Both the position numbers and the translations under genes were made by a program. A model generated the notes under the pieces. That model saw only the letters and a list, made by a program, of their open reading frames with translations. It searched no databases and had not been told where the DNA came from. Source: Candidatus Obscuribacteraceae bacterium (lineage in GTDB: Bacteria; Cyanobacteriota; Vampirovibrionia; Obscuribacterales; Obscuribacteraceae). Taken from it: DNA of 64,000 nt. Within the stretch, counting starts at the first letter, position 1. Each line of letters opens with the position of its first letter. This document shows positions 1 to 64,000 of this stretch, piece after piece. The stretch is taken from NCBI GenBank assembly GCA_044229845.1, contig JBGASG010000003.1:32001-96000 (forward strand), in the 5' to 3' direction.

Positions 1-2
1 CC

Positions 3-1481
3 GCCAAAAAAGAACCGGAACCACCTCCGCCCGCTCCCGTTCAGAAAAACTCGGGAACCGAATACACGATGGCCGATCTGTTTTCTTCTAAGGGAGCCTC
101 CGCCGGCGCCAAGCCAGCCGCACCGGCCGCCGCAGATTTTGCCAATCCCACACCGGCACCAGCACCGGCACCAGCACCAGCACCAAATCCAACACCGGCT
201 CCGACACCACTCAAGCCGACCCTCGGGGCACTGCCACCGGCCGCGGTGCAAAATTCACAACCAGCCCAGTCGCCGGCAGCCTCCGCATTTGCTTCGGAAG
301 CCGCCAAATTCTCCGATGCATTCTCCGAAAAATCCTCTGCTATGGGCGATGAAATCGTCGGCAAAGCGCCTAACATGGCCGACGCATTTGCCGCCGGTAG
401 TCCTGCGCCATCCGCCGCCGATGCGTTCAATGCTTCATCTGATGCATTCAATGCACCCTCGCCGCGCCTGGGCAGCGAATCTATTAGACCATCAGCCTCA
501 CTGGGTTCGCCTCCGGCATCGATTTTGAATGAACCTTCTCTGGGCGACGACAACTCCGGTGCTGGCGCTGACAGCGAGCGCCCCTCCGCTTTCGGCTCAC
601 CGGAAAACACTCGCGCAGCCAACACACTGCCACCAGTGCGCAACACCAATTCGATGCCGTTGACTGGAGCCGCTGCCGGACTGCCTTCACAGCGCCAGGA
701 CAAAACAACCGGAGCGGTCTCGGGACTACCCTCACAAACATCGAAACCGACATCCGATTATCAGCTGCCATCACAAAAAGGCCCGACGCAAAATCAGAAG
801 GGCTCAGGACAGACCATGAAGTCCGCCCTCAATTCGCTACCTTCGATGAACCGAGACGACATGGATGTACAGCCCGCCAAGCCAGATCCCGACTGGCCGG
901 ACGATTTTCCGAATCCGGAAAAGATGCGGCGCACGAGCGATGTGTCCAAGCCCTCGCAAGAGCAGCAGCGTCAGCCAGAAGCTGTACCGTCCTGGGACGA
1001 TCCGGCATTCGATCCCGAAGAATTAATGAAACGCCGCCGCGAACGGCGGGGCGGGCTGCAAGAGCCGGACGGCGATCCCTTCGATCGCATCGCCGCTTCC
1101 CGAGCCTCCGAAGCCGCACAATCGGGCGGCAAATTGCGCGCCATCGTCGAAGAAGGGGCGGCTCAGTCCGCTTTCGCCCCCATGGCGCACCCGAATTCCA
1201 TGGTCAAACCCGCTGTACAGCACGGTCCCAAGCCTGGTTTCAGAAAATTAAATCAATGGAACACCAGCGGAATGTTTGCTGTTAAAATCGTGGCGGTTCT
1301 GTTGGTTCTTGGCGCTGGTGCCGCGTTCTGGCACTTCTACGGCGAAGTCGTAGTGACAGCATTCCAGAAGATGTTTGCGCCACCACCGCCGCCACCACCC
1401 GAGAAACCACCCGTGGTGACTAAACCGAAAACCGACACGCCGAGCAAGAAAAAACCAAAACGCAGGCGGAGAAGACATTAG
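3..1481 (+). CDS. Pro/Ala/Ser-rich low-complexity membrane protein, 5'-truncated by the window
   Basis: The frame is open from position 3 (AKKEPEPPPPAPV...). It has one hydrophobic helix (IVAVLLVLGAGAAFW), then poly-Pro and a basic tail. Confidence 0.75.
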   Translation, partial: AKKEPEPPPPAPVQKNSGTEYTMADLFSSKGASAGAKPAAPAAADFANPTPAPAPAPAPAPNPTPAPTPLKPTLGALPPAAVQNSQPAQSPAASAFASEAAKFSDAFSEKSSAMGDEIVGKAPNMADAFAAGSPAPSAADAFNASSDAFNAPSPRLGSESIRPSASLGSPPASILNEPSLGDDNSGAGADSERPSAFGSPENTRAANTLPPVRNTNSMPLTGAAAGLPSQRQDKTTGAVSGLPSQTSKPTSDYQLPSQKGPTQNQKGSGQTMKSALNSLPSMNRDDMDVQPAKPDPDWPDDFPNPEKMRRTSDVSKPSQEQQRQPEAVPSWDDPAFDPEELMKRRRERRGGLQEPDGDPFDRIAASRASEAAQSGGKLRAIVEEGAAQSAFAPMAHPNSMVKPAVQHGPKPGFRKLNQWNTSGMFAVKIVAVLLVLGAGAAFWHFYGEVVVTAFQKMFAPPPPPPPEKPPVVTKPKTDTPSKKKPKRRRRRH

Positions 1482-3924
1482 TAACTTCGAACAACTGGGC
1501 GTCTTTTACTTAGGGCGCCCCTTCGACCTCTCAAGCAAAAAACCGCTACCCTCTTATTACCTCTACGATTCGCGCGATCTGCTCACGCACGCGGTTGTAA
1601 TCGGGATGACCGGCAGCGGCAAAACCGGTCTTTGCCTCTCGCTTTTAGAAGAGGCAGCCATTGATGCGGTACCTGTGATCGCGATCGATCCCAAAGGCGA
1701 CATCGGCAACTTGCTCTTGACCTTTCCGTCGCTCTCAGCGCAAGCGCTCACACCCTGGGTCGATCCAGATCAGGCTCGGCGACTCAACTTGAGCAGTGAA
1801 CAGTTTGCTCAACAAGAAGCTGATCGCTGGCTGCACGGGCTGTCCGAATCCGATCAACCGATAGAGCGCATCGCCAAGCTCCGGCAATCCGCCCGTCTGT
1901 CTATTTATACACCCGGCAGCACCAGTGGCATTCCGCTATCGATGCTGAAGTCTTTTGGTCCACCTGCAGATCGCGATGATCCCGAAATACTGAAGGACAA
2001 ACTGCAAAATGCAGTCATGGCAATTCTGGCTATGGCCGGCATCAAAGCTGATCCGCTGCGCAGCCGCGAGTACATACTTCTGGCGTCTATACTGGAAGCT
2101 TTCTGGAGTGGCGGCGAAACGGTCAGTCTGGCATCTCTGGTGCAAGCGGTGCAAAAGCCGCCCGTTCAGCAGATCGGCGCCTTCGATCTGGAGTCTTTCT
2201 ACCCGGCGAAAGAACGCTTCGAGCTGGCTATGACACTGAATAATCTGGTGGCATCGCCGGGTTTTGAAGTCTGGACGCAAGGCGAACCTCTGAATATCGA
2301 CCGCCTGCTCTATACTCCTGCCGGGCAGCCGTGCGTGAGCATCATCTCCATCGCTCATCTCAACGATGCCGAACGCATGTTCGTGACGACACTGATCCTC
2401 AACGAGCTGGTTGCCTGGATGAGAGAGCAACGCGGCACCACAAGCTTGCGGGCCATTTTGTATATGGACGAGCTTTATGGGTATCTGCCGCCGGTTGAAA
2501 ATCCACCTTCGAAACGACCATTGTTGACGCTGCTCAAGCAAGCGCGTGCCTTCGGATTGGGAGTAGTACTCTCAACACAGAACCCCGTCGACCTCGACTA
2601 CAAGGCACTTTCCAACGCCGGCACCTGGTTTATCGGCAGACTGCAAACCGAACGAGACAAGAAACGATTGCTGGACGGACTCGAGGAAGCCACCACCGCA
2701 TCTGGTGCCTCATTGAACCGGGCGCAGACCGAAGAAATTTTGTCAAACCTGGGCAATCGCGTCTTCATGGTACACAACGTGCACGATGAGGGATCGCAGG
2801 TCTTCCAGTCTCGCTGGGCCATGAGTTATCTGCGCGGGCCTTTGACCCGCACCGAAATCAAGACTCTAATGAAAGACAGCGCGGCCGCCGCGACTGCCGC
2901 TACCGCCACCGCCAGTAACACCATTCCCGCTCCCACCGCCCGCACATCAGTTGCTGCACCCACCACTGCATCCGGTACCACACCGCCGGCGGTGCCGCCA
3001 CAAATCAGTCAGTACTTCCTGCTTTCAGGCGGCGCCGACCAGGAATTCATGCCGCAGCTGATTGCCACCGCTCGCGTGCAGTATTCCGACGTCAAAAGCA
3101 AACTGAACATGGCGGAAGATGTCACCGTCGTCGTGCCGTTCTCTACGACAGAAATGGTGCCACTGGAGTGGTCGGCTGCCGAACGCGCCAAGATCTCGCC
3201 GCCGGAGCTATCAACTAAACCAGCTGCCGGAGCCAGTTTCGCGCCACTACCCAGCGCCGCCGCCCAGCCCAAGAATTACACAAAGTGGAGCAAAGATTTT
3301 GTCGGCTGGCTGATGGAAAACTGTCAGCAAACCGTCTACAAACACGCACAGACAAAAATGATCTCGGACGAAGGCGAGACGGAAGCTGCGTTCAAAGTGC
3401 GGGTGCGCCAGCGCCTTCGTGAGTTGCGGGATAGCGCCGCCGATGACTTGCACCAGAGGTACTCGACGCGATTCGCTGCGTTGAAAGACCGCAAGCTGCG
3501 CGCGCAACAGGCTGTCGAGCGAGAAACATTGCAGGCTCAGCAGACCCAGTGGCAGTCGGCTGTCGACGTCGGAGCGGGCATTCTGGGCGCCTTTATGGGC
3601 AGCCGGCGGTCCGCCTCCTCCTCCATGCGGCGCGTCGCCGGTTCGGCAAACCGTGCGGTAAAGCAGCGGCAAGACGTGGAGCACGCACAAACGAATCTCG
3701 CATCAGTCGACCAACAAATTGCCGATCTGGAATTGCAGTTTCAAAACGAGATGTCCGAACTGGAAGCGCAGCATTCTGCCGATTCCACCGTAGAGTTCGT
3801 CGAGATTCGCCCCAAGAAAGCCGGCATCACCGTTCAGCTGGTGGCGCTGCTCTGGTTGCCTGAACACGGTCCCGCCAATGCTGAGCCAAACCCGTCGTTC
3901 GTTGCCAACAGTAGATCTCGTTAG
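1477..3924 (+). CDS. HerA/FtsK-superfamily P-loop ATPase with C-terminal coiled coil (probable non-canonical ATT start)
   Basis: Walker A THAVVIGMTGSGKT, Walker B LYMDE, and LLKQARAFG and STQNP motifs. The frame extends upstream of ATG 1606 to ATT 1477, which follows a GGAG. Confidence 0.85.
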   Translation: MSNFEQLGVFYLGRPFDLSSKKPLPSYYLYDSRDLLTHAVVIGMTGSGKTGLCLSLLEEAAIDAVPVIAIDPKGDIGNLLLTFPSLSAQALTPWVDPDQARRLNLSSEQFAQQEADRWLHGLSESDQPIERIAKLRQSARLSIYTPGSTSGIPLSMLKSFGPPADRDDPEILKDKLQNAVMAILAMAGIKADPLRSREYILLASILEAFWSGGETVSLASLVQAVQKPPVQQIGAFDLESFYPAKERFELAMTLNNLVASPGFEVWTQGEPLNIDRLLYTPAGQPCVSIISIAHLNDAERMFVTTLILNELVAWMREQRGTTSLRAILYMDELYGYLPPVENPPSKRPLLTLLKQARAFGLGVVLSTQNPVDLDYKALSNAGTWFIGRLQTERDKKRLLDGLEEATTASGASLNRAQTEEILSNLGNRVFMVHNVHDEGSQVFQSRWAMSYLRGPLTRTEIKTLMKDSAAAATAATATASNTIPAPTARTSVAAPTTASGTTPPAVPPQISQYFLLSGGADQEFMPQLIATARVQYSDVKSKLNMAEDVTVVVPFSTTEMVPLEWSAAERAKISPPELSTKPAAGASFAPLPSAAAQPKNYTKWSKDFVGWLMENCQQTVYKHAQTKMISDEGETEAAFKVRVRQRLRELRDSAADDLHQRYSTRFAALKDRKLRAQQAVERETLQAQQTQWQSAVDVGAGILGAFMGSRRSASSSMRRVAGSANRAVKQRQDVEHAQTNLASVDQQIADLELQFQNEMSELEAQHSADSTVEFVEIRPKKAGITVQLVALLWLPEHGPANAEPNPSFVANSRSR

Positions 3925-4041
3925 CAAATCGATTGAACTACTCTTAAAAGAGGTATCTTGGTAGAAGAGAGGCTGTGCCCTCAGCCCAGGTACCCAGATC
4001 GGCGCCAGTCGACGACAACAAACGTATTTCACGGAACACAG

Positions 4042-5259
4042 ATGCAAAGGCCACAAGAACACGTACAACGCGGACGAAACCGCCTGCCCACGCTGGAAAG
4101 AACTCCCGAGATCGGTCACCTGCGCGAGTTGCTCGGGGAAGCACAGCGGTTGCGCGGCTGTTTGTGGGAGTTGCCGATCCGCAAGCTGGACTCCATGAAG
4201 ACTTTCGTCCTCACATGTCAGTTCGACATGAATGTCGCCGAGCCGGTCTGGGCGCTCTACGAAGGCGAAGACGGCGCCTCCACCGTCTGGAGCTACCCGA
4301 ACAGCAATGTGGAACTGGTGTTCGACATGGTCGCCATGTCAGTGGGTGGTGAGAAGACTGCCATTCCCAGCCAGCTGTCGCCCGCTGCACCGCAACCACA
4401 ACAGCAACCACAACAGCAACCACCACAGCAACCACCACAGCAACCACCACAACCGGGCTACGCCGGCGGCTATCCCCCACAGGGACAGCCGGGATACGGA
4501 CCGCAAGGATACGTGCCGCCGCAAGGCTATCCGCAACAACCGGGATACCCGCAACAGGGCTACCCGCAGCCGGGTTATCCTCAGTACCCGCCTCAAGGCT
4601 ATCCACAAACTCAAAACACCGGTCAATACCCGGCTTTCAATCCCCCGACCGCCACCGGCCAATATCCGCCTTTCAATCCGGCGCCGTCGACCGCCACCGG
4701 CCAATATCCGCCCTACAATCCCGGACCTTACGGCCCGCCGCAGGGCTATCCCCCGCCTAATGTGCAACCGCCGGGACCGGCAGCCCCTTTCGCCGACTTG
4801 ATTTCGAAGAGTCCTAAAACCATGCTCGGCAACATGTTCGTGGAAGCGGGCATTCTGCCGGAACCTGCACTGGAAGCCGCTCTTAAATTGCAAGAGCTGA
4901 TGCGCCAGGGCCTCTTGACTGACGATGGTGCCATCGAGGCGCTGAAGTACGCAGCCAATCACGATGGGCAACTGGAAGAGTCGCTGGAGAAAAAATACTG
5001 GGCTGTTAAACAAAAGCCCAAGATTGGACAGGCTCCGCAGCAAAACGTCCGCCGCAAACACGGCGGCGATGTGGCTAATATTCTGGTCTCAGCAGGTAAA
5101 ATATTGCCGGAGTCTTTAAAGGCTGCCACGCGGCTCGTAGACCTTATCATCTACGGTCGTATCCGGCAGGACGTAGCGCTGTCCATTATTCAGCGCTGCC
5201 AGAAACAGAACTGCGACATAGAGACGGCTTGCAGAGACATGAAGATTCAGCTGAGCTGA
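4042..5259 (+). CDS. Hypothetical protein with Q/P/G/Y-rich repeats and C-terminal degenerate MshEN-like motifs
   Basis: QQPP and GYPQ repeats, TATGQYP repeats, [20 protein letters not shown] and [19 protein letters not shown]. Confidence 0.7.
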
Positions 5260-5279
5260 GCTTGTCTACTCTCACCGTC

Positions 5280-5289
5280 GTGATATCAC
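5280..5289. repeat. GTGATATCAC palindrome core (dispersed family, degenerate flanks)
   Basis: Intergenic CACCGTCGTGATATCACCGGCGGTG. Confidence 0.55.
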
Positions 5290-5306
5290 CGGCGGTGCTA
5301 ATTCTC

Positions 5307-6896
5307 ATGAACATCTGGATTTCTTTGAGCAAAGCTCTTTCGCTCTGGCCCAATAACGATGCCATCGTGGATGGTGACAAGAGTTTCACCTACCGGCAGT
5401 TCGGCGAGCGAGTGGGCGCCTTGTCCAGCTGGCTGGAGAAAGCCGGCATCAAGCGCGGCGACGTGGTGGCGATCGCAGCGCCCAATTGCCACCAGTACAT
5501 GGAAATCTATTACGCCTGCGGCATCAGAGGTATTGTTCTCACACCGCTGAACTTTCGCCTCTCGCACGCAGAATTGGTGGCAATACTGCAAAACGCCGAA
5601 GCCAAACTGATCTTCATGCACCAGGACTTTGTCGAGTGTGCCGAAGCTCTGGCCAAGGGCTGCCCACAGCTGAAGCAATTTGTCTGGATCGATGAAGCCG
5701 ACGTATTGCAAGAGCCGGAGACCCGCGTCAATCACATCTACGAAGACTGCATTGCCGCCGAGTATGGTGCCGCACCGCAACCGGTTGATTTGCAGGCTGA
5801 CGAACTGGCGCACCTCTATTACACAAGCGGCACCACCGGTCAACCGAAAGGCGTCATGCTGACGCAGGGTAATGTCACGTTCAACGCACTGGGAGCCATC
5901 GCTGAACTGGTTTTCCGCGAAACCGACACCTGGTTGCACGCGGCTCCCATGTTCCACCTCGCCGATGCCTGGTCGGTGTTTGCCATCACCTGGGTGGGTG
6001 GCAAACACGTCTTCCAGCCTTACTTCCGTGCGGCCAATGCGTTGGCGGCTGTAGAGAAACACAAAGTGACGATGAGCGTTCTGGTGCCGACCATGCTCAA
6101 TGCCATGCTGAACGAACCGACCGTAGGCGAGTACGATTACTCTTCATTGCGCGTCGTCATCACAGGCGGCAGCCCGATTGCACCGGAAACGGTGAAACGC
6201 GTCAGCAGCATGTTCGGCTGCCAGTACATTCAGTTATATGGCATGACCGAAACCAGCCCGTGGTTGACTATCGGCGCACCGCTCAAGTGTCACGACAACC
6301 TCTCTGAAGAAGATGAGCTGCAGTTGCGCAGCCGCACCGGACGTCCTTACATCGGGGCGGAAGTAAAAGTCGTACGCGGCAACGGCGAGGAAGTCGAAAA
6401 GAACAATCTGGAGGTCGGCGAGATCATTGCCCGGGGACCGACCATCACCTCGGGCTACTGGAAAAATCCGGAAGCTACCGCTCAAACCATTCGCGACGGC
6501 TGGATCCACACCGGCGATCTGGCGGTCATAGATAAAGACGGATTCATCAACATCGTCGATCGCGCCAAAGACATGATCATCACAGGTGGAGAAAACGTCT
6601 ATTCGACCGAGGTTGAGTACGCATTAATGGAACACCCGGCTGTCGCCGAGTGCGCCGTTTTCGGCATTCCGGATGAACGCTGGGGCGAAGTAGTGCACGC
6701 CGTGGTCGTGTTGCGCAGCGCACAAAACGCCGAAGAAACGGACTTGATCGACTTTGTCAAAGGACGACTGGCCGGCTATAAAGCTCCGCGGCAGGTGAGC
6801 ATCGTCAAAGAATTGCCCAAGACGGGAAGCGGCAAGATATATAAGAAAGGACTGCGAGAAGAGTTCTGGAAAGAACGAGAACGCCAGGTTAATTAG
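5307..6896 (+). CDS. Long-chain fatty acid--CoA ligase (AMP-binding family)
   Basis: YTSGTTGQPKG, YGMTE, GWIHTGD, DRAKDMIITGGENV and PKTGSGK motifs. Confidence 0.92.
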   Translation: MNIWISLSKALSLWPNNDAIVDGDKSFTYRQFGERVGALSSWLEKAGIKRGDVVAIAAPNCHQYMEIYYACGIRGIVLTPLNFRLSHAELVAILQNAEAKLIFMHQDFVECAEALAKGCPQLKQFVWIDEADVLQEPETRVNHIYEDCIAAEYGAAPQPVDLQADELAHLYYTSGTTGQPKGVMLTQGNVTFNALGAIAELVFRETDTWLHAAPMFHLADAWSVFAITWVGGKHVFQPYFRAANALAAVEKHKVTMSVLVPTMLNAMLNEPTVGEYDYSSLRVVITGGSPIAPETVKRVSSMFGCQYIQLYGMTETSPWLTIGAPLKCHDNLSEEDELQLRSRTGRPYIGAEVKVVRGNGEEVEKNNLEVGEIIARGPTITSGYWKNPEATAQTIRDGWIHTGDLAVIDKDGFINIVDRAKDMIITGGENVYSTEVEYALMEHPAVAECAVFGIPDERWGEVVHAVVVLRSAQNAEETDLIDFVKGRLAGYKAPRQVSIVKELPKTGSGKIYKKGLREEFWKERERQVN

Positions 6897-7065
6897 AATT
6901 CCAGGGCACCACAAGTGGTGCGGACCTTCTTCAGAAGCCGTCGGCCGCGCACAAACGCCGTTTGTATATGCGCCCCATATCATGCCGATCAACTCGACAC
7001 AACGTTCTCAAGCCAAGATAATTCTGCGCGGCGTGTCTTGACTCGACGGGAGCGAAATAGGATTG

Positions 7066-7683
7066 ATGATGAATTTCAACATCACCGGCACATACGATTT
7101 GGATAGCACAGACACGATGTATTCATTGCCGCCGGACAAGCGGTCGGTGCCGAGTCTGCCACCAGTGCCTCAACAGCACTTCGCCTCCAACTCAGAGCTG
7201 CTCGCTGCCGCTCTGGAAGAGTCCGCACCCGAGCTTCCCGTCCTGGACGAACTGCAGCGCCTCACTACTACATCGCATTCGTCCGGGCAGGAAATACGTC
7301 GCGACGATCTGGCTAAGATTCTGGAAGGCTTCGCCCGCGTTTTGCGCGGTGATGCCGGCACCTTGGATCTAGTCAACGAGCAAGTCAGCGGCGAATTGTC
7401 CTCAATGAAACACCTTCTGGTGGAAGCACAGGAAACGATCATTCAATTGCTCAACGATCGTGTCTACGATCGCGCGAAAATCGCCCGACTGGAAGCAGAA
7501 AATCGCTTGCTTCCCGACCTCCAAGCTCAAGCTTCGCGCGCCATGGGATTGGCCGTGCAGTCTGAAGATTTCGCCAAAGAGCTGAACAACGTGCGGACAG
7601 AACTCGAGCGTCTGCGCAGCCTGACCATCAAAGATAATCAACAAGAGAATCGTTCGTTCCTGGCGAAGCTACTCAATCGCTAA
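7066..7683 (+). CDS. Hypothetical coiled-coil protein
   Basis: About 205-aa ORF with a heptad-like C-terminal half and a short amphipathic tail (RSFLAKLLNR). Confidence 0.7.
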   Translation: MMNFNITGTYDLDSTDTMYSLPPDKRSVPSLPPVPQQHFASNSELLAAALEESAPELPVLDELQRLTTTSHSSGQEIRRDDLAKILEGFARVLRGDAGTLDLVNEQVSGELSSMKHLLVEAQETIIQLLNDRVYDRAKIARLEAENRLLPDLQAQASRAMGLAVQSEDFAKELNNVRTELERLRSLTIKDNQQENRSFLAKLLNR

Positions 7684-7708
7684 GCGATCCACACATTTCT
7701 CTTTTCTT

Positions 7709-8080
7709 CTAAAGGCGCGGAATCAGCAGTAGCAATAGTGCTGACAACGACAATGCCATGACGAGCATGCCGATCCAGATTGCATTGGCCAGGCGCTTGC
7801 CTCGAAAGCGACGAAAGCGCTGAGAAATAGTTCGCACTCGTCTCTGGATTTGGGGACGGTCAACACGAATCCCGGTTCGTTCCAGCAATGGCAAAGCTTG
7901 TTCAAGACGCGCCAGAACGACCTCCATGCGGTCTTGCATTCGCTCAGCCGGCTGCTCCACTCTCGGAGCAGTCATACGGCTGCCGCAAAACAAACAAAAT
8001 TTGGCGTTCAATTTATCGGAGCGTCCGCAAAACAAACACGTCTTGCTATCGCGAGCAACGATTACGGCAGTGTCCACCAT
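7709..8080 (-). CDS. Zinc-ribbon protein with C-terminal membrane helix (start uncertain, 8080 or 8137)
   Basis: CLFCG...KFCLFCG double CxxC and a hydrophobic C-terminus. Confidence 0.65.
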   Translation of the reverse strand: MVDTAVIVARDSKTCLFCGRSDKLNAKFCLFCGSRMTAPRVEQPAERMQDRMEVVLARLEQALPLLERTGIRVDRPQIQRRVRTISQRFRRFRGKRLANAIWIGMLVMALSLSALLLLLIPRL

Positions 8081-8270
8081 GGAAATTCCGTCCTTATTGT
8101 TTGGTGTGCGTCCAGTCATCTCGGGAGAGCGTGCCAAAAGGCGCCGCTTACTAGTCGGCTTCCTTACGGATAGACGCCGACAAATAACGGTTGAGCCTTC
8201 AGGATTATTAACTCCGGCTAATCAGCACTGAGCGGGTGAATCAGTGTCACCAGTAGCCAAGGGACCAGCA

Positions 8271-8325
8271 CTGAAGTGATATCACTCTAGTGTTGGCACG
8301 AAACTACCAAGTGATATCGGTTTAG
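8271..8325. repeat. Dispersed palindrome locus, 2 copies
   Basis: CTGAAGTGATATCACTCTAG at 8271-8290 and degenerate CCAAGTGATATCGGTTTAG at 8307-8325. Confidence 0.85.
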
Positions 8326-8670
8326 AAAGAGAAACTGCCGGCGGATGGAAGGAGCCGGCAGTTCAGGAGTTCAGACGAAAAACTTAGAGAGTGGACGAAA
8401 CGGACAGGCATCCATCATGAAGCGAGCAGAAGTGCAACGTACATCGCTGTTGAAGCCAGCACGGCGGAGATCGCCAGCGCATCGAGTAATCGTTGGTTTT
8501 GCCACAGTTTCATAGTCATTTTCGATCCCTCTTTCGCATATCCATCTGGTGTACTAACTGCGAGGGAGGGGCATTTAGGATGTCAGCAGAATACAATTTT
8601 TGCTCACGCTCAAGTTCGCGAGGAAGTGCTTGCAGTGCAAGACTCGGACGGAAAATCCTGCGTCGATCGA

Positions 8671-8814
8671 ATGCATCGAATCAAGATGCACAAGGAAGTA
8701 ACCGTTAAAGAAGACGGTCGATTGCTTGTCTATTACACATTTGGGTCCACGGCTGCCGAAACCTCTGCGGCAGATAAAGGAAACGGCAAGACGGATAAGG
8801 AGACTTCGCTTTGA
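8671..8814 (+). CDS. Small protein translationally coupled to galT
   Basis: MHRIKMHKEVTVKEDGRLLVYYTF...; its TGA overlaps the galT ATG (TGATG). Confidence 0.45.
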   Translation: MHRIKMHKEVTVKEDGRLLVYYTFGSTAAETSAADKGNGKTDKETSL

Positions 8815-9833
8815 TGCGTTGGAATCCAGTCATGGCGGAGTGGGTAGTTACCGCTACGCACCGGCAGGACCGGACGTTTCTTCCACCGGCCGATTATTGC
8901 CCGCTGTGCCCGACAGCAGAGGGTGGGTTTCCCACGGAAGTGCCGCGCAGCAAATACGACTTCGTGGTCTTCGAAAACAAGTTTCCCAGTTTGATGAAAA
9001 CCGCAGGCGAACCTGCAGTCGCCGGCACTGACCTGTTTCCTGTCCAACCCAGCCTGGGCGTCTGCGAAGTTGTTTTGTATTCGTCGGACCACAAAAGTAC
9101 ATTGACCGACATGCCGGTGGAAAAACTGGCGCAACTGATCAAAGTTTGGCGCGATCGCTATGAACAGCTGGGTGCCCACGATGAAATTCGCTACGTTTTT
9201 ATCTTCGAGAACAAGGGCGAAGCGATTGGAGTAACAATCCATCATCCGCATGGGCAGATTTACGCTTTCTCTCACATGCCTCCTCGCATCGAACGAGAAC
9301 TGCAAAGCGAGGCGCGCCATTTCGCAGCTACCAAGCGATGCCTGCACTGCGACATAATCAAGGAAGAGAGGAGCGATGGACGGCGCGTGTTTGTGGAGAA
9401 CGATGGTTTTGTGGCTTTGATTCCGTTCTACGCGCGATATCCGTACGAAACGCATGTCTATGCGAAAAATCATATTCCATCGCTGGCGGACTTCTCTGAA
9501 GAGAATGAATTCCAGCTGGCACAGTTACTGCATGTCGTATTGAATAAGTTTGACCACTTATTTGGATTCTCGCTGCCGTACATGATGGTGATGCACCAGC
9601 GACCGACCGACGGCGATCACAATGATTATCCGGGCAGTCATTTTCATATCGAGTTTTATCCACCAAATCGGACCGCCGAGAAATTGAAGTTTCTTGCCGG
9701 ATGCGAATCTGGAGCAGGAACCTTCGTAAACGACACGCTGCCCGAAGAGAAGGCGGCCGAATTGCGCGCCGTCAAACCAAACCTGGAGGACTTTAGTCAT
9801 GGACCGATCGCATCTGGTGACGTCGGCATTTAG
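8814..9833 (+). CDS. galT: Galactose-1-phosphate uridylyltransferase
   Basis: RWNP, CPLCP, FENKFP, FENKG and the catalytic HPHGQ. Confidence 0.95.
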
Positions 9834-10915
9834 AGAGAAGTTCGGCAGCGAGCCTCGCGTCGTTGTTCGGGCGCCCGGGCGCGTCAATCTGATCGGCGAA
9901 CACACCGATTACAATGAAGGCTTCGTCTTCCCGACCGCAATCGATCGCGACATGATCATTGCAGCGTCGCCAAAGCCCAAACCAGCCGATCCCGAAAACG
10001 AAGTCGAGGATCGGGAGGTCGTGGTCTATTCGCTGGAATATCGGCAAGAAGACCGTTTTTCACTCGACGTGCTGGAAAAGTCCGCGGACCATCCGTGGAT
10101 CAATTATTTGCGCGTACAGCGTGGCTACAGCGCTGATGCAACGCGAGATGTGTGGATTCTCGCTGCCCGGAAAAGAATTGGCGCTGCTGGCTCAAAAAGC
10201 TGAGAACGAATTTGTCGGCGTCAAATGCGGCATCATGGATCCGTTCATTTCCGCGCTTGGAGAAAAGGACGCGGCACTGCTCCTCGACTGCCGCAGTTTG
10301 AACTATCGAATCATTCCCCTGCCTCTGAAAAAGGAAGGCGTCAGCATCGTGATCACCAATTCCGGCGTGCAACGCGGATTGGTCGACAGCGAATACAATG
10401 CCCGCCGTCAGCAATGCCAGGAAGGGGTCGAACTCCTCAAGAAAGCCAGCGGCTTCGATGACATCGCCACTTTGCGCGATGTGGTCATGTCCGAACTGGA
10501 GGAATTCGGCAGCACACTGCCACCGGTTATCCTGAAACGTTGCCGCCATGTCATAAGCGAAAACGAACGCTGCATTCGCGCCACTGAAGCGCTCGAACGC
10601 GGCGACCTGCGCGCTTTCGGGAGATTGATGAATGACTCCCATCGATCGCTTCAACAAGACTTTCAGGTCAGTTGTACCGAGCTGGATGTGCTCGTTGAAT
10701 TGACTCAGAATCACACCGGCGTACTGGGCTCGCGCATGACCGGCGCCGGCTTCGGCGGCTGCAGTGTCACACTTATGCAAACGAACGCCGTGGAAACCTT
10801 CCAGAACCAGGTCATTCCTGCTTATGAATCACATACGGGCAAAAAGGCCGAGGTCTATGTGTGCAATTCAGTGAGCGGCGCCGGCTTAGTCAATGCACCG
10901 GCGGTCGCCTCCTGA
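9799..10915 (+). pseudogene. galK: Galactokinase with internal deletion and frameshift near 10113
   Basis: N-terminal [15 protein letters not shown] is in one frame. C-terminal [14 protein letters not shown] and GSRMTGAGFGG are in another. The PxGxGLSSSAA motif is absent. Confidence 0.85.
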
Positions 10916-10988
10916 GGCACAACCCGGCTAAGGAACACCTGCAACAGCTGAACCGTCATGCACCTGAGATTAAATCGAGGGGCATAAA

Positions 10989-11447
10989 GTGTTCTGGCAA
11001 AGGCATTTCGACATAACGCTGCTATTGGCGGCAATAGCCATGATGTCCCTGCAGGCGCCCGTTCGTCCGCCGGAACTTTATCAAACCAGCGAACGCAGCC
11101 TGGGTGCCATTGTGGAGCCCTCTCCGCCCTCTGTGGGAACAATAGAGGTGCCTCGCATGTTCGTCTCGCCGCCAGCGCTATCAATTGAATCGCGACTGCT
11201 GCAAATGGCTCCACTGGCAGCAAGCGTGGCGCTCGGAGCTACCGAGAGCGAACAAGCATCGAATAACTTCGACAACCTATCAACGTGGGGAACTGTCGCG
11301 GACAGTCAATCAGACTCCAGCTCCAAAAAAGTAGCTGAATACGGTTGCGAGACTGATCGGTTGCAAAATAAAGCCATGACGCGACCCGAGGTGGCGGAAA
11401 GACCAGCCCAGCCTCAGGAAATCGCTACACCGCTGTACGCGATCTAA
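10989..11447 (+). CDS. Hypothetical protein, possible signal peptide
   Basis: 152-aa ORF with a hydrophobic N-terminus and no recognised motif. Confidence 0.45.
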   Translation: MFWQRHFDITLLLAAIAMMSLQAPVRPPELYQTSERSLGAIVEPSPPSVGTIEVPRMFVSPPALSIESRLLQMAPLAASVALGATESEQASNNFDNLSTWGTVADSQSDSSSKKVAEYGCETDRLQNKAMTRPEVAERPAQPQEIATPLYAI

Positions 11448-11456
11448 CCTATGCTT

Positions 11457-11657
11457 TTACTTACCGGAACGCGCCTTTACGACTTGCCGTTCTTCGGTTT
11501 TGGTTTCGACTTGTTTGCGCCGCTTCTCAAGCTGCGCTGGAGAGAATGGAAAAGAACACCATCCGGCTCCGTTAGTCGGACAAAGAGCTAGAGCCGAAAC
11601 TTTTTTTGTCGTGGGTTTCCGGGTTGAGCGATCTGTTTTCGTAGACTTAGTGCCCAT
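11457..11657 (-). CDS. Small basic hypothetical protein
   Basis: Purine-rich RBS (GAGGGAGAGG) before the ATG; K/R-rich with CPTNGAGWC. Confidence 0.6.
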   Translation of the reverse strand: MGTKSTKTDRSTRKPTTKKVSALALCPTNGAGWCSFPFSPAQLEKRRKQVETKTEERQVVKARSGK

Positions 11658-11881
11658 GAGCCTCTCCCTCTGACCTACCCCTGTTTTACCACCAACTACC
11701 GCATCTGGCGAGCGTTTTACGGGAAATTTAATACTAAACCGGCTTATTTCGCCCCTCTTCGCGGGATAATTAATGTTGGCAACTGCCACCACCAACGGTG
11801 TCGCGTTGCCAATCTTGCAAGCAACTTATCTCTGCATCAAAATAGTCGCCAATCAGATTGTTACGCAGTCGCCGGTAACTA

Positions 11882-12271
11882 ATGACAATTCGAATTTTGG
11901 TACTGAGCAATAACAAAGACATTCTCGAGTCTGTAAAAGAGGAGTTGTCGCCACTCGGCCATAACGTGATCACCTGCACCAGCAGCGCCCTGGCGATGTT
12001 TCTCTCAAACAAAAGTTTTCCATCGGTCGTGATCGCCGATCAGGCGACGGACAGCAGTGCAAAAGAGTTTATCGCGCAACTCAAATCAGACGATCAGCTG
12101 AGCTCGATTCCCGTGGTCGTCCTTTCAGAACCAGGGGATCCAACTAACTGGCACTCGCTGGGAGCCGCCGGCTGCGTGATCAAACCGATAAAATCAGGCG
12201 TTCTCGCCTATGAACTAGCACCATTTTTACGCGAAGTGAAGGACAGCCGTAGCGCAGAAACGCCCGAGTAG
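11882..12271 (+). CDS. Single-domain response regulator receiver (atypical)
   Basis: IRILVL...VVIAD...IPVVVLS...GAAGCVIKP pattern. Confidence 0.8.
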   Translation: MTIRILVLSNNKDILESVKEELSPLGHNVITCTSSALAMFLSNKSFPSVVIADQATDSSAKEFIAQLKSDDQLSSIPVVVLSEPGDPTNWHSLGAAGCVIKPIKSGVLAYELAPFLREVKDSRSAETPE

Positions 12272-12432
12272 TGCACTTTAAGTAGGACAGCTCTGCCGTT
12301 TGGCATTTGCGCGGCCTGCAAATCTCTGAATATAATCAATCTCTAGTTGCCAGGTCGGGCAGGTGGTCCGACTCGTTTGTCTGCGCTCTCGTGCAGACCC
12401 GCTTTGCCGCACCCGCATGTGAGGGAATCTCG

Positions 12433-13539
12433 ATGAAAAATGCCGTCGTCGTCGTCGCATCCTTGCTCGCACTATTTTCTGCGGCTACGCCGGAGTCCCA
12501 GTCGAGATCCACCAGCAAGCGCTCTCCTCGCGTAAAGAGTCAGGCAGCCAAAACTCACGCTTCGCAAAAGAAGGTGGTGACTCGCGTCGCCTCAGCAGCA
12601 GTCGGTCGGTCCAATAAAAAGGGTGTCTGGACACGCAAGCCGTCGCGCACAGCGATCAAAACCATCGCCAAAGTGAAGGCGCGCGGCAGCGGTCAAGCTG
12701 TCGTCGCGCAAGCAGTTGTTCGTCCAAGTCCATACTCGTACACGGCTCCCTGGAACCAGGTCGCCAGAATGACTCATAAAGAATCGAACCGCATACGTCA
12801 GGATTTCGCTGCCGGAAAGGCGGCGCAATACACTCCGCAGCAACTGGCCAAAGCCGGACTGCTCACCAAAAAGTCTTTATGGGGCGGCATTTTCGAGCGA
12901 GCAGAGCCGATCAAGTACATCGTCATGCATTCCACTGAGACTGCACGCCCGGCTTCAGCGCCGCAAATCATCCAGAGCTGGAATAATCGCGGCTTGCGCC
13001 ATCCAGGAACCCCCTTCATGGTAGACCGCGACGGCAAAATCTATGTGACTGTCGATCCCAATTACGGAACCGTTCATATCGAACCCACCAGAGCCAAGTG
13101 GGGAGTAACGAATTCCAACAGCATCGGCATCGAAATGGTCCACACGGGCAAACAGAAATACACCAAGAAACAAATGGCGTCAGTCAGCCGGCTGGTTGCC
13201 TATCTCCAGAAACGTTATTCGGTCAGCGGCGATCGCATCTATTCACATGGGTTCGTACAGCCGAGCGATCGAACCGATCCGGTCGGCTTTGATTGGGCGG
13301 CGTTCAATATTGCCAAGGCTAATCTGGGTCAGACTGTCATGGTGGCAGCAGCACCTGACACTACTGAACAACGCGACAATAAGCCGGCGAACGGAGTTCA
13401 GCAGTACGGCTGGCTGAAGGCCGCCGCGTTTGCGACCACCATGCCCAAGCCCGCGCCAGCGTTCAGACCGGCGTTGTTTGCCCTGAGCGGACACGCGGTG
13501 CCGATGGCTCCGGATCTGGTTCGCAAACTGGCTAACTGA
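12433..13539 (+). CDS. N-acetylmuramoyl-L-alanine amidase (Amidase_2), secreted
   Basis: Signal peptide, IVMHST, VDRDG, NSNSIGIE, IYSH and RTDP. Confidence 0.85.
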   Translation: MKNAVVVVASLLALFSAATPESQSRSTSKRSPRVKSQAAKTHASQKKVVTRVASAAVGRSNKKGVWTRKPSRTAIKTIAKVKARGSGQAVVAQAVVRPSPYSYTAPWNQVARMTHKESNRIRQDFAAGKAAQYTPQQLAKAGLLTKKSLWGGIFERAEPIKYIVMHSTETARPASAPQIIQSWNNRGLRHPGTPFMVDRDGKIYVTVDPNYGTVHIEPTRAKWGVTNSNSIGIEMVHTGKQKYTKKQMASVSRLVAYLQKRYSVSGDRIYSHGFVQPSDRTDPVGFDWAAFNIAKANLGQTVMVAAAPDTTEQRDNKPANGVQQYGWLKAAAFATTMPKPAPAFRPALFALSGHAVPMAPDLVRKLAN

Positions 13540-15355
13540 GTTCTTCCAGCCGTTTATCTGTCTTTGCGGTGGCGAACACCTTCGGGTACATGCCGGCGGT
13601 CACTCGCAAGATTCCATCAGCCACCAGGTCATCGATGGCAGCCAGAAGTTTTTGCTCTGAGAAACCTCTCAGTGCACCGTATTCAGAATTCGCATCGAAA
13701 CCGTTGCTGAGAATTTTCTTTGAGCGCGAACCCATCAGTATGGCAGTCAATGATGTCCGTCCAACCTTGCCGGACAGACTCTTCGCAAGAGTCAAAATCG
13801 AGCGGTTCATCTGATCCTGATTGGCGACTCGTGACCGGGCACTGTAACTGGTGCGCGAGACTCCGCCATGATTGCTGCGCTTACCCCCTTCTTCAGGGAT
13901 GATACTGACGCACAATTCGAACTGATCCGGAGAACATACGTCGCAGCCCTGGCACTTATCCTGCAAGCGCTCGCCGAAGTAATAGAGAATTGCCTGCCGG
14001 CGGCACACACTCTGTTCCGCATAGCGAACCAGTGAATTGAGGCGTTCTTCGTCCCGGCGTCGCCGCTGCCAGAGCCGATCGAAATCCACCTCGGCAATGC
14101 GGTTTTCAGCCGGGCAGAAGATTGCACCACTATCGGACACTTTGATAACACCCGACGCCTTCAAATGATCGAGGGCGCTGTTAAGAGCGCTGTCCTCGAG
14201 ATCGATTTGCGCCAATATATCGCCCGTCGTCGCGCCGCGCTCCGGCAAGCGGCGCAACAAATTCATCAATGAGTGAAGTTGCTCGCTGCTGGGATAGTTT
14301 TTTCCGATCAACCATTTCTGGATAAATATGTCGCGCGGCTGATAGAGCAGCGTGCATGTAGCTGTCAATCCGTCGCGTCCGGCCCGTCCGGCTTGCTGGT
14401 AGTAATCTTCGAGAGAACTCGGCAAATTATAGTGAATGACGCGCCTGATGTTCGGTTTGTCGATGCCCATGCCAAAGGCGACGGTCCCCACAATGGCTTG
14501 CAATTCGTCCTGCTCGAAGCGGCGCTGCGTGCGCTGCCGCAATTCACCACCCAGCCCGGCATGGTAGCAAGCTGCTTTAATGCCGCCCTTAACCAGCACC
14601 TGTGCCAGGCGCTCCGCTTCCTTTTTGCTGCTTGTGTAAACAATCGCCGGCTGGTTGCTTTCGGCAATCGCAGCTTGCACGAAAGCGTCTTTGGCATGAC
14701 CGTTGGAGAGCCGCTGCACTTCAAACCGCAAGTTTGGTCGATCGAATCCGCCGGAAACAACGCGCATGTTCGGCAAGCCCAATGCCACTACAATGTCCTT
14801 TTGCACCATAGGGGTAGCGGTGGCTGTCAGGGCCAAAATTACAGTCTTGCGCAGCGCCGGCAGATGGCTGCCCAGATTGCGGTACTGAGGGCGGAAGTCG
14901 TGTCCCCACTGACTGATGCAATGCGCCTCGTCGATGACCAGCAAGGATATGTCGAGATTGGCGATCAGTTCGCGAAAACGAGGCGAATCAAATCTCTCCG
15001 GTGCCACATAGACAAGTTTATAGGCACCATTTCTGATACCATCGATTCGCTCCGTTATTTGGGTAAAACTGAGTGTGCTGTTGAGCACGGTGGCACTGGT
15101 GATACCACGGCGTTCCAATCCTGATACCTGGTCCTGCATCAAAGCGATCAGCGGCGAAATAACCAGCGTCACTCCGGAAAACATTTGACTGGGCAGCTGA
15201 TAGCAAAGCGATTTTCCATATCCGGTCGGCAGCAGCGCCAGCGCATTTTCACCGTTCAGGAGACACTCGATAATCTCCTTCTGCTTGGGTCGCAGATCTT
15301 GTAGACCAAACTGTTCGGAGAGAACTTGCTGGATAAGCGGGGATGTTATTTGCAT
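13532..15355 (-). CDS. recQ: ATP-dependent DNA helicase, RecQ family
   Basis: PTGYGKSLCYQ, DEAHCISQWGHDFRP, TATA, QQAGRAGRDG, zinc site CRR...CQGCDVC and an RQC domain. Confidence 0.93.
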   Translation of the reverse strand: MQITSPLIQQVLSEQFGLQDLRPKQKEIIECLLNGENALALLPTGYGKSLCYQLPSQMFSGVTLVISPLIALMQDQVSGLERRGITSATVLNSTLSFTQITERIDGIRNGAYKLVYVAPERFDSPRFRELIANLDISLLVIDEAHCISQWGHDFRPQYRNLGSHLPALRKTVILALTATATPMVQKDIVVALGLPNMRVVSGGFDRPNLRFEVQRLSNGHAKDAFVQAAIAESNQPAIVYTSSKKEAERLAQVLVKGGIKAACYHAGLGGELRQRTQRRFEQDELQAIVGTVAFGMGIDKPNIRRVIHYNLPSSLEDYYQQAGRAGRDGLTATCTLLYQPRDIFIQKWLIGKNYPSSEQLHSLMNLLRRLPERGATTGDILAQIDLEDSALNSALDHLKASGVIKVSDSGAIFCPAENRIAEVDFDRLWQRRRRDEERLNSLVRYAEQSVCRRQAILYYFGERLQDKCQGCDVCSPDQFELCVSIIPEEGGKRSNHGGVSRTSYSARSRVANQDQMNRSILTLAKSLSGKVGRTSLTAILMGSRSKKILSNGFDANSEYGALRGFSEQKLLAAIDDLVADGILRVTAGMYPKVFATAKTDKRLEELS

Positions 15356-15515
15356 GGCGATGGCTGATCACTGAATAAGATTCTTCCTAATAGCACGCAC
15401 AAAGGCGCCAAGGTCTGACGGACAGTTAACCTCGGCAATCCCTATATAGGATAGCTATAGCTTTTCATCCAAAACAATCCGGAAAGTACGCGTTTTAATC
15501 TTCTAAAATGCGACG

Positions 15516-16229
15516 ATGATCACTGCCATGGATCGCCGGCGTAATCCTGAATTGATGGACGATCCCGCGCTCGACGAGCGTGCGCATCTGCTTGCGCTGC
15601 GCGGACTGGAACGGCTGAACGCCGTCAGTGGAGCCGTACCTCAAATTTGGGCTGCCATTCGTCCGCTTTACGAAACTGCGCCCAGCGTATCTCTTCTAGA
15701 TATAGCGACCGGCGGCGGTGATGTACCGCTGTCGCTTGCCCGATTTGCCGCAAGCGAAGGTCGCACACTGCATGTGAGCGGCACAGACATCAGCCCGCGC
15801 GCTATCGCCATGTGCCGAAAACGCGCCTCTGACGCCGGTATAGACGCCCGGTTCTTCGAGTTCGACGCACTCAGCGATGAGTTGCCACAGGCGATAGAAC
15901 GGTTTGATGTGGTGACTGCTAACTTGTTCACACATCACATAGATCCGCCCGCAGTCATCGCGCTTCTCAAGCGCATGTCGGAATGCGCGAAGAAGCTGGT
16001 CATCGTTAACGACCTGGAACGCTCCTGGCTGAACTACGTACAAGTGATCGTCGCCACACGGTTGCTGTCGGCATCACCTGTGGTGCACTTCGATGGTCCG
16101 ACCTCGGTGCGCGCGGCCTACACCGTCTCGGAATTCAAAGAAATGGGTGAAGCGGCAGGATTGCGCGATTGTCGCGTTGAGAAACGCTTTCCCTGCCGGC
16201 TCCTTCTCACGTGGTCGCCCGATGAATAA
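15516..16229 (+). CDS. SAM-dependent methyltransferase
   Basis: ELMDDP, LLDIATGGGD, LFTHH and VNDL. Confidence 0.88.
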   Translation: MITAMDRRRNPELMDDPALDERAHLLALRGLERLNAVSGAVPQIWAAIRPLYETAPSVSLLDIATGGGDVPLSLARFAASEGRTLHVSGTDISPRAIAMCRKRASDAGIDARFFEFDALSDELPQAIERFDVVTANLFTHHIDPPAVIALLKRMSECAKKLVIVNDLERSWLNYVQVIVATRLLSASPVVHFDGPTSVRAAYTVSEFKEMGEAAGLRDCRVEKRFPCRLLLTWSPDE

Positions 16230-17382
16230 GAACTGGAATGTCGTCATCATCGGTGCCGGACCGGCGGGCAGCATGCTCGCTTGCGAATTGGCGAGCATAG
16301 GCGTCAGTGATATCCTGTTGCTCGATAAGGCGGTGTTTCCTCGCCAGAAAGTCTGCGGCTGCTGTTTGAATGCCGCCGCCCTGGATCAGCTGGAACAGGC
16401 CGGTTTGCTCGGACCAATGTCGTTATTAGATCACGGAGTGCCACTGCATAGTTTGCATGTGTACCTGTCAGGGCGGCGCGTGGCGATCAATTTACCGGCC
16501 GGACTGGCTATCTCTCGCGAGTCATTCGATCAACTGCTGGTACTGCAGGCGGTGCGACGGGGCGTGACGTTTCGGGACGGTTGTGCTGCCCGCGTGGGAA
16601 CACTGACAGATGGCTATCGGCTGGTTCACCTGGCAGCGGGAGATGATGCCAATTTACCAACGGCTGCGGAAACTTTGACTGCGCGCGTAGTCATCGCTGC
16701 CGATGGACTGGGAGGAACCAGCCTGCAGGGATTCTCCGAGTTTAGCCTGGATGTGTACCCTCACTCGAAGGTGGGCGTCGGAACCAGAGTTTCGGCAGTT
16801 CCGGCTGGATATATTCGAAACACTGTTTTTATGTCATGCGCAAATCATGGCTATGCAGGCATAGTTGCGCTTGAAGATGGCACCTGTGACGTGGCCGCGG
16901 CGCTGGATGTAGACCTATTGCGGGACGCAAACCATGATATTGGCGGCACGGTGCAAAAGATCATGCGCGAGGCGGGGCTGCCGATCATCGAAGCACTGAA
17001 TGAAACTCGTTGGCGAGGAACCCGTCCGCTGACCTGCAAACGAAAAGATGTCGCGTCTTGCCGCATCTTTGTCGTTGGAGACTCGGCCGCCTACGTGGAA
17101 CCATTTACCGGAGAAGGAATTGCCTGGGCGCTCGCCGGCGCACGTGCTCTGACACCGATTGTTCGCAAATGCGTGCGCGAGGGCTGGGATGATTTGTTGT
17201 CGGCGCAATGGCGATATATGCATCGCCGCATCGTACGTGACAGGCAGGCGACCAGCAAACTGGCCGCGTTTGCGCTTCGAAACACCCGCTCCGTCGGTGT
17301 TGTGTCACGGTTGCTGGAAGGCGCACCGTTCGTTTTGCACCCGCTGGTCGCTCGTGTTAATGCACCAATTGAGGTCAGATAA
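16222..17382 (+). CDS. FAD-dependent oxidoreductase (geranylgeranyl reductase/monooxygenase-like)
   Basis: IIGAGPAG, FPRQKVCG, IAADG and VGDSAAYVEPFTGEG. Confidence 0.88.
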   Translation: MNKNWNVVIIGAGPAGSMLACELASIGVSDILLLDKAVFPRQKVCGCCLNAAALDQLEQAGLLGPMSLLDHGVPLHSLHVYLSGRRVAINLPAGLAISRESFDQLLVLQAVRRGVTFRDGCAARVGTLTDGYRLVHLAAGDDANLPTAAETLTARVVIAADGLGGTSLQGFSEFSLDVYPHSKVGVGTRVSAVPAGYIRNTVFMSCANHGYAGIVALEDGTCDVAAALDVDLLRDANHDIGGTVQKIMREAGLPIIEALNETRWRGTRPLTCKRKDVASCRIFVVGDSAAYVEPFTGEGIAWALAGARALTPIVRKCVREGWDDLLSAQWRYMHRRIVRDRQATSKLAAFALRNTRSVGVVSRLLEGAPFVLHPLVARVNAPIEVR

Positions 17383-17386
17383 CGCA

Positions 17387-18481
17387 ATGTCCAAGCAATC
17401 TGCAGACATCACAGGACTGGCAGTTGGCGTTCCGGGCGCAGCGGTGTCTCAAGAGTTCGCAGCACGACTTGCGGCGTCGCTGTCAGCGGGAAGCACCCGC
17501 CAGAACAAAGTGATCTCAGAGATTTACCGCCGCTCAGGAGTCGCATGCAGAAATAGCACACTGGTCCGAGGCAACAGCGGTCGCGACGGCGAGTTTTTCT
17601 CAAAACGCTCCGCCTGCGGTCCGGGCACGGCCGAACGTATGCAGCGCTACCGCCTGGATGCACCGGCGCTTGCTATTGCCACGGCACGGGATGCGTTGTC
17701 CGACGCGCAGGTTGAGGCAGAACAGATAACTCATCTAATCACGGTGTCGTGCACCGGATTTAGTGCACCCGGATTCGATGTCGATCTGATTCTCAATTTA
17801 CCGCTGCCCTCCACCGTGCAACGGACGCATGTTGGGTTCATGGGCTGTCACGGAGCCCTGAACGCCCTACGCGTAGCCAGAGCTCTGGTCGCGGCTGATT
17901 CAGACAATCGGGTGCTAGTCTGTTGCGTTGAGTTGTGCACGTTGCATTTCCAATATGCCTACGATGCGAACAATGTCGTTGCCAACTCGCTCTTTGCCGA
18001 TGGCGCGGCCGCCGCGGTCATCGAAAGCGGCAATCAGCCCGTAAGCGGCAATCCCATCGGATGCCTCGCCGGCACGCATTCCATTATTTTGCCGGACAGC
18101 CGCGAATTGATGACCTGGACTGTGGGCGACCACGGCTTTCAGATGACTCTGTCGGGGTCAGTCCCTGAAATAGTGCGACAGTCATTGCCGACAGTCGTGA
18201 ATCCCTGGTTGGCGGCGCACCAACTCACTGTCCAAGACATTAGAGGATGGGCAATTCATCCTGGTGGACCACGAATCGTCGATGCCGTTGAGACCAGCCT
18301 CAAACTCGACGACAAGCAATCAGAACCATCACGAACAGCGCTTTCCCATCACGGCAATATGTCTTCGCCCACCGTACTGTTCATACTTGATGCTCTGCGA
18401 CAACGCTCGGAAGGGCACCTGCCCTGCGTGATAATGGCATTTGGACCTGGATTAACTGTCGAATTGGCGCTGCTCACCTAG
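17387..18481 (+). CDS. Type III polyketide synthase (chalcone/stilbene synthase family)
   Basis: Cys-His-Asn triad in GFMGCHG, IHPGG and GNMSS; also LFADGAAA and AFGPGLTVE. Confidence 0.93.
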   Translation: MSKQSADITGLAVGVPGAAVSQEFAARLAASLSAGSTRQNKVISEIYRRSGVACRNSTLVRGNSGRDGEFFSKRSACGPGTAERMQRYRLDAPALAIATARDALSDAQVEAEQITHLITVSCTGFSAPGFDVDLILNLPLPSTVQRTHVGFMGCHGALNALRVARALVAADSDNRVLVCCVELCTLHFQYAYDANNVVANSLFADGAAAAVIESGNQPVSGNPIGCLAGTHSIILPDSRELMTWTVGDHGFQMTLSGSVPEIVRQSLPTVVNPWLAAHQLTVQDIRGWAIHPGGPRIVDAVETSLKLDDKQSEPSRTALSHHGNMSSPTVLFILDALRQRSEGHLPCVIMAFGPGLTVELALLT

Positions 18482-18681
18482 GCGCGATGGGGAAAATACG
18501 AAACGGCTCGATCGGCGCCAGCGCCTGAATTCCCGCACTGGTGCCGTTTTAGAGCGCCATGACATATTGACATTCATCGACCTAATTGTTATGTTGGCGG
18601 CCTCGCAAAACATTCGGCAACGGCTGACCGCCTTGTCGAGGCGACCGCTCGCCCCATACCGCTTCTCTATTGGATTTCCCG

Positions 18682-20166
18682 ATGTCGCAGTCAGGATTCA
18701 GCATAGAGGACTTTCAATTTCACTCGCCGCTGGTGGGTAACATTGAACTGTCCAATTACGTCCATACCTTGATGCATGAGTTTCCAACTGCGAACTCAAG
18801 CAATGAGGATATGGCTGGGCCGTTAATCGTGTCCGGAACCGACGCAGGAACTCTTGCGCGCGACCAGATTCGCGACACACTCAAATCGGCTAACGAACTT
18901 CATTTCAGCACCGCCGCCGAAAACGCACAAAGCAATCAGCAGCCGGATTACTTCCTCGGTGCTGACGGCAAGCTGACACCCAATCCCGACAAGACTACCA
19001 AGAATTCCGACGGCTCAATCAACATCGAACTGCAGTCGCAAAATAAGCAAGAGATAGACTCGAAGAAACTGGCGGATCAGCTGCAAAAGGCAGCCATCAA
19101 GGATTTGATTCAATACTTCCTTCAGAACAATCCGAACGGCAAAGTACCCCAGGATTGGCTGGATATGCTGGCTAGAGAACCGGATCTGCCTCCGGCGCCG
19201 ATGCAAATCTTCGAACCCCCGACGGATACACCGGCACCACCCATAGTGAATCCTCTGCCACCAACCGATGGCAATCAGAATCAACCGACTCCAGAGTACG
19301 ACCCTGGTCCGGCGAACGTGATTGGAGGAGGCAGCGACCTGCCGCCTGGCGGTGGCGGCGGCGGTGGCGGTGGCGGCGGTGGCGGTGGCGGCGGTGGCGG
19401 CGGCAGTGACGGCGGCGGCACGTACAACGGCGGCAGCGACGGTAGCACCAGCGGACCACCTCAAAGAAGCGACATTCCTGCTCCATCGGGGCAGTCAGGG
19501 CTCAGCATTGTGCCTGGCGACGGAAAGGGTCTTGAACACCTCAAAGAAGCTATTGACCGCGCGAATAGCGGCGGTAAACCTGTCAGCATCCTCCAGTACG
19601 GCGACTCTCATATCGTCCAGGGGACAGAAGCAAAAACGATTGAAAGCCTGATGAAAGGTCTAGCTCCAACTGAATACAACGTCAAAGCACTGGGTGGCAT
19701 CAGTGCAAACTACCCAGCCGCCCATTCGCAAGAATGGCTTGACCAACCTATTCAACAAGCCAATCCAGATCTGGTGATTCTGTCTTTTGGCAGCAACGAC
19801 TCCGCGGGCAACCCAAACCCTGAGCAGTATGCGAAAACCTACCAAAATCTCATCGATGAGGTTCGACAACGCGCTCCGAACGCCTCCATTCTCATAGTTG
19901 GACCGACCGATGGCAATTCAATTACCGGATCCAACAAGGGCAATGATCTGCCCGGTCTCGACACCGTAATTCAGGTGCAAAAAGAGATCGCTGCCAAGAA
20001 CGGACTCGACTTCATGGATATGCGCCAAGCCATGGGCGGACCCGGTTCAATAGAAAAGTGGCACACCGACGGTCTGGCAGCCGGAGACGAATTACACTTT
20101 ACAGGTCAGGGCTATCAAAAGATCGGTCAGGGCATCTTCGAGCACATCAAAACCGAGCTCGCCTGA
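18682..20166 (+). CDS. SGNH/GDSL hydrolase-domain protein with unknown N-terminal domain and Pro/poly-Gly linker
   Basis: YGDSH, FGSND and DELHF blocks; 19 consecutive Gly codons at 19348-19404. Confidence 0.82.
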   Translation: MSQSGFSIEDFQFHSPLVGNIELSNYVHTLMHEFPTANSSNEDMAGPLIVSGTDAGTLARDQIRDTLKSANELHFSTAAENAQSNQQPDYFLGADGKLTPNPDKTTKNSDGSINIELQSQNKQEIDSKKLADQLQKAAIKDLIQYFLQNNPNGKVPQDWLDMLAREPDLPPAPMQIFEPPTDTPAPPIVNPLPPTDGNQNQPTPEYDPGPANVIGGGSDLPPGGGGGGGGGGGGGGGGGGGSDGGGTYNGGSDGSTSGPPQRSDIPAPSGQSGLSIVPGDGKGLEHLKEAIDRANSGGKPVSILQYGDSHIVQGTEAKTIESLMKGLAPTEYNVKALGGISANYPAAHSQEWLDQPIQQANPDLVILSFGSNDSAGNPNPEQYAKTYQNLIDEVRQRAPNASILIVGPTDGNSITGSNKGNDLPGLDTVIQVQKEIAAKNGLDFMDMRQAMGGPGSIEKWHTDGLAAGDELHFTGQGYQKIGQGIFEHIKTELA

Positions 20167-20182
20167 CCCGCACCGCCTAGAA

Positions 20183-20272
20183 CTAAAGTGATATCACTCC
20201 AGGTTTCGCCGCCAGAACTGAAGTGATATCACTCCAGGTTTCGTCGCCTAAGCTAAAGTGATATCACTTTAG
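20183..20272. repeat. Dispersed palindrome locus, 3 copies at 35-bp period
   Basis: CTAAAGTGATATCACTCCAG (20183), CTGAAGTGATATCACTCCAG (20218) and CTAAAGTGATATCACTTTAG (20253), between convergent genes. Confidence 0.95.
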
Positions 20273-20290
20273 TTCTAGAAGTAAAGGAGA

Positions 20291-20310
20291 GGGGGCGTAA
20301 ATCCGCCCCC
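20291..20310 (-). terminator. Probable intrinsic terminator hairpin
   Basis: GGGGGCG-taaatc-CGCCCCC with a pyrimidine tail on the minus strand. Confidence 0.55.
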
Positions 20311-20343
20311 TGAATTTGCACTTGATTTGTATATTCGTCAGAG

Positions 20344-20991
20344 CTAGTCGAGTCGTTCAACCGGTGGTTCTACATAGTCCACTCGGTCAATTCGGTCGAC
20401 GCGATCAAGACGATCAACGCGGTCGATGTAGTCATGGCGCTCTGCCGGACCGGCCGGAGCGAGCTCTTGAGCCGCTGCGTAGTGACGCAAGGTTTCGTTC
20501 TTGACGGATTTCGTGTGCAGGCTTTTCGCGCCGGCAGCATCCAGCACCTTAGCGGCTTCGCGTGCACGCTTCTCATGACAGTATACGCCCACCAGCAGAC
20601 CGCCGTGGCGCTTGTCGAGACTGAATAAGTTCGCCTCGAACTCTGGAACAGTCATACCGAACAAGCTGCCGACGATGAGACCGATGGTGCCGCCTAGACC
20701 AGCTCCGGCAAAAGCACCGAGCAAACCTTCCGCACCGGCTGTCGGAGATGGCGTGTAGCCCATAGCAGCGAGTCCGAAACAGATAGCTCCGATGGCGCCA
20801 CCAACTACGGTGCCAAATACACCCATTTCAGGAGCCTTAGTTGCCGGCACAGAGAACCATTCTCGTCCGGTAGCCGTGTCTGGAATAAGGAGACTTATAT
20901 CTTCCTGTGGGAATCCGTGTCTGATCAAGTCTTCGACCGCTAACATCGAGTTAGAGCGATTCTTGAAAATTCCCGTAACCAATTTTGCCAT
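20344..20991 (-). CDS. General stress protein-like membrane protein (Gly-rich hairpin)
   Basis: VTGIF...AVEDL..HGF...DISLL pattern, Gly-zipper helices, GGLLVGV, and RBS GGAGG. Confidence 0.75.
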   Translation of the reverse strand: MAKLVTGIFKNRSNSMLAVEDLIRHGFPQEDISLLIPDTATGREWFSVPATKAPEMGVFGTVVGGAIGAICFGLAAMGYTPSPTAGAEGLLGAFAGAGLGGTIGLIVGSLFGMTVPEFEANLFSLDKRHGGLLVGVYCHEKRAREAAKVLDAAGAKSLHTKSVKNETLRHYAAAQELAPAGPAERHDYIDRVDRLDRVDRIDRVDYVEPPVERLD

Positions 20992-21027
20992 TTCTAGATT
21001 CCTCCACAGTCTTCGTTTGCGGGAGAA

Positions 21028-21053
21028 GACGCAATCTGGCGCTCAACAGTTCC
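21028..21053 (-). promoter_or_regulatory. ECF-sigma-type promoter GGAAC-N17-CGTC
   Basis: Minus strand GGAACtgttgagcgccagattgCGTC upstream of 20991. Confidence 0.75.
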
Positions 21054-21087
21054 ACTTAGGCGAGTGATTTAGTGCCAAACTGGTTGT

Positions 21088-21276
21088 TTACCCGCCATAG
21101 CCACCGTTAGGTGCGCCCGTCGGAGCAGCATATTCGCTTGTGCGATATGTCGTCCGCTTGGGCTGAGAGTCCTTCAAAGCCGCCCAAGCCTTGCGCAATT
21201 CGGTGTATGCAACCAGAGCAGTGGTTACAAGTGAAATCACCGCAACTAATCCTTTTACTGCCTTAAACATCTGCAT
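21088..21276 (-). CDS. Small membrane-anchored hypothetical protein
   Basis: RBS GAGGAG and an N-terminal hydrophobic helix. Confidence 0.6.
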   Translation of the reverse strand: MQMFKAVKGLVAVISLVTTALVAYTELRKAWAALKDSQPKRTTYRTSEYAAPTGAPNGGYGG

Positions 21277-21280
21277 CTCC

Positions 21281-21529
21281 TCAGGGTGTCAACCGCGTCG
21301 ATGGTGTGTTATCCATGCGTCCGGGTAGTGGTTGGTTGTTTTCTTGAAGCGGCAATGATCCGGCTACGAACAATCCGCCTGCGATCATCAGAATTGCCAG
21401 TAATACCATTAATAAATAGGACAATGGATTGTTTGCCGGCGTGCCTGGAATGGCTTCCTCCGGCGGACCCGGTCTGTTGAGTCCTTCGTCCTGAAGTTCC
21501 TGATTACCAGCTAGGTCTGTGCCGTTCAT
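21281..21529 (-). CDS. Small single-pass membrane protein
   Basis: RBS GAGGA and helix YLLMVLLAILMIAGGLFVA. Confidence 0.6.
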   Translation of the reverse strand: MNGTDLAGNQELQDEGLNRPGPPEEAIPGTPANNPLSYLLMVLLAILMIAGGLFVAGSLPLQENNQPLPGRMDNTPSTRLTP

Positions 21530-21544
21530 TACGATCCTCATATA

Positions 21545-21578
21545 GCAACCACGACGGTAAATCGACCGTCGTGGTTGC
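21545..21578. promoter_or_regulatory. Perfect 14-bp inverted repeat that also reads GCAAC-N17-CGTC on both strands
   Basis: GCAACCACGACGGT-aaatcg-ACCGTCGTGGTTGC. Confidence 0.5.
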
Positions 21579-21599
21579 CGATGGTCTTACTGTGCCGCT

Positions 21600-21866
21600 C
21601 TAGACGTCCGAGCGCGTGATAGCACCGCTCAAGAGGTACATGGCGAACACGACGATAGCCGAACCAGCAATCGCCGGAACCAACGGTACGCCAGCGAGGT
21701 CCGGTCCGAAGCCGCCAAACAGGCTGGCACCGACCCAGGCGCCTATGGCACCGACAATAGCAGCAGCCAGGAATCCGCCAGGAACGCGTCCCGGAACCAG
21801 TGCCGAAGCTATCCATGCGCAAACGGCTGCCACAACTAAGAAAAGTAGAAAACTTAGAATACCCAT
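21600..21866 (-). CDS. GlsB/YeaQ/YmgE-family (transglycosylase-associated) stress membrane protein
   Basis: MGILSFLLFL...PGRVPGG...IVGAIGAWVG...PAIAGS. Confidence 0.85.
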   Translation of the reverse strand: MGILSFLLFLVVAAVCAWIASALVPGRVPGGFLAAAIVGAIGAWVGASLFGGFGPDLAGVPLVPAIAGSAIVVFAMYLLSGAITRSDV

Positions 21867-21904
21867 AACTGTCTTTTCTCCTACCGACCAATCATGGGGG
21901 CAAA

Positions 21905-21930
21905 GACGGGAGTGATTCACCAGAAGTTTC
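21905..21930 (-). promoter_or_regulatory. ECF-sigma-type promoter GAAAC-N17-CGTC
   Basis: Minus strand GAAACttctggtgaatcactccCGTC upstream of 21866. Confidence 0.7.
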
Positions 21931-22011
21931 CGAGCCATCGAACGGAATCGCAGGGTGCCCGACGAAATCCATATGAGGATTGATCTGTGGGCAGCCAGGA
22001 TACGGATGGTT

Positions 22012-22037
22012 GAAACCTTGGCAGTCAGAGTTACGTC
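22012..22037 (+). promoter_or_regulatory. ECF-sigma-type promoter GAAAC-N17-CGTC
   Basis: GAAACcttggcagtcagagttaCGTC upstream of 22097. Confidence 0.7.
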
Positions 22038-22096
22038 AATTACCCCGTTGCACATGACTTAAGAATCGGGCAGCCTGCGCAGCCCAGGAGGATCAA

Positions 22097-22381
22097 ATGG
22101 TTCAAGTTACGCCAGAACGCGAAGTCTATACCGAGCGGATAGTCGATGATTCCGGTCCCGCCACTGCAATGGTTGTGATGTTTTCGCTTTTGATAATCGC
22201 AGTGCTGGGATTCATGGTCTACTACTTCAGCAATGCAAATATGTCGAACAGCCTTAACCCCACCACGATTATCGAAAGAACCCAGACGAACACGCACACG
22301 ACCACGCCGCTGCCGGTGCCGACTCCAACGCCTGTCGCTCCTGCTGAGCCAACACCAGCTCCAGAAGCCTCGACGCCGTAG
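22097..22381 (+). CDS. Small single-pass membrane protein with Thr/Pro tail
   Basis: RBS AGGAGG and one transmembrane helix. Confidence 0.75.
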   Translation: MVQVTPEREVYTERIVDDSGPATAMVVMFSLLIIAVLGFMVYYFSNANMSNSLNPTTIIERTQTNTHTTTPLPVPTPTPVAPAEPTPAPEASTP

Positions 22382-22416
22382 TCGTTCTAGAGCGAACTCC
22401 AAACAAATACTCGAGA

Positions 22417-22455
22417 GAAGAAGAAGAAGAAGAAGAAGAAGAAGAAGAAGAAGAA
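22417..22455 (+). repeat. (GAA)13 microsatellite
   Basis: 13 perfect GAA units. Confidence 0.95.
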
Positions 22456-22481
22456 GAGCGAGAGACCTCGCTCTTCTTTTT
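22451..22481 (+). terminator. Intrinsic terminator
   Basis: AAGAAGAGCGAG-agac-CTCGCTCTTCTT-TTT. Confidence 0.75.
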
Positions 22482-22564
22482 ACTTCGCCGCATTTCATGC
22501 GCTACACTGACGAATTCACAGCCAAAATTGAATGATCTCCATCCGCGCATACGAGGTACACAAG

Positions 22565-23281
22565 ATGAACACCCAGTCGCTGATTGGCGCCCTGCTCGGC
22601 GCGTTTCTGTTTTGCGCAGCGCCATGCCTGGCAGAGGATCCGGCTTCATCCCCGGCACCATCAACGACTTCCAGCTCCACCGGCACAACCGCTGATCCGC
22701 AAAGCACAAACCAGTCATTGAGTGGGCAGGTGCAACTCGTGGAAGTCAACCTTGCCACTTTGCGCGACTTGGGATTGGATATCAAACGCGTACAGCACGG
22801 CGCCACCGCCCTCTACGACGAAGCTAGCCGCCAGCCGGTCAGCCTGCAAACTATGCCGGAGGTTGTGGGACTGAACACGGTTATCCCTGTTGTGACTGGT
22901 TTCACCGGCGGTGGCTACTTGCCGCCCAGGAAATCGGCGGTCGACAACGCAATGGAGGCCATCGAACCCTGGATTGACATGGCTAAATCCTCAGTCGACG
23001 CCATCACAGAAGGTCATAAGAAGCTCGACCTGGACGAAGCCACTCAGGAAGAACTGGCGCCGCAATTCAAGAAGTGGTCCACGCTGGTAACCGAGACCTA
23101 CGGACACCTGCAAGTTCTGAAAGGTCTCACCAAAGGCCCTGGTTATGACAACCAGGCGATCGCCGATCAGGCAACCGCAATCAATCGAGAAACAAAAGAC
23201 CTGGATCGAGTGCGACGCGAAGTCTACAAAGTGCTTCAGAGAGAAGGAAAAGAGGCCCGCAAATCCAAAAAGAAAAGCTGA
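22565..23281 (+). CDS. Secreted helical hypothetical protein
   Basis: Signal peptide (..AAPCLA) and RBS GAGGT. Confidence 0.75.
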   Translation: MNTQSLIGALLGAFLFCAAPCLAEDPASSPAPSTTSSSTGTTADPQSTNQSLSGQVQLVEVNLATLRDLGLDIKRVQHGATALYDEASRQPVSLQTMPEVVGLNTVIPVVTGFTGGGYLPPRKSAVDNAMEAIEPWIDMAKSSVDAITEGHKKLDLDEATQEELAPQFKKWSTLVTETYGHLQVLKGLTKGPGYDNQAIADQATAINRETKDLDRVRREVYKVLQREGKEARKSKKKS

Positions 23282-23297
23282 AGCGATATCACTTCAG
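23278..23297. repeat. Dispersed palindrome, 1 copy, overlapping a stop codon
   Basis: CTGAAGCGATATCACTTCAG; its TGA is the stop of 22565..23281. Confidence 0.9.
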
Positions 23298-23325
23298 TTT
23301 TGTCGGTGCCCTGGATCGCTTATGC

Positions 23326-24915
23326 CTACGGGCTTTGCGGGCTTAGCAGATTTTCTAAATTTTCAAGGGTGTCAGCTTCTTCGATTGGCTTGTCATGACG
23401 CCACCGGAGAATTCGAGGAAAGCGAACCGCAATCCCCGACTTGTGACGGGTCGACTTTCGAATATCTTCGAACGCTAACTCGAAGACAAGAGCGGGTTTG
23501 ACAGTGCGGACTGGACCGAATTTTTCGACCGTGTTTTTGCGGATAAAAGCGTCCACTTCCGTAATTTCGGCATCCGTCAGCCCGGAGTAGGCTTTGGCTA
23601 CCGGCACTAATTTGCCGTCCTGCCAGACGCCGAATGTGTAGTCGGTGTACACGGCAGCGCGCTTGCCCGATCCGCGTTGCGCGTAGATAAGCACCGCATC
23701 GATCGTATAAGGATCGATTTTCCACTTCCACCAGTCGCCACGCTGGCGTCCAACTCTGTAAGGGGAGCCGCTGCGCTTGAGCATGAATCCCTCGACGTTC
23801 CGATCCCGGCTTTCATTGCGTAGCTCGGAAAGCTGGTTCCAGGATGCCGCTTGCACCGCTGGAGATAAAATGAATGCGGGCGAATCGAGTCGCTCGACTA
23901 AACGACTCAGTTGCTCCCTTCTCCACTTGTATGGACGTTCCCTAACGTCTTCGCCTTCGAACTCGAGCAAGTCGTAAGCCAGCAAAACTACGGGGACATC
24001 AGTCATCAGTTTCTTGCTGACTACCTTGCGCCCTATGCGCAATTGAAGGTCGCCGAAACGCATTACCTGCCCGTCTCGCCAGGCGAGAATCTCGCCGTCA
24101 ATAATGGTTCCATCCGGCAGCAATGCACCAATGGCGGTGACCTCCGGAAATCTGTCGGCGATTAGTTCCTCGCCACGGGACCAGAGGAATGTTTCTCCGG
24201 CGCGCCGGATTAACTGAGATCTGATACCATCCCATTTCCACTCTACCGCCCAGTCGCCGATGGGTCCAAGGTGTGAAGGATCGCCTTCAATCGGATAGGC
24301 CAGAAAAAACGGATACGGCCGGCTGATATCAGTATCGTGCGTGTCTTCAGCCAACAAAGCTCGATAGAATTCTGGAGTCGGCTCCCACGTCCCCATCAGA
24401 CTATGCATAATAACATCGACCGGGATACCGCTCACTTGCGAGAGGGCCCGCGCCACCTGATGCGACACTCCAACTCTGAATGCGCCGGTCAGCAGTTTAT
24501 TGAGAAGAAACCGCTGCCGCTGGCTCATGAGTCGCCAGAGTGAAACAATAGCTTCTTTCTGCACGCTCTCTTCAGTCTTGCGCAGTGCGAGCAGTTGCTC
24601 CATGAGGGCATGCAGTTTGATATCGCATTCAGTATTGCTCTCGGGTAAAAGGAGCGCAATCACTTCCGCAAAGTCACCGACCGCGTCGTAGGACTCGCTC
24701 CACAGCCAGGGAGGAATGCCGGTTTCTTCCACTGCCCACTCATGCAGGCGGGGAGCTTGTACCAGCGCCCGAGGTTTCCTCCCGCTCAGAAAATACAGTC
24801 CCCAGACGGCATCTTCAGGAGGAGTCTGCGCGAAGTACTCTTTCAGTGCGATGACTTTCTCATTTGTCTTGTTAGTTTCATCCAGAGCGGAAAATAACTG
24901 CGCGAAAAACTTCAC
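23326..24915 (-). CDS. ATP-dependent DNA ligase (ligase-associated DNA damage response type)
   Basis: EWKWDGIR, DGEIL, EGFMLK, WWKWK and AVRFPRI. Confidence 0.93.
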   Translation of the reverse strand: MKFFAQLFSALDETNKTNEKVIALKEYFAQTPPEDAVWGLYFLSGRKPRALVQAPRLHEWAVEETGIPPWLWSESYDAVGDFAEVIALLLPESNTECDIKLHALMEQLLALRKTEESVQKEAIVSLWRLMSQRQRFLLNKLLTGAFRVGVSHQVARALSQVSGIPVDVIMHSLMGTWEPTPEFYRALLAEDTHDTDISRPYPFFLAYPIEGDPSHLGPIGDWAVEWKWDGIRSQLIRRAGETFLWSRGEELIADRFPEVTAIGALLPDGTIIDGEILAWRDGQVMRFGDLQLRIGRKVVSKKLMTDVPVVLLAYDLLEFEGEDVRERPYKWRREQLSRLVERLDSPAFILSPAVQAASWNQLSELRNESRDRNVEGFMLKRSGSPYRVGRQRGDWWKWKIDPYTIDAVLIYAQRGSGKRAAVYTDYTFGVWQDGKLVPVAKAYSGLTDAEITEVDAFIRKNTVEKFGPVRTVKPALVFELAFEDIRKSTRHKSGIAVRFPRILRWRHDKPIEEADTLENLENLLSPQSP

Positions 24916-25988
24916 TGGTCGCCCTCCCCGAGTACCGCGTCATCGCCGGCGTCCGGTGCGTCATCGCCGGCGTCCGGTGCGCTGCGGTCCGAGGCTTCCT
25001 CGTGTTCGCCTTCGAAGGGGGTTTCCAGAACGTCGGCGTTGACGCCTCGCTCGCGCAGCCAACGCACCATCACATTGGCAAAACCATGCGTGACCAGCAC
25101 GTGCTCCGCGCCAGTTTCTCCAATTATGCGATTGAGGTTCTGCCAATCTATGTGATCGGAAAGAGGAAATCCGCGATCGACGGATCGCCTTCGCCGCGCG
25201 CCGCGCACCAGCATCCATCCGGAAGCGAACGCCGTTGAAACATTCCCAAGCCGCCTCAGCCAGACAGTGCCCATCGCCGATGGTGGCGCCAGCACCAGAG
25301 AGCCTTGAAACTCGCGCGACTTTTTCACGTGCGACACGAATGTGGTTTCAGGTAAGTCGATGCCGCTGGCACGGTATTGATTGTTCAGGCGTTCCACGGC
25401 TCCATGCGTGAACACCGGCCCGATACTCGTATCAACCGATCGCAGCAGCCGCTGGGCCTTGCCGAGCGCATAGCAGTAAATGAGGCTGGCTTTGCCCTGC
25501 GCTTTGTTCAGTTGCCACCAGCGATTGATCTGATCGACTATCGTATCCAGTGCCGGCCAGTTATAGATCGGCAAACCGAACGTCGCCTCAGTTATGAAGG
25601 TATGGCACCGCACCAATTCGAAAGGAGCACAGGTCGGATCAGGCTGCGTCTTGTAGTCGCCGGACACTACCGCTACCTCCCCGCGATGTTCAACACGCAC
25701 TTGCGCCGAACCTAAAATGTGTCCGGCTGGATGCAGAGAAACTTGCACTCCGTTCATGCTGACAGACTGCCCGTACTCGACTGTTTCGATTGTCGCCTCA
25801 TCACCGAGTCTGGTGCGCAGGAGATTGGCGCCGCCTCGGACGGCAAGATATGCTGAGCTTCCCGCCTGCGCATGATCGGAATGAGCGTGGGTGATCACCG
25901 CTCGCTCGACACTCTTCCATGGATCAACATAGAAGTCGCCCGGCTCGCAGTAGAGCCCTCGATCAGTTAAGCGCAGCAGTTGACTCAC
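24912..25988 (-). CDS. Ligase-associated DNA damage response exonuclease (metallo-beta-lactamase fold)
   Basis: ITHAHSDH, AGHILGS, SGDYK, YALGKAQR and LSDH; overlaps the ligase start. Confidence 0.92.
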   Translation of the reverse strand: MSQLLRLTDRGLYCEPGDFYVDPWKSVERAVITHAHSDHAQAGSSAYLAVRGGANLLRTRLGDEATIETVEYGQSVSMNGVQVSLHPAGHILGSAQVRVEHRGEVAVVSGDYKTQPDPTCAPFELVRCHTFITEATFGLPIYNWPALDTIVDQINRWWQLNKAQGKASLIYCYALGKAQRLLRSVDTSIGPVFTHGAVERLNNQYRASGIDLPETTFVSHVKKSREFQGSLVLAPPSAMGTVWLRRLGNVSTAFASGWMLVRGARRRRSVDRGFPLSDHIDWQNLNRIIGETGAEHVLVTHGFANVMVRWLRERGVNADVLETPFEGEHEEASDRSAPDAGDDAPDAGDDAVLGEGDQ

Positions 25989-26065
25989 ACGATGCCTCTG
26001 TCGAACCTGTCGCTAGATCATACCTGCCTTGAAGCGGCGGTTTCCAGGTGCCGGACCGGCTTATT

Positions 26066-26091
26066 GGAACTTTGGGGACCACGGTTTCGAC
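26066..26091 (+). promoter_or_regulatory. ECF-sigma-type promoter GGAAC-N17-CGAC
   Basis: GGAACtttggggaccacggtttCGAC upstream of 26119. Confidence 0.6.
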
Positions 26092-26118
26092 TAATCTGCA
26101 GAGGATGAGGAGGTAACT

Positions 26119-26382
26119 ATGGGTATTCTGGGATTTCTGTTTTTTTTACTCGTAGCAGCAGCCTGCGCCTGGGTGGCAGATTACTTCGTGCCGGGACGCA
26201 TTCCCGGCGGGTTTTTGGCAGCCGCCATCGTCGGGTTAATCGGCGCCTGGTTGGGCACGGCGTTGCTAGGCAACCTGGGTCCAGACCTCGGTGGCGTTCC
26301 GGTTTTCTCAGCAATTATAGGTAGTGGCTTGCTCGTGTTCGCAATGTCTTTACTTGGACGCGGCACCGCCCGTAACTCTTAG
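26119..26382 (+). CDS. GlsB/YeaQ/YmgE-family stress membrane protein (second paralogue)
   Basis: Closely similar to 21600..21866; RBS AGGAGG. Confidence 0.87.
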   Translation: MGILGFLFFLLVAAACAWVADYFVPGRIPGGFLAAAIVGLIGAWLGTALLGNLGPDLGGVPVFSAIIGSGLLVFAMSLLGRGTARNS

Positions 26383-26394
26383 GAGAGGTGAATA

Positions 26395-26904
26395 ATGAGA
26401 TACGTTGAGGGATTACTCGTAGGTGGAGCACTTGGTTTTATCGTTGGTCTGTTGACCGCACCGAAAGCCGGCTCTGAGCTTCGTCGCGACCTGGTTGAAG
26501 GCGGAGAAGATCTCTACCATCGCGGCAGTGAAGCAGTCGAAAATATGAAACTGCGCAAGGACGAGATGATGTACGACCTGCAAAACAAGAAGCAAGAAGT
26601 ACTGAGCAACGTGCAAGACATGCGCTCACGTCTGACTGCAAAAGTCGACGACCTGAAGCATCAGGCTGAACCCCTGATTGAAAAAGGAAAAGAGCTGAAG
26701 TCTGAAGCTTTGCACAAAATCGATGAGATGAAAGCCGATGCTCAACCGCTTCTCGACAAAGGTTTCGAGAAGGGCAAAGAGGCGATCGCCAAAGCAAAGG
26801 CAAAAAGCGACGAACTTCTGAATGAGGCTGTCGAAAAAGTTTCTACCTTGCAGGAAGAAACTAATGAGAAGCTGGGCAATACCGGGACCTATGGCAACGC
26901 CTAG
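26395..26904 (+). CDS. YtxH-domain general stress protein
   Basis: GLLVGGALGFIVGLLTAPKAGSELRRDL followed by a charged helical region. Confidence 0.88.
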   Translation: MRYVEGLLVGGALGFIVGLLTAPKAGSELRRDLVEGGEDLYHRGSEAVENMKLRKDEMMYDLQNKKQEVLSNVQDMRSRLTAKVDDLKHQAEPLIEKGKELKSEALHKIDEMKADAQPLLDKGFEKGKEAIAKAKAKSDELLNEAVEKVSTLQEETNEKLGNTGTYGNA

Positions 26905-26956
26905 AATCTCAGAGATAACAATCATCTGCGTTAAGCGCGGATACAGATAACCGGTC

Positions 26957-26990
26957 GAAACAGGTGCAGAAATGCGCCTGTTTCTGTTTT
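26957..26990 (+). terminator. Intrinsic terminator
   Basis: GAAACAGGTGCA-gaaa-TGCGCCTGTTTC-TGTTTT. Confidence 0.7.
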
Positions 26991-27020
26991 GATCTTTTAT
27001 CTAAATGTAGAGCTAGAAAC

Positions 27021-27046
27021 GGAACCATGATTTCTCCGCCTGCGTC
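27021..27046 (+). promoter_or_regulatory. ECF-sigma-type promoter GGAAC-N17-CGTC
   Basis: GGAACcatgatttctccgcctgCGTC upstream of ku. Confidence 0.75.
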
Positions 27047-27099
27047 GCAACCTTAAGCTGGGACGCTGACAAGGTGCGATGGCGCACGGAAGGTGAATT

Positions 27100-28131
27100 A
27101 TGGCCCGATCTATTTGGAAAGGCATCATCAGCTTCGGACTGGTCAGCATTCCTGTGAAACTTTATTCGGCGACTGAAAGCCACGACATCTCATTTCATCA
27201 GTTGCACACCGTCTGCAAAACACGCATCAAGCAGCAGCGCTGGTGCCCGCACTGCGACCGCGTCGTCGAATACGAAGACATCGAAAAAGGATACGAATTC
27301 GCCAAAGGAGAATATGTCGCTCTCGACAAAGAAGACTTCGAAAAATTGCCTCTGCCTGCACGACATGTAGTGGCTATCCAAGCTTTCGTTGAACGCGAAG
27401 AAATCGATCCCATCTATTACGACGATAGTTATTACACTGAGCCGGAAGAAGCGGCTGTCAGGCCCTATGCATTGTTTCTGCGGGCGCTGGAAGAGAAAGG
27501 TCTGGTGGCGGTGGGCACGATTGCCTTGAGAAACAAAGAAAGCCTGTGCGCGATTCGTCCCTACGGAGAAGCGCTGATTGTCGACATGTTGCTCTACGAA
27601 GACGAAGTGCGCCTCAAGCCGGAAGAGACGAAACTTCCGAGCGTCAGGTTGAACAAGAATGAACTCGACATGGCGAAGCACTTGATCGACTTGATGAAAG
27701 CAGACTTCGACCCGGCTGAATTCCAAGATCACTATCGCGAAGCTTTGAAAAAACTGATTGAAGCGAAGTTGGAAGGTGAGGAAATCGCAGTTCCGGCCAC
27801 GCCAAAAGCGCGGGTCGTCGATCTCATGGAAGCGTTGCGAGCCAGCGTGCAGGGAGCCAAGAAGGGTCAAACGCCACAGGTCGAACTGGAAGAAACCAAA
27901 GAGGACGCAGGCCAGGCGGAAATCACCACGTCTGGCAAAGGCAAATCAAAACGCACGGCAGCCGGTACAATACGGCGCACCGCCAGCAAGAATGGACGGA
28001 GCGCAGCGCAAGCAAGCAGCTCAGAAACCGGCACGCGCCGTAAATCGCGTAGCAGCACAAAATCATCACGCACCACTGGCACCGCAGCTACTCGTGCCGC
28101 CTCCAGTCGCAGCCGAAAGAAAAGTGCCTGA
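27100..28131 (+). CDS. ku: Non-homologous end joining protein Ku
   Basis: RSIWKGIISFGLVSIPVKLY, KGYE, VVDLMEALRAS and a basic tail. Confidence 0.96.
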   Translation: MARSIWKGIISFGLVSIPVKLYSATESHDISFHQLHTVCKTRIKQQRWCPHCDRVVEYEDIEKGYEFAKGEYVALDKEDFEKLPLPARHVVAIQAFVEREEIDPIYYDDSYYTEPEEAAVRPYALFLRALEEKGLVAVGTIALRNKESLCAIRPYGEALIVDMLLYEDEVRLKPEETKLPSVRLNKNELDMAKHLIDLMKADFDPAEFQDHYREALKKLIEAKLEGEEIAVPATPKARVVDLMEALRASVQGAKKGQTPQVELEETKEDAGQAEITTSGKGKSKRTAAGTIRRTASKNGRSAAQASSSETGTRRKSRSSTKSSRTTGTAATRAASSRSRKKSA

Positions 28132-28163
28132 TCCCGACCCCCTAAGAAAACACCACAAGGAGT

Positions 28164-28886
28164 ATGTCTATGCCTGAGCAATTGCTGAATCCTGATAATG
28201 CCCTCGGTATGTTGCGTCAGGAGCACGAAAACATAAAAACGCTGTTGCTGGCTTTGCAACAGGTAGACACACCGGGAATGGAGGACCAGATTCTGGTTCC
28301 CCTGCTCGACGAGTTGAAGGCGCACTCGGCCATCGAACTTGAATTGTTCTATCCCTTCATTCGCGAATTTGCCGGTGACGAACACATTGAGGCAGCCGCC
28401 GACGAATTCGATGCAGTGGCGGACCTGGCAACAAATATGGACGAGATGCTGGTTACCGATCCCGCCTTCAAAGAAACGCTCGCCTCATTGATCCAGCACT
28501 TTGATCGCCATTCATTCGAGATGGAGCAATACCTGTTCTTGACTGTGGAGGGACCGAATTGCTCTCCCGATTGCCTGGATCAACTGGTGGCACTGGCGAA
28601 TGATATGAAAGCGCGCAATGCTGAGTTACTGCAAAAAATGGGTGGAGACTCGGTCGATGCACGTCAACGAATCGCTCAGGAGAAGGGGCGCGGAGTACAT
28701 GCGCCGCGCGATCTGCCGGTTTCTCCGCAGACTGAGGAGAAACTATTCGGCGGCAAAACCGCCGATCTAACTAAAACCGAGCTGTCGGAGCGCGAAGCTG
28801 CCGTCACACCTAACGAGTTCGATACGGCACGCGGTTACAATCCGCCGCCGCCCGGCACCGATATCAGCCCGGACGTGGGGCTCTGA
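28164..28886 (+). CDS. Hemerythrin-domain protein
   Basis: LRQEH, AHSAIELELFYP and HSFEMEQYLF metal-ligand pattern. Confidence 0.75.
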   Translation: MSMPEQLLNPDNALGMLRQEHENIKTLLLALQQVDTPGMEDQILVPLLDELKAHSAIELELFYPFIREFAGDEHIEAAADEFDAVADLATNMDEMLVTDPAFKETLASLIQHFDRHSFEMEQYLFLTVEGPNCSPDCLDQLVALANDMKARNAELLQKMGGDSVDARQRIAQEKGRGVHAPRDLPVSPQTEEKLFGGKTADLTKTELSEREAAVTPNEFDTARGYNPPPPGTDISPDVGL

Positions 28887-28927
28887 TGAGGGACTGAAAA
28901 CGGACTGGCAAACGGACCTGCTATATT

Positions 28928-31819
28928 ATGGCAATGCTTGAGGAATACGGGCGAAAACGAGATTTCAACATCACGCCCGAGCCTCGCGGGCAGGTTAACC
29001 ACGCATCCAGCAAGCCGCTCACGTTCGTTGTACAGAAACATGATGCGCGCCGCCTGCACTACGATTTCCGGCTGGAGATAGACGGAGTATTGGTATCGTG
29101 GGCGGTGCCGAAGGGCCCGTCCTACGATCCCAAAGAAAAGCGTCTTGCTGTTCAGACGGAAGATCATCCGATTGACTATGCGCACTTCGAAGGAATCATC
29201 CCTGAACGTCAGTACGGCGCCGGACCTGTGATCGTCTGGGATCACGGCACGTTCTCACCGGACGAGGGCGGCAAACTTTCGTGGGAAGATCGGGATCACG
29301 CGCAACAACGCATGCGCGAAGGCTTGAAGAAAGGGAAGCTAAGCTTCTTTTTGCGCGGCGAGAAACTGCAAGGCTCCTGGACGTTGGTGCGACTGGGAGG
29401 AAAAAACAGCACCAAAAAAGAATGGCTTTTGATTAAGCATCAGGACGAATTTGCCGACTCCGCACTGGACATCGTCGAACAGAACGATCGCAGCGTCGTC
29501 ACCGGACGCACTGTCGAGGAAGTGGAGGCAGCCAAAGAAGCCAAGAACCCCGTTGTGCAACCGGATAAGATCGCCGGCGCCCGCAAGGAAAGCCGATTCC
29601 CAAAAGATTATTCGCCGCAGCTGGCGACCTTAATTGACGAACCATTCAACGAATCTGAATGGATCTTCGAACCTAAGATGGACGGCATCCGCGCCATAGT
29701 CATGATCCACAAAGGAAAGGTTCAGCTTTTTTCAAGACGGGGACTCGAACTCACCGGTGCCTATCCGGAACTGGTGGCAGAGCTTCGGGCGCATGTCGAC
29801 ACCGATTTGATTTTGGACGGCGAGGTCGTCGCCCTGGATGAACAGGGGCGCCCGTCGTTCCAGTTGCTTCAGCAGCGCAGCGGACTATCTCGCACCGATG
29901 ACGTGAAAAAGGCTGGAGCCGGCAATCCGGCGCATCTGTACATTTTCGACATCATGCGCGTCGGCAACATCAACGTCGAAGGCGCGATTCTCCGCGATCG
30001 CAAGGCCCTTCTACGTCAGATAATCAAGCCCAGTCCGCACGTAAAATTGATGGAATATTTTGCCGAGGACGGCATCACCGCACATCAGGCCTTTGTCGAA
30101 TTTGGTCTGGAAGGCACCATGGCCAAACGCGTAGACAGTATCTATGCGAAGGGAAAACGAACCAGGACGTGGTTGAAAATTAAAGCAACACAGAGTGCCG
30201 AGTTTCTGATCCTCGGATACACAAAAGGAACCGGAACTCGTGGCGACACTTTTGGTGCTCTGCTGGTGGGCTATCACGATGAACAGGGACAAATCAAGTT
30301 CGCGGGCAGTGTGGGTACCGGATTCAACGATAAGCTTCTGCGTCAATTACTAACTTCGATGAAACCGCTGCAGGTTGACAAGGCTCCCTACAAAGGCAAG
30401 CGCCCGCCTGCGTCGAAACAGGCTATTTGGCTGAAACCAAATTTGGTGGCAGAGATAAAATTCGCAGAATGGACTCGCGACGGCATGCTGCGCTCGCCTG
30501 TGTTCATGAGATTGCGTGACGACATCAATCCGAGAGATGTGCAACGGACCCGAGCGGTAGAAACCGAGGAAGCGGTGGAAGCAGCAAACAGTTCCGGGTC
30601 GCATCCGCGTGTGGTACCCTCAGAGCCGAAGCCAATCAAGGCTGAGTCCCGGAGCCGCACTAGAAAAAAGCATCACATGAACCAGGACGTAATCGATCAA
30701 TTAACTGACTCGAAGTCTGAAAAACTGATCGTCGAGGTCGACGGCCACAGCATTTCGTTCTCGAGCTTGAATAAGGTATTTTGGCCAGAGACTGAAAATT
30801 CGCCCGCAATAACCAAACGCGACTACGCGATTTATCTGACAAAGGTCGCGCCTTATCTCCTCACGCACACAACTGATCGCCCTTTGACACTGCTCCGTTA
30901 CCCTAACGGCATTGCCGGCGGCAAGTTCTATCAAAAGCACATAGAACACGGCTTGCCGGACTTCGTGAATCCGGTCATGCTGTGGTCCGAACAATATCAA
31001 CTCGATCACGAATACATAACCATAAACAACCTGCCGACACTTCTGTGGCTTGCGCAAATGGCAGATTTGGAATTGCACACCTGGATGTCGCGCATCAATC
31101 CACATCCAGATGGCGAGAACCTTTCTCAAACATTCACTGGTTCTGAAGATCAACTCGAGTCATCGCTTCTCAATTATCCCGATTACCTGATTCTCGACCT
31201 GGATCCTTATATCTACAGCGGCAAAGAGAATAAAGGCGACGAACCCGAATTAAACCTCGATGCATTTAAGAAGTGCTGCGAGGTAGCCTTATGGCTCAAA
31301 GAAATTCTCGACCAGCTAAATATCAAGTCATTCGTCAAAACAACGGGCAAGACCGGATTGCACATCTACATTCCGATCGTTCGCCATTTCGATTTTGACC
31401 AGGTTAGAACCATCGCCGAGGTCATAGGCAAAGCGCTGCAACAGCACCATTCGGATGACGTGACAATGCAGTGGCAAGTTAAGAACCGAACCGGAAAAAT
31501 TTTCTACGACCATAACATGAACAGCCGCGGCAAAACCCTGGCCAGCATCTACTCAGCTCGGGTAGCTCCTGGTGCTCCAGTGTCAGTACCTGTTCAATGG
31601 ACTGAGATCGAAAACGGAAAGGTTTATCCTACTGACTACAAGATGCACACCGTTCCGGAATTCTTAGCAGGGCGCGGCGACCTGTGGGAAGACATCCTGG
31701 ACCACAAGAATGACCTTGAGGCTTTGATGGGTATCAAGCCCCGAGACACCGGCGAAAAACCTCCTCGCGTCAAGAGGACGACGCCCCGCTGGTCCAAGAA
31801 GAAAAAACCTAGCCCATGA
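28928..31819 (+). CDS. ligD: NHEJ DNA ligase D (phosphoesterase-ligase-polymerase order)
   Basis: PE: QKHDARRLHYDFRLE. LIG: FEPKMDG, DGE, EG. POL: RYPNG, FYQK, DLDP, KTTGKTGLH. Confidence 0.96.
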   Translation: MAMLEEYGRKRDFNITPEPRGQVNHASSKPLTFVVQKHDARRLHYDFRLEIDGVLVSWAVPKGPSYDPKEKRLAVQTEDHPIDYAHFEGIIPERQYGAGPVIVWDHGTFSPDEGGKLSWEDRDHAQQRMREGLKKGKLSFFLRGEKLQGSWTLVRLGGKNSTKKEWLLIKHQDEFADSALDIVEQNDRSVVTGRTVEEVEAAKEAKNPVVQPDKIAGARKESRFPKDYSPQLATLIDEPFNESEWIFEPKMDGIRAIVMIHKGKVQLFSRRGLELTGAYPELVAELRAHVDTDLILDGEVVALDEQGRPSFQLLQQRSGLSRTDDVKKAGAGNPAHLYIFDIMRVGNINVEGAILRDRKALLRQIIKPSPHVKLMEYFAEDGITAHQAFVEFGLEGTMAKRVDSIYAKGKRTRTWLKIKATQSAEFLILGYTKGTGTRGDTFGALLVGYHDEQGQIKFAGSVGTGFNDKLLRQLLTSMKPLQVDKAPYKGKRPPASKQAIWLKPNLVAEIKFAEWTRDGMLRSPVFMRLRDDINPRDVQRTRAVETEEAVEAANSSGSHPRVVPSEPKPIKAESRSRTRKKHHMNQDVIDQLTDSKSEKLIVEVDGHSISFSSLNKVFWPETENSPAITKRDYAIYLTKVAPYLLTHTTDRPLTLLRYPNGIAGGKFYQKHIEHGLPDFVNPVMLWSEQYQLDHEYITINNLPTLLWLAQMADLELHTWMSRINPHPDGENLSQTFTGSEDQLESSLLNYPDYLILDLDPYIYSGKENKGDEPELNLDAFKKCCEVALWLKEILDQLNIKSFVKTTGKTGLHIYIPIVRHFDFDQVRTIAEVIGKALQQHHSDDVTMQWQVKNRTGKIFYDHNMNSRGKTLASIYSARVAPGAPVSVPVQWTEIENGKVYPTDYKMHTVPEFLAGRGDLWEDILDHKNDLEALMGIKPRDTGEKPPRVKRTTPRWSKKKKPSP

Positions 31820-31826
31820 GCCGGGA

Positions 31827-31880
31827 CTGGAGTGATATCACTTCAGGTTGATGGGCAGGGCTGGAGTGATATCACTTCAG
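31827..31880. repeat. Dispersed palindrome locus, 2 copies at 34-bp period
   Basis: CTGGAGTGATATCACTTCAG at 31827 and 31861, each followed by GTTG. Confidence 0.95.
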
Positions 31881-31994
31881 GTTGCTATAGTCCCTGAAAC
31901 TAGTAGCTCCAGGTCACCTTCGGACCCTGGAGCCATAAACTTATAAGCTGTTTGCTTCGAAGGTGATGACGGGACAGATTGAAATCGGTTCCCG

Positions 31995-32027
31995 AAAAAA
32001 AACACCCTCGTCGAAAAGAGGGTGTTT
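31995..32027 (-). terminator. Intrinsic terminator
   Basis: AAACACCCTC/GAGGGTGTTT stem with a T run on the minus strand. Confidence 0.75.
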
Positions 32028-32057
32028 CACAGGTCTTCGAGTTCCGCGTTCGATCGA

Positions 32058-32621
32058 TTAGTGGCGCGTTACCGGGTTGGCAGCCACGGTGGCTGGATCG
32101 GCTTTGCCCGTGCCCAACGGATCGCCGTGGTAGAAGCGATCGAGCTTGACTTCAGCTTTGCCGGCAACAAATAGCCAGGCAAATATCGCCAGGATGTTGA
32201 AGCCGAGCAACAGGGCGAGTGCACCACGGTTCACGTTGGAGACGTCTCGCAGTTCTCCAACACGCGTGTCCTCGGGTATACCGGGCGGCAGGATTATGCT
32301 GTCAGGAGTCTGCCCCAGCGGCTTGCCGTAGGTTCCGACCTTACCCGCCTGTGAGTCAGCGGAATATGGTGTCTGAGAGATATCAGGAACCTGAGGGCTA
32401 TTCAGTCCGACTTTAGACTGATTGCTGAGCTCCTGATTGAGCTGTGGATGCTTCGGATTAACCTGACTGGGTGGCACCAATTGGTGTCCCTTCCAATCCA
32501 TGTCGACACCTTGCGCTTGGGCGCCACCGGACGGGGATAGAACACAAATTGCCAGTGTCGCTGCCAGCGTTAAAACCAAGCGCACTTCCTTCTGTTTGAG
32601 CATATGCAGGTCTCCACTCAT
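32058..32621 (-). CDS. Hypothetical exported protein with C-terminal membrane anchor
   Basis: Signal-like N-terminus (AQA) and helix ALALLLGFNILAIFAWLFV. Confidence 0.7.
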   Translation of the reverse strand: MSGDLHMLKQKEVRLVLTLAATLAICVLSPSGGAQAQGVDMDWKGHQLVPPSQVNPKHPQLNQELSNQSKVGLNSPQVPDISQTPYSADSQAGKVGTYGKPLGQTPDSIILPPGIPEDTRVGELRDVSNVNRGALALLLGFNILAIFAWLFVAGKAEVKLDRFYHGDPLGTGKADPATVAANPVTRH

Positions 32622-32649
32622 TTCGGATCTTGATTATCTTTGTGGAGAC

Positions 32650-32674
32650 GACGCCAGAGCGCCACTTTGGTTCC
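32650..32674 (-). promoter_or_regulatory. ECF-sigma-type promoter GGAAC-N16-CGTC
   Basis: Minus strand GGAACcaaagtggcgctctggCGTC. Confidence 0.65.
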
Positions 32675-32686
32675 GACACAGCCGTG

Positions 32687-33880
32687 TCAGCTACCGGCCT
32701 GACGCAGCGCAGAAGAGCGCGGCGAGGGCATCTCAGGAACCATTCCTAACATCTCATCGCCGGCACCGGAAAGTGCAAAGGCTCTTTCTCTCACTTGCGA
32801 TGCCTCTTTCTGGAGCCTTTCCGCGGACAGATTGTGCTGTTTCTCAATCGTTACTTCGTCGCGTACTCGGGCACCGCGTTCAACCAGGCAGCCATTCCCG
32901 ATTATGGAATCGCGAATGGTGGCATTCGGTCGGACGATGTTATTTGACCAGATGATACTGTCGGTGATCTCTGCGTTCCGCTCGATTACGCAGTTATCGC
33001 CGATGACTACGTGCCCTCTGATGCGTACGCCTTCTCCAATGTGCGTGTTGTAGCCGACGAGCAGTTTCCCCCGCACATCGAGATCGGAAGGCAAATCAGA
33101 TCCACCGCAGACCCAGCCAAAGTCTTGCTGCTGACACGGTACGTCAAGATCGATCAAGCCGTTCAGAGCATCGAACGTCGTTTTCAGATACTGCTGCGGA
33201 GTGCCGACATCCGACCAGTAGCCCCAGGTCTCTACACCGAGGATCGGCATGTTCTTTTGCAACATAGCTGGAAAGACCATGCGTCCAAACATGCACATCC
33301 CCTCGGCAGGCATAACGTCGAAAATTTCTGGTTCGCAAACGTAGACGCCGGTCGAGGCAAGATTGGAAATCGCCTTACTTGGATCCGGCTTTTCCTGGAA
33401 CCCAGTGATGAAGCCATTTTCATCCATCACCGCGACGCCAAATTGGCTGACGTCCTCAACCTTTTTGAGAGCAATGGTTGCAACAGCGTTTTTCTCCTGG
33501 TGCTGTCTGATCACGTATGACAAGTCTAGATCTGTAATCAGATCGCCCATGATCACAACGAAAGTGCTGGTGCCGAAAAAGTCCCGGCATGCGCGCACCC
33601 CTCCGGCGTCGCCGGTCAGCTCCTCTTCGTTGATGTACTGCATGCGCACACCCAATCGCGACCCAGCGCCGAAATAATGAGGCACCTGGTCCGGTAAATA
33701 GTGCAAGTTGCACATGATGTCGGTGATGCCATGCTTACGCAGAAGGTTGATGATGTGCTCCATTACGGGACGATTCATGAGCGGCACCATGGGCTTGGAC
33801 AATTGCTGCGTCAAAGGATCCAAACGAGATCCCACACCTGCAGCCAGCACCATGGCTTTCACTCCACCATTGGAAACCAT
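32687..33880 (-). CDS. NDP-sugar pyrophosphorylase (mannose-1-phosphate guanylyltransferase-like) with hexapeptide repeats
   Basis: KAMVLAAGVGSRLDPLT, KPMVP, FQEKP, YWSDVG and left-handed beta-helix repeats. Confidence 0.9.
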   Translation of the reverse strand: MVSNGGVKAMVLAAGVGSRLDPLTQQLSKPMVPLMNRPVMEHIINLLRKHGITDIMCNLHYLPDQVPHYFGAGSRLGVRMQYINEEELTGDAGGVRACRDFFGTSTFVVIMGDLITDLDLSYVIRQHQEKNAVATIALKKVEDVSQFGVAVMDENGFITGFQEKPDPSKAISNLASTGVYVCEPEIFDVMPAEGMCMFGRMVFPAMLQKNMPILGVETWGYWSDVGTPQQYLKTTFDALNGLIDLDVPCQQQDFGWVCGGSDLPSDLDVRGKLLVGYNTHIGEGVRIRGHVVIGDNCVIERNAEITDSIIWSNNIVRPNATIRDSIIGNGCLVERGARVRDEVTIEKQHNLSAERLQKEASQVRERAFALSGAGDEMLGMVPEMPSPRSSALRQAGS

Positions 33881-33932
33881 ATGAGTTCTCTCCTGCTATT
33901 CGGAAGGTCATCCACGAGATTGTGTGGACTGT

Positions 33933-33958
33933 GATGCTGCAAGCACAGCTTCTGTTCC
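33933..33958 (-). promoter_or_regulatory. ECF-sigma-type promoter variant GGAAC-N17-CATC
   Basis: Minus strand GGAACagaagctgtgcttgcagCATC upstream of 33880. Confidence 0.5.
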
Positions 33959-34083
33959 CGTCGAGTCCAACGTCGGCAAGGTGACCGACACCAGCGCCGA
34001 TCGAGCGATCAGACCAGCAAGTTACGCATGAGATTTGGCTGCGCACACCATATGGCTACGCCCATGCCTGCGACTATCTTCGA

Positions 34084-36330
34084 CTACATCGTATCTGCGG
34101 CTGCCGGAAGTTGTTCGTGTTCAGCACGCCAGCGAGACGGTACCATCGTATCCAGAGGTTCGATTTCCTGACCGATACCATCGGGAGCGGTTTGCGGGGA
34201 GAGCTGTTGCCGTGCGAACGGCGGTGCCGTCGGCGGAACAGTTTCTACCGAGCCAGGAACAGTTTGTTCTACTTCGCCGCTGTCGGCACCACCACGAGCT
34301 GCTATCCGACGCGCCGCAGACGGCGTTTCCTGCGTGAGCGTCTGGTTGCGCTGTGCTGGAGCAGATTTAGCATCCTTCTCCTCCCGAGTGTTGCCTTTGT
34401 CACCCACGAATGTCAGGAAACTCTGCGGCTTCTCGCCCTTCTTCGGCAAATTGAACGCGATCGGCGCAATCGTGTGCGCTGCATAGTAGCGGCTTGCATA
34501 GTCTTTCCAAATCCTGGCCATGACGACACCGCCGGTGACATTTCTTCCCTGAATCTTGTCGTTCTCGTCGTTTCCTCCCCAGACTGCTGTGCACATATCG
34601 GGAGTGTAGCCGACAAACCAGATGTCTTTGGAGTCGTCCGCGGTGCCTGTCTTACCAGCTACCTGCCGTCCCTTCAGACGAGCGAACATGCCGGTTCCGC
34701 GGTCGACCGCGGTCATCATCACATCGACTAGGCGACCGACAACGACACGATCGAAAACGCGGTGCGACTCCGGTTTGGCTTCGCTGAGAACCTGCCCCTT
34801 CCCATCTTCAACACGCCTGATCACGGTGGGTTTCATGTACACACCCTGTCGAGCAAAGGTCGAATAGGCGGTCGCCATTTCCATCGGTGAAACCGCCGAG
34901 GCACCGAGTGCCAGCGACAGATACGGATCGAGTTTGGCACTCTTGATCCCCGCCTTACGGGCGACCGAAACAACATTATCGGGTCCGACCAGCTGCATCA
35001 ACCGGATCGAGCACAAGTTACGCGACTTGGCCAGCGCTTCGCGGACGGTGATTTTGCCAAGATACTTGTTGTCGAAATTTTTCGGAGAATATGGTGGCTC
35101 GGACTCACCCATGTCGACGGTGAGCGGATCGTCCTTAATGATTGTTTCGGGCATTACACCTTGCATGAATGCAGCCAGATAGACAAACGGTTTAAAACTG
35201 GAGCCAGCAGTGTGAGGGCTGACGGCTCGGTTCCACTGGTGTTTGTAATAGTCTCCGACGCCGCCGACCATCGCTATCACGCCGCCGTCTTTGACATTGA
35301 TCGAAACTAGAGCAGCTTGCGATACACCCGCCGGAGCCGTCTTGACACCATCGTTGAGCGCCTTCTCGGCGGCCAACTGGGCCTTTGGATCGAGATTGGT
35401 GTACACCTTGATACCATCGTCCAACACGTCTTTTCGATAGTCCTGCTGCAGTTGCTGAACCACATAACTGACATAGTGTGGGTATCTTTCATAAGGATCG
35501 ATGAACTTGCGGAACGCCAGCTTGTCGTTCTTAGCCTGGTCGGTTTCAGTCTTTTTGGCAAGTCCATATTCAGCCATCTTGTCGAGAACAATTTGCTGGC
35601 GATTCACCGCATCTTCCAGGTTTTTCTGGGTTGCCATTGCTGACGGTGCGCGCACCAGACCAGCCAGGTAAGCTGATTCAGCCATGGTCAATTGCGAGGC
35701 GGGCTTGCCGAAGAAACGGCGTGCCGCCGACTCGATGCCGTATGCCTGGCGTCCGAAGTAGACCTGATTCAGGTACATCTCGAGAATCTGATCTTTGCTG
35801 TAGCGACGCTCGAGACTGAGAGCAAGAACAAGTTCCTTGATCTTGCGATCGAATGTCCGCGCTTGATTCTGGAAAAAGAGATTTTTTGCCAGCTGCTGAG
35901 TTATTGTCGAGCCGCCTTCGACGACGTGTCCAGCCGACAGGTTGACCAGCGCGGCGCGTCCGATGCTGACCAGATTGACGCCATCGTGCTTGTAGAACAG
36001 GTGATCCTCGGAAGCCAGCATGGCATGCTGCATGTGCTTCGAGATTTGCGAAAGGGGCACCGCTATTCGGTCCTGTCCAAGCGGCACCACGGCCGCCAGT
36101 TTGTCGAACCGGTCGTATACGAGCACGGATTGTGCAGGCTTGTAGCTCTGCAGCTGATCTATTTGAGGCATAGCCGTCGCAAAGAGGTAACTGATTTGGA
36201 GCACAACGCAGGCAGCTGCCCCGGCCGCCAGGATAAATGCCAACTTCGAGGCTCGATTGCGATTCACCACCTGCCAGAAACGGTTGGACGGCATGTCCCC
36301 CATGTCTCTAAATCTGCGCTTAAACTGCAT
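34084..36330 (-). CDS. Class A penicillin-binding protein (transglycosylase/transpeptidase); start uncertain
   Basis: EDHLFYKHDG, GGSTITQQLAKN, RKIKE, SSFK, SRN and KTGT. Confidence 0.93.
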   Translation of the reverse strand: MQFKRRFRDMGDMPSNRFWQVVNRNRASKLAFILAAGAAACVVLQISYLFATAMPQIDQLQSYKPAQSVLVYDRFDKLAAVVPLGQDRIAVPLSQISKHMQHAMLASEDHLFYKHDGVNLVSIGRAALVNLSAGHVVEGGSTITQQLAKNLFFQNQARTFDRKIKELVLALSLERRYSKDQILEMYLNQVYFGRQAYGIESAARRFFGKPASQLTMAESAYLAGLVRAPSAMATQKNLEDAVNRQQIVLDKMAEYGLAKKTETDQAKNDKLAFRKFIDPYERYPHYVSYVVQQLQQDYRKDVLDDGIKVYTNLDPKAQLAAEKALNDGVKTAPAGVSQAALVSINVKDGGVIAMVGGVGDYYKHQWNRAVSPHTAGSSFKPFVYLAAFMQGVMPETIIKDDPLTVDMGESEPPYSPKNFDNKYLGKITVREALAKSRNLCSIRLMQLVGPDNVVSVARKAGIKSAKLDPYLSLALGASAVSPMEMATAYSTFARQGVYMKPTVIRRVEDGKGQVLSEAKPESHRVFDRVVVGRLVDVMMTAVDRGTGMFARLKGRQVAGKTGTADDSKDIWFVGYTPDMCTAVWGGNDENDKIQGRNVTGGVVMARIWKDYASRYYAAHTIAPIAFNLPKKGEKPQSFLTFVGDKGNTREEKDAKSAPAQRNQTLTQETPSAARRIAARGGADSGEVEQTVPGSVETVPPTAPPFARQQLSPQTAPDGIGQEIEPLDTMVPSRWRAEHEQLPAAADTM

Positions 36331-36452
36331 GTGACTGGAATTCCTGGCTTTTGGGGTCCCACCGCCCGCGTGCCGGTGGACCCCAATTTTGTCGTGCTCA
36401 ACCGCCCAAATGTTCCAAATAGGTCGTTCAGGCGCTACAATCACGCGAACAC

Positions 36453-37520
36453 ATGGTTTCCAGAAGAGAGTTTCTGCGTTTGCTGGGTGGCACCGTCCTT
36501 GGTGCCGGCTCCTTGTCCGCGTGCAACGAAGAAAAGATCTCCACCGCCAATCTGAACCAGGTCAATATCTACAGCTGGCCGGACTATCTGGATCCCAGTT
36601 CAATTCCGGAGTTTCAGAACCGATTCGGCATCAAAGTGGTGTACGACACGGTTTCTTCAAATGAAGCTTTGCTGGCTAAATTCGCGGCTGGAGCCAGCGA
36701 ATACGACGTGGTTGTGGCCACCAGTTACGGTGTAAAGAAACTGATTGAACTGGGCGTGCTGCAACCGCTTGATAAAGAACGGCTGCCTAATTTCAAAAAC
36801 ATCATGCCGCGCTTTCTGCACACTTCATTCGATCCCGGCTGCAAGTATTCCGCCCCCTACACTTTCGGCACCACCGGCATCGCCTTCAACGTAAATGCCT
36901 TCGCCGGTCGCGCCCTGCCCACCGACTGGGACGTCTTCTGGGACGAACGTCTCAAAGGGCGCATCACGTTGCTCGAAGACGCGCGCGAGACCATCGGAGC
37001 CGCGCTCAAGCACCGCGGATATTCCTTTAATTCGCGCGTCAAAGAAGAAATAGACGACGCCATACGCGATTTGAAACTACAGAAACCGCTCACCATGTGT
37101 TACACGTCGGACCAGGTGATTATCTATTTGGCCAGTGGCGATGCGCTCGTTTCGCTCTCCTACAGCGGCGACGCTAACCAGGCGCGGCGCACCAATCCGG
37201 AGGTGCGCTACGTTATTCCGTCCAGCGGCACATCAGTGTGGCTCGACAATATGTGCATTCCGAAAAATTCACCGCATCCGGAGAACGCCCATAAGTGGAT
37301 CAACTACATGCTGGAAGCCCAAGTAGCTGCGGCGGTGGCCAATTACACTTATTACGCGACTCCGAACGCGGCCGCCCTGCCTTTGATCAAACCAGAGCTG
37401 GCTCACGACAAATGGCTCTATCCGCCCGAAGCAATTCTGGATCGCTGTGAAGAAATTGCGGACATCGGACAATCCATCTTCTATTACGACCGCATGTGGA
37501 CCGAGTTAAAGTGCTACTAG
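36453..37520 (+). CDS. Spermidine/putrescine ABC transporter substrate-binding lipoprotein (PotD/PotF family)
   Basis: Twin-arginine-like SRREFL, lipobox LSAC, YSWPDY, SNE and YSGD. Confidence 0.9.
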   Translation: MVSRREFLRLLGGTVLGAGSLSACNEEKISTANLNQVNIYSWPDYLDPSSIPEFQNRFGIKVVYDTVSSNEALLAKFAAGASEYDVVVATSYGVKKLIELGVLQPLDKERLPNFKNIMPRFLHTSFDPGCKYSAPYTFGTTGIAFNVNAFAGRALPTDWDVFWDERLKGRITLLEDARETIGAALKHRGYSFNSRVKEEIDDAIRDLKLQKPLTMCYTSDQVIIYLASGDALVSLSYSGDANQARRTNPEVRYVIPSSGTSVWLDNMCIPKNSPHPENAHKWINYMLEAQVAAAVANYTYYATPNAAALPLIKPELAHDKWLYPPEAILDRCEEIADIGQSIFYYDRMWTELKCY

Positions 37521-38311
37521 CCCCGCATTTCCATAAGGCTGCCGCTTTCGTACCGCTTCAGTCCGCTGTAGAAAATTAGAATCGCCAACAGCAAAAAGCC
37601 AAGCGCAGACAGGAACGTGATACCGACCTTGGCATATGAGAGCGTGCGCAAAGCCTCGATCGGCAGATAGCTGATGAAGGCAGCCGGAACCACCGTGAAT
37701 AAGAGGAAGCGAATTGGTCCGTCAAACAGTGTCGACGGATAGGTAGCGAACGTAATCAGCGCGAACCGCCATTGCTCAGCTAAGCCCTCGGCGTTGCCGA
37801 GGAAGAAACTGAGGCTGCCGGTGATAATGCTGAACGCCACGAAGAGAAGCGCCACGCTGACTGTCAAAATCAAGAACATGATCAGGTGCGCCAGGTCAGG
37901 ACGCACTAACACCACATAAGCCACCACGCCGAATACCGCGTCCCCCCAGGCGGTGACCACCTGTTTGCCGAGCACGAAGTGACTGAGCAGGCGGCGCGGA
38001 TAAAGCAGCCAGCCATCGAGCTCGCCGCGCGCGATCAGTCCCGGCATGTACCAGGCGTTGCCGCACACGGCATGAGCCAAACCAAAACCGCCCGCGGCAA
38101 TCGCCCAGAGTGTAAACACATCCTGGACGGTCCAGCCGCGCAAGACCGGGAATCGATCGAAAAAGACGGCCCAGAACGCCAGCCAGAAGCAATTGTTGAT
38201 AAACATGGCGACCACCTGCGAAATGAACGCCTGCCTGTACTCCAGGTGAGCGCACAGGTTGAGGCGCACATAAGCGGCCGCCATTTTCAGGAAACTGAGA
38301 AGTGAATTCAT
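37517..38311 (-). CDS. ABC-2 family transporter permease
   Basis: LEYR, GELDGWLLYP, YP..LF and PAAFISYLP; multiple TM helices. Confidence 0.88.
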   Translation of the reverse strand: MNSLLSFLKMAAAYVRLNLCAHLEYRQAFISQVVAMFINNCFWLAFWAVFFDRFPVLRGWTVQDVFTLWAIAAGGFGLAHAVCGNAWYMPGLIARGELDGWLLYPRRLLSHFVLGKQVVTAWGDAVFGVVAYVVLVRPDLAHLIMFLILTVSVALLFVAFSIITGSLSFFLGNAEGLAEQWRFALITFATYPSTLFDGPIRFLLFTVVPAAFISYLPIEALRTLSYAKVGITFLSALGFLLLAILIFYSGLKRYESGSLMEMRG

Positions 38312-38320
38312 TTTCTATAC

Positions 38321-39168
38321 TTATCCACCGTGAGCCTGAACCCGCCGCATCGCTCGCGAGAAAACGAAGGCGACCAGAAGGGAAAAGGCAAGCACTCCAG
38401 AGAACTGCAAAAGCAAAACCCGCAAGAACTCATCTATTGAGGGCGCAATCAGCAAACGTGCCGGTCCGTACACAATGCTGGAAAACGGCAGCGCTCGCAG
38501 GATCGGTTGCACCTGGGGAGGAAACAACTCGATCGGGATCAACATGCCACCAAGGATCATTGTCAGCCTGGAATAAATCAGGGCGATACCGGCCGTGTCT
38601 TCGATCCAGAAGGCGCACAACCCGACCAGGAAGTTGCCCAAGAAGTCGAGGACGAACGCCAGCGGCAAGGCCATAAGCAGCATCAAAAGGCCTGGCAGCG
38701 TGATCGGCTGAACGCCGACGAGCAAGATGCAGAGCACAGCGCCCACAGCCAGATTGAGAGCAAAGCGCACCAGCCGCTCTCCCATGCACACACTCAGTTG
38801 ATAGAGTGGGTATGAGAGGGGACGGATCAACTGCATGGCAACCGCCCCGGTGCGAACATCCTGATCGACGTTGGGAGCAGTGCGCGGCACGGAAAGCATA
38901 ATCGCCTCCGTCACCGCCAGGTACCAGAGCATCTGTTGCAAAGTGATTCCACCCAATCGATCGGCTGCCATTTCCGCATATGTCACCTGCCAGAGCCTGA
39001 GGAAGATGTACATAATCACGGTCAGGAAAACGACACGGCTGGCCGCTTCGCCAAAGTAATAGATGTTGGAACGGGCGGCGGTAGCCGCTCTACCCAGAGA
39101 TACTTGCCGACGTGCTTATATAAGTACTTATATAAGTTGTGTAGGTGCTTGTTGAGGAATGCTTTCAC
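38321..39168 (-). pseudogene. ABC-2 family permease with single-base frameshift near 39090
   Basis: The GTG 39168 frame gives ..KYLWV. The downstream frame gives AATAARSNIYYFGE..VVFLTVIMYIFLRLW, DVRTGAVAMQLIRP and GGMLIPIELFP. Confidence 0.75.
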
Positions 39169-39184
39169 TGTCTCACCCCCTTTT

Positions 39185-40276
39185 TTATGTAATTCCCGCT
39201 GAGCTGTCCTGCGTTTCTTCCGCTGAGCTGTCGTGCGTTTCTTCCGTCCGCTCGGCACTATCTGCGGTGGCGACATATGCGCCGCCCTGCGCATAAATGT
39301 GAGCGATGACGTCTTCCAGAGGCGGATTCTCGATGGTGATGTCAGCAACTGGAGCGCACTGAAGAACCGTTTCCACAACCTTTTCTATAGGAACGATCGT
39401 GGTGTCGACATTCAGTTTGATCGCGTAACCGACCGCTTCAAAGACCTCCACTCCCGGCAAACTGATCGGCTGCGGCGTCTCATGGAATTTGACGCTCAGC
39501 ACCTTGGACCGCAAGAACTCGCGACGTATGCGCGACACCTTATCGTCGATCACCACCCGTCCATGGTTAATGACGATCACACGTTTAGCCACATGTTCGA
39601 TGTCTCCGGCATCATGACTGGTCAGGAAGACAGTCAATCCTTCGTCGCGATTCCATTCGCGAATCAGGTCGCGCAACTCCTGGCGAGCGACAACGTCTAG
39701 TCCGATCGTCGGCTCATCAAGGAAAATCACTTTGGGCATGTGCAGAAGGCTGGCTGCCACTTCGGCTCGCATGCGTTGTCCCAGTGACAGCTTGCGCACA
39801 GGCGTGTTCAGAAACGCGCCGAGCGCGAACCGTTCGATCAACAGATCCCTGCGTTTCTCGTATTGAGCCCGCGGCAAATCATAGATTCTGGCCAGCAACT
39901 CAAACGTATCGCGCGGCGGCAGGTGATACCACAACTGCGAACGTTGCCCGAAAACGGCGCCGATGTGTCGCGTCAGCTTTGTCCGCTCTTGCCAGGGTAC
40001 ACAACCGAGGACACGGGCGCTGCCCGATGTCGGATGCAAAATGCCAGTCAACATCTTTATGGTCGTAGACTTACCGGCACCATTGGGTCCGATGAAAGCA
40101 ACGGATTGTCCCGTCGGGACGGAAAGCGAGATGTCGTCGACGGCTACAGTTTCCGTATTCGCGCGCTTCAGTCCTTTACCCTGTTTGCGAGTAAACGTTT
40201 TTCTCAATCTCTCAATCTCAACACCGACACTTCCCTGTGCGGACAGGGCGTTGTGCTGTTCTTCTAAGTCGCTCAT
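39185..40276 (-). CDS. ABC transporter ATP-binding protein
   Basis: GPNGAGKST, LSLGQRMR, FLDEPTIGLD and TSHD. Confidence 0.93.
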   Translation of the reverse strand: MSDLEEQHNALSAQGSVGVEIERLRKTFTRKQGKGLKRANTETVAVDDISLSVPTGQSVAFIGPNGAGKSTTIKMLTGILHPTSGSARVLGCVPWQERTKLTRHIGAVFGQRSQLWYHLPPRDTFELLARIYDLPRAQYEKRRDLLIERFALGAFLNTPVRKLSLGQRMRAEVAASLLHMPKVIFLDEPTIGLDVVARQELRDLIREWNRDEGLTVFLTSHDAGDIEHVAKRVIVINHGRVVIDDKVSRIRREFLRSKVLSVKFHETPQPISLPGVEVFEAVGYAIKLNVDTTIVPIEKVVETVLQCAPVADITIENPPLEDVIAHIYAQGGAYVATADSAERTEETHDSSAEETQDSSAGIT

Positions 40277-41014
40277 GACGGTACTCCATCGCCGACGCCG
40301 GGGTGATGCCGACGCTGACGCCGATGCCGACGCCCGATGCTGGTGCATACGATGCACACGGGTGTCGCGCGGCAGATGCAAATCTGCCCGCGGGTGTGAT
40401 TTATACCGGGCGCGAATGCCAGCGTAAGCGCAATCCTGCATATGCTCAAGGGTTTATTAGCATTTGTTGCAGAGAAACTTTGTCTCAGCGGGAACAAATC
40501 CGTTCCAAAGGTCTGTCTCCTCATCCGTATTCTGCGTTTGATAAGGGATGTGCTCAATCAGGAAACGGTTGTTCGGCACTAAAATGAAGACCAACTGCCA
40601 CCACATACGGCACTGACTAGAACGCAGAATACTCGAGAATGCAAATCTCAAATCGGAGCCACTCGGCGAGAGCACCATGGAAGGTAATCAAGTCACAAGC
40701 ATTGCTAGACCTCAGTCTGCCGGCACTGTCATTGTGAACAGACCAGCTTCCATGCCGCTTTCGTCGACCGGGCACCACGGGAGGTACCAGCGTATTTTCG
40801 TCACTTCGCTGATGAGCGCTGGCGCAACCCCGAGTTGCGACTCGGGAATTCCCGGTTGGGGTTTGGCTATACTCGGCAATGAGGAGCGAACGTAGTCCGA
40901 GCGAAATCAGTCCGAATCGAACAAAGAGTAGTTCAATCTTGGTTCGGCGGTTTTTTTGCGCCTAGCTTCACTAGGCCATCGGGCTTATAAAATGTAGAGG
41001 TATAGGTGATTAAG

Positions 41015-42097
41015 ATGAGCAAGACAGTAAAGAGAGTCCTTTTCAGTGCGGTAGCGGCCACCCTGGGCGTGATACCGATGGCAATGGCGCAACAAGAAGC
41101 CACCGTCGTGGCCGCCACTCCATCCGGCTCGTTGGTCGAGCGTACCACCGTCACTTCCGCTTGCGGAAAACTTTTCACCATCGACGCCAACGCCGATGGC
41201 TTGACCGCTGAAGAGCGTGCCACAATAATTCAAAAGAACCTGGACAACGCGTTGGTCAAAGCACTGCATCGCACACCGAATGCGGTGACCGTTGAACTGG
41301 CTAACAACAATCCGACCGTCAAACTCGACGGACTACATATCGCCACGGCCGACGGTAACAGCGCCGCCCGCGCTGGCATGACACAAATGCAACTAGCCAA
41401 CAAATGGGCAGACTCGATTCGTTTCTGCCTGTCTGACACCGCAGCGATTCAAAGATACCTGTCTTCGCTGACCGGCAACTTCCCCACTAAAAAGGTGATG
41501 GTGCAGAGTCGTGAAGAAGTAGCATACATTCCAGCCGGCAAGTTCTTGCCTATCAAACTGAACAGCGCGATCAACGGCGCCACCGCTCAAGTCGGCGACA
41601 AAATTGAAGGCATCATCTCGACTGACATTCCGCTGCAGACCAGTTATTTCGCCACCCGCTACGATGCCTACATTCCTGAAGGTTCAGTGGCGGTCGGCCG
41701 TTACATCGACGCCAGCAACAACTACCTGGGCAAAGGCGCTCTCGGCATGCAGTTCGATGAAATCCGCACTCCGAGCGGCGAAAGCATTCCAATCAACGCT
41801 CATATTCTGGGCGGACCGGGAAGCTGGGTGGTCATGAACGTCACACCTGAAAAAACCGCCTGCAGCTCGTTTGCCCGCACGCTGGAAGACAAGGGCGCCG
41901 CGGCTCTGCCGGTTCGTGCCAGCATCTGTGGTGGATGGCGCGGGTATCCGATCGCGCAAGGTCCCAACATGCCCTATCAAAAGATGACCTTGACCCGTAA
42001 AGCACCGATCGCAGTCTCCGCCGGCACGCCGATGATTCTGCAGATGACTGCTCCGACCGCACTTTCGCTGGTCACTGACGGCGCCTCCGTCATGTAG
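41015..42097 (+). CDS. Secreted protein with C-terminal TrbI/VirB10-like beta domain
   Basis: Signal peptide (AMA); IPAG..LPIKL...AQVGD...IPEGS...G...FDEI pattern. Confidence 0.7.
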   Translation: MSKTVKRVLFSAVAATLGVIPMAMAQQEATVVAATPSGSLVERTTVTSACGKLFTIDANADGLTAEERATIIQKNLDNALVKALHRTPNAVTVELANNNPTVKLDGLHIATADGNSAARAGMTQMQLANKWADSIRFCLSDTAAIQRYLSSLTGNFPTKKVMVQSREEVAYIPAGKFLPIKLNSAINGATAQVGDKIEGIISTDIPLQTSYFATRYDAYIPEGSVAVGRYIDASNNYLGKGALGMQFDEIRTPSGESIPINAHILGGPGSWVVMNVTPEKTACSSFARTLEDKGAAALPVRASICGGWRGYPIAQGPNMPYQKMTLTRKAPIAVSAGTPMILQMTAPTALSLVTDGASVM

Positions 42098-42162
42098 TCG
42101 CGAGAGAAGCGAATCAGTCAGTATCATCAAAAGAAATCATCGAAGATTTAGAGGAAATAGAA

Positions 42163-43077
42163 ATGAAACTTCAATTGAAAACACTCTTGATTGTAGCGGC
42201 GACTGTAAGTATGTCCGCTCCAGCCTTCGCCCAATTCGCGAAGGGATCATCCGTAACCATGGGCAACCAGCCTATCTTCAATCTGCAAGCCGGCGGCGGT
42301 TTCACATCGGAGAAACGTGCCTGGATCACCCAAGATCGCCTCGACAACGCGCTCGTTCTGTCGAACGATAAGTCACCGTCGGCGGTGAACATCGACCGCC
42401 GGAACGGCGCCATCATCGTCACGCTGGGCGGACGTGAGGTAGTGACTGCCTCTTCTGAAGGACAAGCTCAAGAAATTGCCGGTTCTATCAAGAACTTCTT
42501 GTCCGATTCGTCCAGAACAGAAGCCTACATTGCCCAGCTCAAGGATCCAAATCCGGTGGCTTCCAATGTGGCCGTGCTCGAGCGCCGTCTCTACTTGCCT
42601 GCCAATGCAGTATTGCCGCTCTCCTTCCTGACTGAAGTGAACAGCGAGACTGCACACGCCGGCGACCGAATTGAAGCCGTGCTGACGTCCGATTATGCGG
42701 TCGGAGGTTACGTAGTTCCTCAAGGTGCCAAAGTTATCGGCTTCCTGCATGAAACCGAACCAGGCGCCTTCCTGGTCTCCTTCAGTGAACTGAAGATGCC
42801 CACCGGCACGGTGGTTCCAATCACCGCCACGTTGACTCACGCGGCCGTTGTGGAAGCCAGCGCTCCTAAGGCAGTCTGCACGCTGGGTCTGCCAGCCGGA
42901 CCGACAGGCGATTGCCGTCATCCGTCGACGATCGCTATCGGCGGACTGGGTGGACCGGGCGCGAAACTGATCGTGCGCCGCGGCACCAACATGGTGATTG
43001 CCGCGGGTCAGCCGTTCGGGTTGCTGTTCGAGCGTCCCACGTCGGTGGCGGTCGTGGTCCGCGAAACCCACATGTAA
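42163..43077 (+). CDS. Secreted paralogue of the preceding gene
   Basis: Signal peptide (AFA), shared QxxLDNALV motif and LPA...AHAGD...VPQGAKVIG pattern. Confidence 0.7.
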   Translation: MKLQLKTLLIVAATVSMSAPAFAQFAKGSSVTMGNQPIFNLQAGGGFTSEKRAWITQDRLDNALVLSNDKSPSAVNIDRRNGAIIVTLGGREVVTASSEGQAQEIAGSIKNFLSDSSRTEAYIAQLKDPNPVASNVAVLERRLYLPANAVLPLSFLTEVNSETAHAGDRIEAVLTSDYAVGGYVVPQGAKVIGFLHETEPGAFLVSFSELKMPTGTVVPITATLTHAAVVEASAPKAVCTLGLPAGPTGDCRHPSTIAIGGLGGPGAKLIVRRGTNMVIAAGQPFGLLFERPTSVAVVVRETHM

Positions 43078-43194
43078 CCGAACCCTACTGTTTTGCGTTC
43101 GCGTACCTCCTACGTTAACCAGAACTACCCTTCAACCGCTCTCGCAAGGGAGCGGTTGTCGGTTGCAGCCGAACTTGCCCTCTCTGTAAAAGAA

Positions 43195-43244
43195 CTGGAG
43201 TGATATCACTTGAGGCTCGGTAGTCTGCAGTGATATCACTCCAG
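43195..43244. repeat. Dispersed palindrome locus, 2 copies at 30-bp period
   Basis: CTGGAGTGATATCACTTGAG (43195) and CTGCAGTGATATCACTCCAG (43225). Confidence 0.92.
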
Positions 43245-43520
43245 GATCGTGAGTCGCCCGGGTTCCTGCACTTCGTTTCGGTTGACCGCATTGAGTTCGA
43301 ACTGGGATAAGCAATCACGGTGGCAAACGGATGCCGTCGCACGCATGGCTGAGAGGGCAAAAGGTGCAGTTTATCGAATCCTTTTGCGATTATTCAGAGA
43401 CGATTTGCACTCAAAAAGCGTCCTCATGTTCCATCGTTCGCTGCTTGGAAATAGGACAGACGGTGATCTGCCTGCTGAGTTAAGAGGACGGCCGACACTT
43501 GGAGAACTCGAAAAAAACAG

Positions 43521-44579
43521 TCACAAGATGGCAATCAAAGGTGGGGAAACATAGTTGCGGATATCCGCTTTCGTTATAGCGTCAGCCGCAATACAAGACT
43601 CCAATAAAGTACCTTCCGGCCAGCGAACGGACTCGGCGAAGTATGAATAGAGACAGATGTAATGTTGGAGATACTTCCTGCTAATGCCTTGAAACTGCAA
43701 CTGAATAAACTCAATTGCATTATTGACCTTTCGGCGCACATCGTCGGATAACCTGACGTCCGCACTCCTGCCGGCATCTTCCTCGCGAACGCCTCCAACA
43801 CGAACATACCTTTGTGAGGGTAAACGCTGTGCAATGCCGCTTGCTTCCAAAAGCACTAGAGCTGATGCCAATACCCCCACCTCAATGCCTGTTCGCTCTT
43901 GCAAGACATCAATGGCCACAGGTTCATCAGTCAACTCGTTCACGATGTTTCTCTCCGTGTCACTGAGCTCAATCTGAGAGTCCAAGCCAATCGATATTTC
44001 GACCAGCGAATCGTTCGCATCTGAGTCCTCCTGCAAAAAGGGACTTCGCACATCGCCCCCGTCAGCTTCCGAAGCGGCACTCTGACGAGCCGGTGTTTCA
44101 ATGCTGCGTCGCGTCATCAATCCAACAAACGCTGACGACTGAATTAAGGCTCCGCCAGTAGTATTCAACATCCACTGGGACATGCTCATGACGATCTTCT
44201 TGAACATTGTCCAAGCCGTTCCATAGCTCACATTAGCTACTGTCGAAAATCTGTGAGGGTTCACCTCAACGCGCTTGTTGATTAACCAAACAGCAAACAG
44301 CCATTCGCGGACTAACTTGATACCGTCAAAAAACGTCCCAGCAGTCAGAGACACTCTTTGCCTACAGATTGAGCATTGAACAGTTCTGGCATCGAGGCGA
44401 TGCCACATACGGTTCGGGCACTTCTTCCGGCAATCCAGTTTTCGTCCAGCGGAACCAATGGCGTGCAGCACGTCTACGCAGTCGGCATCGGTCGGGAACT
44501 CTGCGTCGAACAGCTTTCTCTCGTTATACAGGGATTCTATTGCCTGTGCTTCTTGTTGAGGATTTTTTCGTTTTTTCAT
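43521..44579 (-). CDS. IS1595-transposase-derived protein: Zn-ribbon/HTH, DprA-like winged helix, IS1595 C-terminal motif; no recognisable DDE core
   Basis: FPTDADC, CSICRQRVSLTAGTFF and VSYGTAWTMFKKI; then ELTDEPVAIDVL...ALVLLEASGIAQRLPSQRY; then FQGISRKYLQHY. RBS GGAGGT precedes ATG 44579. Confidence 0.8.
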   Translation of the reverse strand: MKKRKNPQQEAQAIESLYNERKLFDAEFPTDADCVDVLHAIGSAGRKLDCRKKCPNRMWHRLDARTVQCSICRQRVSLTAGTFFDGIKLVREWLFAVWLINKRVEVNPHRFSTVANVSYGTAWTMFKKIVMSMSQWMLNTTGGALIQSSAFVGLMTRRSIETPARQSAASEADGGDVRSPFLQEDSDANDSLVEISIGLDSQIELSDTERNIVNELTDEPVAIDVLQERTGIEVGVLASALVLLEASGIAQRLPSQRYVRVGGVREEDAGRSADVRLSDDVRRKVNNAIEFIQLQFQGISRKYLQHYICLYSYFAESVRWPEGTLLESCIAADAITKADIRNYVSPPLIAIL

Positions 44580-44681
44580 AGTGAAGACCTCCACTATGTT
44601 CAACGCTGCTCGCAATCAAAAAGTTCAATTCACAAGATAAAACTGACAACCCCAGACTTTGCAAATTGATCGCCCAAGATC

Positions 44682-44701
44682 CTAAAGTGATATCACTTCA
44701 G
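44682..44701. repeat. Dispersed palindrome, 1 copy
   Basis: CTAAAGTGATATCACTTCAG about 100 bp upstream of ATG 44579. Confidence 0.92.
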
Positions 44702-44837
44702 ATTTTCCTGGCCTTTGGGGGCGGCCCCCGTGCCGCGGGGAACTGGCGAAGACATGGTCAAAGATGCACCTTCGCTCTCACGTTTTCCAGCATCCGTTTG
44801 AATGGGATCTTTCTTTGGGTTTTCACGCCGATTACTC

Positions 44838-46733
44838 CTATTCGAAGACAGCTGCAGCGGTGCCGTTTTGCACCGGCACTAGTTTCGATGGCTCGACGGA
44901 GGCGCCGGACTGATAGTTTCTCCACAGTTCTGCCAGTTTGCCGTTGCTCTGCAACAGCTCCTGGAATGTTCCGTGTTCAACCACACAGCCATCGTCGAAA
45001 ACGTAGATCTCATCGAAGAGATCAAGCAGATGCAGTTTATGGATCGACGAAACCAAACACTTGGAACGGAAGTACTGCAGCAGATTGTTGTAGATCAGCC
45101 GTTCGTTATACGTGTCGACACTGGATGTCGGCTCGTCAAGTAAGACGAGATCGCAATCCTTGGCGAAGAAAATTCCACGCGCGAGAGCAAGTCGCTGCTT
45201 CTCTCCACCACTAAGGTTTACACCTTTTTCAGCAATGTCGGTGTCCGGTCCGTTGGGCAATCGTCCAAGTACGGTATCGAAACGAGCAAGTTCGATAGCT
45301 TGTCCGATTTCTGCATCATCGATTTCTAGCCCGAACGATACGTTGTTGCGTATGGTATCCGCGAATATTTGCGGATCCTGCGGCAGCAGCGTCGTTGTTT
45401 CAGACAGATCAGCGAGTCCGTCAACCAGTTCTTTTCCGTCGCAAAGTACCTTAACCGAGTCGGCATGGTGTAATCCACGCAGCAGCCTCAGCAAAGTACT
45501 TTTCCCACTGCCACTTTCGCCAACGACGGCGATCGATTTGCCTTTGGACAGATTGATCCAGGCGCCATCGAGATGGTGCGTGCGTTTCTCATCATCCTCA
45601 TACCGGAAGTAGAGGTCTTGCACTGCTATGCATTGCCAGTCGGCACGCAATCGAGAGGCGTGGGCCGGTGTGCATAGAACGGCGGCAGCATCGCAAATCG
45701 TATCAGCGCTTCTGACGTCAGCCGATTGTTTGACCAACGTTCCGTATAGTGCGGAGAAATCGTAGAACGATTGTCCGATGCGTCGCAGGTATTCCCAGAG
45801 AGTGAAGAACGTTCCACCGAGTATCTTGTGTCCACCAGCCAGACTGGTAGCAACGTAGTACCACAAGACGATAACTGTCATGGAGACAATCAATATGGTG
45901 GTGATGAACCACTTCACTTCGTGCACTGAAACATTCTTTTTAAAGAGTGATATCAGTTTGAATAGCCGGGACACCACTTCGTTCATGGTGCGATCCTCAA
46001 GGCGAAGCGTAATTACTGTCTCTATGTTCGTGACGTAATCGTGCAACGCAGATGCGACATGATTGTCGTTCTTGTTGAGAGCTCCATATTGCGAGAACAG
46101 GTAACGATCGAACAGAAGTACGACCGCAAAGGATACAAGCGTGGTTGCCAATGAGACCCAACCGGCGAAGGGCAAAAAGCAGAAGAGCATGATCTGCGAT
46201 CCGACGAGCCGGAAGAACATGTAGTTGACTTCGAAAGAGTCGTCAAGGAATTGTCCGAGCGAGTTCGTGGCCCGGTTTATCTTGTCGATACTTTCGCCAG
46301 AATGGTGCTGCCTGTGCCATTTCAGAGGCAAGGCGCTAACCAACCCGAACATGTGACTTTTGTATGCCGCCTTCGTGCGGAAGGCGACGATACGTTCAAT
46401 CACACGGCCAGGACCGTGCAAAAGCCAGAACACTACCTCGATCGCAAACAACCCGCCCAGGTAGAATCCAAACTCGGCAAGGAGTTTATTGACGTCCACC
46501 TGGTTGATGTCCAGTTGCACGACGTTGAGCAGACGACCAATTACCCACGGTTCGAGCAAGGCAACAGCTTGAGCCAGAATGAACATAGTCGAATAGACAA
46601 GCATCAGCGAACGAGACTTGCCGGCATAGCGCCAGCCAGTTGCAGCCAGATGGAATATTGGGACTTTTAAAAGAGTCTTTCTGAGCAGAGCGTACATAGT
46701 TAGGTTCCTCAAGAACCAACCTGTGCGTTGCAT
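44838..46733 (-). CDS. ABC exporter, fused permease/ATP-binding protein (start uncertain)
   Basis: N-terminal TM domain; GESGSGKST, LSGGEKQR and LLDEPTS. Confidence 0.92.
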   Translation of the reverse strand: MQRTGWFLRNLTMYALLRKTLLKVPIFHLAATGWRYAGKSRSLMLVYSTMFILAQAVALLEPWVIGRLLNVVQLDINQVDVNKLLAEFGFYLGGLFAIEVVFWLLHGPGRVIERIVAFRTKAAYKSHMFGLVSALPLKWHRQHHSGESIDKINRATNSLGQFLDDSFEVNYMFFRLVGSQIMLFCFLPFAGWVSLATTLVSFAVVLLFDRYLFSQYGALNKNDNHVASALHDYVTNIETVITLRLEDRTMNEVVSRLFKLISLFKKNVSVHEVKWFITTILIVSMTVIVLWYYVATSLAGGHKILGGTFFTLWEYLRRIGQSFYDFSALYGTLVKQSADVRSADTICDAAAVLCTPAHASRLRADWQCIAVQDLYFRYEDDEKRTHHLDGAWINLSKGKSIAVVGESGSGKSTLLRLLRGLHHADSVKVLCDGKELVDGLADLSETTTLLPQDPQIFADTIRNNVSFGLEIDDAEIGQAIELARFDTVLGRLPNGPDTDIAEKGVNLSGGEKQRLALARGIFFAKDCDLVLLDEPTSSVDTYNERLIYNNLLQYFRSKCLVSSIHKLHLLDLFDEIYVFDDGCVVEHGTFQELLQSNGKLAELWRNYQSGASVEPSKLVPVQNGTAAAVFE

Positions 46734-47310
46734 TCAAGGCAATAACAACAATGCGACAGCAAAGTGCCTTCATGCAAACCAAGGTTGGTGCGGAAAACTG
46801 CGCGCAATTTATGCGCATTCGCGATGGCGACCGACAGGGTGGGCCGCGCGGAAGAGCGAATTTCCGGCTACGTCAACCTTCGGGATGCAAGATGGTGGTC
46901 ATAACTTACTGCCGTCCTCAAATACTTGGAGCGATTAACTTTGGAAATAGCACCGAGTTCCAGTCAAGGAAACACGGAGTGGGTAACCGCATTTTACAAA
47001 CTATGCGATTTGGACTCTGTCGTCAAGAACTTTTGAACAAAAAGCCAACTTTTGTTTACGGGGAAGGCCCCTGGTTGAAGAGAAAGTATTGCATAAGAGC
47101 CAGGTAGACAATTTGGAAGCTGCCGTACAGCAAGACGACTACCGCCACCGAGTCACACGAGAACAACAAAGACATGGGCACCCACCTCTCGAAAAAAGAT
47201 TCAATTTGGAGCGTCTATCTTGAGTCTATGGCGCGAAACCGATTCCGTATATTCTCAAATCGGTATTAACGAAAAGGTGTATGCGTGCGAGATTGAGAGA
47301 GGAGCAGCCA

Positions 47311-48021
47311 ATGCCGTTCAGGAGAAGACATGTAGAGCGCCACTTCCAGGGCGGCGACACGGTGCGCGACATCGTAATCGGCATGGCCGATGGATTGACG
47401 GTCCCTTTTGCTCTGGCAGCAGGACTGTCCGGCGCCGTCGCCAGCAACGGATTAATCATTACAGCCGGCCTTGCAGAAATTGCCGCAGGGGCAATCGCCA
47501 TGGGGCTGGGAGGTTTCCTTGCCGCTCACAGCCAAATCGAACACTACCTGAGCGAACGAAAACGTGAAGTAGTGGAGGTTCAGGAAGTTCCAGAAGAAGA
47601 GAAGCGCGAAGTTCGAGACGTTTTTCGCACTTATGGTCTGACCGATGAGGAAATCGCCCCGATTCTGACGGCATTTCAATCCCGTCCTAAAGACTGGGTC
47701 AACTTTATGATGCGCTTCGAACTGGGGATAGAAAAACCAGACAAGGGAGAAGCTCTGAAGAGTGCAGTCACGATTGGAGGTTCATATATCGTCGGCGGGT
47801 TGGTTCCGCTTTGTCCATATTTTTTCGTCGGCACTACACACGGTGCGCTCGAGCTGTCCATTGTTGCAACAGCCAGTGCACTCTTTCTGTTCGGCTTCAT
47901 TAAAGCCAGATTCACGGGCAGTCAGCCTTTGCTCGGTGGTCTTCAGACACTTCTGGTGGGAGCGCTGGCTGCTGCGGCAGCTTACGGCATTGCCAGGGCT
48001 ATAAGTCACACGGGCGGCTAG
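47311..48021 (+). CDS. VIT1/CCC1 family Fe/Mn transporter
   Basis: RDIVIGMADGL, AGAIAMGLGGFL, FMMRFELG and GGLVPL. Confidence 0.93.
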   Translation: MPFRRRHVERHFQGGDTVRDIVIGMADGLTVPFALAAGLSGAVASNGLIITAGLAEIAAGAIAMGLGGFLAAHSQIEHYLSERKREVVEVQEVPEEEKREVRDVFRTYGLTDEEIAPILTAFQSRPKDWVNFMMRFELGIEKPDKGEALKSAVTIGGSYIVGGLVPLCPYFFVGTTHGALELSIVATASALFLFGFIKARFTGSQPLLGGLQTLLVGALAAAAAYGIARAISHTGG

Positions 48022-48040
48022 TTATGGCGGCTCGCCAGAG

Positions 48041-48130
48041 CCGGAGTGATATCGCTTCAGCTCACGCGAAGTCTGGAGTGATATCGCTTCAGATCAGCGG
48101 CGATGGAGGGATAGGGTGATATCACTTCAG
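48041..48130. repeat. Dispersed palindrome locus, 3 copies
   Basis: CCGGAGTGATATCGCTTCAG (48041), CTGGAGTGATATCGCTTCAG (48073) and ATAGGGTGATATCACTTCAG (48111). Confidence 0.92.
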
Positions 48131-48176
48131 GATCAAGACGGATCAAGACTAGCGACGTCAAGCTGGGTCGCTTGGA

Positions 48177-48617
48177 CTACGCGTCAAACTGGTCTGGAAT
48201 CCAGCGCCCGAAGACTTCTTTCAATTGAGCGACTGTGAAAGGCTTGCTCAAATAATCATCCATGCCGGCGGCTATGCACTTATCACGGTCCCCGGTCAGC
48301 GCGCGGGCGGTGAGAGCGACAATCGGTGTGTGCTGTCCCTTGGCTGTGTCGACTTCGCGTACACATTTGGTGCAGGCCAAACCATCCACTTCAGGCATCC
48401 GCCAATCCATAAGCACCAGGGCGTAGGTGTACCGCTCCATCAATTGGATGGCTTCCTTGCAGCTGGCAGCGGCGTGCACCTCGGCACCCAACTTCTCGGC
48501 GTATGCCACCGAGATGCGTTGCTGTATAGGATTGTCCTCGACCACCAGAACCAGAGGGCGGGTATCCGGAGGAAGCGATAAATCGCTGTTGTTGGCGTAG
48601 GTTCCCTTGCCTGTCAT
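48177..48617 (-). CDS. Single-domain response regulator
   Basis: VLVVEDN, VLMD..MPEVDG, ALTA and GMDDYLSKP. Confidence 0.92.
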   Translation of the reverse strand: MTGKGTYANNSDLSLPPDTRPLVLVVEDNPIQQRISVAYAEKLGAEVHAAASCKEAIQLMERYTYALVLMDWRMPEVDGLACTKCVREVDTAKGQHTPIVALTARALTGDRDKCIAAGMDDYLSKPFTVAQLKEVFGRWIPDQFDA

Positions 48618-49039
48618 GCCATAAGCACCTGAGAGTGCGTAGACGATAGCTAAGCGTCCACTGTAACTACTTTATCAAAAATCAGGCGGCAGTCCCGAAA
48701 ATTCTCAATTGCCAATCATCTCCCCTCCAAGAAACGGTCACCAGCGCCTGATCACAGGTCCGAATTCGACCCGAACCGACTTGTTAAGAGGCTCTCAGTT
48801 GGACGATAGCAGGTAATTTCATGCGGGAGCGACCGATTTCGACCAATTTGTTGTAAAACGGCAACGTTCGGCACTGGACCCAAACACATGCCGAGCGACT
48901 CAGTGGCCATCATCCGTGGTGGCAGTGTTGCGCAAGGCTTAATTCTTACACCCATGTCAATCGTCGCGGTTTATTATATGGATGACTTTCTAGACTCTCG
49001 CCCCTGCGTCGTACGACGCATTGATGTGGAGGACCTGCC

Positions 49040-49423
49040 ATGAATCTGGTCGCTTACCTGCGTTCTAGCATGCAAGAAGATGTTGGCGAGCAGGACATGG
49101 AAGAGCAGGAACGCGGAATCGCTGAATACTGCAAGCAGCGCGGCTACAATCTCAAAGAGGTAGTAACGGACGAGAGTATCGAGTCAAGCACCGAACGCCA
49201 CGGTCTCGATCACGCTCTTGAAACCACAGCCGACGGCATCATAGTCACAGATCCTTTAGTCATCACCGACAAGTATAAGGATCTGGATCACTTCTTTGAG
49301 AAGCTGGCGCAGCATCGCAAGAAACTTATCGTCGTGTACGAGAACAAGCAGTTCGACCCGCTGGCAGCTGCGAACGTGAAGGCAGACTTTCACGAGGCTT
49401 ATCCGCATCTGCTGCGCGACTGA
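49040..49423 (+). CDS. Stand-alone, degenerate resolvase/serine-recombinase N-terminal domain
   Basis: VAYLRSS...EEQ...IAEYC...YNLKEVVTD...ERHGL...ADGIIV; no DRLxR motif and no DNA-binding domain. Confidence 0.7.
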   Translation: MNLVAYLRSSMQEDVGEQDMEEQERGIAEYCKQRGYNLKEVVTDESIESSTERHGLDHALETTADGIIVTDPLVITDKYKDLDHFFEKLAQHRKKLIVVYENKQFDPLAAANVKADFHEAYPHLLRD

Positions 49424-49479
49424 GCCTAAGCATTACTCGCCATGACAACTAATTGACACCACAGGTGGTGCTGGATTAA

Positions 49480-50502
49480 ATGTTGCCCCTCGAGTCTTCT
49501 TATCCGCCAATGGAAGCCACCCTCACCGAGAAGTTACCGGTTGATGAACAGGGTTGGCAATTCGAACCAAAATGGGATGGCTTCCGGTGCCTGAGCTTCC
49601 GTGACGGCAATCATCTCGACATGCGCTCCAAAAGCGGGCAGCCACTGTCTCGCTATTTCCCGGAGGTGGAGCAGGCGGTGTTGTCGCTGGCTGCGACCCA
49701 ATGTGTTCTTGATGGCGAACTGGTAATGGCGGATCCGGAGCAATTCAGTTTCGACGATCTCCTCGAACGCATTCACCCGGCGGCCAGTCGCATAAAGAAG
49801 TTGTCCGTGGAACGTCCCGCCATATATGTGATATTCGATTTGCTGGTTGACGAGCACGGGCAGTCGCTTGTGGACTTGCCGCTTGAGAAACGGCGGCAAC
49901 ATCTGGAACATTTTGCCGAACAATTTCTCCGCACCAGAGATATACAAATATCACCAGCCACGACTGACAAAGAAGTAGCCAAGAAATGGTACGACATGGT
50001 CGGGATAGAGCTTGACGGCGTGGTTGCTAAAAGACTCGGTCTGCCTTACCAGAGCGGCAACCGCAAGGGCATGGTGAAAGTTAAGAACAAAAGAACCGCC
50101 GACGTTGTGATTGGAGGATTTCGATACGCCTCAAGCGGACGCATCATCGGTTCACTGCTGCTCGGCATTTACGACAGTAACGGATTGCTGAACCATGTCG
50201 GTTTCTCCTCAGCTTTCAGCGCCCGCGAAAAGCAACAGCTGACATCGCTGCTGGAACCCTTAATAGAGCAGCCCGGGTTCACGGGAAATGCGCCAGGGGG
50301 TCCCAGTCGGTGGGCAAACAAGAGAAGCGAGGAGTGGTATCCACTGAAGACCGGACTGGTCGCCGAAGTGGAATATGACCATTTCAGTGCCGGGCGATTC
50401 CGCCATGGAACGAAGTTCCTGCGCTGGCGCCCGGATAAAACGCCGGAACAATGCACCTACGAACAGCTCAAGCTCGACAAAGGCAGTAAACGCCTAAGCT
50501 GA
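49480..50502 (+). CDS. ligC: ATP-dependent DNA ligase, LigC type
   Basis: PPMEA, FEPKWDGFR, RIHPAASR, DGVVAK, PGGPSRW and GRFRHG..FLRWRPDK. Confidence 0.9.
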   Translation: MLPLESSYPPMEATLTEKLPVDEQGWQFEPKWDGFRCLSFRDGNHLDMRSKSGQPLSRYFPEVEQAVLSLAATQCVLDGELVMADPEQFSFDDLLERIHPAASRIKKLSVERPAIYVIFDLLVDEHGQSLVDLPLEKRRQHLEHFAEQFLRTRDIQISPATTDKEVAKKWYDMVGIELDGVVAKRLGLPYQSGNRKGMVKVKNKRTADVVIGGFRYASSGRIIGSLLLGIYDSNGLLNHVGFSSAFSAREKQQLTSLLEPLIEQPGFTGNAPGGPSRWANKRSEEWYPLKTGLVAEVEYDHFSAGRFRHGTKFLRWRPDKTPEQCTYEQLKLDKGSKRLS

Positions 50503-50556
50503 AGCGATATCATTTCAGTGCGGAGGAAAAGACTCAGTGGAGTGATATCACTTCGT
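50499..50556. repeat. Dispersed palindrome locus, 2 copies; first overlaps the ligC stop
   Basis: CTGAAGCGATATCATTTCAG (50499) and GTGGAGTGATATCACTTCGT (50537). Confidence 0.88.
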
Positions 50557-50599
50557 AATCGCGTCGTGAGAGTTCCAGACTAGTGCCCAACTGGACTAT

Positions 50600-50782
50600 T
50601 TATTTGGCGTATATGGCCAGCGCGATCAGCGCCAGCACAGGGAGTCCGAACCAGAGCAGCGCTTTCGCCATTGTCACATTGACACGTCCCTCCTGCGCGT
50701 GTAGCTCTTCGTAGAACTTGTAGACGCGGTCAATTTCCTGCTCGCGGGTTCGCATCTTGAGTGGGCGTGCTTGGCGTGCCAT
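50600..50782 (-). CDS. Small tail-anchored membrane protein
   Basis: RBS GAAAGGA and a C-terminal hydrophobic helix. Confidence 0.65.
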   Translation of the reverse strand: MARQARPLKMRTREQEIDRVYKFYEELHAQEGRVNVTMAKALLWFGLPVLALIALAIYAK

Positions 50783-50832
50783 GTCCTTTCTCCTTCGGGA
50801 AGACCGGTAATCGTCTCAACTTTCTGATAGAT

Positions 50833-50857
50833 GACGGAATTGCCAAGTAGCGGTTCC
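50833..50857 (-). promoter_or_regulatory. ECF-sigma-type promoter GGAAC-N16-CGTC
   Basis: Minus strand GGAACcgctacttggcaattcCGTC. Confidence 0.65.
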
Positions 50858-50894
50858 GGCTTTCCGTTACGAATCGGCACCGGTGGCGCGTTGC

Positions 50895-50920
50895 GGAACG
50901 AATTGAAAGTGTAGGACGTC
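50895..50920 (+). promoter_or_regulatory. ECF-sigma-type promoter GGAAC-N17-CGTC
   Basis: GGAACgaattgaaagtgtaggaCGTC upstream of 50990. Confidence 0.72.
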
Positions 50921-50989
50921 AGCGTTCCGGACCGGGCGCGGATTTAGGCGTTTTCGGCAATCATCAACTGAGGTCAGGAGGCTAAACGT

Positions 50990-51208
50990 ATGACGGACAA
51001 AGTCAGCAAATCCAAGACGGCTCAAAACGAGCCTGTTCCAACTCGCGCCGAACGTGACGCGGCATCATCCTCCTCCGGAGGACGGAAGGCAGTCGAGGTC
51101 GAGGTCGACGCGGAAGTCGCTAAGAAGAACGAGGGATCGACTCCTGGCGCCGTCGAGATAGCTCCGCCCGTCGGTCTGGAGCTAGAGACTCGAGGAGATG
51201 AGGAATAG
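50990..51208 (+). CDS. Small hydrophilic hypothetical protein
   Basis: RBS AGGAGG; 72 aa, appears disordered. Confidence 0.6.
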   Translation: MTDKVSKSKTAQNEPVPTRAERDAASSSSGGRKAVEVEVDAEVAKKNEGSTPGAVEIAPPVGLELETRGDEE

Positions 51209-51493
51209 TCACCCAGTAGTGCGGATACAGCGTCATCCGGAGATCGATCTGAATCCACGGAAGATATGACTGTCAGTCCGCTGACCGTCACGGCGAGCGA
51301 TCGAACGAAGGGCTCGACATCAAATAGCGCTCACTTGTATATACAAACACCCTCCGGTCGCCACCACTGACGGTGACTAAGCAATATTCGAAGAGGCAAA
51401 TATTCGATCAAAGCTGTTGGTTTCACTAGGGGAGGGGGGAATATTATTACCGCCTACCCCATTTGGACACCCCGTGCAAGAGAGAAGAAGATC

Positions 51494-52015
51494 ATGAACA
51501 ACATTGCAGATCTGCTTGACCAAGCAACCGTTTTTGAGTCGACCGGCGATTACGCTAGAGCGGAGCGGTGCTATATCTATGCACTCGAACTGAAGGAACG
51601 CACCTTTGGCAGAGAGCATCCGGCCCTCGCAACTGACTTGCATAATGCGGGTCTTCTTCTGTTCGCCCAAGATAAATATGAAGAGGCCGAGCGTTTGCTT
51701 AGTCGCGAATTGATCATCGAAGAGAAACACTATGGTCCCGATCACCCGGAGTTGATAGCCACACTCGAGCATCTGGCAGCGGTCTACTTCAATCAGGAAC
51801 GCTACTCGGAATCAGAGTTCGCATATCGCCGGCTGATCAAACTAATCGAGGCGACGCAACCAATCAATCGCGCTGAACTTACAAATCATTTGCATAACCT
51901 CGCCGAAATTTGCGATCTTCAGGGAAACGGCAATGAAGCGCAAGCGCTCAAGAGACGAGCCCAAGAATTGCTGGATTCGCACATGAGCACAGCTTGCCGC
52001 ACCCGACATAACTAA
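51494..52015 (+). CDS. Tetratricopeptide repeat protein (kinesin-light-chain-like TPR)
   Basis: G.EHP.LA..LHN and GPDHP...TLEHLA repeats. Confidence 0.88.
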   Translation: MNNIADLLDQATVFESTGDYARAERCYIYALELKERTFGREHPALATDLHNAGLLLFAQDKYEEAERLLSRELIIEEKHYGPDHPELIATLEHLAAVYFNQERYSESEFAYRRLIKLIEATQPINRAELTNHLHNLAEICDLQGNGNEAQALKRRAQELLDSHMSTACRTRHN

Positions 52016-52030
52016 CCCACAGGCAAGCTC

Positions 52031-52068
52031 AAATGGTCCGCTCGCTGACTCAGCGGGCGGACCATTTT
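52031..52068. terminator. Bidirectional intrinsic terminator
   Basis: AAATGGTCCGCTCGCTG-act-CAGCGGGCGGACCATTTT between convergent genes. Confidence 0.8.
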
Positions 52069-52083
52069 ATTGAAAGCTGATGG

Positions 52084-52941
52084 TCACATCTGGTCTACCA
52101 GATGAAGCAAATGTGCATGAAGTTCTCCGTGCGGTAGATGAATGCGGTCTCCATGGCCAGGCAATACCCACTCAAAGTTGTAGTCGAGGAGCCGTCGCAT
52201 AGACCGTTTCTGATCGCTCCACGAGTACCAGCACACGCTGCGCGACGCGCCAAGCGACTTCTCGTCACGATCCCACCATAAGTGATCACCAGTGAATAGC
52301 AATCTGCTGTCATGTAGAAGAACGCAATGCCCCTGGGTGTGTCCCGGCGTCGGAATAACGAAAAATCCCTCGCTAATTTCCGTTGGCTCATCGCCGCGCA
52401 ACACCACTTCAGCCTGGGGTTGTGAGGACAGTTCGAACTCGTGAATGATGCGCGAAGCCCCAAACTCTGCAGCGTATCGCTGCGCCTCAGCCACATCGTC
52501 CCGATGAGTCAGGAAGATGTATCTGATGCCGCCCAGTTTGTGAAACTGCTGTACCAGATGCATAACAAACTTTGGCGAATCGATAAGCCAGTTTCCGTCT
52601 TTGTGGCGCAGGAAATAGCTGTTTCCGCCGTACGATTTGGGCGAATTGAAACCGCAGTAATACAGATCAGGCTCCAACTCCAGCGGAAAATCCTTCATGA
52701 CTTCATGAGAGTCATTGTCCGTCAAAACCCCAATTGAACCAGTCGGGCAAGACAGGAGCGCCCTGGTCGCGGATCGGCGCTCAAAACCAGTTGCCGGTTG
52801 TACCTGGACGTATGAGTAATCGTCCGTTTCCCCAAATGTGGCAGGCGCCAGCTGCCTGCAGGTGTCGCAGTTTATGCAAGTCGAATCGACGAAAAATTCT
52901 CCCGGCACGTTAGCAGGCAACTTCTTATTTACATCGGCCAT
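52084..52941 (-). CDS. Ferredoxin-fused metallo-beta-lactamase fold protein
   Basis: CINCDTC...CPTGSI, LTHRDD, PGHTQG, FTGDH and LPGHG. Confidence 0.88.
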   Translation of the reverse strand: MADVNKKLPANVPGEFFVDSTCINCDTCRQLAPATFGETDDYSYVQVQPATGFERRSATRALLSCPTGSIGVLTDNDSHEVMKDFPLELEPDLYYCGFNSPKSYGGNSYFLRHKDGNWLIDSPKFVMHLVQQFHKLGGIRYIFLTHRDDVAEAQRYAAEFGASRIIHEFELSSQPQAEVVLRGDEPTEISEGFFVIPTPGHTQGHCVLLHDSRLLFTGDHLWWDRDEKSLGASRSVCWYSWSDQKRSMRRLLDYNFEWVLPGHGDRIHLPHGELHAHLLHLVDQM

Positions 52942-53019
52942 GCAGCACGCTCCATGTCTCACTAACCACTGTATCACTGCTCCGACAGCCCCAAGCAAGC
53001 CCTCTCTCGGTTCTGGGAG

Positions 53020-53069
53020 CCCGAGTGATATCGCTTCAGCTTCACTCGGCTGGAGTGATATCACCGTAG
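53020..53069. repeat. Dispersed palindrome locus, 2 copies at 30-bp period
   Basis: CCCGAGTGATATCGCTTCAG (53020) and CTGGAGTGATATCACCGTAG (53050). Confidence 0.88.
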
Positions 53070-53143
53070 TTGACTCTTGGAAATGGGAACTTATGACCAC
53101 GACAATTCGACATACCTGAAATCCTACGAACTGGAGCAGCGCC

Positions 53144-53425
53144 ATGTTGAAGCCGTTGTTTTTACTACTCTCTGGGGCTGTCTACCTGACGAGCCTGAAC
53201 TCCGAGACCTGTAGCGATTTGCTGATCGCACAGACCCGCTCAGCCAGCAGGCACGTACCGGCTCCAGTCGCGGAAACCACCCGCGTCAGAAACTTCACCG
53301 TCCCATCGGAATCATCGGCGTCCACCATGCAAACCGAATTGAGCGGCGAAGCGCTTTCCCCGTACGACGATCATGCGGCACTGCCCGCGGGCGCGGTTTA
53401 CACTACATCTGACGACACTGCCTAG
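53144..53425 (+). CDS. Small hypothetical protein, possible signal peptide
   Basis: RBS GGAG and a hydrophobic N-terminus. Confidence 0.5.
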   Translation: MLKPLFLLLSGAVYLTSLNSETCSDLLIAQTRSASRHVPAPVAETTRVRNFTVPSESSASTMQTELSGEALSPYDDHAALPAGAVYTTSDDTA

Positions 53426-53445
53426 CCGACCAACAAGCGGAATAA

Positions 53446-53493
53446 AACTGCGACAAGAACTGCGACCAGAACTGCGACAAGAACTGCGACCAG
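53446..53493 (+). repeat. Tandem repeat, 4 x 12 bp AACTGCGAC(A/C)AG
   Basis: Alternating units AACTGCGACAAG and AACTGCGACCAG. Confidence 0.9.
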
Positions 53494-53548
53494 CCTGTCT
53501 GCCCGGTCCAAGCCCTGAACCGCAGTCACGCAATACGCATAGAAGGAA

Positions 53549-53755
53549 GTGATTTCCATGAAACAAGCATCCGAACCCGACTATCTGCATCCAGATGGTA
53601 AGCCTGATGATGCCACCGCGCTCGAGGATTTACCGGATCACGAAAAGTATTCCAACGGCTCAAAAAATAAGGCCTTGAACGAGGCAGATGGTCATAGTAT
53701 TGAGCGAAAAGATAAGTTCTTAGGAACAGATGGCACTACCCAGAATCAATCGTGA
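53549..53755 (+). CDS. Small hydrophilic hypothetical protein
   Basis: AGAAGGAAG upstream; 65-68 aa. Confidence 0.5.
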   Translation: MISMKQASEPDYLHPDGKPDDATALEDLPDHEKYSNGSKNKALNEADGHSIERKDKFLGTDGTTQNQS

Positions 53756-53787
53756 TACCCAATTTGGTATTGGCGGCGTGGGCGCAG

Positions 53788-55266
53788 CTAGCCGTTCAGC
53801 CGATTCCCACAAGTGCCGCAGAACTTGGCGTGCCGAATCATGAGCGCCTTGCATTTGGGGCATTCGATTTTGTTGTGCTCTTTGTCGGCTGGTCTGGCAA
53901 GACCACCAGTCCCTTTACTGGGGCGATTTGACACTTTTCCGCCCAGGCACTGCGCAATCGATTCACACCAGAGCATCTGGTGGAGATGCTGCGGCAATGC
54001 ATGCAATCTAGGGTCCAGAGGCAACATGCCGCAATGCATTCCAATCACCTGCGAGCCCTTAAAAATTGGGCTTCCGGCGGCCTGGTACGGCAGTGCGATT
54101 GAATGCAGCAGGTGCCAAGGATCGTTGGGGCGCAGCAAACCGATCAAGTTTCCCTGTCGTATTTGAGGAACCCCAACAGTTGGATGAATAGTCAGATTGG
54201 AGATCTCATCCCATGGGGCAAGGAAACTCGCGGGAGACATTTCCAATGGACGCATCGGCATAAGATCGTCAGTGTTCAGCGGAACCTGTGCAATCTGCCT
54301 TGTAGAAAGGAGCTCCGCAAGCGTCACGTAAACCGTGTAGCTGTCCAGACACACGATATCCCAGAGTCGGTCTATGGATACGCCGCCATCCAAGTGAGGC
54401 CAGATGCGACGTGCGTAGATCTGCACTTCCGGATTCAGAGCTTGTTCGTCGAGTATTTCGGTAGCCCTGGCATAACAAGTTCCGTCACCGCCCAGTTCCG
54501 TCAACACTCGGGGAACCTCGTCCATGCGTCGGTGCGCCTCAAGCAACAAACTTTCTGTCGGGCGAGACATTACAGCGCTGACCTGCCAGTCAGGCTTGCT
54601 CGCAGTTTGAAAGAGAAATTGGCCGGTCACCTGATGGCAGAACATCTGGTAGACGGCCGCTTCATTAATGAGCTTGCCGTACTTTGCATAGAGAACGGCT
54701 CCTTCGCGGCAAAAGAGCTTCGCCACCGGGCGATTGCGCTCATCGGACAGGACGAGCAGTCCGTCCTTTCTGGAGGCGGTCATCGTTTGTATTACAAGCG
54801 CCAGTCCCAACTCATCAACCGAACCACCCAGACCTTTCATGCGCGGCATGGGAGTCATCGAGAGTTTCTTGTTGAATGTGGTCATAAAATCTGTAGTCAG
54901 TTCAACCAGCGATCGCGAAAGCGTCAGCACGGCTAAATTGTGGTCCTGCAAAGCCAGTGCGGGAACAGGCTGCGACAAGGAACGCTGGGATAACTCGTTG
55001 GCTGTCTTGATGTCGAAACGCGGGTGAAAGTCAACATCTCTGACCTCCCAATCCTGTCCCGTGGCGGGAAAGCTCACCTTTAGCGCGTTCAAATCTTCCA
55101 GGTAGAGAACCACCAGGTGGGCGCAAGTCACCACCTTGTTTTGCTCCACCATCCAGACCGTGCCGAAGGGCTCCTCTCTGCGCACGCACCTGTCAACGAG
55201 CATTCCGACCGACGTCGCATACTTCGCAATTTCTTGCCTTTGTGTAGAAAGAATGGCCTGGTGCAT
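53788..55266 (-). CDS. Trypsin-like pseudo-protease / DUF4388 / zinc-ribbon protein
   Basis: GTVW...VVTCAHLV; GLGGSVDELGLALVIQ...G.L.L...LF.REG.V.YA...LLLEAHRRMDE; AGSPIF..VIGMH; CPKC...FCGTCG. Confidence 0.72.
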   Translation of the reverse strand: MHQAILSTQRQEIAKYATSVGMLVDRCVRREEPFGTVWMVEQNKVVTCAHLVVLYLEDLNALKVSFPATGQDWEVRDVDFHPRFDIKTANELSQRSLSQPVPALALQDHNLAVLTLSRSLVELTTDFMTTFNKKLSMTPMPRMKGLGGSVDELGLALVIQTMTASRKDGLLVLSDERNRPVAKLFCREGAVLYAKYGKLINEAAVYQMFCHQVTGQFLFQTASKPDWQVSAVMSRPTESLLLEAHRRMDEVPRVLTELGGDGTCYARATEILDEQALNPEVQIYARRIWPHLDGGVSIDRLWDIVCLDSYTVYVTLAELLSTRQIAQVPLNTDDLMPMRPLEMSPASFLAPWDEISNLTIHPTVGVPQIRQGNLIGLLRPNDPWHLLHSIALPYQAAGSPIFKGSQVIGMHCGMLPLDPRLHALPQHLHQMLWCESIAQCLGGKVSNRPSKGTGGLARPADKEHNKIECPKCKALMIRHAKFCGTCGNRLNG

Positions 55267-55974
55267 GATTGGTCAAAATCATAGCCGAACCTCCAAGAAG
55301 TAAACAGGCCCGCGCTGAAGCGAGGTTGCATCTGTAAAGCATCGGATGCGGGACCAATTGAAACGTACTCCGCAGGACCTTGCCGCTCCACGCGCCCCAG
55401 ACGGCTCACGGCAGTGCAAGATGTAAGTTCCTGCCCTGGCATCGTTCCGATGCATCCAAGAGAGAACAGTTCTCCTATCAGCATGAGTAAAACTTTTCCA
55501 AGTTGATTAGCATTCCGCCGGCTTGTCAGGAACGTATGTTCAGCACCGACTCCCAGCGTAAACAGGCGCTTAGTGGTTTCTTCAAGAATTCCAAGAGAGA
55601 CAAAATAAGACACGCGTTGTCAACAAAGGTGCACTAAAACGCTGAAGTGCCTGCTTCGCAGGTTTTACTGTTCAACCGATGAATCATGTCTAGCGCCGGC
55701 AACAGTTTAGGTTCAGCCGCTGTTCGGTGTTAGGATGATTGCCGAAGCGACCTCCTGAAGTGACACCATCTGCGCTATCAACTGATGGTGATATTCGAGA
55801 TTCTCGCAGTCAAACTGCTTCGCATTTTCGTGGCGTGCGCTTTGTGTCGGCGTTTGTTAGGCTATTAGGTGGATCGATCGAAAGTTTCTTCGAATGTTTT
55901 TGTCTCAATGTGCCGCGTGCGTTCATCGTAGATCGATTGCACCGGATGGATTCCTCTCAGCGTGAGGCGGTCCC

Positions 55975-56265
55975 ATGGGAGTGGACAGCGTGTCAAAAAA
56001 ACCGATAGCTCCAGACGTGCTGGTTACGGCTCTCAGTCTGGCTATCCAGGAACGCCGCAAAGAGCTGAGGCTTTCGCAAGACGAAGTTGCCAGACGCGCC
56101 GGACTGCACCGCACGTACATAAGTGAAGTGGAGCGGCACTCCCGGAACTTCTCCATCAAGATCTTCATGCGTTTGTCTAGCGCGCTCGAAACTGATCCTT
56201 CTACGCTCATGCGCAATGCCGAAGCAATGGCGACGCTCGAACGAAAGCCCACCAAACGCGGTTAG
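55975..56265 (+). CDS. XRE-family helix-turn-helix transcriptional regulator
   Basis: RRKELRLSQDEVARRAGLHRTYISEVERHSRN. Confidence 0.92.
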   Translation: MGVDSVSKKPIAPDVLVTALSLAIQERRKELRLSQDEVARRAGLHRTYISEVERHSRNFSIKIFMRLSSALETDPSTLMRNAEAMATLERKPTKRG

Positions 56266-56315
56266 CCTGCTCTAAGTCTAGTCCTGCTCTAAGTCTAGGT
56301 TTCCAGGTTTTCCGG

Positions 56316-57161
56316 TTAGGTTTCCGACGTGGTCAGCGAGGACATCGAAGTTCCGACCGGGCTGCTGGAAAGTGTTGCGACATATTCCTTCAGTTCAAAG
56401 AACTGTCTGTGCAGTCGGCAATAGGCACTGTATATGGTGCGCCAGTTCTGCTGCGCAGCACAAGTCTCGAGATACAAGGCTAATCTTGCCAGTTCCTCGG
56501 CATGAGCTGCCCATGCTGCACCTTTGACTTCGTGCGCCAGGCGGGAAATCTTTTGCGCCTGCTGCTTGTCGATTGCTTTGCGCAGCTCATCCACCAACTT
56601 CTCGGTCGACGTGGTGAAGAGTGTCAAGAGTTCAGCTGCGTTGGTTCCGTACTCTGCTTGCAGCGCCGCAAAATCGACAGGCTCTTCCTTCGAATCGACA
56701 ATCGATTTTGCAGCATCGAATATAGGTATGACCTTGCCTGGCTCTTTTGTAATGCCGGCTGTCCAGTACTCGAGCTTCTCAGCTAGCAGGTCCCGATCAA
56801 TTGGTTTGGTTATATAGTCGTCCATGCCGGCAGCCAAACACCGTTCGCGATCGCCCGACATAGCCATGGCGGTAACCGCAATAATCGGCACGCGCCGCCC
56901 CAAGACTTTCTCGGCATCCCGAATCAACTTCGTGGCTTCGAATCCATCCATTTCGGGCATCTGACAATCCATCAAAATCGCAGCGTACTGTTGATTTGAC
57001 GCCGCTTCCACAGCTTGCAGCCCGTTCATGGCCAGATGGCTTTCCCATCCGAGGCGATCGAGCAGAAGCATGGCGACCTTCTGGTTAAGCGGATGGTCTT
57101 CTGCGAGCAAAATCACTCTGGAAACCGTGTTGTTGTCAGCTCTTCGTTTGAATGCGTTCAT
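56316..57161 (-). CDS. Receiver plus Hpt domain phosphorelay protein
   Basis: LAEDH, ILMDCQMPEMDG, DDYITKP and Hpt LAHEVKGAA. Confidence 0.9.
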   Translation of the reverse strand: MNAFKRRADNNTVSRVILLAEDHPLNQKVAMLLLDRLGWESHLAMNGLQAVEAASNQQYAAILMDCQMPEMDGFEATKLIRDAEKVLGRRVPIIAVTAMAMSGDRERCLAAGMDDYITKPIDRDLLAEKLEYWTAGITKEPGKVIPIFDAAKSIVDSKEEPVDFAALQAEYGTNAAELLTLFTTSTEKLVDELRKAIDKQQAQKISRLAHEVKGAAWAAHAEELARLALYLETCAAQQNWRTIYSAYCRLHRQFFELKEYVATLSSSPVGTSMSSLTTSET

Positions 57162-57424
57162 TAAGGATGCCTGATTTAAGGTGGTTGGGAAAGACGACCA
57201 AGAGTTCTTCCATAACACCTTCGATAATCGCACCATGAGGAGACTTCCTTAAGTAAGGATTCCCCTCTTTTCACTGTGGGTTCCCCTACGTCCGTAGACG
57301 CAATGGCTCATCCAGCTATCGGCTCCACGGTTCAGCTAGGACTGGAGTCATCTCTGGCGAAAACCATAATTTTTCCCACTACACAACGATAGGCGCCATC
57401 GGTGAACACATGCCCCGAACTAAG

Positions 57425-57501
57425 CTGAAGCGATATCACTCCAGCACAATCGATATCACTCCAGCACAAAGCGATATCACTCGGGTCCGATATCACTCGG
57501 G
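57425..57501. repeat. Dispersed palindrome locus, 4 closely packed and partly truncated copies
   Basis: CTGAAGCGATATCACTCCAG (57425), then CGATATCACT cores at 57451, 57472 and 57488. Confidence 0.9.
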
Positions 57502-57527
57502 GTCCGCGAGGGGCTACCTGCCAGGGG

Positions 57528-58655
57528 CTACCTGCTGTGTGGAAACATAGAGCGAAAGTCAGTCGGCTGCTGAAGCGTGACAGGTTTCCATCCGACCGAT
57601 GCTGGCGCTCCAACTGGTGAAAGAATCTGGTACTTGCTCGTAGTGGGTGCTATCGGTTGTGAACCTGTGGCTATAGCGTTCCGCAGTGACGAAATCTCAG
57701 GGTTCTCGACTTTCATCTTTTCAAGACGTTTCACCATCTTATCGGCTTTATCCCACTGCCGATTGTCTACATAGTAGCGGGCTGCGTTGAGAATTAGCGC
57801 AACGGTGGCATTATCGTCCGGTCCATTGTCGATTTCGGATTGCTGGATCTGCTGCTTGAACTGCTTATCCGTCGCGTCCGGCGCCTCCCATGTGGTTACC
57901 TTTTTCAGTTCGCCTGCTCCATTCGGCAACGCAGGAGTCATCCGATACCGAGTCCTCTCTGAGTTTGTATTGCGCCAACCTAGATAGCGAGAGTAGGCTT
58001 GTCCGCTCGGAGTAGACGAGTTCCAACTACTTCTCGGTTGAAAATTGATGTATGGACCTGACCAGCCAGACGAAAAGGTTGGATGCCAGCTTGGCGTTGA
58101 ATTGCCAGAACCCCACTGGTTGCCACTTTGCCACTGAGCCGCAGACATAGTTCGACCGGAAGCCGAGCAAGCCCCACCCGTTCCCCAGCTGTAAGAGGTG
58201 ATGCCACTTTGTGATGTGTAAGTAGTTGGTGCTGGCGCCAGCGTATAACTGGGTGGTGCCAACGTACAACCGGGTGGCGTCCCCGCCTGAAACCCAGGAG
58301 GCCAGCCCAGTCCAAAACTCTGTAGAGGTACAAGTGCTGTTGGATGTGCAGGGAAACCCTGGGGCGATATCGACACGCCACCGCCGGACTGGCTGTGTTG
58401 AATGTACAGGTTGTTCCATCTTTTAGAACTCGACCTTAGCCGATCAGCCCGTTCTCGAGCGGCTCGTGCGCTGTCGTCAGTTGAACACAAGCCCGGAATG
58501 CCCAATCCTGTCAGAGTTACCGACAAGGACAACACCAGAGCCACTTTCGCGGCCCACAGCTGCGTAAAATCAAAGTGATATCGCTTCAGGATCGGCGCCT
58601 TTGAACTGAAGTGATATCGCTTCAGGATGTTCGTGAGTGCTGGGATATAACGCAT
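57528..58655 (-). CDS. Hypothetical exported Ser/Gly/Trp-rich protein with a TPR-like helix pair (start uncertain)
   Basis: 375-aa ORF with hydrophobic segment VALVLSLSVTLTGLG; the first ~28 codons overlap palindromes. Confidence 0.6.
   Translation of the reverse strand: MRYIPALTNILKRYHFSSKAPILKRYHFDFTQLWAAKVALVLSLSVTLTGLGIPGLCSTDDSARAARERADRLRSSSKRWNNLYIQHSQSGGGVSISPQGFPAHPTALVPLQSFGLGWPPGFQAGTPPGCTLAPPSYTLAPAPTTYTSQSGITSYSWGTGGACSASGRTMSAAQWQSGNQWGSGNSTPSWHPTFSSGWSGPYINFQPRSSWNSSTPSGQAYSRYLGWRNTNSERTRYRMTPALPNGAGELKKVTTWEAPDATDKQFKQQIQQSEIDNGPDDNATVALILNAARYYVDNRQWDKADKMVKRLEKMKVENPEISSLRNAIATGSQPIAPTTSKYQILSPVGAPASVGWKPVTLQQPTDFRSMFPHSR
58570..58625. repeat. Dispersed palindrome locus, 2 copies at 36-bp period
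   Basis: TCAAAGTGATATCGCTTCAG (58570) and CTGAAGTGATATCGCTTCAG (58606), each followed by GAT. Confidence 0.9.
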
Positions 58656-58702
58656 GCTAAGGGTAGAACTTTGGGTAGAAACTAGCGTCTGGGCGCATTT
58701 TT

Positions 58703-60082
58703 ATGCCGAAGTTGCTCTCTAACCACCTTATCATTCCCTTCCTCTTAATGTTGTTGGCGTGCCCCCGAGAGGGTTTTTCCAAAAATATTGTGGAGAAACA
58801 GCCACTGGCGCAGCCGGCGAAACTGCAAGCCCTGACACCCAAGCTGGACGAATCGAACAAGATTCAGCTGCACGCGGAAGAAACCCATAACCTGGACATC
58901 TCCATGCAAAACCTGAGCGGCTGGAATCAACTGTATAGCGCCGGCCGCACTCTCTTTGCCCAGGGAGACTATCGACGGGCGCTGAACGCTTTCCGCGCTG
59001 CTTACTCTCATAGCGACGATGACGGACAAAGTGACACTCGCGACAAAGCAACGCTGCAAGCCATCGAATTAACGAAAAGGTCTCTGACACGCGATTCTCT
59101 TTTGGGTTACAAGCTCACCGCCTCCAAAGGTGGGTCCAAGGTGGTGGAAAAAGTGTTTCGTCCATCGCTGGCCTGGCTGGCTGGTATCAAAGATGGTGAC
59201 AGAATACTGTCCGAACGTCAGGTCAACAACCAAATACAGCTGACAGTATCAAGGAATGGGAGGACTTATTCGGTCAGCATGCAGGCGCCGGTTTCCTTGC
59301 GCGCAGGCACAGATCCGTTGTTGGCACGGCACGCGCGTGCGGACAATGGTGGCTCCTCTTTGAGCGGGCGCATCACCAATCCGTCCGTACTTCAAGCTCA
59401 CGAGAAGGATTTGAGCAAATGGGATGTCGCCATATTGATCGATTGCTCTGGCTCTATGAGCTCGAATATTACGACGTCCTCCGGGCAGATGAGCAAGTGG
59501 CAATGGTGTGTCGCCAGCAGCAATCAGCTGCTCACCGATTGCGGAAAGTATTTTCCGAACGGCATTACGATTGTTCCGTTTCATAGCCAGTATGCCGTGC
59601 TGGACAATGTTCGTGTCTCAGAAATCAATCGCGTCTACGAAGCCCTCTCGCCTTCGGGCGGAACAGAAATGGCTTCCCCTCTCGGATTTGTCCTCATGCG
59701 CCATTTCCAGGCCGCAAAACGGCCGTTGGTGGTGGCAGTGCTGACCGATGGCATGCCTAATGACGTGGACGCCGTTCGCAGCGTGATTGCCGACGCCGCA
59801 GCCCGGACTACCGGTGACAAACAGGTGGCAGTAACGTTTCTCCAGGTTGGCAACGACGGCGGCACGGAAACTCTGCGCAGCCTCGACGACGAAATGGTAA
59901 ACGCCGGCGCCGCGCGCGACATCGTAGACAGTCATTACTTCGACGAGATACAGCAAATCGGCATCAAGGGCGGATTGGTCGCCTCCATGATGGAACGAGA
60001 AGCCGAGGGTCGCGCCGCCACTGCGCCGCCATTGCCGCACGCGCAGTCGCCGACGAAAAAGCCGCCCTCGACGCAGCACTGA
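58703..60082 (+). CDS. Secreted TPR / PDZ-like / von Willebrand A domain protein
   Basis: Signal peptide, GDYRRAL, SLAWLAGIKDGDRIL (PDZ-like), MIDAS DCSGSM, GGT and LTDG. Confidence 0.82.
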   Translation: MPKLLSNHLIIPFLLMLLACPREGFSKNIVEKQPLAQPAKLQALTPKLDESNKIQLHAEETHNLDISMQNLSGWNQLYSAGRTLFAQGDYRRALNAFRAAYSHSDDDGQSDTRDKATLQAIELTKRSLTRDSLLGYKLTASKGGSKVVEKVFRPSLAWLAGIKDGDRILSERQVNNQIQLTVSRNGRTYSVSMQAPVSLRAGTDPLLARHARADNGGSSLSGRITNPSVLQAHEKDLSKWDVAILIDCSGSMSSNITTSSGQMSKWQWCVASSNQLLTDCGKYFPNGITIVPFHSQYAVLDNVRVSEINRVYEALSPSGGTEMASPLGFVLMRHFQAAKRPLVVAVLTDGMPNDVDAVRSVIADAAARTTGDKQVAVTFLQVGNDGGTETLRSLDDEMVNAGAARDIVDSHYFDEIQQIGIKGGLVASMMEREAEGRAATAPPLPHAQSPTKKPPSTQH

Positions 60083-60126
60083 GGTCACCGCTCATGGTGC
60101 GCAGCAGACTACTCGCTCGCAGCAAA

Positions 60127-60537
60127 CTACCCCTTGCGGTAATCGTCAATGGCTGCGTCCCAGCGCGCCAGTTCGTCAGGGCGCACAGATGACCGATTCT
60201 CGGCGGTAATCATCAGCCCAGTCTGCCTGTACGCGTAGAGCATTTCCTCCGACATGCCTGACTTCAACATCTCCGATTCGATTAACTGAGTCAAATCGGC
60301 AAAGCCGTCGGCTCGCAGTATTCCTTCCTCTTCATCCGTCGGTTTGCGCCCGAATTTCTCCTGAAACAGCTGTTTGTCGCGCTCGAATTGGTCTCGGCGC
60401 TCCTGCGACATGGCGGCTTCGCGAATGACCTTCTTATTCTTGATGAAATAATCGATGCCCTTCGTCCGACAGCAACTTTTATATTTGATGTTGCTTCCGC
60501 AAGGGCAGTAATTGTTTGGTGGGAACGGCTTTTTCAT
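60127..60537 (-). CDS. SEC-C motif protein
   Basis: NNYCPCGSNIKYKSCC. Confidence 0.82.
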   Translation of the reverse strand: MKKPFPPNNYCPCGSNIKYKSCCRTKGIDYFIKNKKVIREAAMSQERRDQFERDKQLFQEKFGRKPTDEEEGILRADGFADLTQLIESEMLKSGMSEEMLYAYRQTGLMITAENRSSVRPDELARWDAAIDDYRKG

Positions 60538-60543
60538 CGAGCT

Positions 60544-61767
60544 CTAAGACAGTTTCAAGATGGGAATGACAGTGGTTTGAATCGGTTGCCCGCCGACCAC
60601 CGCATCATCATCGCTGAGGAATACATCGATTTCGCTGCGCACCCCGAACTCCTCCAGATAAATGCCGGGCTCAATCGAGAATCCGGTGTTGGCGATCAAG
60701 CGCCTTTCATCACGGGTTTCCAGATTATCGATGTTTGCACCGTTGGCGTGCACTTCCAACCCGATCGAATGTCCGGTTCGGTGCACAAAATGATTTCCAT
60801 AGCCTCTGTCTTTGATGAAGTTGCGCGCCACATCATCGACTTCAAATCCGTGCACTGTCTTCCTGGTGCGGTGTGCTTCACCGACGAACTCGAGCGCGGC
60901 ATCGCGGGCCCCGCGAACCACTTGAAAAATCTCTTCGTATTTCGAGGGAACGCTCTCGCCGACATATCCCGTCCAGGTGATGTCGGCGTAAACTGCATCG
61001 GCAGGCTCCTTCAGTTTCGCCCAGATGTCCAGCAACACAAAGTCGCCATTCTTGATCGGATCGCTTTTGGCGCTGTTCGGTTGATAATGCGGACTGCCAC
61101 TGTTGGCGTTGACCGCCACGATGCAAGACGAGTTGCTGATCATGCCGCGTTGTTCGAAAGCGCGATCGATTAACTGCTGGATGGCGTACTCGTGGCAAGG
61201 CTGGCCCGCCTGCACCTGAGCGGCGATGGTACCAAAGGCCTCAAATACGATCGCGCGCAAGTGATCGGCTGCCAGAAGATGACTTTTGAGTTGAGCGGGT
61301 GTCCAGCGCGCTTCGAAACGCTGCACCAGATCCGCGGAAGAAACGACACGCACGTTGCCTGATTCCTGGACCAGTTCAACAATGCCGGCGTCCACTCGCG
61401 AAACATACGGAATCGCATTCAACGGCGAGTACTGCATGGCTACGGTCTGGCAGCCGGCAAGAATCTCTTTCAACTTGTCGTGCAACTCGCGCCAACCCAG
61501 ATAAACTGTCTTGTCGCCTGGCAGCGCATCGAGAGCATCCATTTCAATACGATGAACTAGTTTGCGCGGAGCACCATACTGAGGAATCAAGTAGAACCAG
61601 CGGCGCGACACGAAGTGCGAGCTGCCCAAACCGAGAATGTGTTGGGCCAGCGGATCATTGTCATGAAAAAAGTAAAACAGCCAACCATCCACCTTGTCCT
61701 CGGCAAGCGCTTTCTGGACGGCGGCAATATCGATGGCAGCAGTGGCGGAAGAAGTTGTTGTCGACAT
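60544..61767 (-). CDS. M24 family aminopeptidase (Xaa-Pro peptidase-like)
   Basis: PHY, LLDIW, YADIT, HRTGHSIG, SIEPGIY and GVRSE. Confidence 0.92.
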   Translation of the reverse strand: MSTTTSSATAAIDIAAVQKALAEDKVDGWLFYFFHDNDPLAQHILGLGSSHFVSRRWFYLIPQYGAPRKLVHRIEMDALDALPGDKTVYLGWRELHDKLKEILAGCQTVAMQYSPLNAIPYVSRVDAGIVELVQESGNVRVVSSADLVQRFEARWTPAQLKSHLLAADHLRAIVFEAFGTIAAQVQAGQPCHEYAIQQLIDRAFEQRGMISNSSCIVAVNANSGSPHYQPNSAKSDPIKNGDFVLLDIWAKLKEPADAVYADITWTGYVGESVPSKYEEIFQVVRGARDAALEFVGEAHRTRKTVHGFEVDDVARNFIKDRGYGNHFVHRTGHSIGLEVHANGANIDNLETRDERRLIANTGFSIEPGIYLEEFGVRSEIDVFLSDDDAVVGGQPIQTTVIPILKLS

Positions 61768-61768
61768 A

Positions 61769-62368
61769 TCAGGCCACCACTTCCTTGTCTTGCAGAAGAA
61801 TAATTTGATCGCCATCGAAGCGTTCGATAACGGCCAGCGATTCGATGGGAACCGTGATGTGTTTCAATTGCTCGCGACCGCCGAAAGAGCGTTTCTCGAT
61901 CACGCAACCGATACCGACGAGGGTGGCACCGCTTTGCGTCACCAGTTTGTCCAGAGCAAGCAAAGTGCGAGCACTGGACAGAAAGTCGTCGATAATCAAA
62001 ACGCGGTCGTCGGCGCTCATGTACTCAGTGGACACTATCAACTCGACTTCGCGTTTGTGGGTCGGCGATGACGATTTCTCTCTATAAGGATCGGGCGCCA
62101 TCGTAATCGGTTGATGCTTGCGCGCGAAGACGACCGGCACACCCAGTTCTATGCCGGCAGCCAGCGCCGGTGCAATGCCGCTGGTTTCGGCAGTCAGGAT
62201 GCGCGTCGGCTTCAGGGCCGCGAATTTGCCGGCAAACTCCTGTCCGATTGCTTTCATCAAAAGCGAGTCCAACTGATGGTTCATGAATGCATCCACTTTC
62301 AGGATGCCGTCACCGAGATGTTTGCCGTGTTGCAAAATTTTTTCGCGAAGCAACTGCATGTCTATCAC
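61769..62368 (-). CDS. xpt: Xanthine phosphoribosyltransferase
   Basis: ILKVDAFMNHQLD, TAETSGIA, VFARK and VLIIDDFL. Confidence 0.9.
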   Translation of the reverse strand: MIDMQLLREKILQHGKHLGDGILKVDAFMNHQLDSLLMKAIGQEFAGKFAALKPTRILTAETSGIAPALAAGIELGVPVVFARKHQPITMAPDPYREKSSSPTHKREVELIVSTEYMSADDRVLIIDDFLSSARTLLALDKLVTQSGATLVGIGCVIEKRSFGGREQLKHITVPIESLAVIERFDGDQIILLQDKEVVA

Positions 62369-62440
62369 CTGCCGAAGTCACTGTATTTTACCTAAGGCGC
62401 TTCGTATAATGGTCGACCGCTTCACAATGGGAGAGAAAGG

Positions 62441-63643
62441 ATGCCACGATCGCTGGCGAACACGTTCGCAGCACTACTTTTTGCAGTTGTAATGACTATG
62501 GCTCCCCTGGGAAAATGGAGCCAGCATCCCGCACTGGCGCAGCAGCCTGTGCTGGCGCAACAATCTCAACAACAGCAAACAATGTGGCAGGCGCCCGGGC
62601 AAGGCGGCGCACAAACTCAATCACCAGGACCGACCATATGGCAGGCGCCCGGTCCTGGCTCGTCCCAAACGCAGCCAGCAGCACCACAGCAAACTCAGAC
62701 GCAAACGGAAGACAGCGGCATCTCCACCCTCTATGCGTCGCGACCGTACGTCAGCGCCAGCACCAGACAGGACCAATACTTCTATGACTGGCTGCCATTG
62801 CAGCCAGGACAGGAGAAGCTGGAGAAACTGACCTTGACCGTCATCAACGGAGTACAGGGTCGTCCGAAGTTCAAGTGGCTACGATTGCAGATCGGCGGCT
62901 ACATGATGGCCACCGAAAAGGATTTTCCGAAGGGCAGCAATCGAGCAACCATTGACGTATCAGGCAAGCTGCAGCCCGGCACCAATCAAATCATCTGCGA
63001 AGCGGGCGGTGTTGTCGGCGCCAGCATGCAGTGGTTCCTGACCACGTCCAATCCGTACATCACCAACGTGCATCCGATCAATGCCGCGCAAGGACAAGTC
63101 ATTTCCATCTACGGCGGCAATCTCGATATGGCAAATGTCGATGAAATCGTCTATTTCAATGGGGTTGCGGGCAACACGGTTTTCTCCTCTGATCCGGTAA
63201 TCCGCGCCAAAGTACCGGACAATGCAGAGCCTGGTCCCAACGAACTAATCGTGTCAGTTGCCGGCATCAAGACACAGCCCCTAATGGTAAACGTCTATCC
63301 GAAGCCCGTTCCCGAGCTTCTTTCCGTGCTGCCGTGGGTTGTAGTGCCTGGCGGCCAATCCTATATAACCGGAAGAAACTTCGCGCCCAACCCCCAAAAC
63401 AATCAGGTCTACATCGGCGGAATCTCTGCACAAATCGTTAACGGGGATGAGAACAATTTGACTGTAATAGTGCCTCTGGACTTCAACGCCAATTTGGCAC
63501 CACTGATGGTGAAGTACAACATTCCCGTCTATGTGGTCAGCAATGGTATTCGTTCAGCCAACACTCTAAACATGGACATTGGTGCATACGAACAGGGTCC
63601 GGGCACACAGTACCCCACCATGCCCGGCGATGCCGACCCATAG
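62441..63643 (+). CDS. Secreted IPT/TIG-domain protein
   Basis: Signal peptide, Gln-rich linker with WQAPG repeat, and two P.I..V.P....G..I.I.G.N repeats. Confidence 0.8.
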   Translation: MPRSLANTFAALLFAVVMTMAPLGKWSQHPALAQQPVLAQQSQQQQTMWQAPGQGGAQTQSPGPTIWQAPGPGSSQTQPAAPQQTQTQTEDSGISTLYASRPYVSASTRQDQYFYDWLPLQPGQEKLEKLTLTVINGVQGRPKFKWLRLQIGGYMMATEKDFPKGSNRATIDVSGKLQPGTNQIICEAGGVVGASMQWFLTTSNPYITNVHPINAAQGQVISIYGGNLDMANVDEIVYFNGVAGNTVFSSDPVIRAKVPDNAEPGPNELIVSVAGIKTQPLMVNVYPKPVPELLSVLPWVVVPGGQSYITGRNFAPNPQNNQVYIGGISAQIVNGDENNLTVIVPLDFNANLAPLMVKYNIPVYVVSNGIRSANTLNMDIGAYEQGPGTQYPTMPGDADP

Positions 63644-63658
63644 TTGCAACCGCCAGCC

Positions 63659-64000
63659 ATGCACACGCGCTGCCCAAATCCAAACTGCTTGATGACATTC
63701 GAAGCCCTGGAAGACTTCGAAATGGACAGCGGCAGTTGCCCGCATTGCGGGCAACCAATGACTGCTCGCCTGCTATCCGTAATCGATCAGACCGAACGGC
63801 AGTACCGAAAACATCTCGCCGCCGGGACGGCGTGCGCTGAAAACTTCCAAGACACAGGCGATCAGCAATCGGCCTTGCTCGAGGACGTCCGCAGCTTGTG
63901 GAACGTCGGCTCAATCTTCCGCAGTTCAGACGGCGCCGGACTAACCACGCTCTACCTGACAGGCATCACGGGTTGCCCGCCGCGCAAAGAGATCGCCAAA
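63659..64000 (+). CDS. SpoU/TrmH-family RNA methyltransferase with N-terminal zinc ribbon, 3'-truncated by the window
   Basis: Translated by hand: CPNPNC...CPHCG, then LLEDVRSLWNVGSIFRSSDGAG...LYLTGITGCPP. Confidence 0.85.
   Translation, partial: MHTRCPNPNCLMTFEALEDFEMDSGSCPHCGQPMTARLLSVIDQTERQYRKHLAAGTACAENFQDTGDQQSALLEDVRSLWNVGSIFRSSDGAGLTTLYLTGITGCPPRKEIAK

Follow-up and report, generated by a model that had tools for sequence, protein, structure and literature searches.

Palindromic sites gathered in one region of the bacterial chromosome, fixed by the origin or the terminus, are known from the MatP/matS, ParB/parS, SlmA and Noc systems. RAYT proteins are active HUH enzymes, and the REP palindromes associated with them spread genome-wide as insertions. 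Transposases of insertion sequences (IS) often work in cis, and those of the IS1595 (ISXO2-like) type carry a DDE triad. DNA uptake sequences of Neisseriaceae and Pasteurellaceae, as portrayed in the accessible part of their description (PMC2817400), are short motifs linked to competence, which arise by substitution and accumulate even in genes, giving rise to recurring peptides. Mobile elements that target comM disrupt or silence it cell-wide, according to the available sections of two reports (PMC11441513; PMC12378983); these also indicate that mobile islands benefit from disabling ComM, and that ComM counts more for the gain or loss of inserts than for point changes. Finally, the winged helix (WH) of DprA binds ComM and brings it to transformation intermediates, and that of H. 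pylori DprA does not bind DNA (bioRxiv 10.1101/2024.10.21.619469), while ComM extends D-loops together with YraN (bioRxiv 10.1101/2024.02.06.579203), as far as the portions at hand of both preprints go.

Here we describe a gene and its surrounding palindromes within a 64,000-nucleotide stretch (the window) of the genome of a Candidatus Obscuribacteraceae bacterium (contig JBGASG010000003.1; source genome, G000). By the features compared at the sequence level, the family to which this gene belongs falls outside IS1595 elements, RAYTs, uptake sequences and MatP-type organisers, and is partly like each. Its Zn ribbon, helix-turn-helix (HTH) and C-terminal helices are homologous to those of IS1595 transposases, but the DDE triad, the RNase H sheet (in models) and the terminal inverted repeats (TIRs) are missing. 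Like RAYT/REP systems, it combines a domesticated transposase with palindromes on either side, which often form tandem clusters; the analogy, drawn in the original prediction made from the sequence alone, is not supported, since the sites are local rather than genome-wide, those inside genes arose by substitution, and an HUH domain is lacking. As with MatP and ParB the sites are concentrated regionally, yet instead of a single terminus or origin cluster there are five zones in the source genome and four in G004, and the lineage-specific genes, each with its own variant, can number about ten or more. Unlike uptake sequences the sites are palindromic, confined to zones around single genes, paralogue-specific, and their reader seems to be a protein bound to the chromosome, not one that acts at uptake. 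The proposed target, ComM, and the proposed benefit, escape from curing, recall the comM-targeting elements, although the accessible parts of that literature describe no DNA-tethered, local ComM decoy (PMC11441513; PMC12378983).

Architecture and Ancestry of the Protein

The gene occupies 43521..44579 on the reverse strand and encodes 352 aa; the intact frame and the strong ribosome-binding site of the original prediction are both there, the latter as GGAGG at 44588..44592 (reverse strand, read from 44592 to 44588). The IS1595/ISXO2-like ends recognised by eye are likewise borne out: the open reading frame (ORF) contains the FPT, Zn-ribbon, SLTAGTFF, VSYGTAW and FQGISRKYLQHY motifs, and a profile of 46 homologues matches five true IS1595 transposases with a profile-profile probability of 99.7% (E 4.9e-26). 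This homology spans the Zn ribbon and HTH (residues 24-140; 44160..44510, reverse strand), the predicted reader of the palindrome, and the C-terminal helices with GISRKYLQ (43524..43745, reverse strand), which pack against the N-terminal part in models. Weak matches to NF033547 come from 33 of the 46 members. In Pfam the protein itself has no match to Zn_ribbon_IS1595 or DDE_Tnp_IS1595 and a sole match to DprA_WH (residues 202-254, E 1.8e-9), in agreement with the DprA/Smf-like winged helix proposed earlier.

The proposal that the DDE core is missing stands as regards the triad, but part of the first catalytic strand is still recognisable. In the profile alignment, the core between the HTH and the C-terminal helices is replaced relative to IS1595 transposases, and LIQSSAF aligns with IEMDDAY, S148 (44136..44138, reverse strand) taking the place of the first catalytic Asp; this residue is Ser in 91% of 136 representatives, drawn from a search without word seeds. 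No conserved acidic residues occupy the other DDE positions in the alignment of these representatives, and PF12762 has no match anywhere in the source genome. A new motif, R158-S159-T162-H167-P168-E171, is conserved (R158 in 98%, H167 in 89% and E171 in 98% of the representatives), as are R301, Y303 and Y307.

The predicted model of the 352-aa protein (pLDDT 83.8, pTM 0.72) places the WH on two disordered linkers, and a natural WH-less member is predicted as a single compact, mostly helical unit (pLDDT 93.7, pTM 0.89). Structure modelling had been suggested as a check for an RNase H fold; neither model contains an RNase H sheet or any five-stranded sheet. A fold search with the full model retrieved winged helices only; the WH-less model gave no Foldseek match at E 0.001, and its best fold match (ISCth4 transposase, Z 3.6, rmsd 5.5, 143 aligned) excludes no family. 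The absence of TIRs was also rightly noted, inverted matches of at least 12 bases between the 600-base flanks being those of the palindromes alone. A downstream end common to family members was not found, and the paralogue copies are old, with ragged and undefined ends at which no target-site duplication is seen. Neither Pfam nor NCBIfam returned an HUH (Y1) transposase domain in the family. Crude dN/dS values of 0.22-0.23 for two orthologue pairs (L031 and L036) indicate purifying selection on the gene. Two RNA runs yielded only scattered short contigs, some of them on this gene, and joints between palindromes in the RNA were disregarded, since they derive from other repeat copies. Judged by these comparisons, the protein is a descendant of an IS1595 transposase that has lost the DDE core and gained a WH like that of the host DprA, and the earlier picture of a non-catalytic, stably inherited protein linked to the palindromes is supported.

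Distribution and Phylogeny of the Family

Full-length members (best E < 1e-30) are present in 89 of 107 genomes of the order Obscuribacterales; the other 18 gave DprA- or IS-level matches only, and the family was not found in them. Nor was it found, at E 1e-35, in 150 other genomes sampled from the phylum. The 80 family loci collected are mostly titled Obscuribacterales or Melainabacteria, a few carrying titles of other phyla. In the ESM Atlas the family's clusters are labelled hypothetical. The source genome holds five paralogues, the 352-aa protein being 25-45% identical to the others, and a quickly built tree of 93 proteins places the family in a single clade beside IS1595, within which paralogues often group by genome. 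Neighbour genes are common to 23 of 28 pairs of at least 60% identity versus 22 of 2276 pairs below 45%. Thus, family copies are stable within genera and were moved or duplicated repeatedly in deeper time. Among paralogues of one genome homology mostly runs from the palindrome to the stop codon, with three pairs extending beyond.

Genuine IS1595 elements in G037 show TIRs and duplications of 8 bp, and their copies are nearly identical. We also considered whether the palindrome is a fused pair of IS ends and rejected this, the overlap with the IS1595 TIR of G037 (GATAT and GGTTGA only) being too short. The accessible literature on Obscuribacterales, Melainabacteria and IS1595 (including PMC9208149 and few subscription papers) yielded no prior description of the family or of the palindrome pattern.

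Zones of Palindromic Sites

The sequence GTGATATCAC occurs 13 times in the window (0.03 expected) and 43 times in the source genome, 28 of these on contig C18 and 12 on C8. As first reported, 20-mers stand on both sides of the gene, at 43195, 43225 and 44682: two zone sites lie downstream at 43195..43244, and the third is the gene-proximal palindrome discussed below. Elsewhere in the window there are clusters of two sites (8271..8325, 31827..31880, 50499..50556, 58570..58625, and 53020..53069, an array that is longer in G072), clusters of three (20183..20272, with a 35-bp period, 48041..48130 and 57425..57485) and a single site at 23278..23297. The suspicion that such flanking could be due to chance is dispelled by the genome-wide picture. 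Scoring all 1419 GATATC cores of the source genome for the outer arm gave 171 sites, which fall into five zones, each around one paralogue; 140 of them are found no farther than 100 kb from a paralogue, a span that makes up 14.7% of the genome. The palindromes are dense in the window because it lies inside the zone centred on the 43521-44579 gene. The inner dinucleotide differs by zone, being GT on C18, GC on C3, CC on C6 and TT on C10, and the C8 zone mixes the GT and GC variants of C18 and C3. Clusters number 1.5-1.7 per 10 kb up to 25 kb from the genes and 0.07 per 10 kb at 150-250 kb. The zone centred on the DDE-less gene measures 100-250 kb.

Similar zones are found in other genomes. The orthologous zone of G072 spreads to both sides: the 10 windows sampled between about -70 and +130 kb have sites, and the 11 sampled farther out have none. 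In the single-contig genomes G004 and G037, four and three genes, respectively, each centre a cluster of their own variant. Within about 150 kb of a family gene lie 21 of 21 WCCGTTAACGGW and 17 of 24 TAWWCCGATATCGGWWTA sites in G004 and 11 of 12 sites in G037; because these patterns were designed from gene-proximal sites, two per pattern, the counts without them are 19/19, 15/22 and 9/10. The co-occurrence of protein and repeat that had been proposed as a check is also seen, in that a site excess of at least 2-fold over a reversed-pattern control occurs in 37 of the 89 genomes with the family and in 0 of the 18 without it (related genomes being non-independent). Of 40 non-redundant loci of at least 15 kb, 13 have at least two distal clusters, five have one and 22 have none, against 2 matches in 239 kb of control loci; the latter 22 are devoid of a distal site within 10 kb despite carrying the WH, and eight loci of G061 are essentially solitary. 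Variant specificity is partial, with 0.84 distal matches per locus for another member's site versus 1.4 clusters for the own site.

The sites are conserved. All 41 alignable clusters retain the core in G072, with a core mismatch of 0.2% versus 4.7-5.3% in distant flanks, and the copy number differs in 10 of the 41. Additionally, genomes whose flanks are 70-84% identical have sites at orthologous positions. At seven loci of other genera, 22 of the 38 distal sites listed lie inside ORFs and encode TDIG, PISV or RYRI. Eleven in-gene sites were examined, five of which have a source-genome homologue over the position; four of these align gap-free and one with two single-residue gaps, which argues that the sites are not insertions of MITEs. 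On sequence grounds, the palindromes are selected or driven, presumed binding sites made by substitution.

Such zones could belong to a host-beneficial chromosome organiser in the manner of MatP/matS or ParB/parS, whereby each paralogue bridges or compacts its local domain, perhaps when cells are competent or stressed, with the sites under selection by the host. The clustering of palindromes in a defined zone around the gene, the conservation of the sites and the purifying selection on the gene (dN/dS 0.22-0.23) are consistent with this scenario, and transposase ancestry could provide the bridging. We nevertheless consider it unlikely, given that the five zones on five contigs of the source genome and the four of G004 correspond to no single chromosomal landmark, that the paralogues fall into lineage-specific clades whose neighbourhoods change from one to another, that the family was not found in 18 of the 107 genomes, and that the DprA-type WH would go unexplained. 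A terminus macrodomain was rejected, as the five zones are spread over five contigs with no common skew switch.

The Gene-Proximal Palindrome and the Promoter

The gene-proximal palindrome (44682..44701), a GT-GATATC-AC variant, represents a general feature of the family. Of 80 full-length members, 73 have an upstream palindrome, which stands 76-293 bp ahead of the start, versus 232 of 4159 control windows, by a core definition chosen after inspection of the data; two of the 73 look doubtful and were later dropped, and three loci are near-identical to genes of the own genome. The enrichment around paralogues that had been put up for testing is found. In many upstream palindromes each arm is perfect over 20-31 bp, the arms being locus-specific yet symmetric (60% symmetry at positions 16-20 versus 27% in permutations, 0/2000), with concerted changes in both arms among orthologues (L089, L096, L097 and L102). 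The zone sites of C18 and C3 are no more symmetric than chance, and arm length does not correlate with zone density across 40 loci (rho -0.17, p 0.29). For two long upstream palindromes, folding gives hairpins of -31 and -37 kcal/mol; that at 44682 is modest, at -6.6.

Upstream of five WH-less members in G037 the sites form tandem arrays of 35-37 bp units, 10-21 or more in number, and 47 of 48 matches to the site patterns of these members, which are more specific than those of WH members, lie within the arrays directly upstream of the genes. A WH-bearing member of the same genome has, unlike these, a dispersed zone.

Perfect arms, arrays and new sites might also be the work of an active enzyme with a new, non-DDE site, which nicks or copies the palindrome locally in the manner of a RAYT/REP writer. 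The symmetric, locus-specific arms of up to 31 bp, the copy-number differences in 10 of 41 aligned clusters, the arrays of 10-21 or more units and the new conserved residues (R158, H167 and E171, plus R301, Y303 and Y307) would all fit. Against it, in-gene sites are substitutions in four of the five testable cases, H167 is Ser in the 352-aa protein, whose zone is dense, the RKYLQxY motif is inherited from IS1595, and the zone sites of C18 and C3 show no such symmetry; moreover, template switching where forks are blocked can make palindromes perfect with no specialised enzyme involved, as the accessible part of one study reports (PMC6357072). We regard such a writer as quite unlikely.

Between palindrome and gene lies a promoter-like motif, TTGAACTTTTT-N12-CGT (44602..44628, reverse strand). 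In the general form TGAAC(T/C)-N16-CGT it precedes 75 of 80 members, with a spacer of 16 without exception, and we take it to resemble ECF sigma promoters. The palindrome centre lies 27-111 bp upstream of the -35 element (with an outlier at 239), about 64 bp for the 44682 palindrome. The original prediction had the protein regulate itself through this palindrome; simple autoregulation is not supported, because the palindrome lies upstream of the -35 at a variable distance and does not overlap the promoter. The same spacing weighs on the broader possibility of an ordinary transcription regulator or autorepressor with a local regulon, for which an HTH, a palindromic site and its place upstream of the own gene would otherwise speak. 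The intergenic position of 72 of the 76 clusters in the source genome also seems to favour a regulator, but these occupy tandem, divergent and convergent gaps about as often as expected from how many of each there are (by a crude gene caller that missed or shortened family genes, so that two clusters were mislabelled convergent), and they often lie a few bases past stop codons. Furthermore, many sites lie inside genes in other genera, and neighbourhoods differ between clades. A regulator of this kind is in our judgement decidedly improbable.

Probable Reader of the Palindrome

Covariation between protein and palindrome was examined in 54 members below 60% identity (about 330 columns tested, phylogeny partly controlled). 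Residues 118-120 of the recognition helix (44220..44228, reverse strand) co-vary with palindrome positions 5, 2 and 4. Position 5 correlates best with residue 118 (p 1.6e-5) and position 4 with residue 120, where 42 of the 47 C-type members but none of the 5 T-type ones have Ser (p 1e-4); for position 2, residue 119 ranks second (p 0.012). That three adjacent residues of this helix co-vary with the site points to direct reading by the IS1595-derived HTH. A role of the WH in recognising the palindrome is not supported, as all five WH-less members examined carry the site upstream and the co-varying residues sit in the HTH; it is thus probably the HTH, and not the WH, that reads the palindrome, and a dimer very probably binds it through the HTH. 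The idea that the palindromes are fossil, MITE-like relics of a once-active IS, now neutral, would accommodate the IS1595 ancestry and, by local hopping, a peaked distribution, but is already largely refuted by the core conservation, the protein-site covariation, the substitution origin and the purifying selection on the gene, and can hardly be correct.

The Winged Helix and a Proposed Link to ComM and Natural Transformation

The WH (residues 200-262; 43794..43982, reverse strand), a candidate ComM-docking module, matches the C-terminal domain of the order's own DprA (PF17782), with a nearly identical consensus and the same conserved LxxLEL helix. The DprA core binds single strands, whereas here the WH is fused to a predicted sequence-specific reader of double-stranded DNA. 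In fold comparison it matches 3maj (Z 9.9, rmsd 1.9, 56 aligned), tied by many other winged helices. In helix 3, Glu and Leu are each present in 40 of 46 members; as E245 and L246 they may correspond to published interface residues, judging by helix-3 spacing only and not by alignment to the published DprA. E245 (at 43845) is conserved in 94% of the 136 representatives; position 246 is Ala in the 352-aa protein versus Leu in 40 of 46 relatives. ComM was detected in 39 of 41 genomes searched. By analogy with DprA, the WH of the family likely binds ComM, a branch-migration helicase.

The promoter motif provides a second link. The source genome has 34 strict copies, including those before all five paralogues, and by Pfam the motif also precedes genes for ComM/YifB, ComEC, a ComF-like phosphoribosyltransferase, YraN, PriA, DnaB, an SbcC-like ATPase and an ECF sigma factor (20 proteins were scanned, DprA included, and five had no match). 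ComM of the source genome is encoded at C6:216146-217708, and the ECF gene, at C4:10450-11076, is the candidate for the sigma factor that would read the motif. Replication, envelope and uncharacterised genes are among those it precedes. Across 30 genomes it lies within 300 bp of comM in 26 and of dprA in four. The shared motif suggests that the family gene is tied to a candidate competence regulon.

To account for these patterns, we put forward that the protein acts as a cis-acting, DNA-tethered trap for ComM, which biases transformation toward site-bearing DNA near the gene and so constitutes a local molecular drive; we hold this with a confidence just short of even. A competence-type promoter would express the protein alongside comM, the sequence-specific protein would hold the palindromes near its own gene, and the WH would offer ComM a dock. 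ComM would then be caught at chromosome-bound sites, hindering D-loop extension across them. Resident site-bearing DNA, the gene included, would resist replacement or deletion by incoming DNA, whereas incoming site-bearing DNA would still replace site-less alleles. Sites would accumulate and persist near the gene, as uptake sequences do, but confined to a zone. In a variant with the same outcome, hairpins of long perfect palindromes on incoming single strands would attract ComM and favour integration. Local protection is favoured here because mere loading of ComM would hasten the replacement of sites, which should decay unless the host gains; trapping or blocking ComM would keep sites and gene without host benefit. 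The restriction to zones requires cis action, and we see an even chance that the protein acts mainly in cis, so that only sites within about 100 kb are occupied.

With somewhat more reserve, the ComM trap may be read as the property of a selfish chromosomal gene devoid of transposase activity, which has taken up a competence promoter and the ComM dock of DprA, tethers ComM in cis and biases transformation locally. The 100-250 kb around it would be rewritten over time with paralogue-specific sites, and transformation may seed new copies. In favour of the trap we count, besides the zones, the covariation, the site conservation, the promoter and the WH itself, that WH-less members of G037 keep their sites in upstream arrays while a WH-bearing one there has a dispersed zone. 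We count against the trap the solitary loci, Ala246, the spacing-based residue mapping, the rarity of the motif at dprA and its presence before replication, envelope and uncharacterised genes, the partial variant specificity, the greater specificity of the WH-less patterns and the lack of a recombination shadow, identity between the source genome and G072 being 95.5% near and 95.05% far from the genes (23 versus 14 windows, p 0.63).

The pattern holds whatever the mechanism: a gene keeps its own sites within about 100 kb, with paralogue-specific variants and a readable HTH code. If the link to ComM is true, this would amount to position-specific control of natural transformation and to cis drive on a bacterial chromosome, and we know of no earlier case of either. 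It matters for the questions of whether parasites are cleared from genomes by transformation and of how motifs resembling uptake sequences arise. The promoter motif, for its part, marks out a candidate competence regulon in a sister group of the cyanobacteria that is still uncultured. A dnaE-like gene, recognised by eye, is also among the genes that carry it.

Promoter Motif and Candidate Regulon

Throughout the source genome (G000) we found 34 strict sites of the promoter-like motif TTGAACTTTTT-N12-CGT, one copy of which lies upstream of the window's family gene, at positions 44602-44628. The motif accompanies comM, comEC, comF-like, yraN, priA, dnaB, dnaE-like, sbcC-like, Spy-like and HTH genes, and is itself borne by an ECF sigma gene (contig C4:10450-11076). 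We put forward the genes with this motif as a candidate competence sigma regulon. Three genes of similar look (L159, L160, and L166), two of which weakly match DUF6088, each carry the motif and are possibly further passengers of this regulon. A copy also precedes an ORF recognized by eye as TnpB-like (C14:120130-121290). On contig C18, dnaB (L155:224-2779) contains an intein with a LAGLIDADG domain. Directly downstream of the window's family gene are two tandem secreted-looking genes (41006-43077), whose C-termini are weakly TrbI-like.

Other Family Members and True IS1595 Elements

Five members from another genome of the order Obscuribacterales, G037 (L023, L027, L135, L136, and L137), lack the DprA-type winged helix, and upstream of them we found tandemly repeated units of 35-37 bp, numbering from 10 to over 21 per array, that include the core site of the family's palindrome. 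Two further family genes, L138 (G004:C1:3965214-3966210) and L149 (G072:C4, near 145696), are apparently broken within or ahead of the winged helix, possibly through assembly error, and the neighboring sites are retained in both cases. The genome G061 holds ten family paralogues; the eight loci examined there (L141-L148) have essentially one upstream palindrome each and no zone of clustered sites. True IS1595 elements with terminal inverted repeats and short duplications (L130-L134) are found in G037 (three copies) and G004 (two copies, with a split frame).

Other Palindromes of the Source Genome

Two perfect palindromes without the GATATC core, at C3:170360 and C3:210768 (arms of 27 and 19 bp, respectively), both fall within the C3 zone of the source genome. 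A second recurrent palindrome, CAACACTAGTGTTG, occurs at three locations (C8:96148, C8:475037, and C22:177848), and TATATAAGTACTTATATA at two, namely window position 39125 (C18:71125) and C6:24328.
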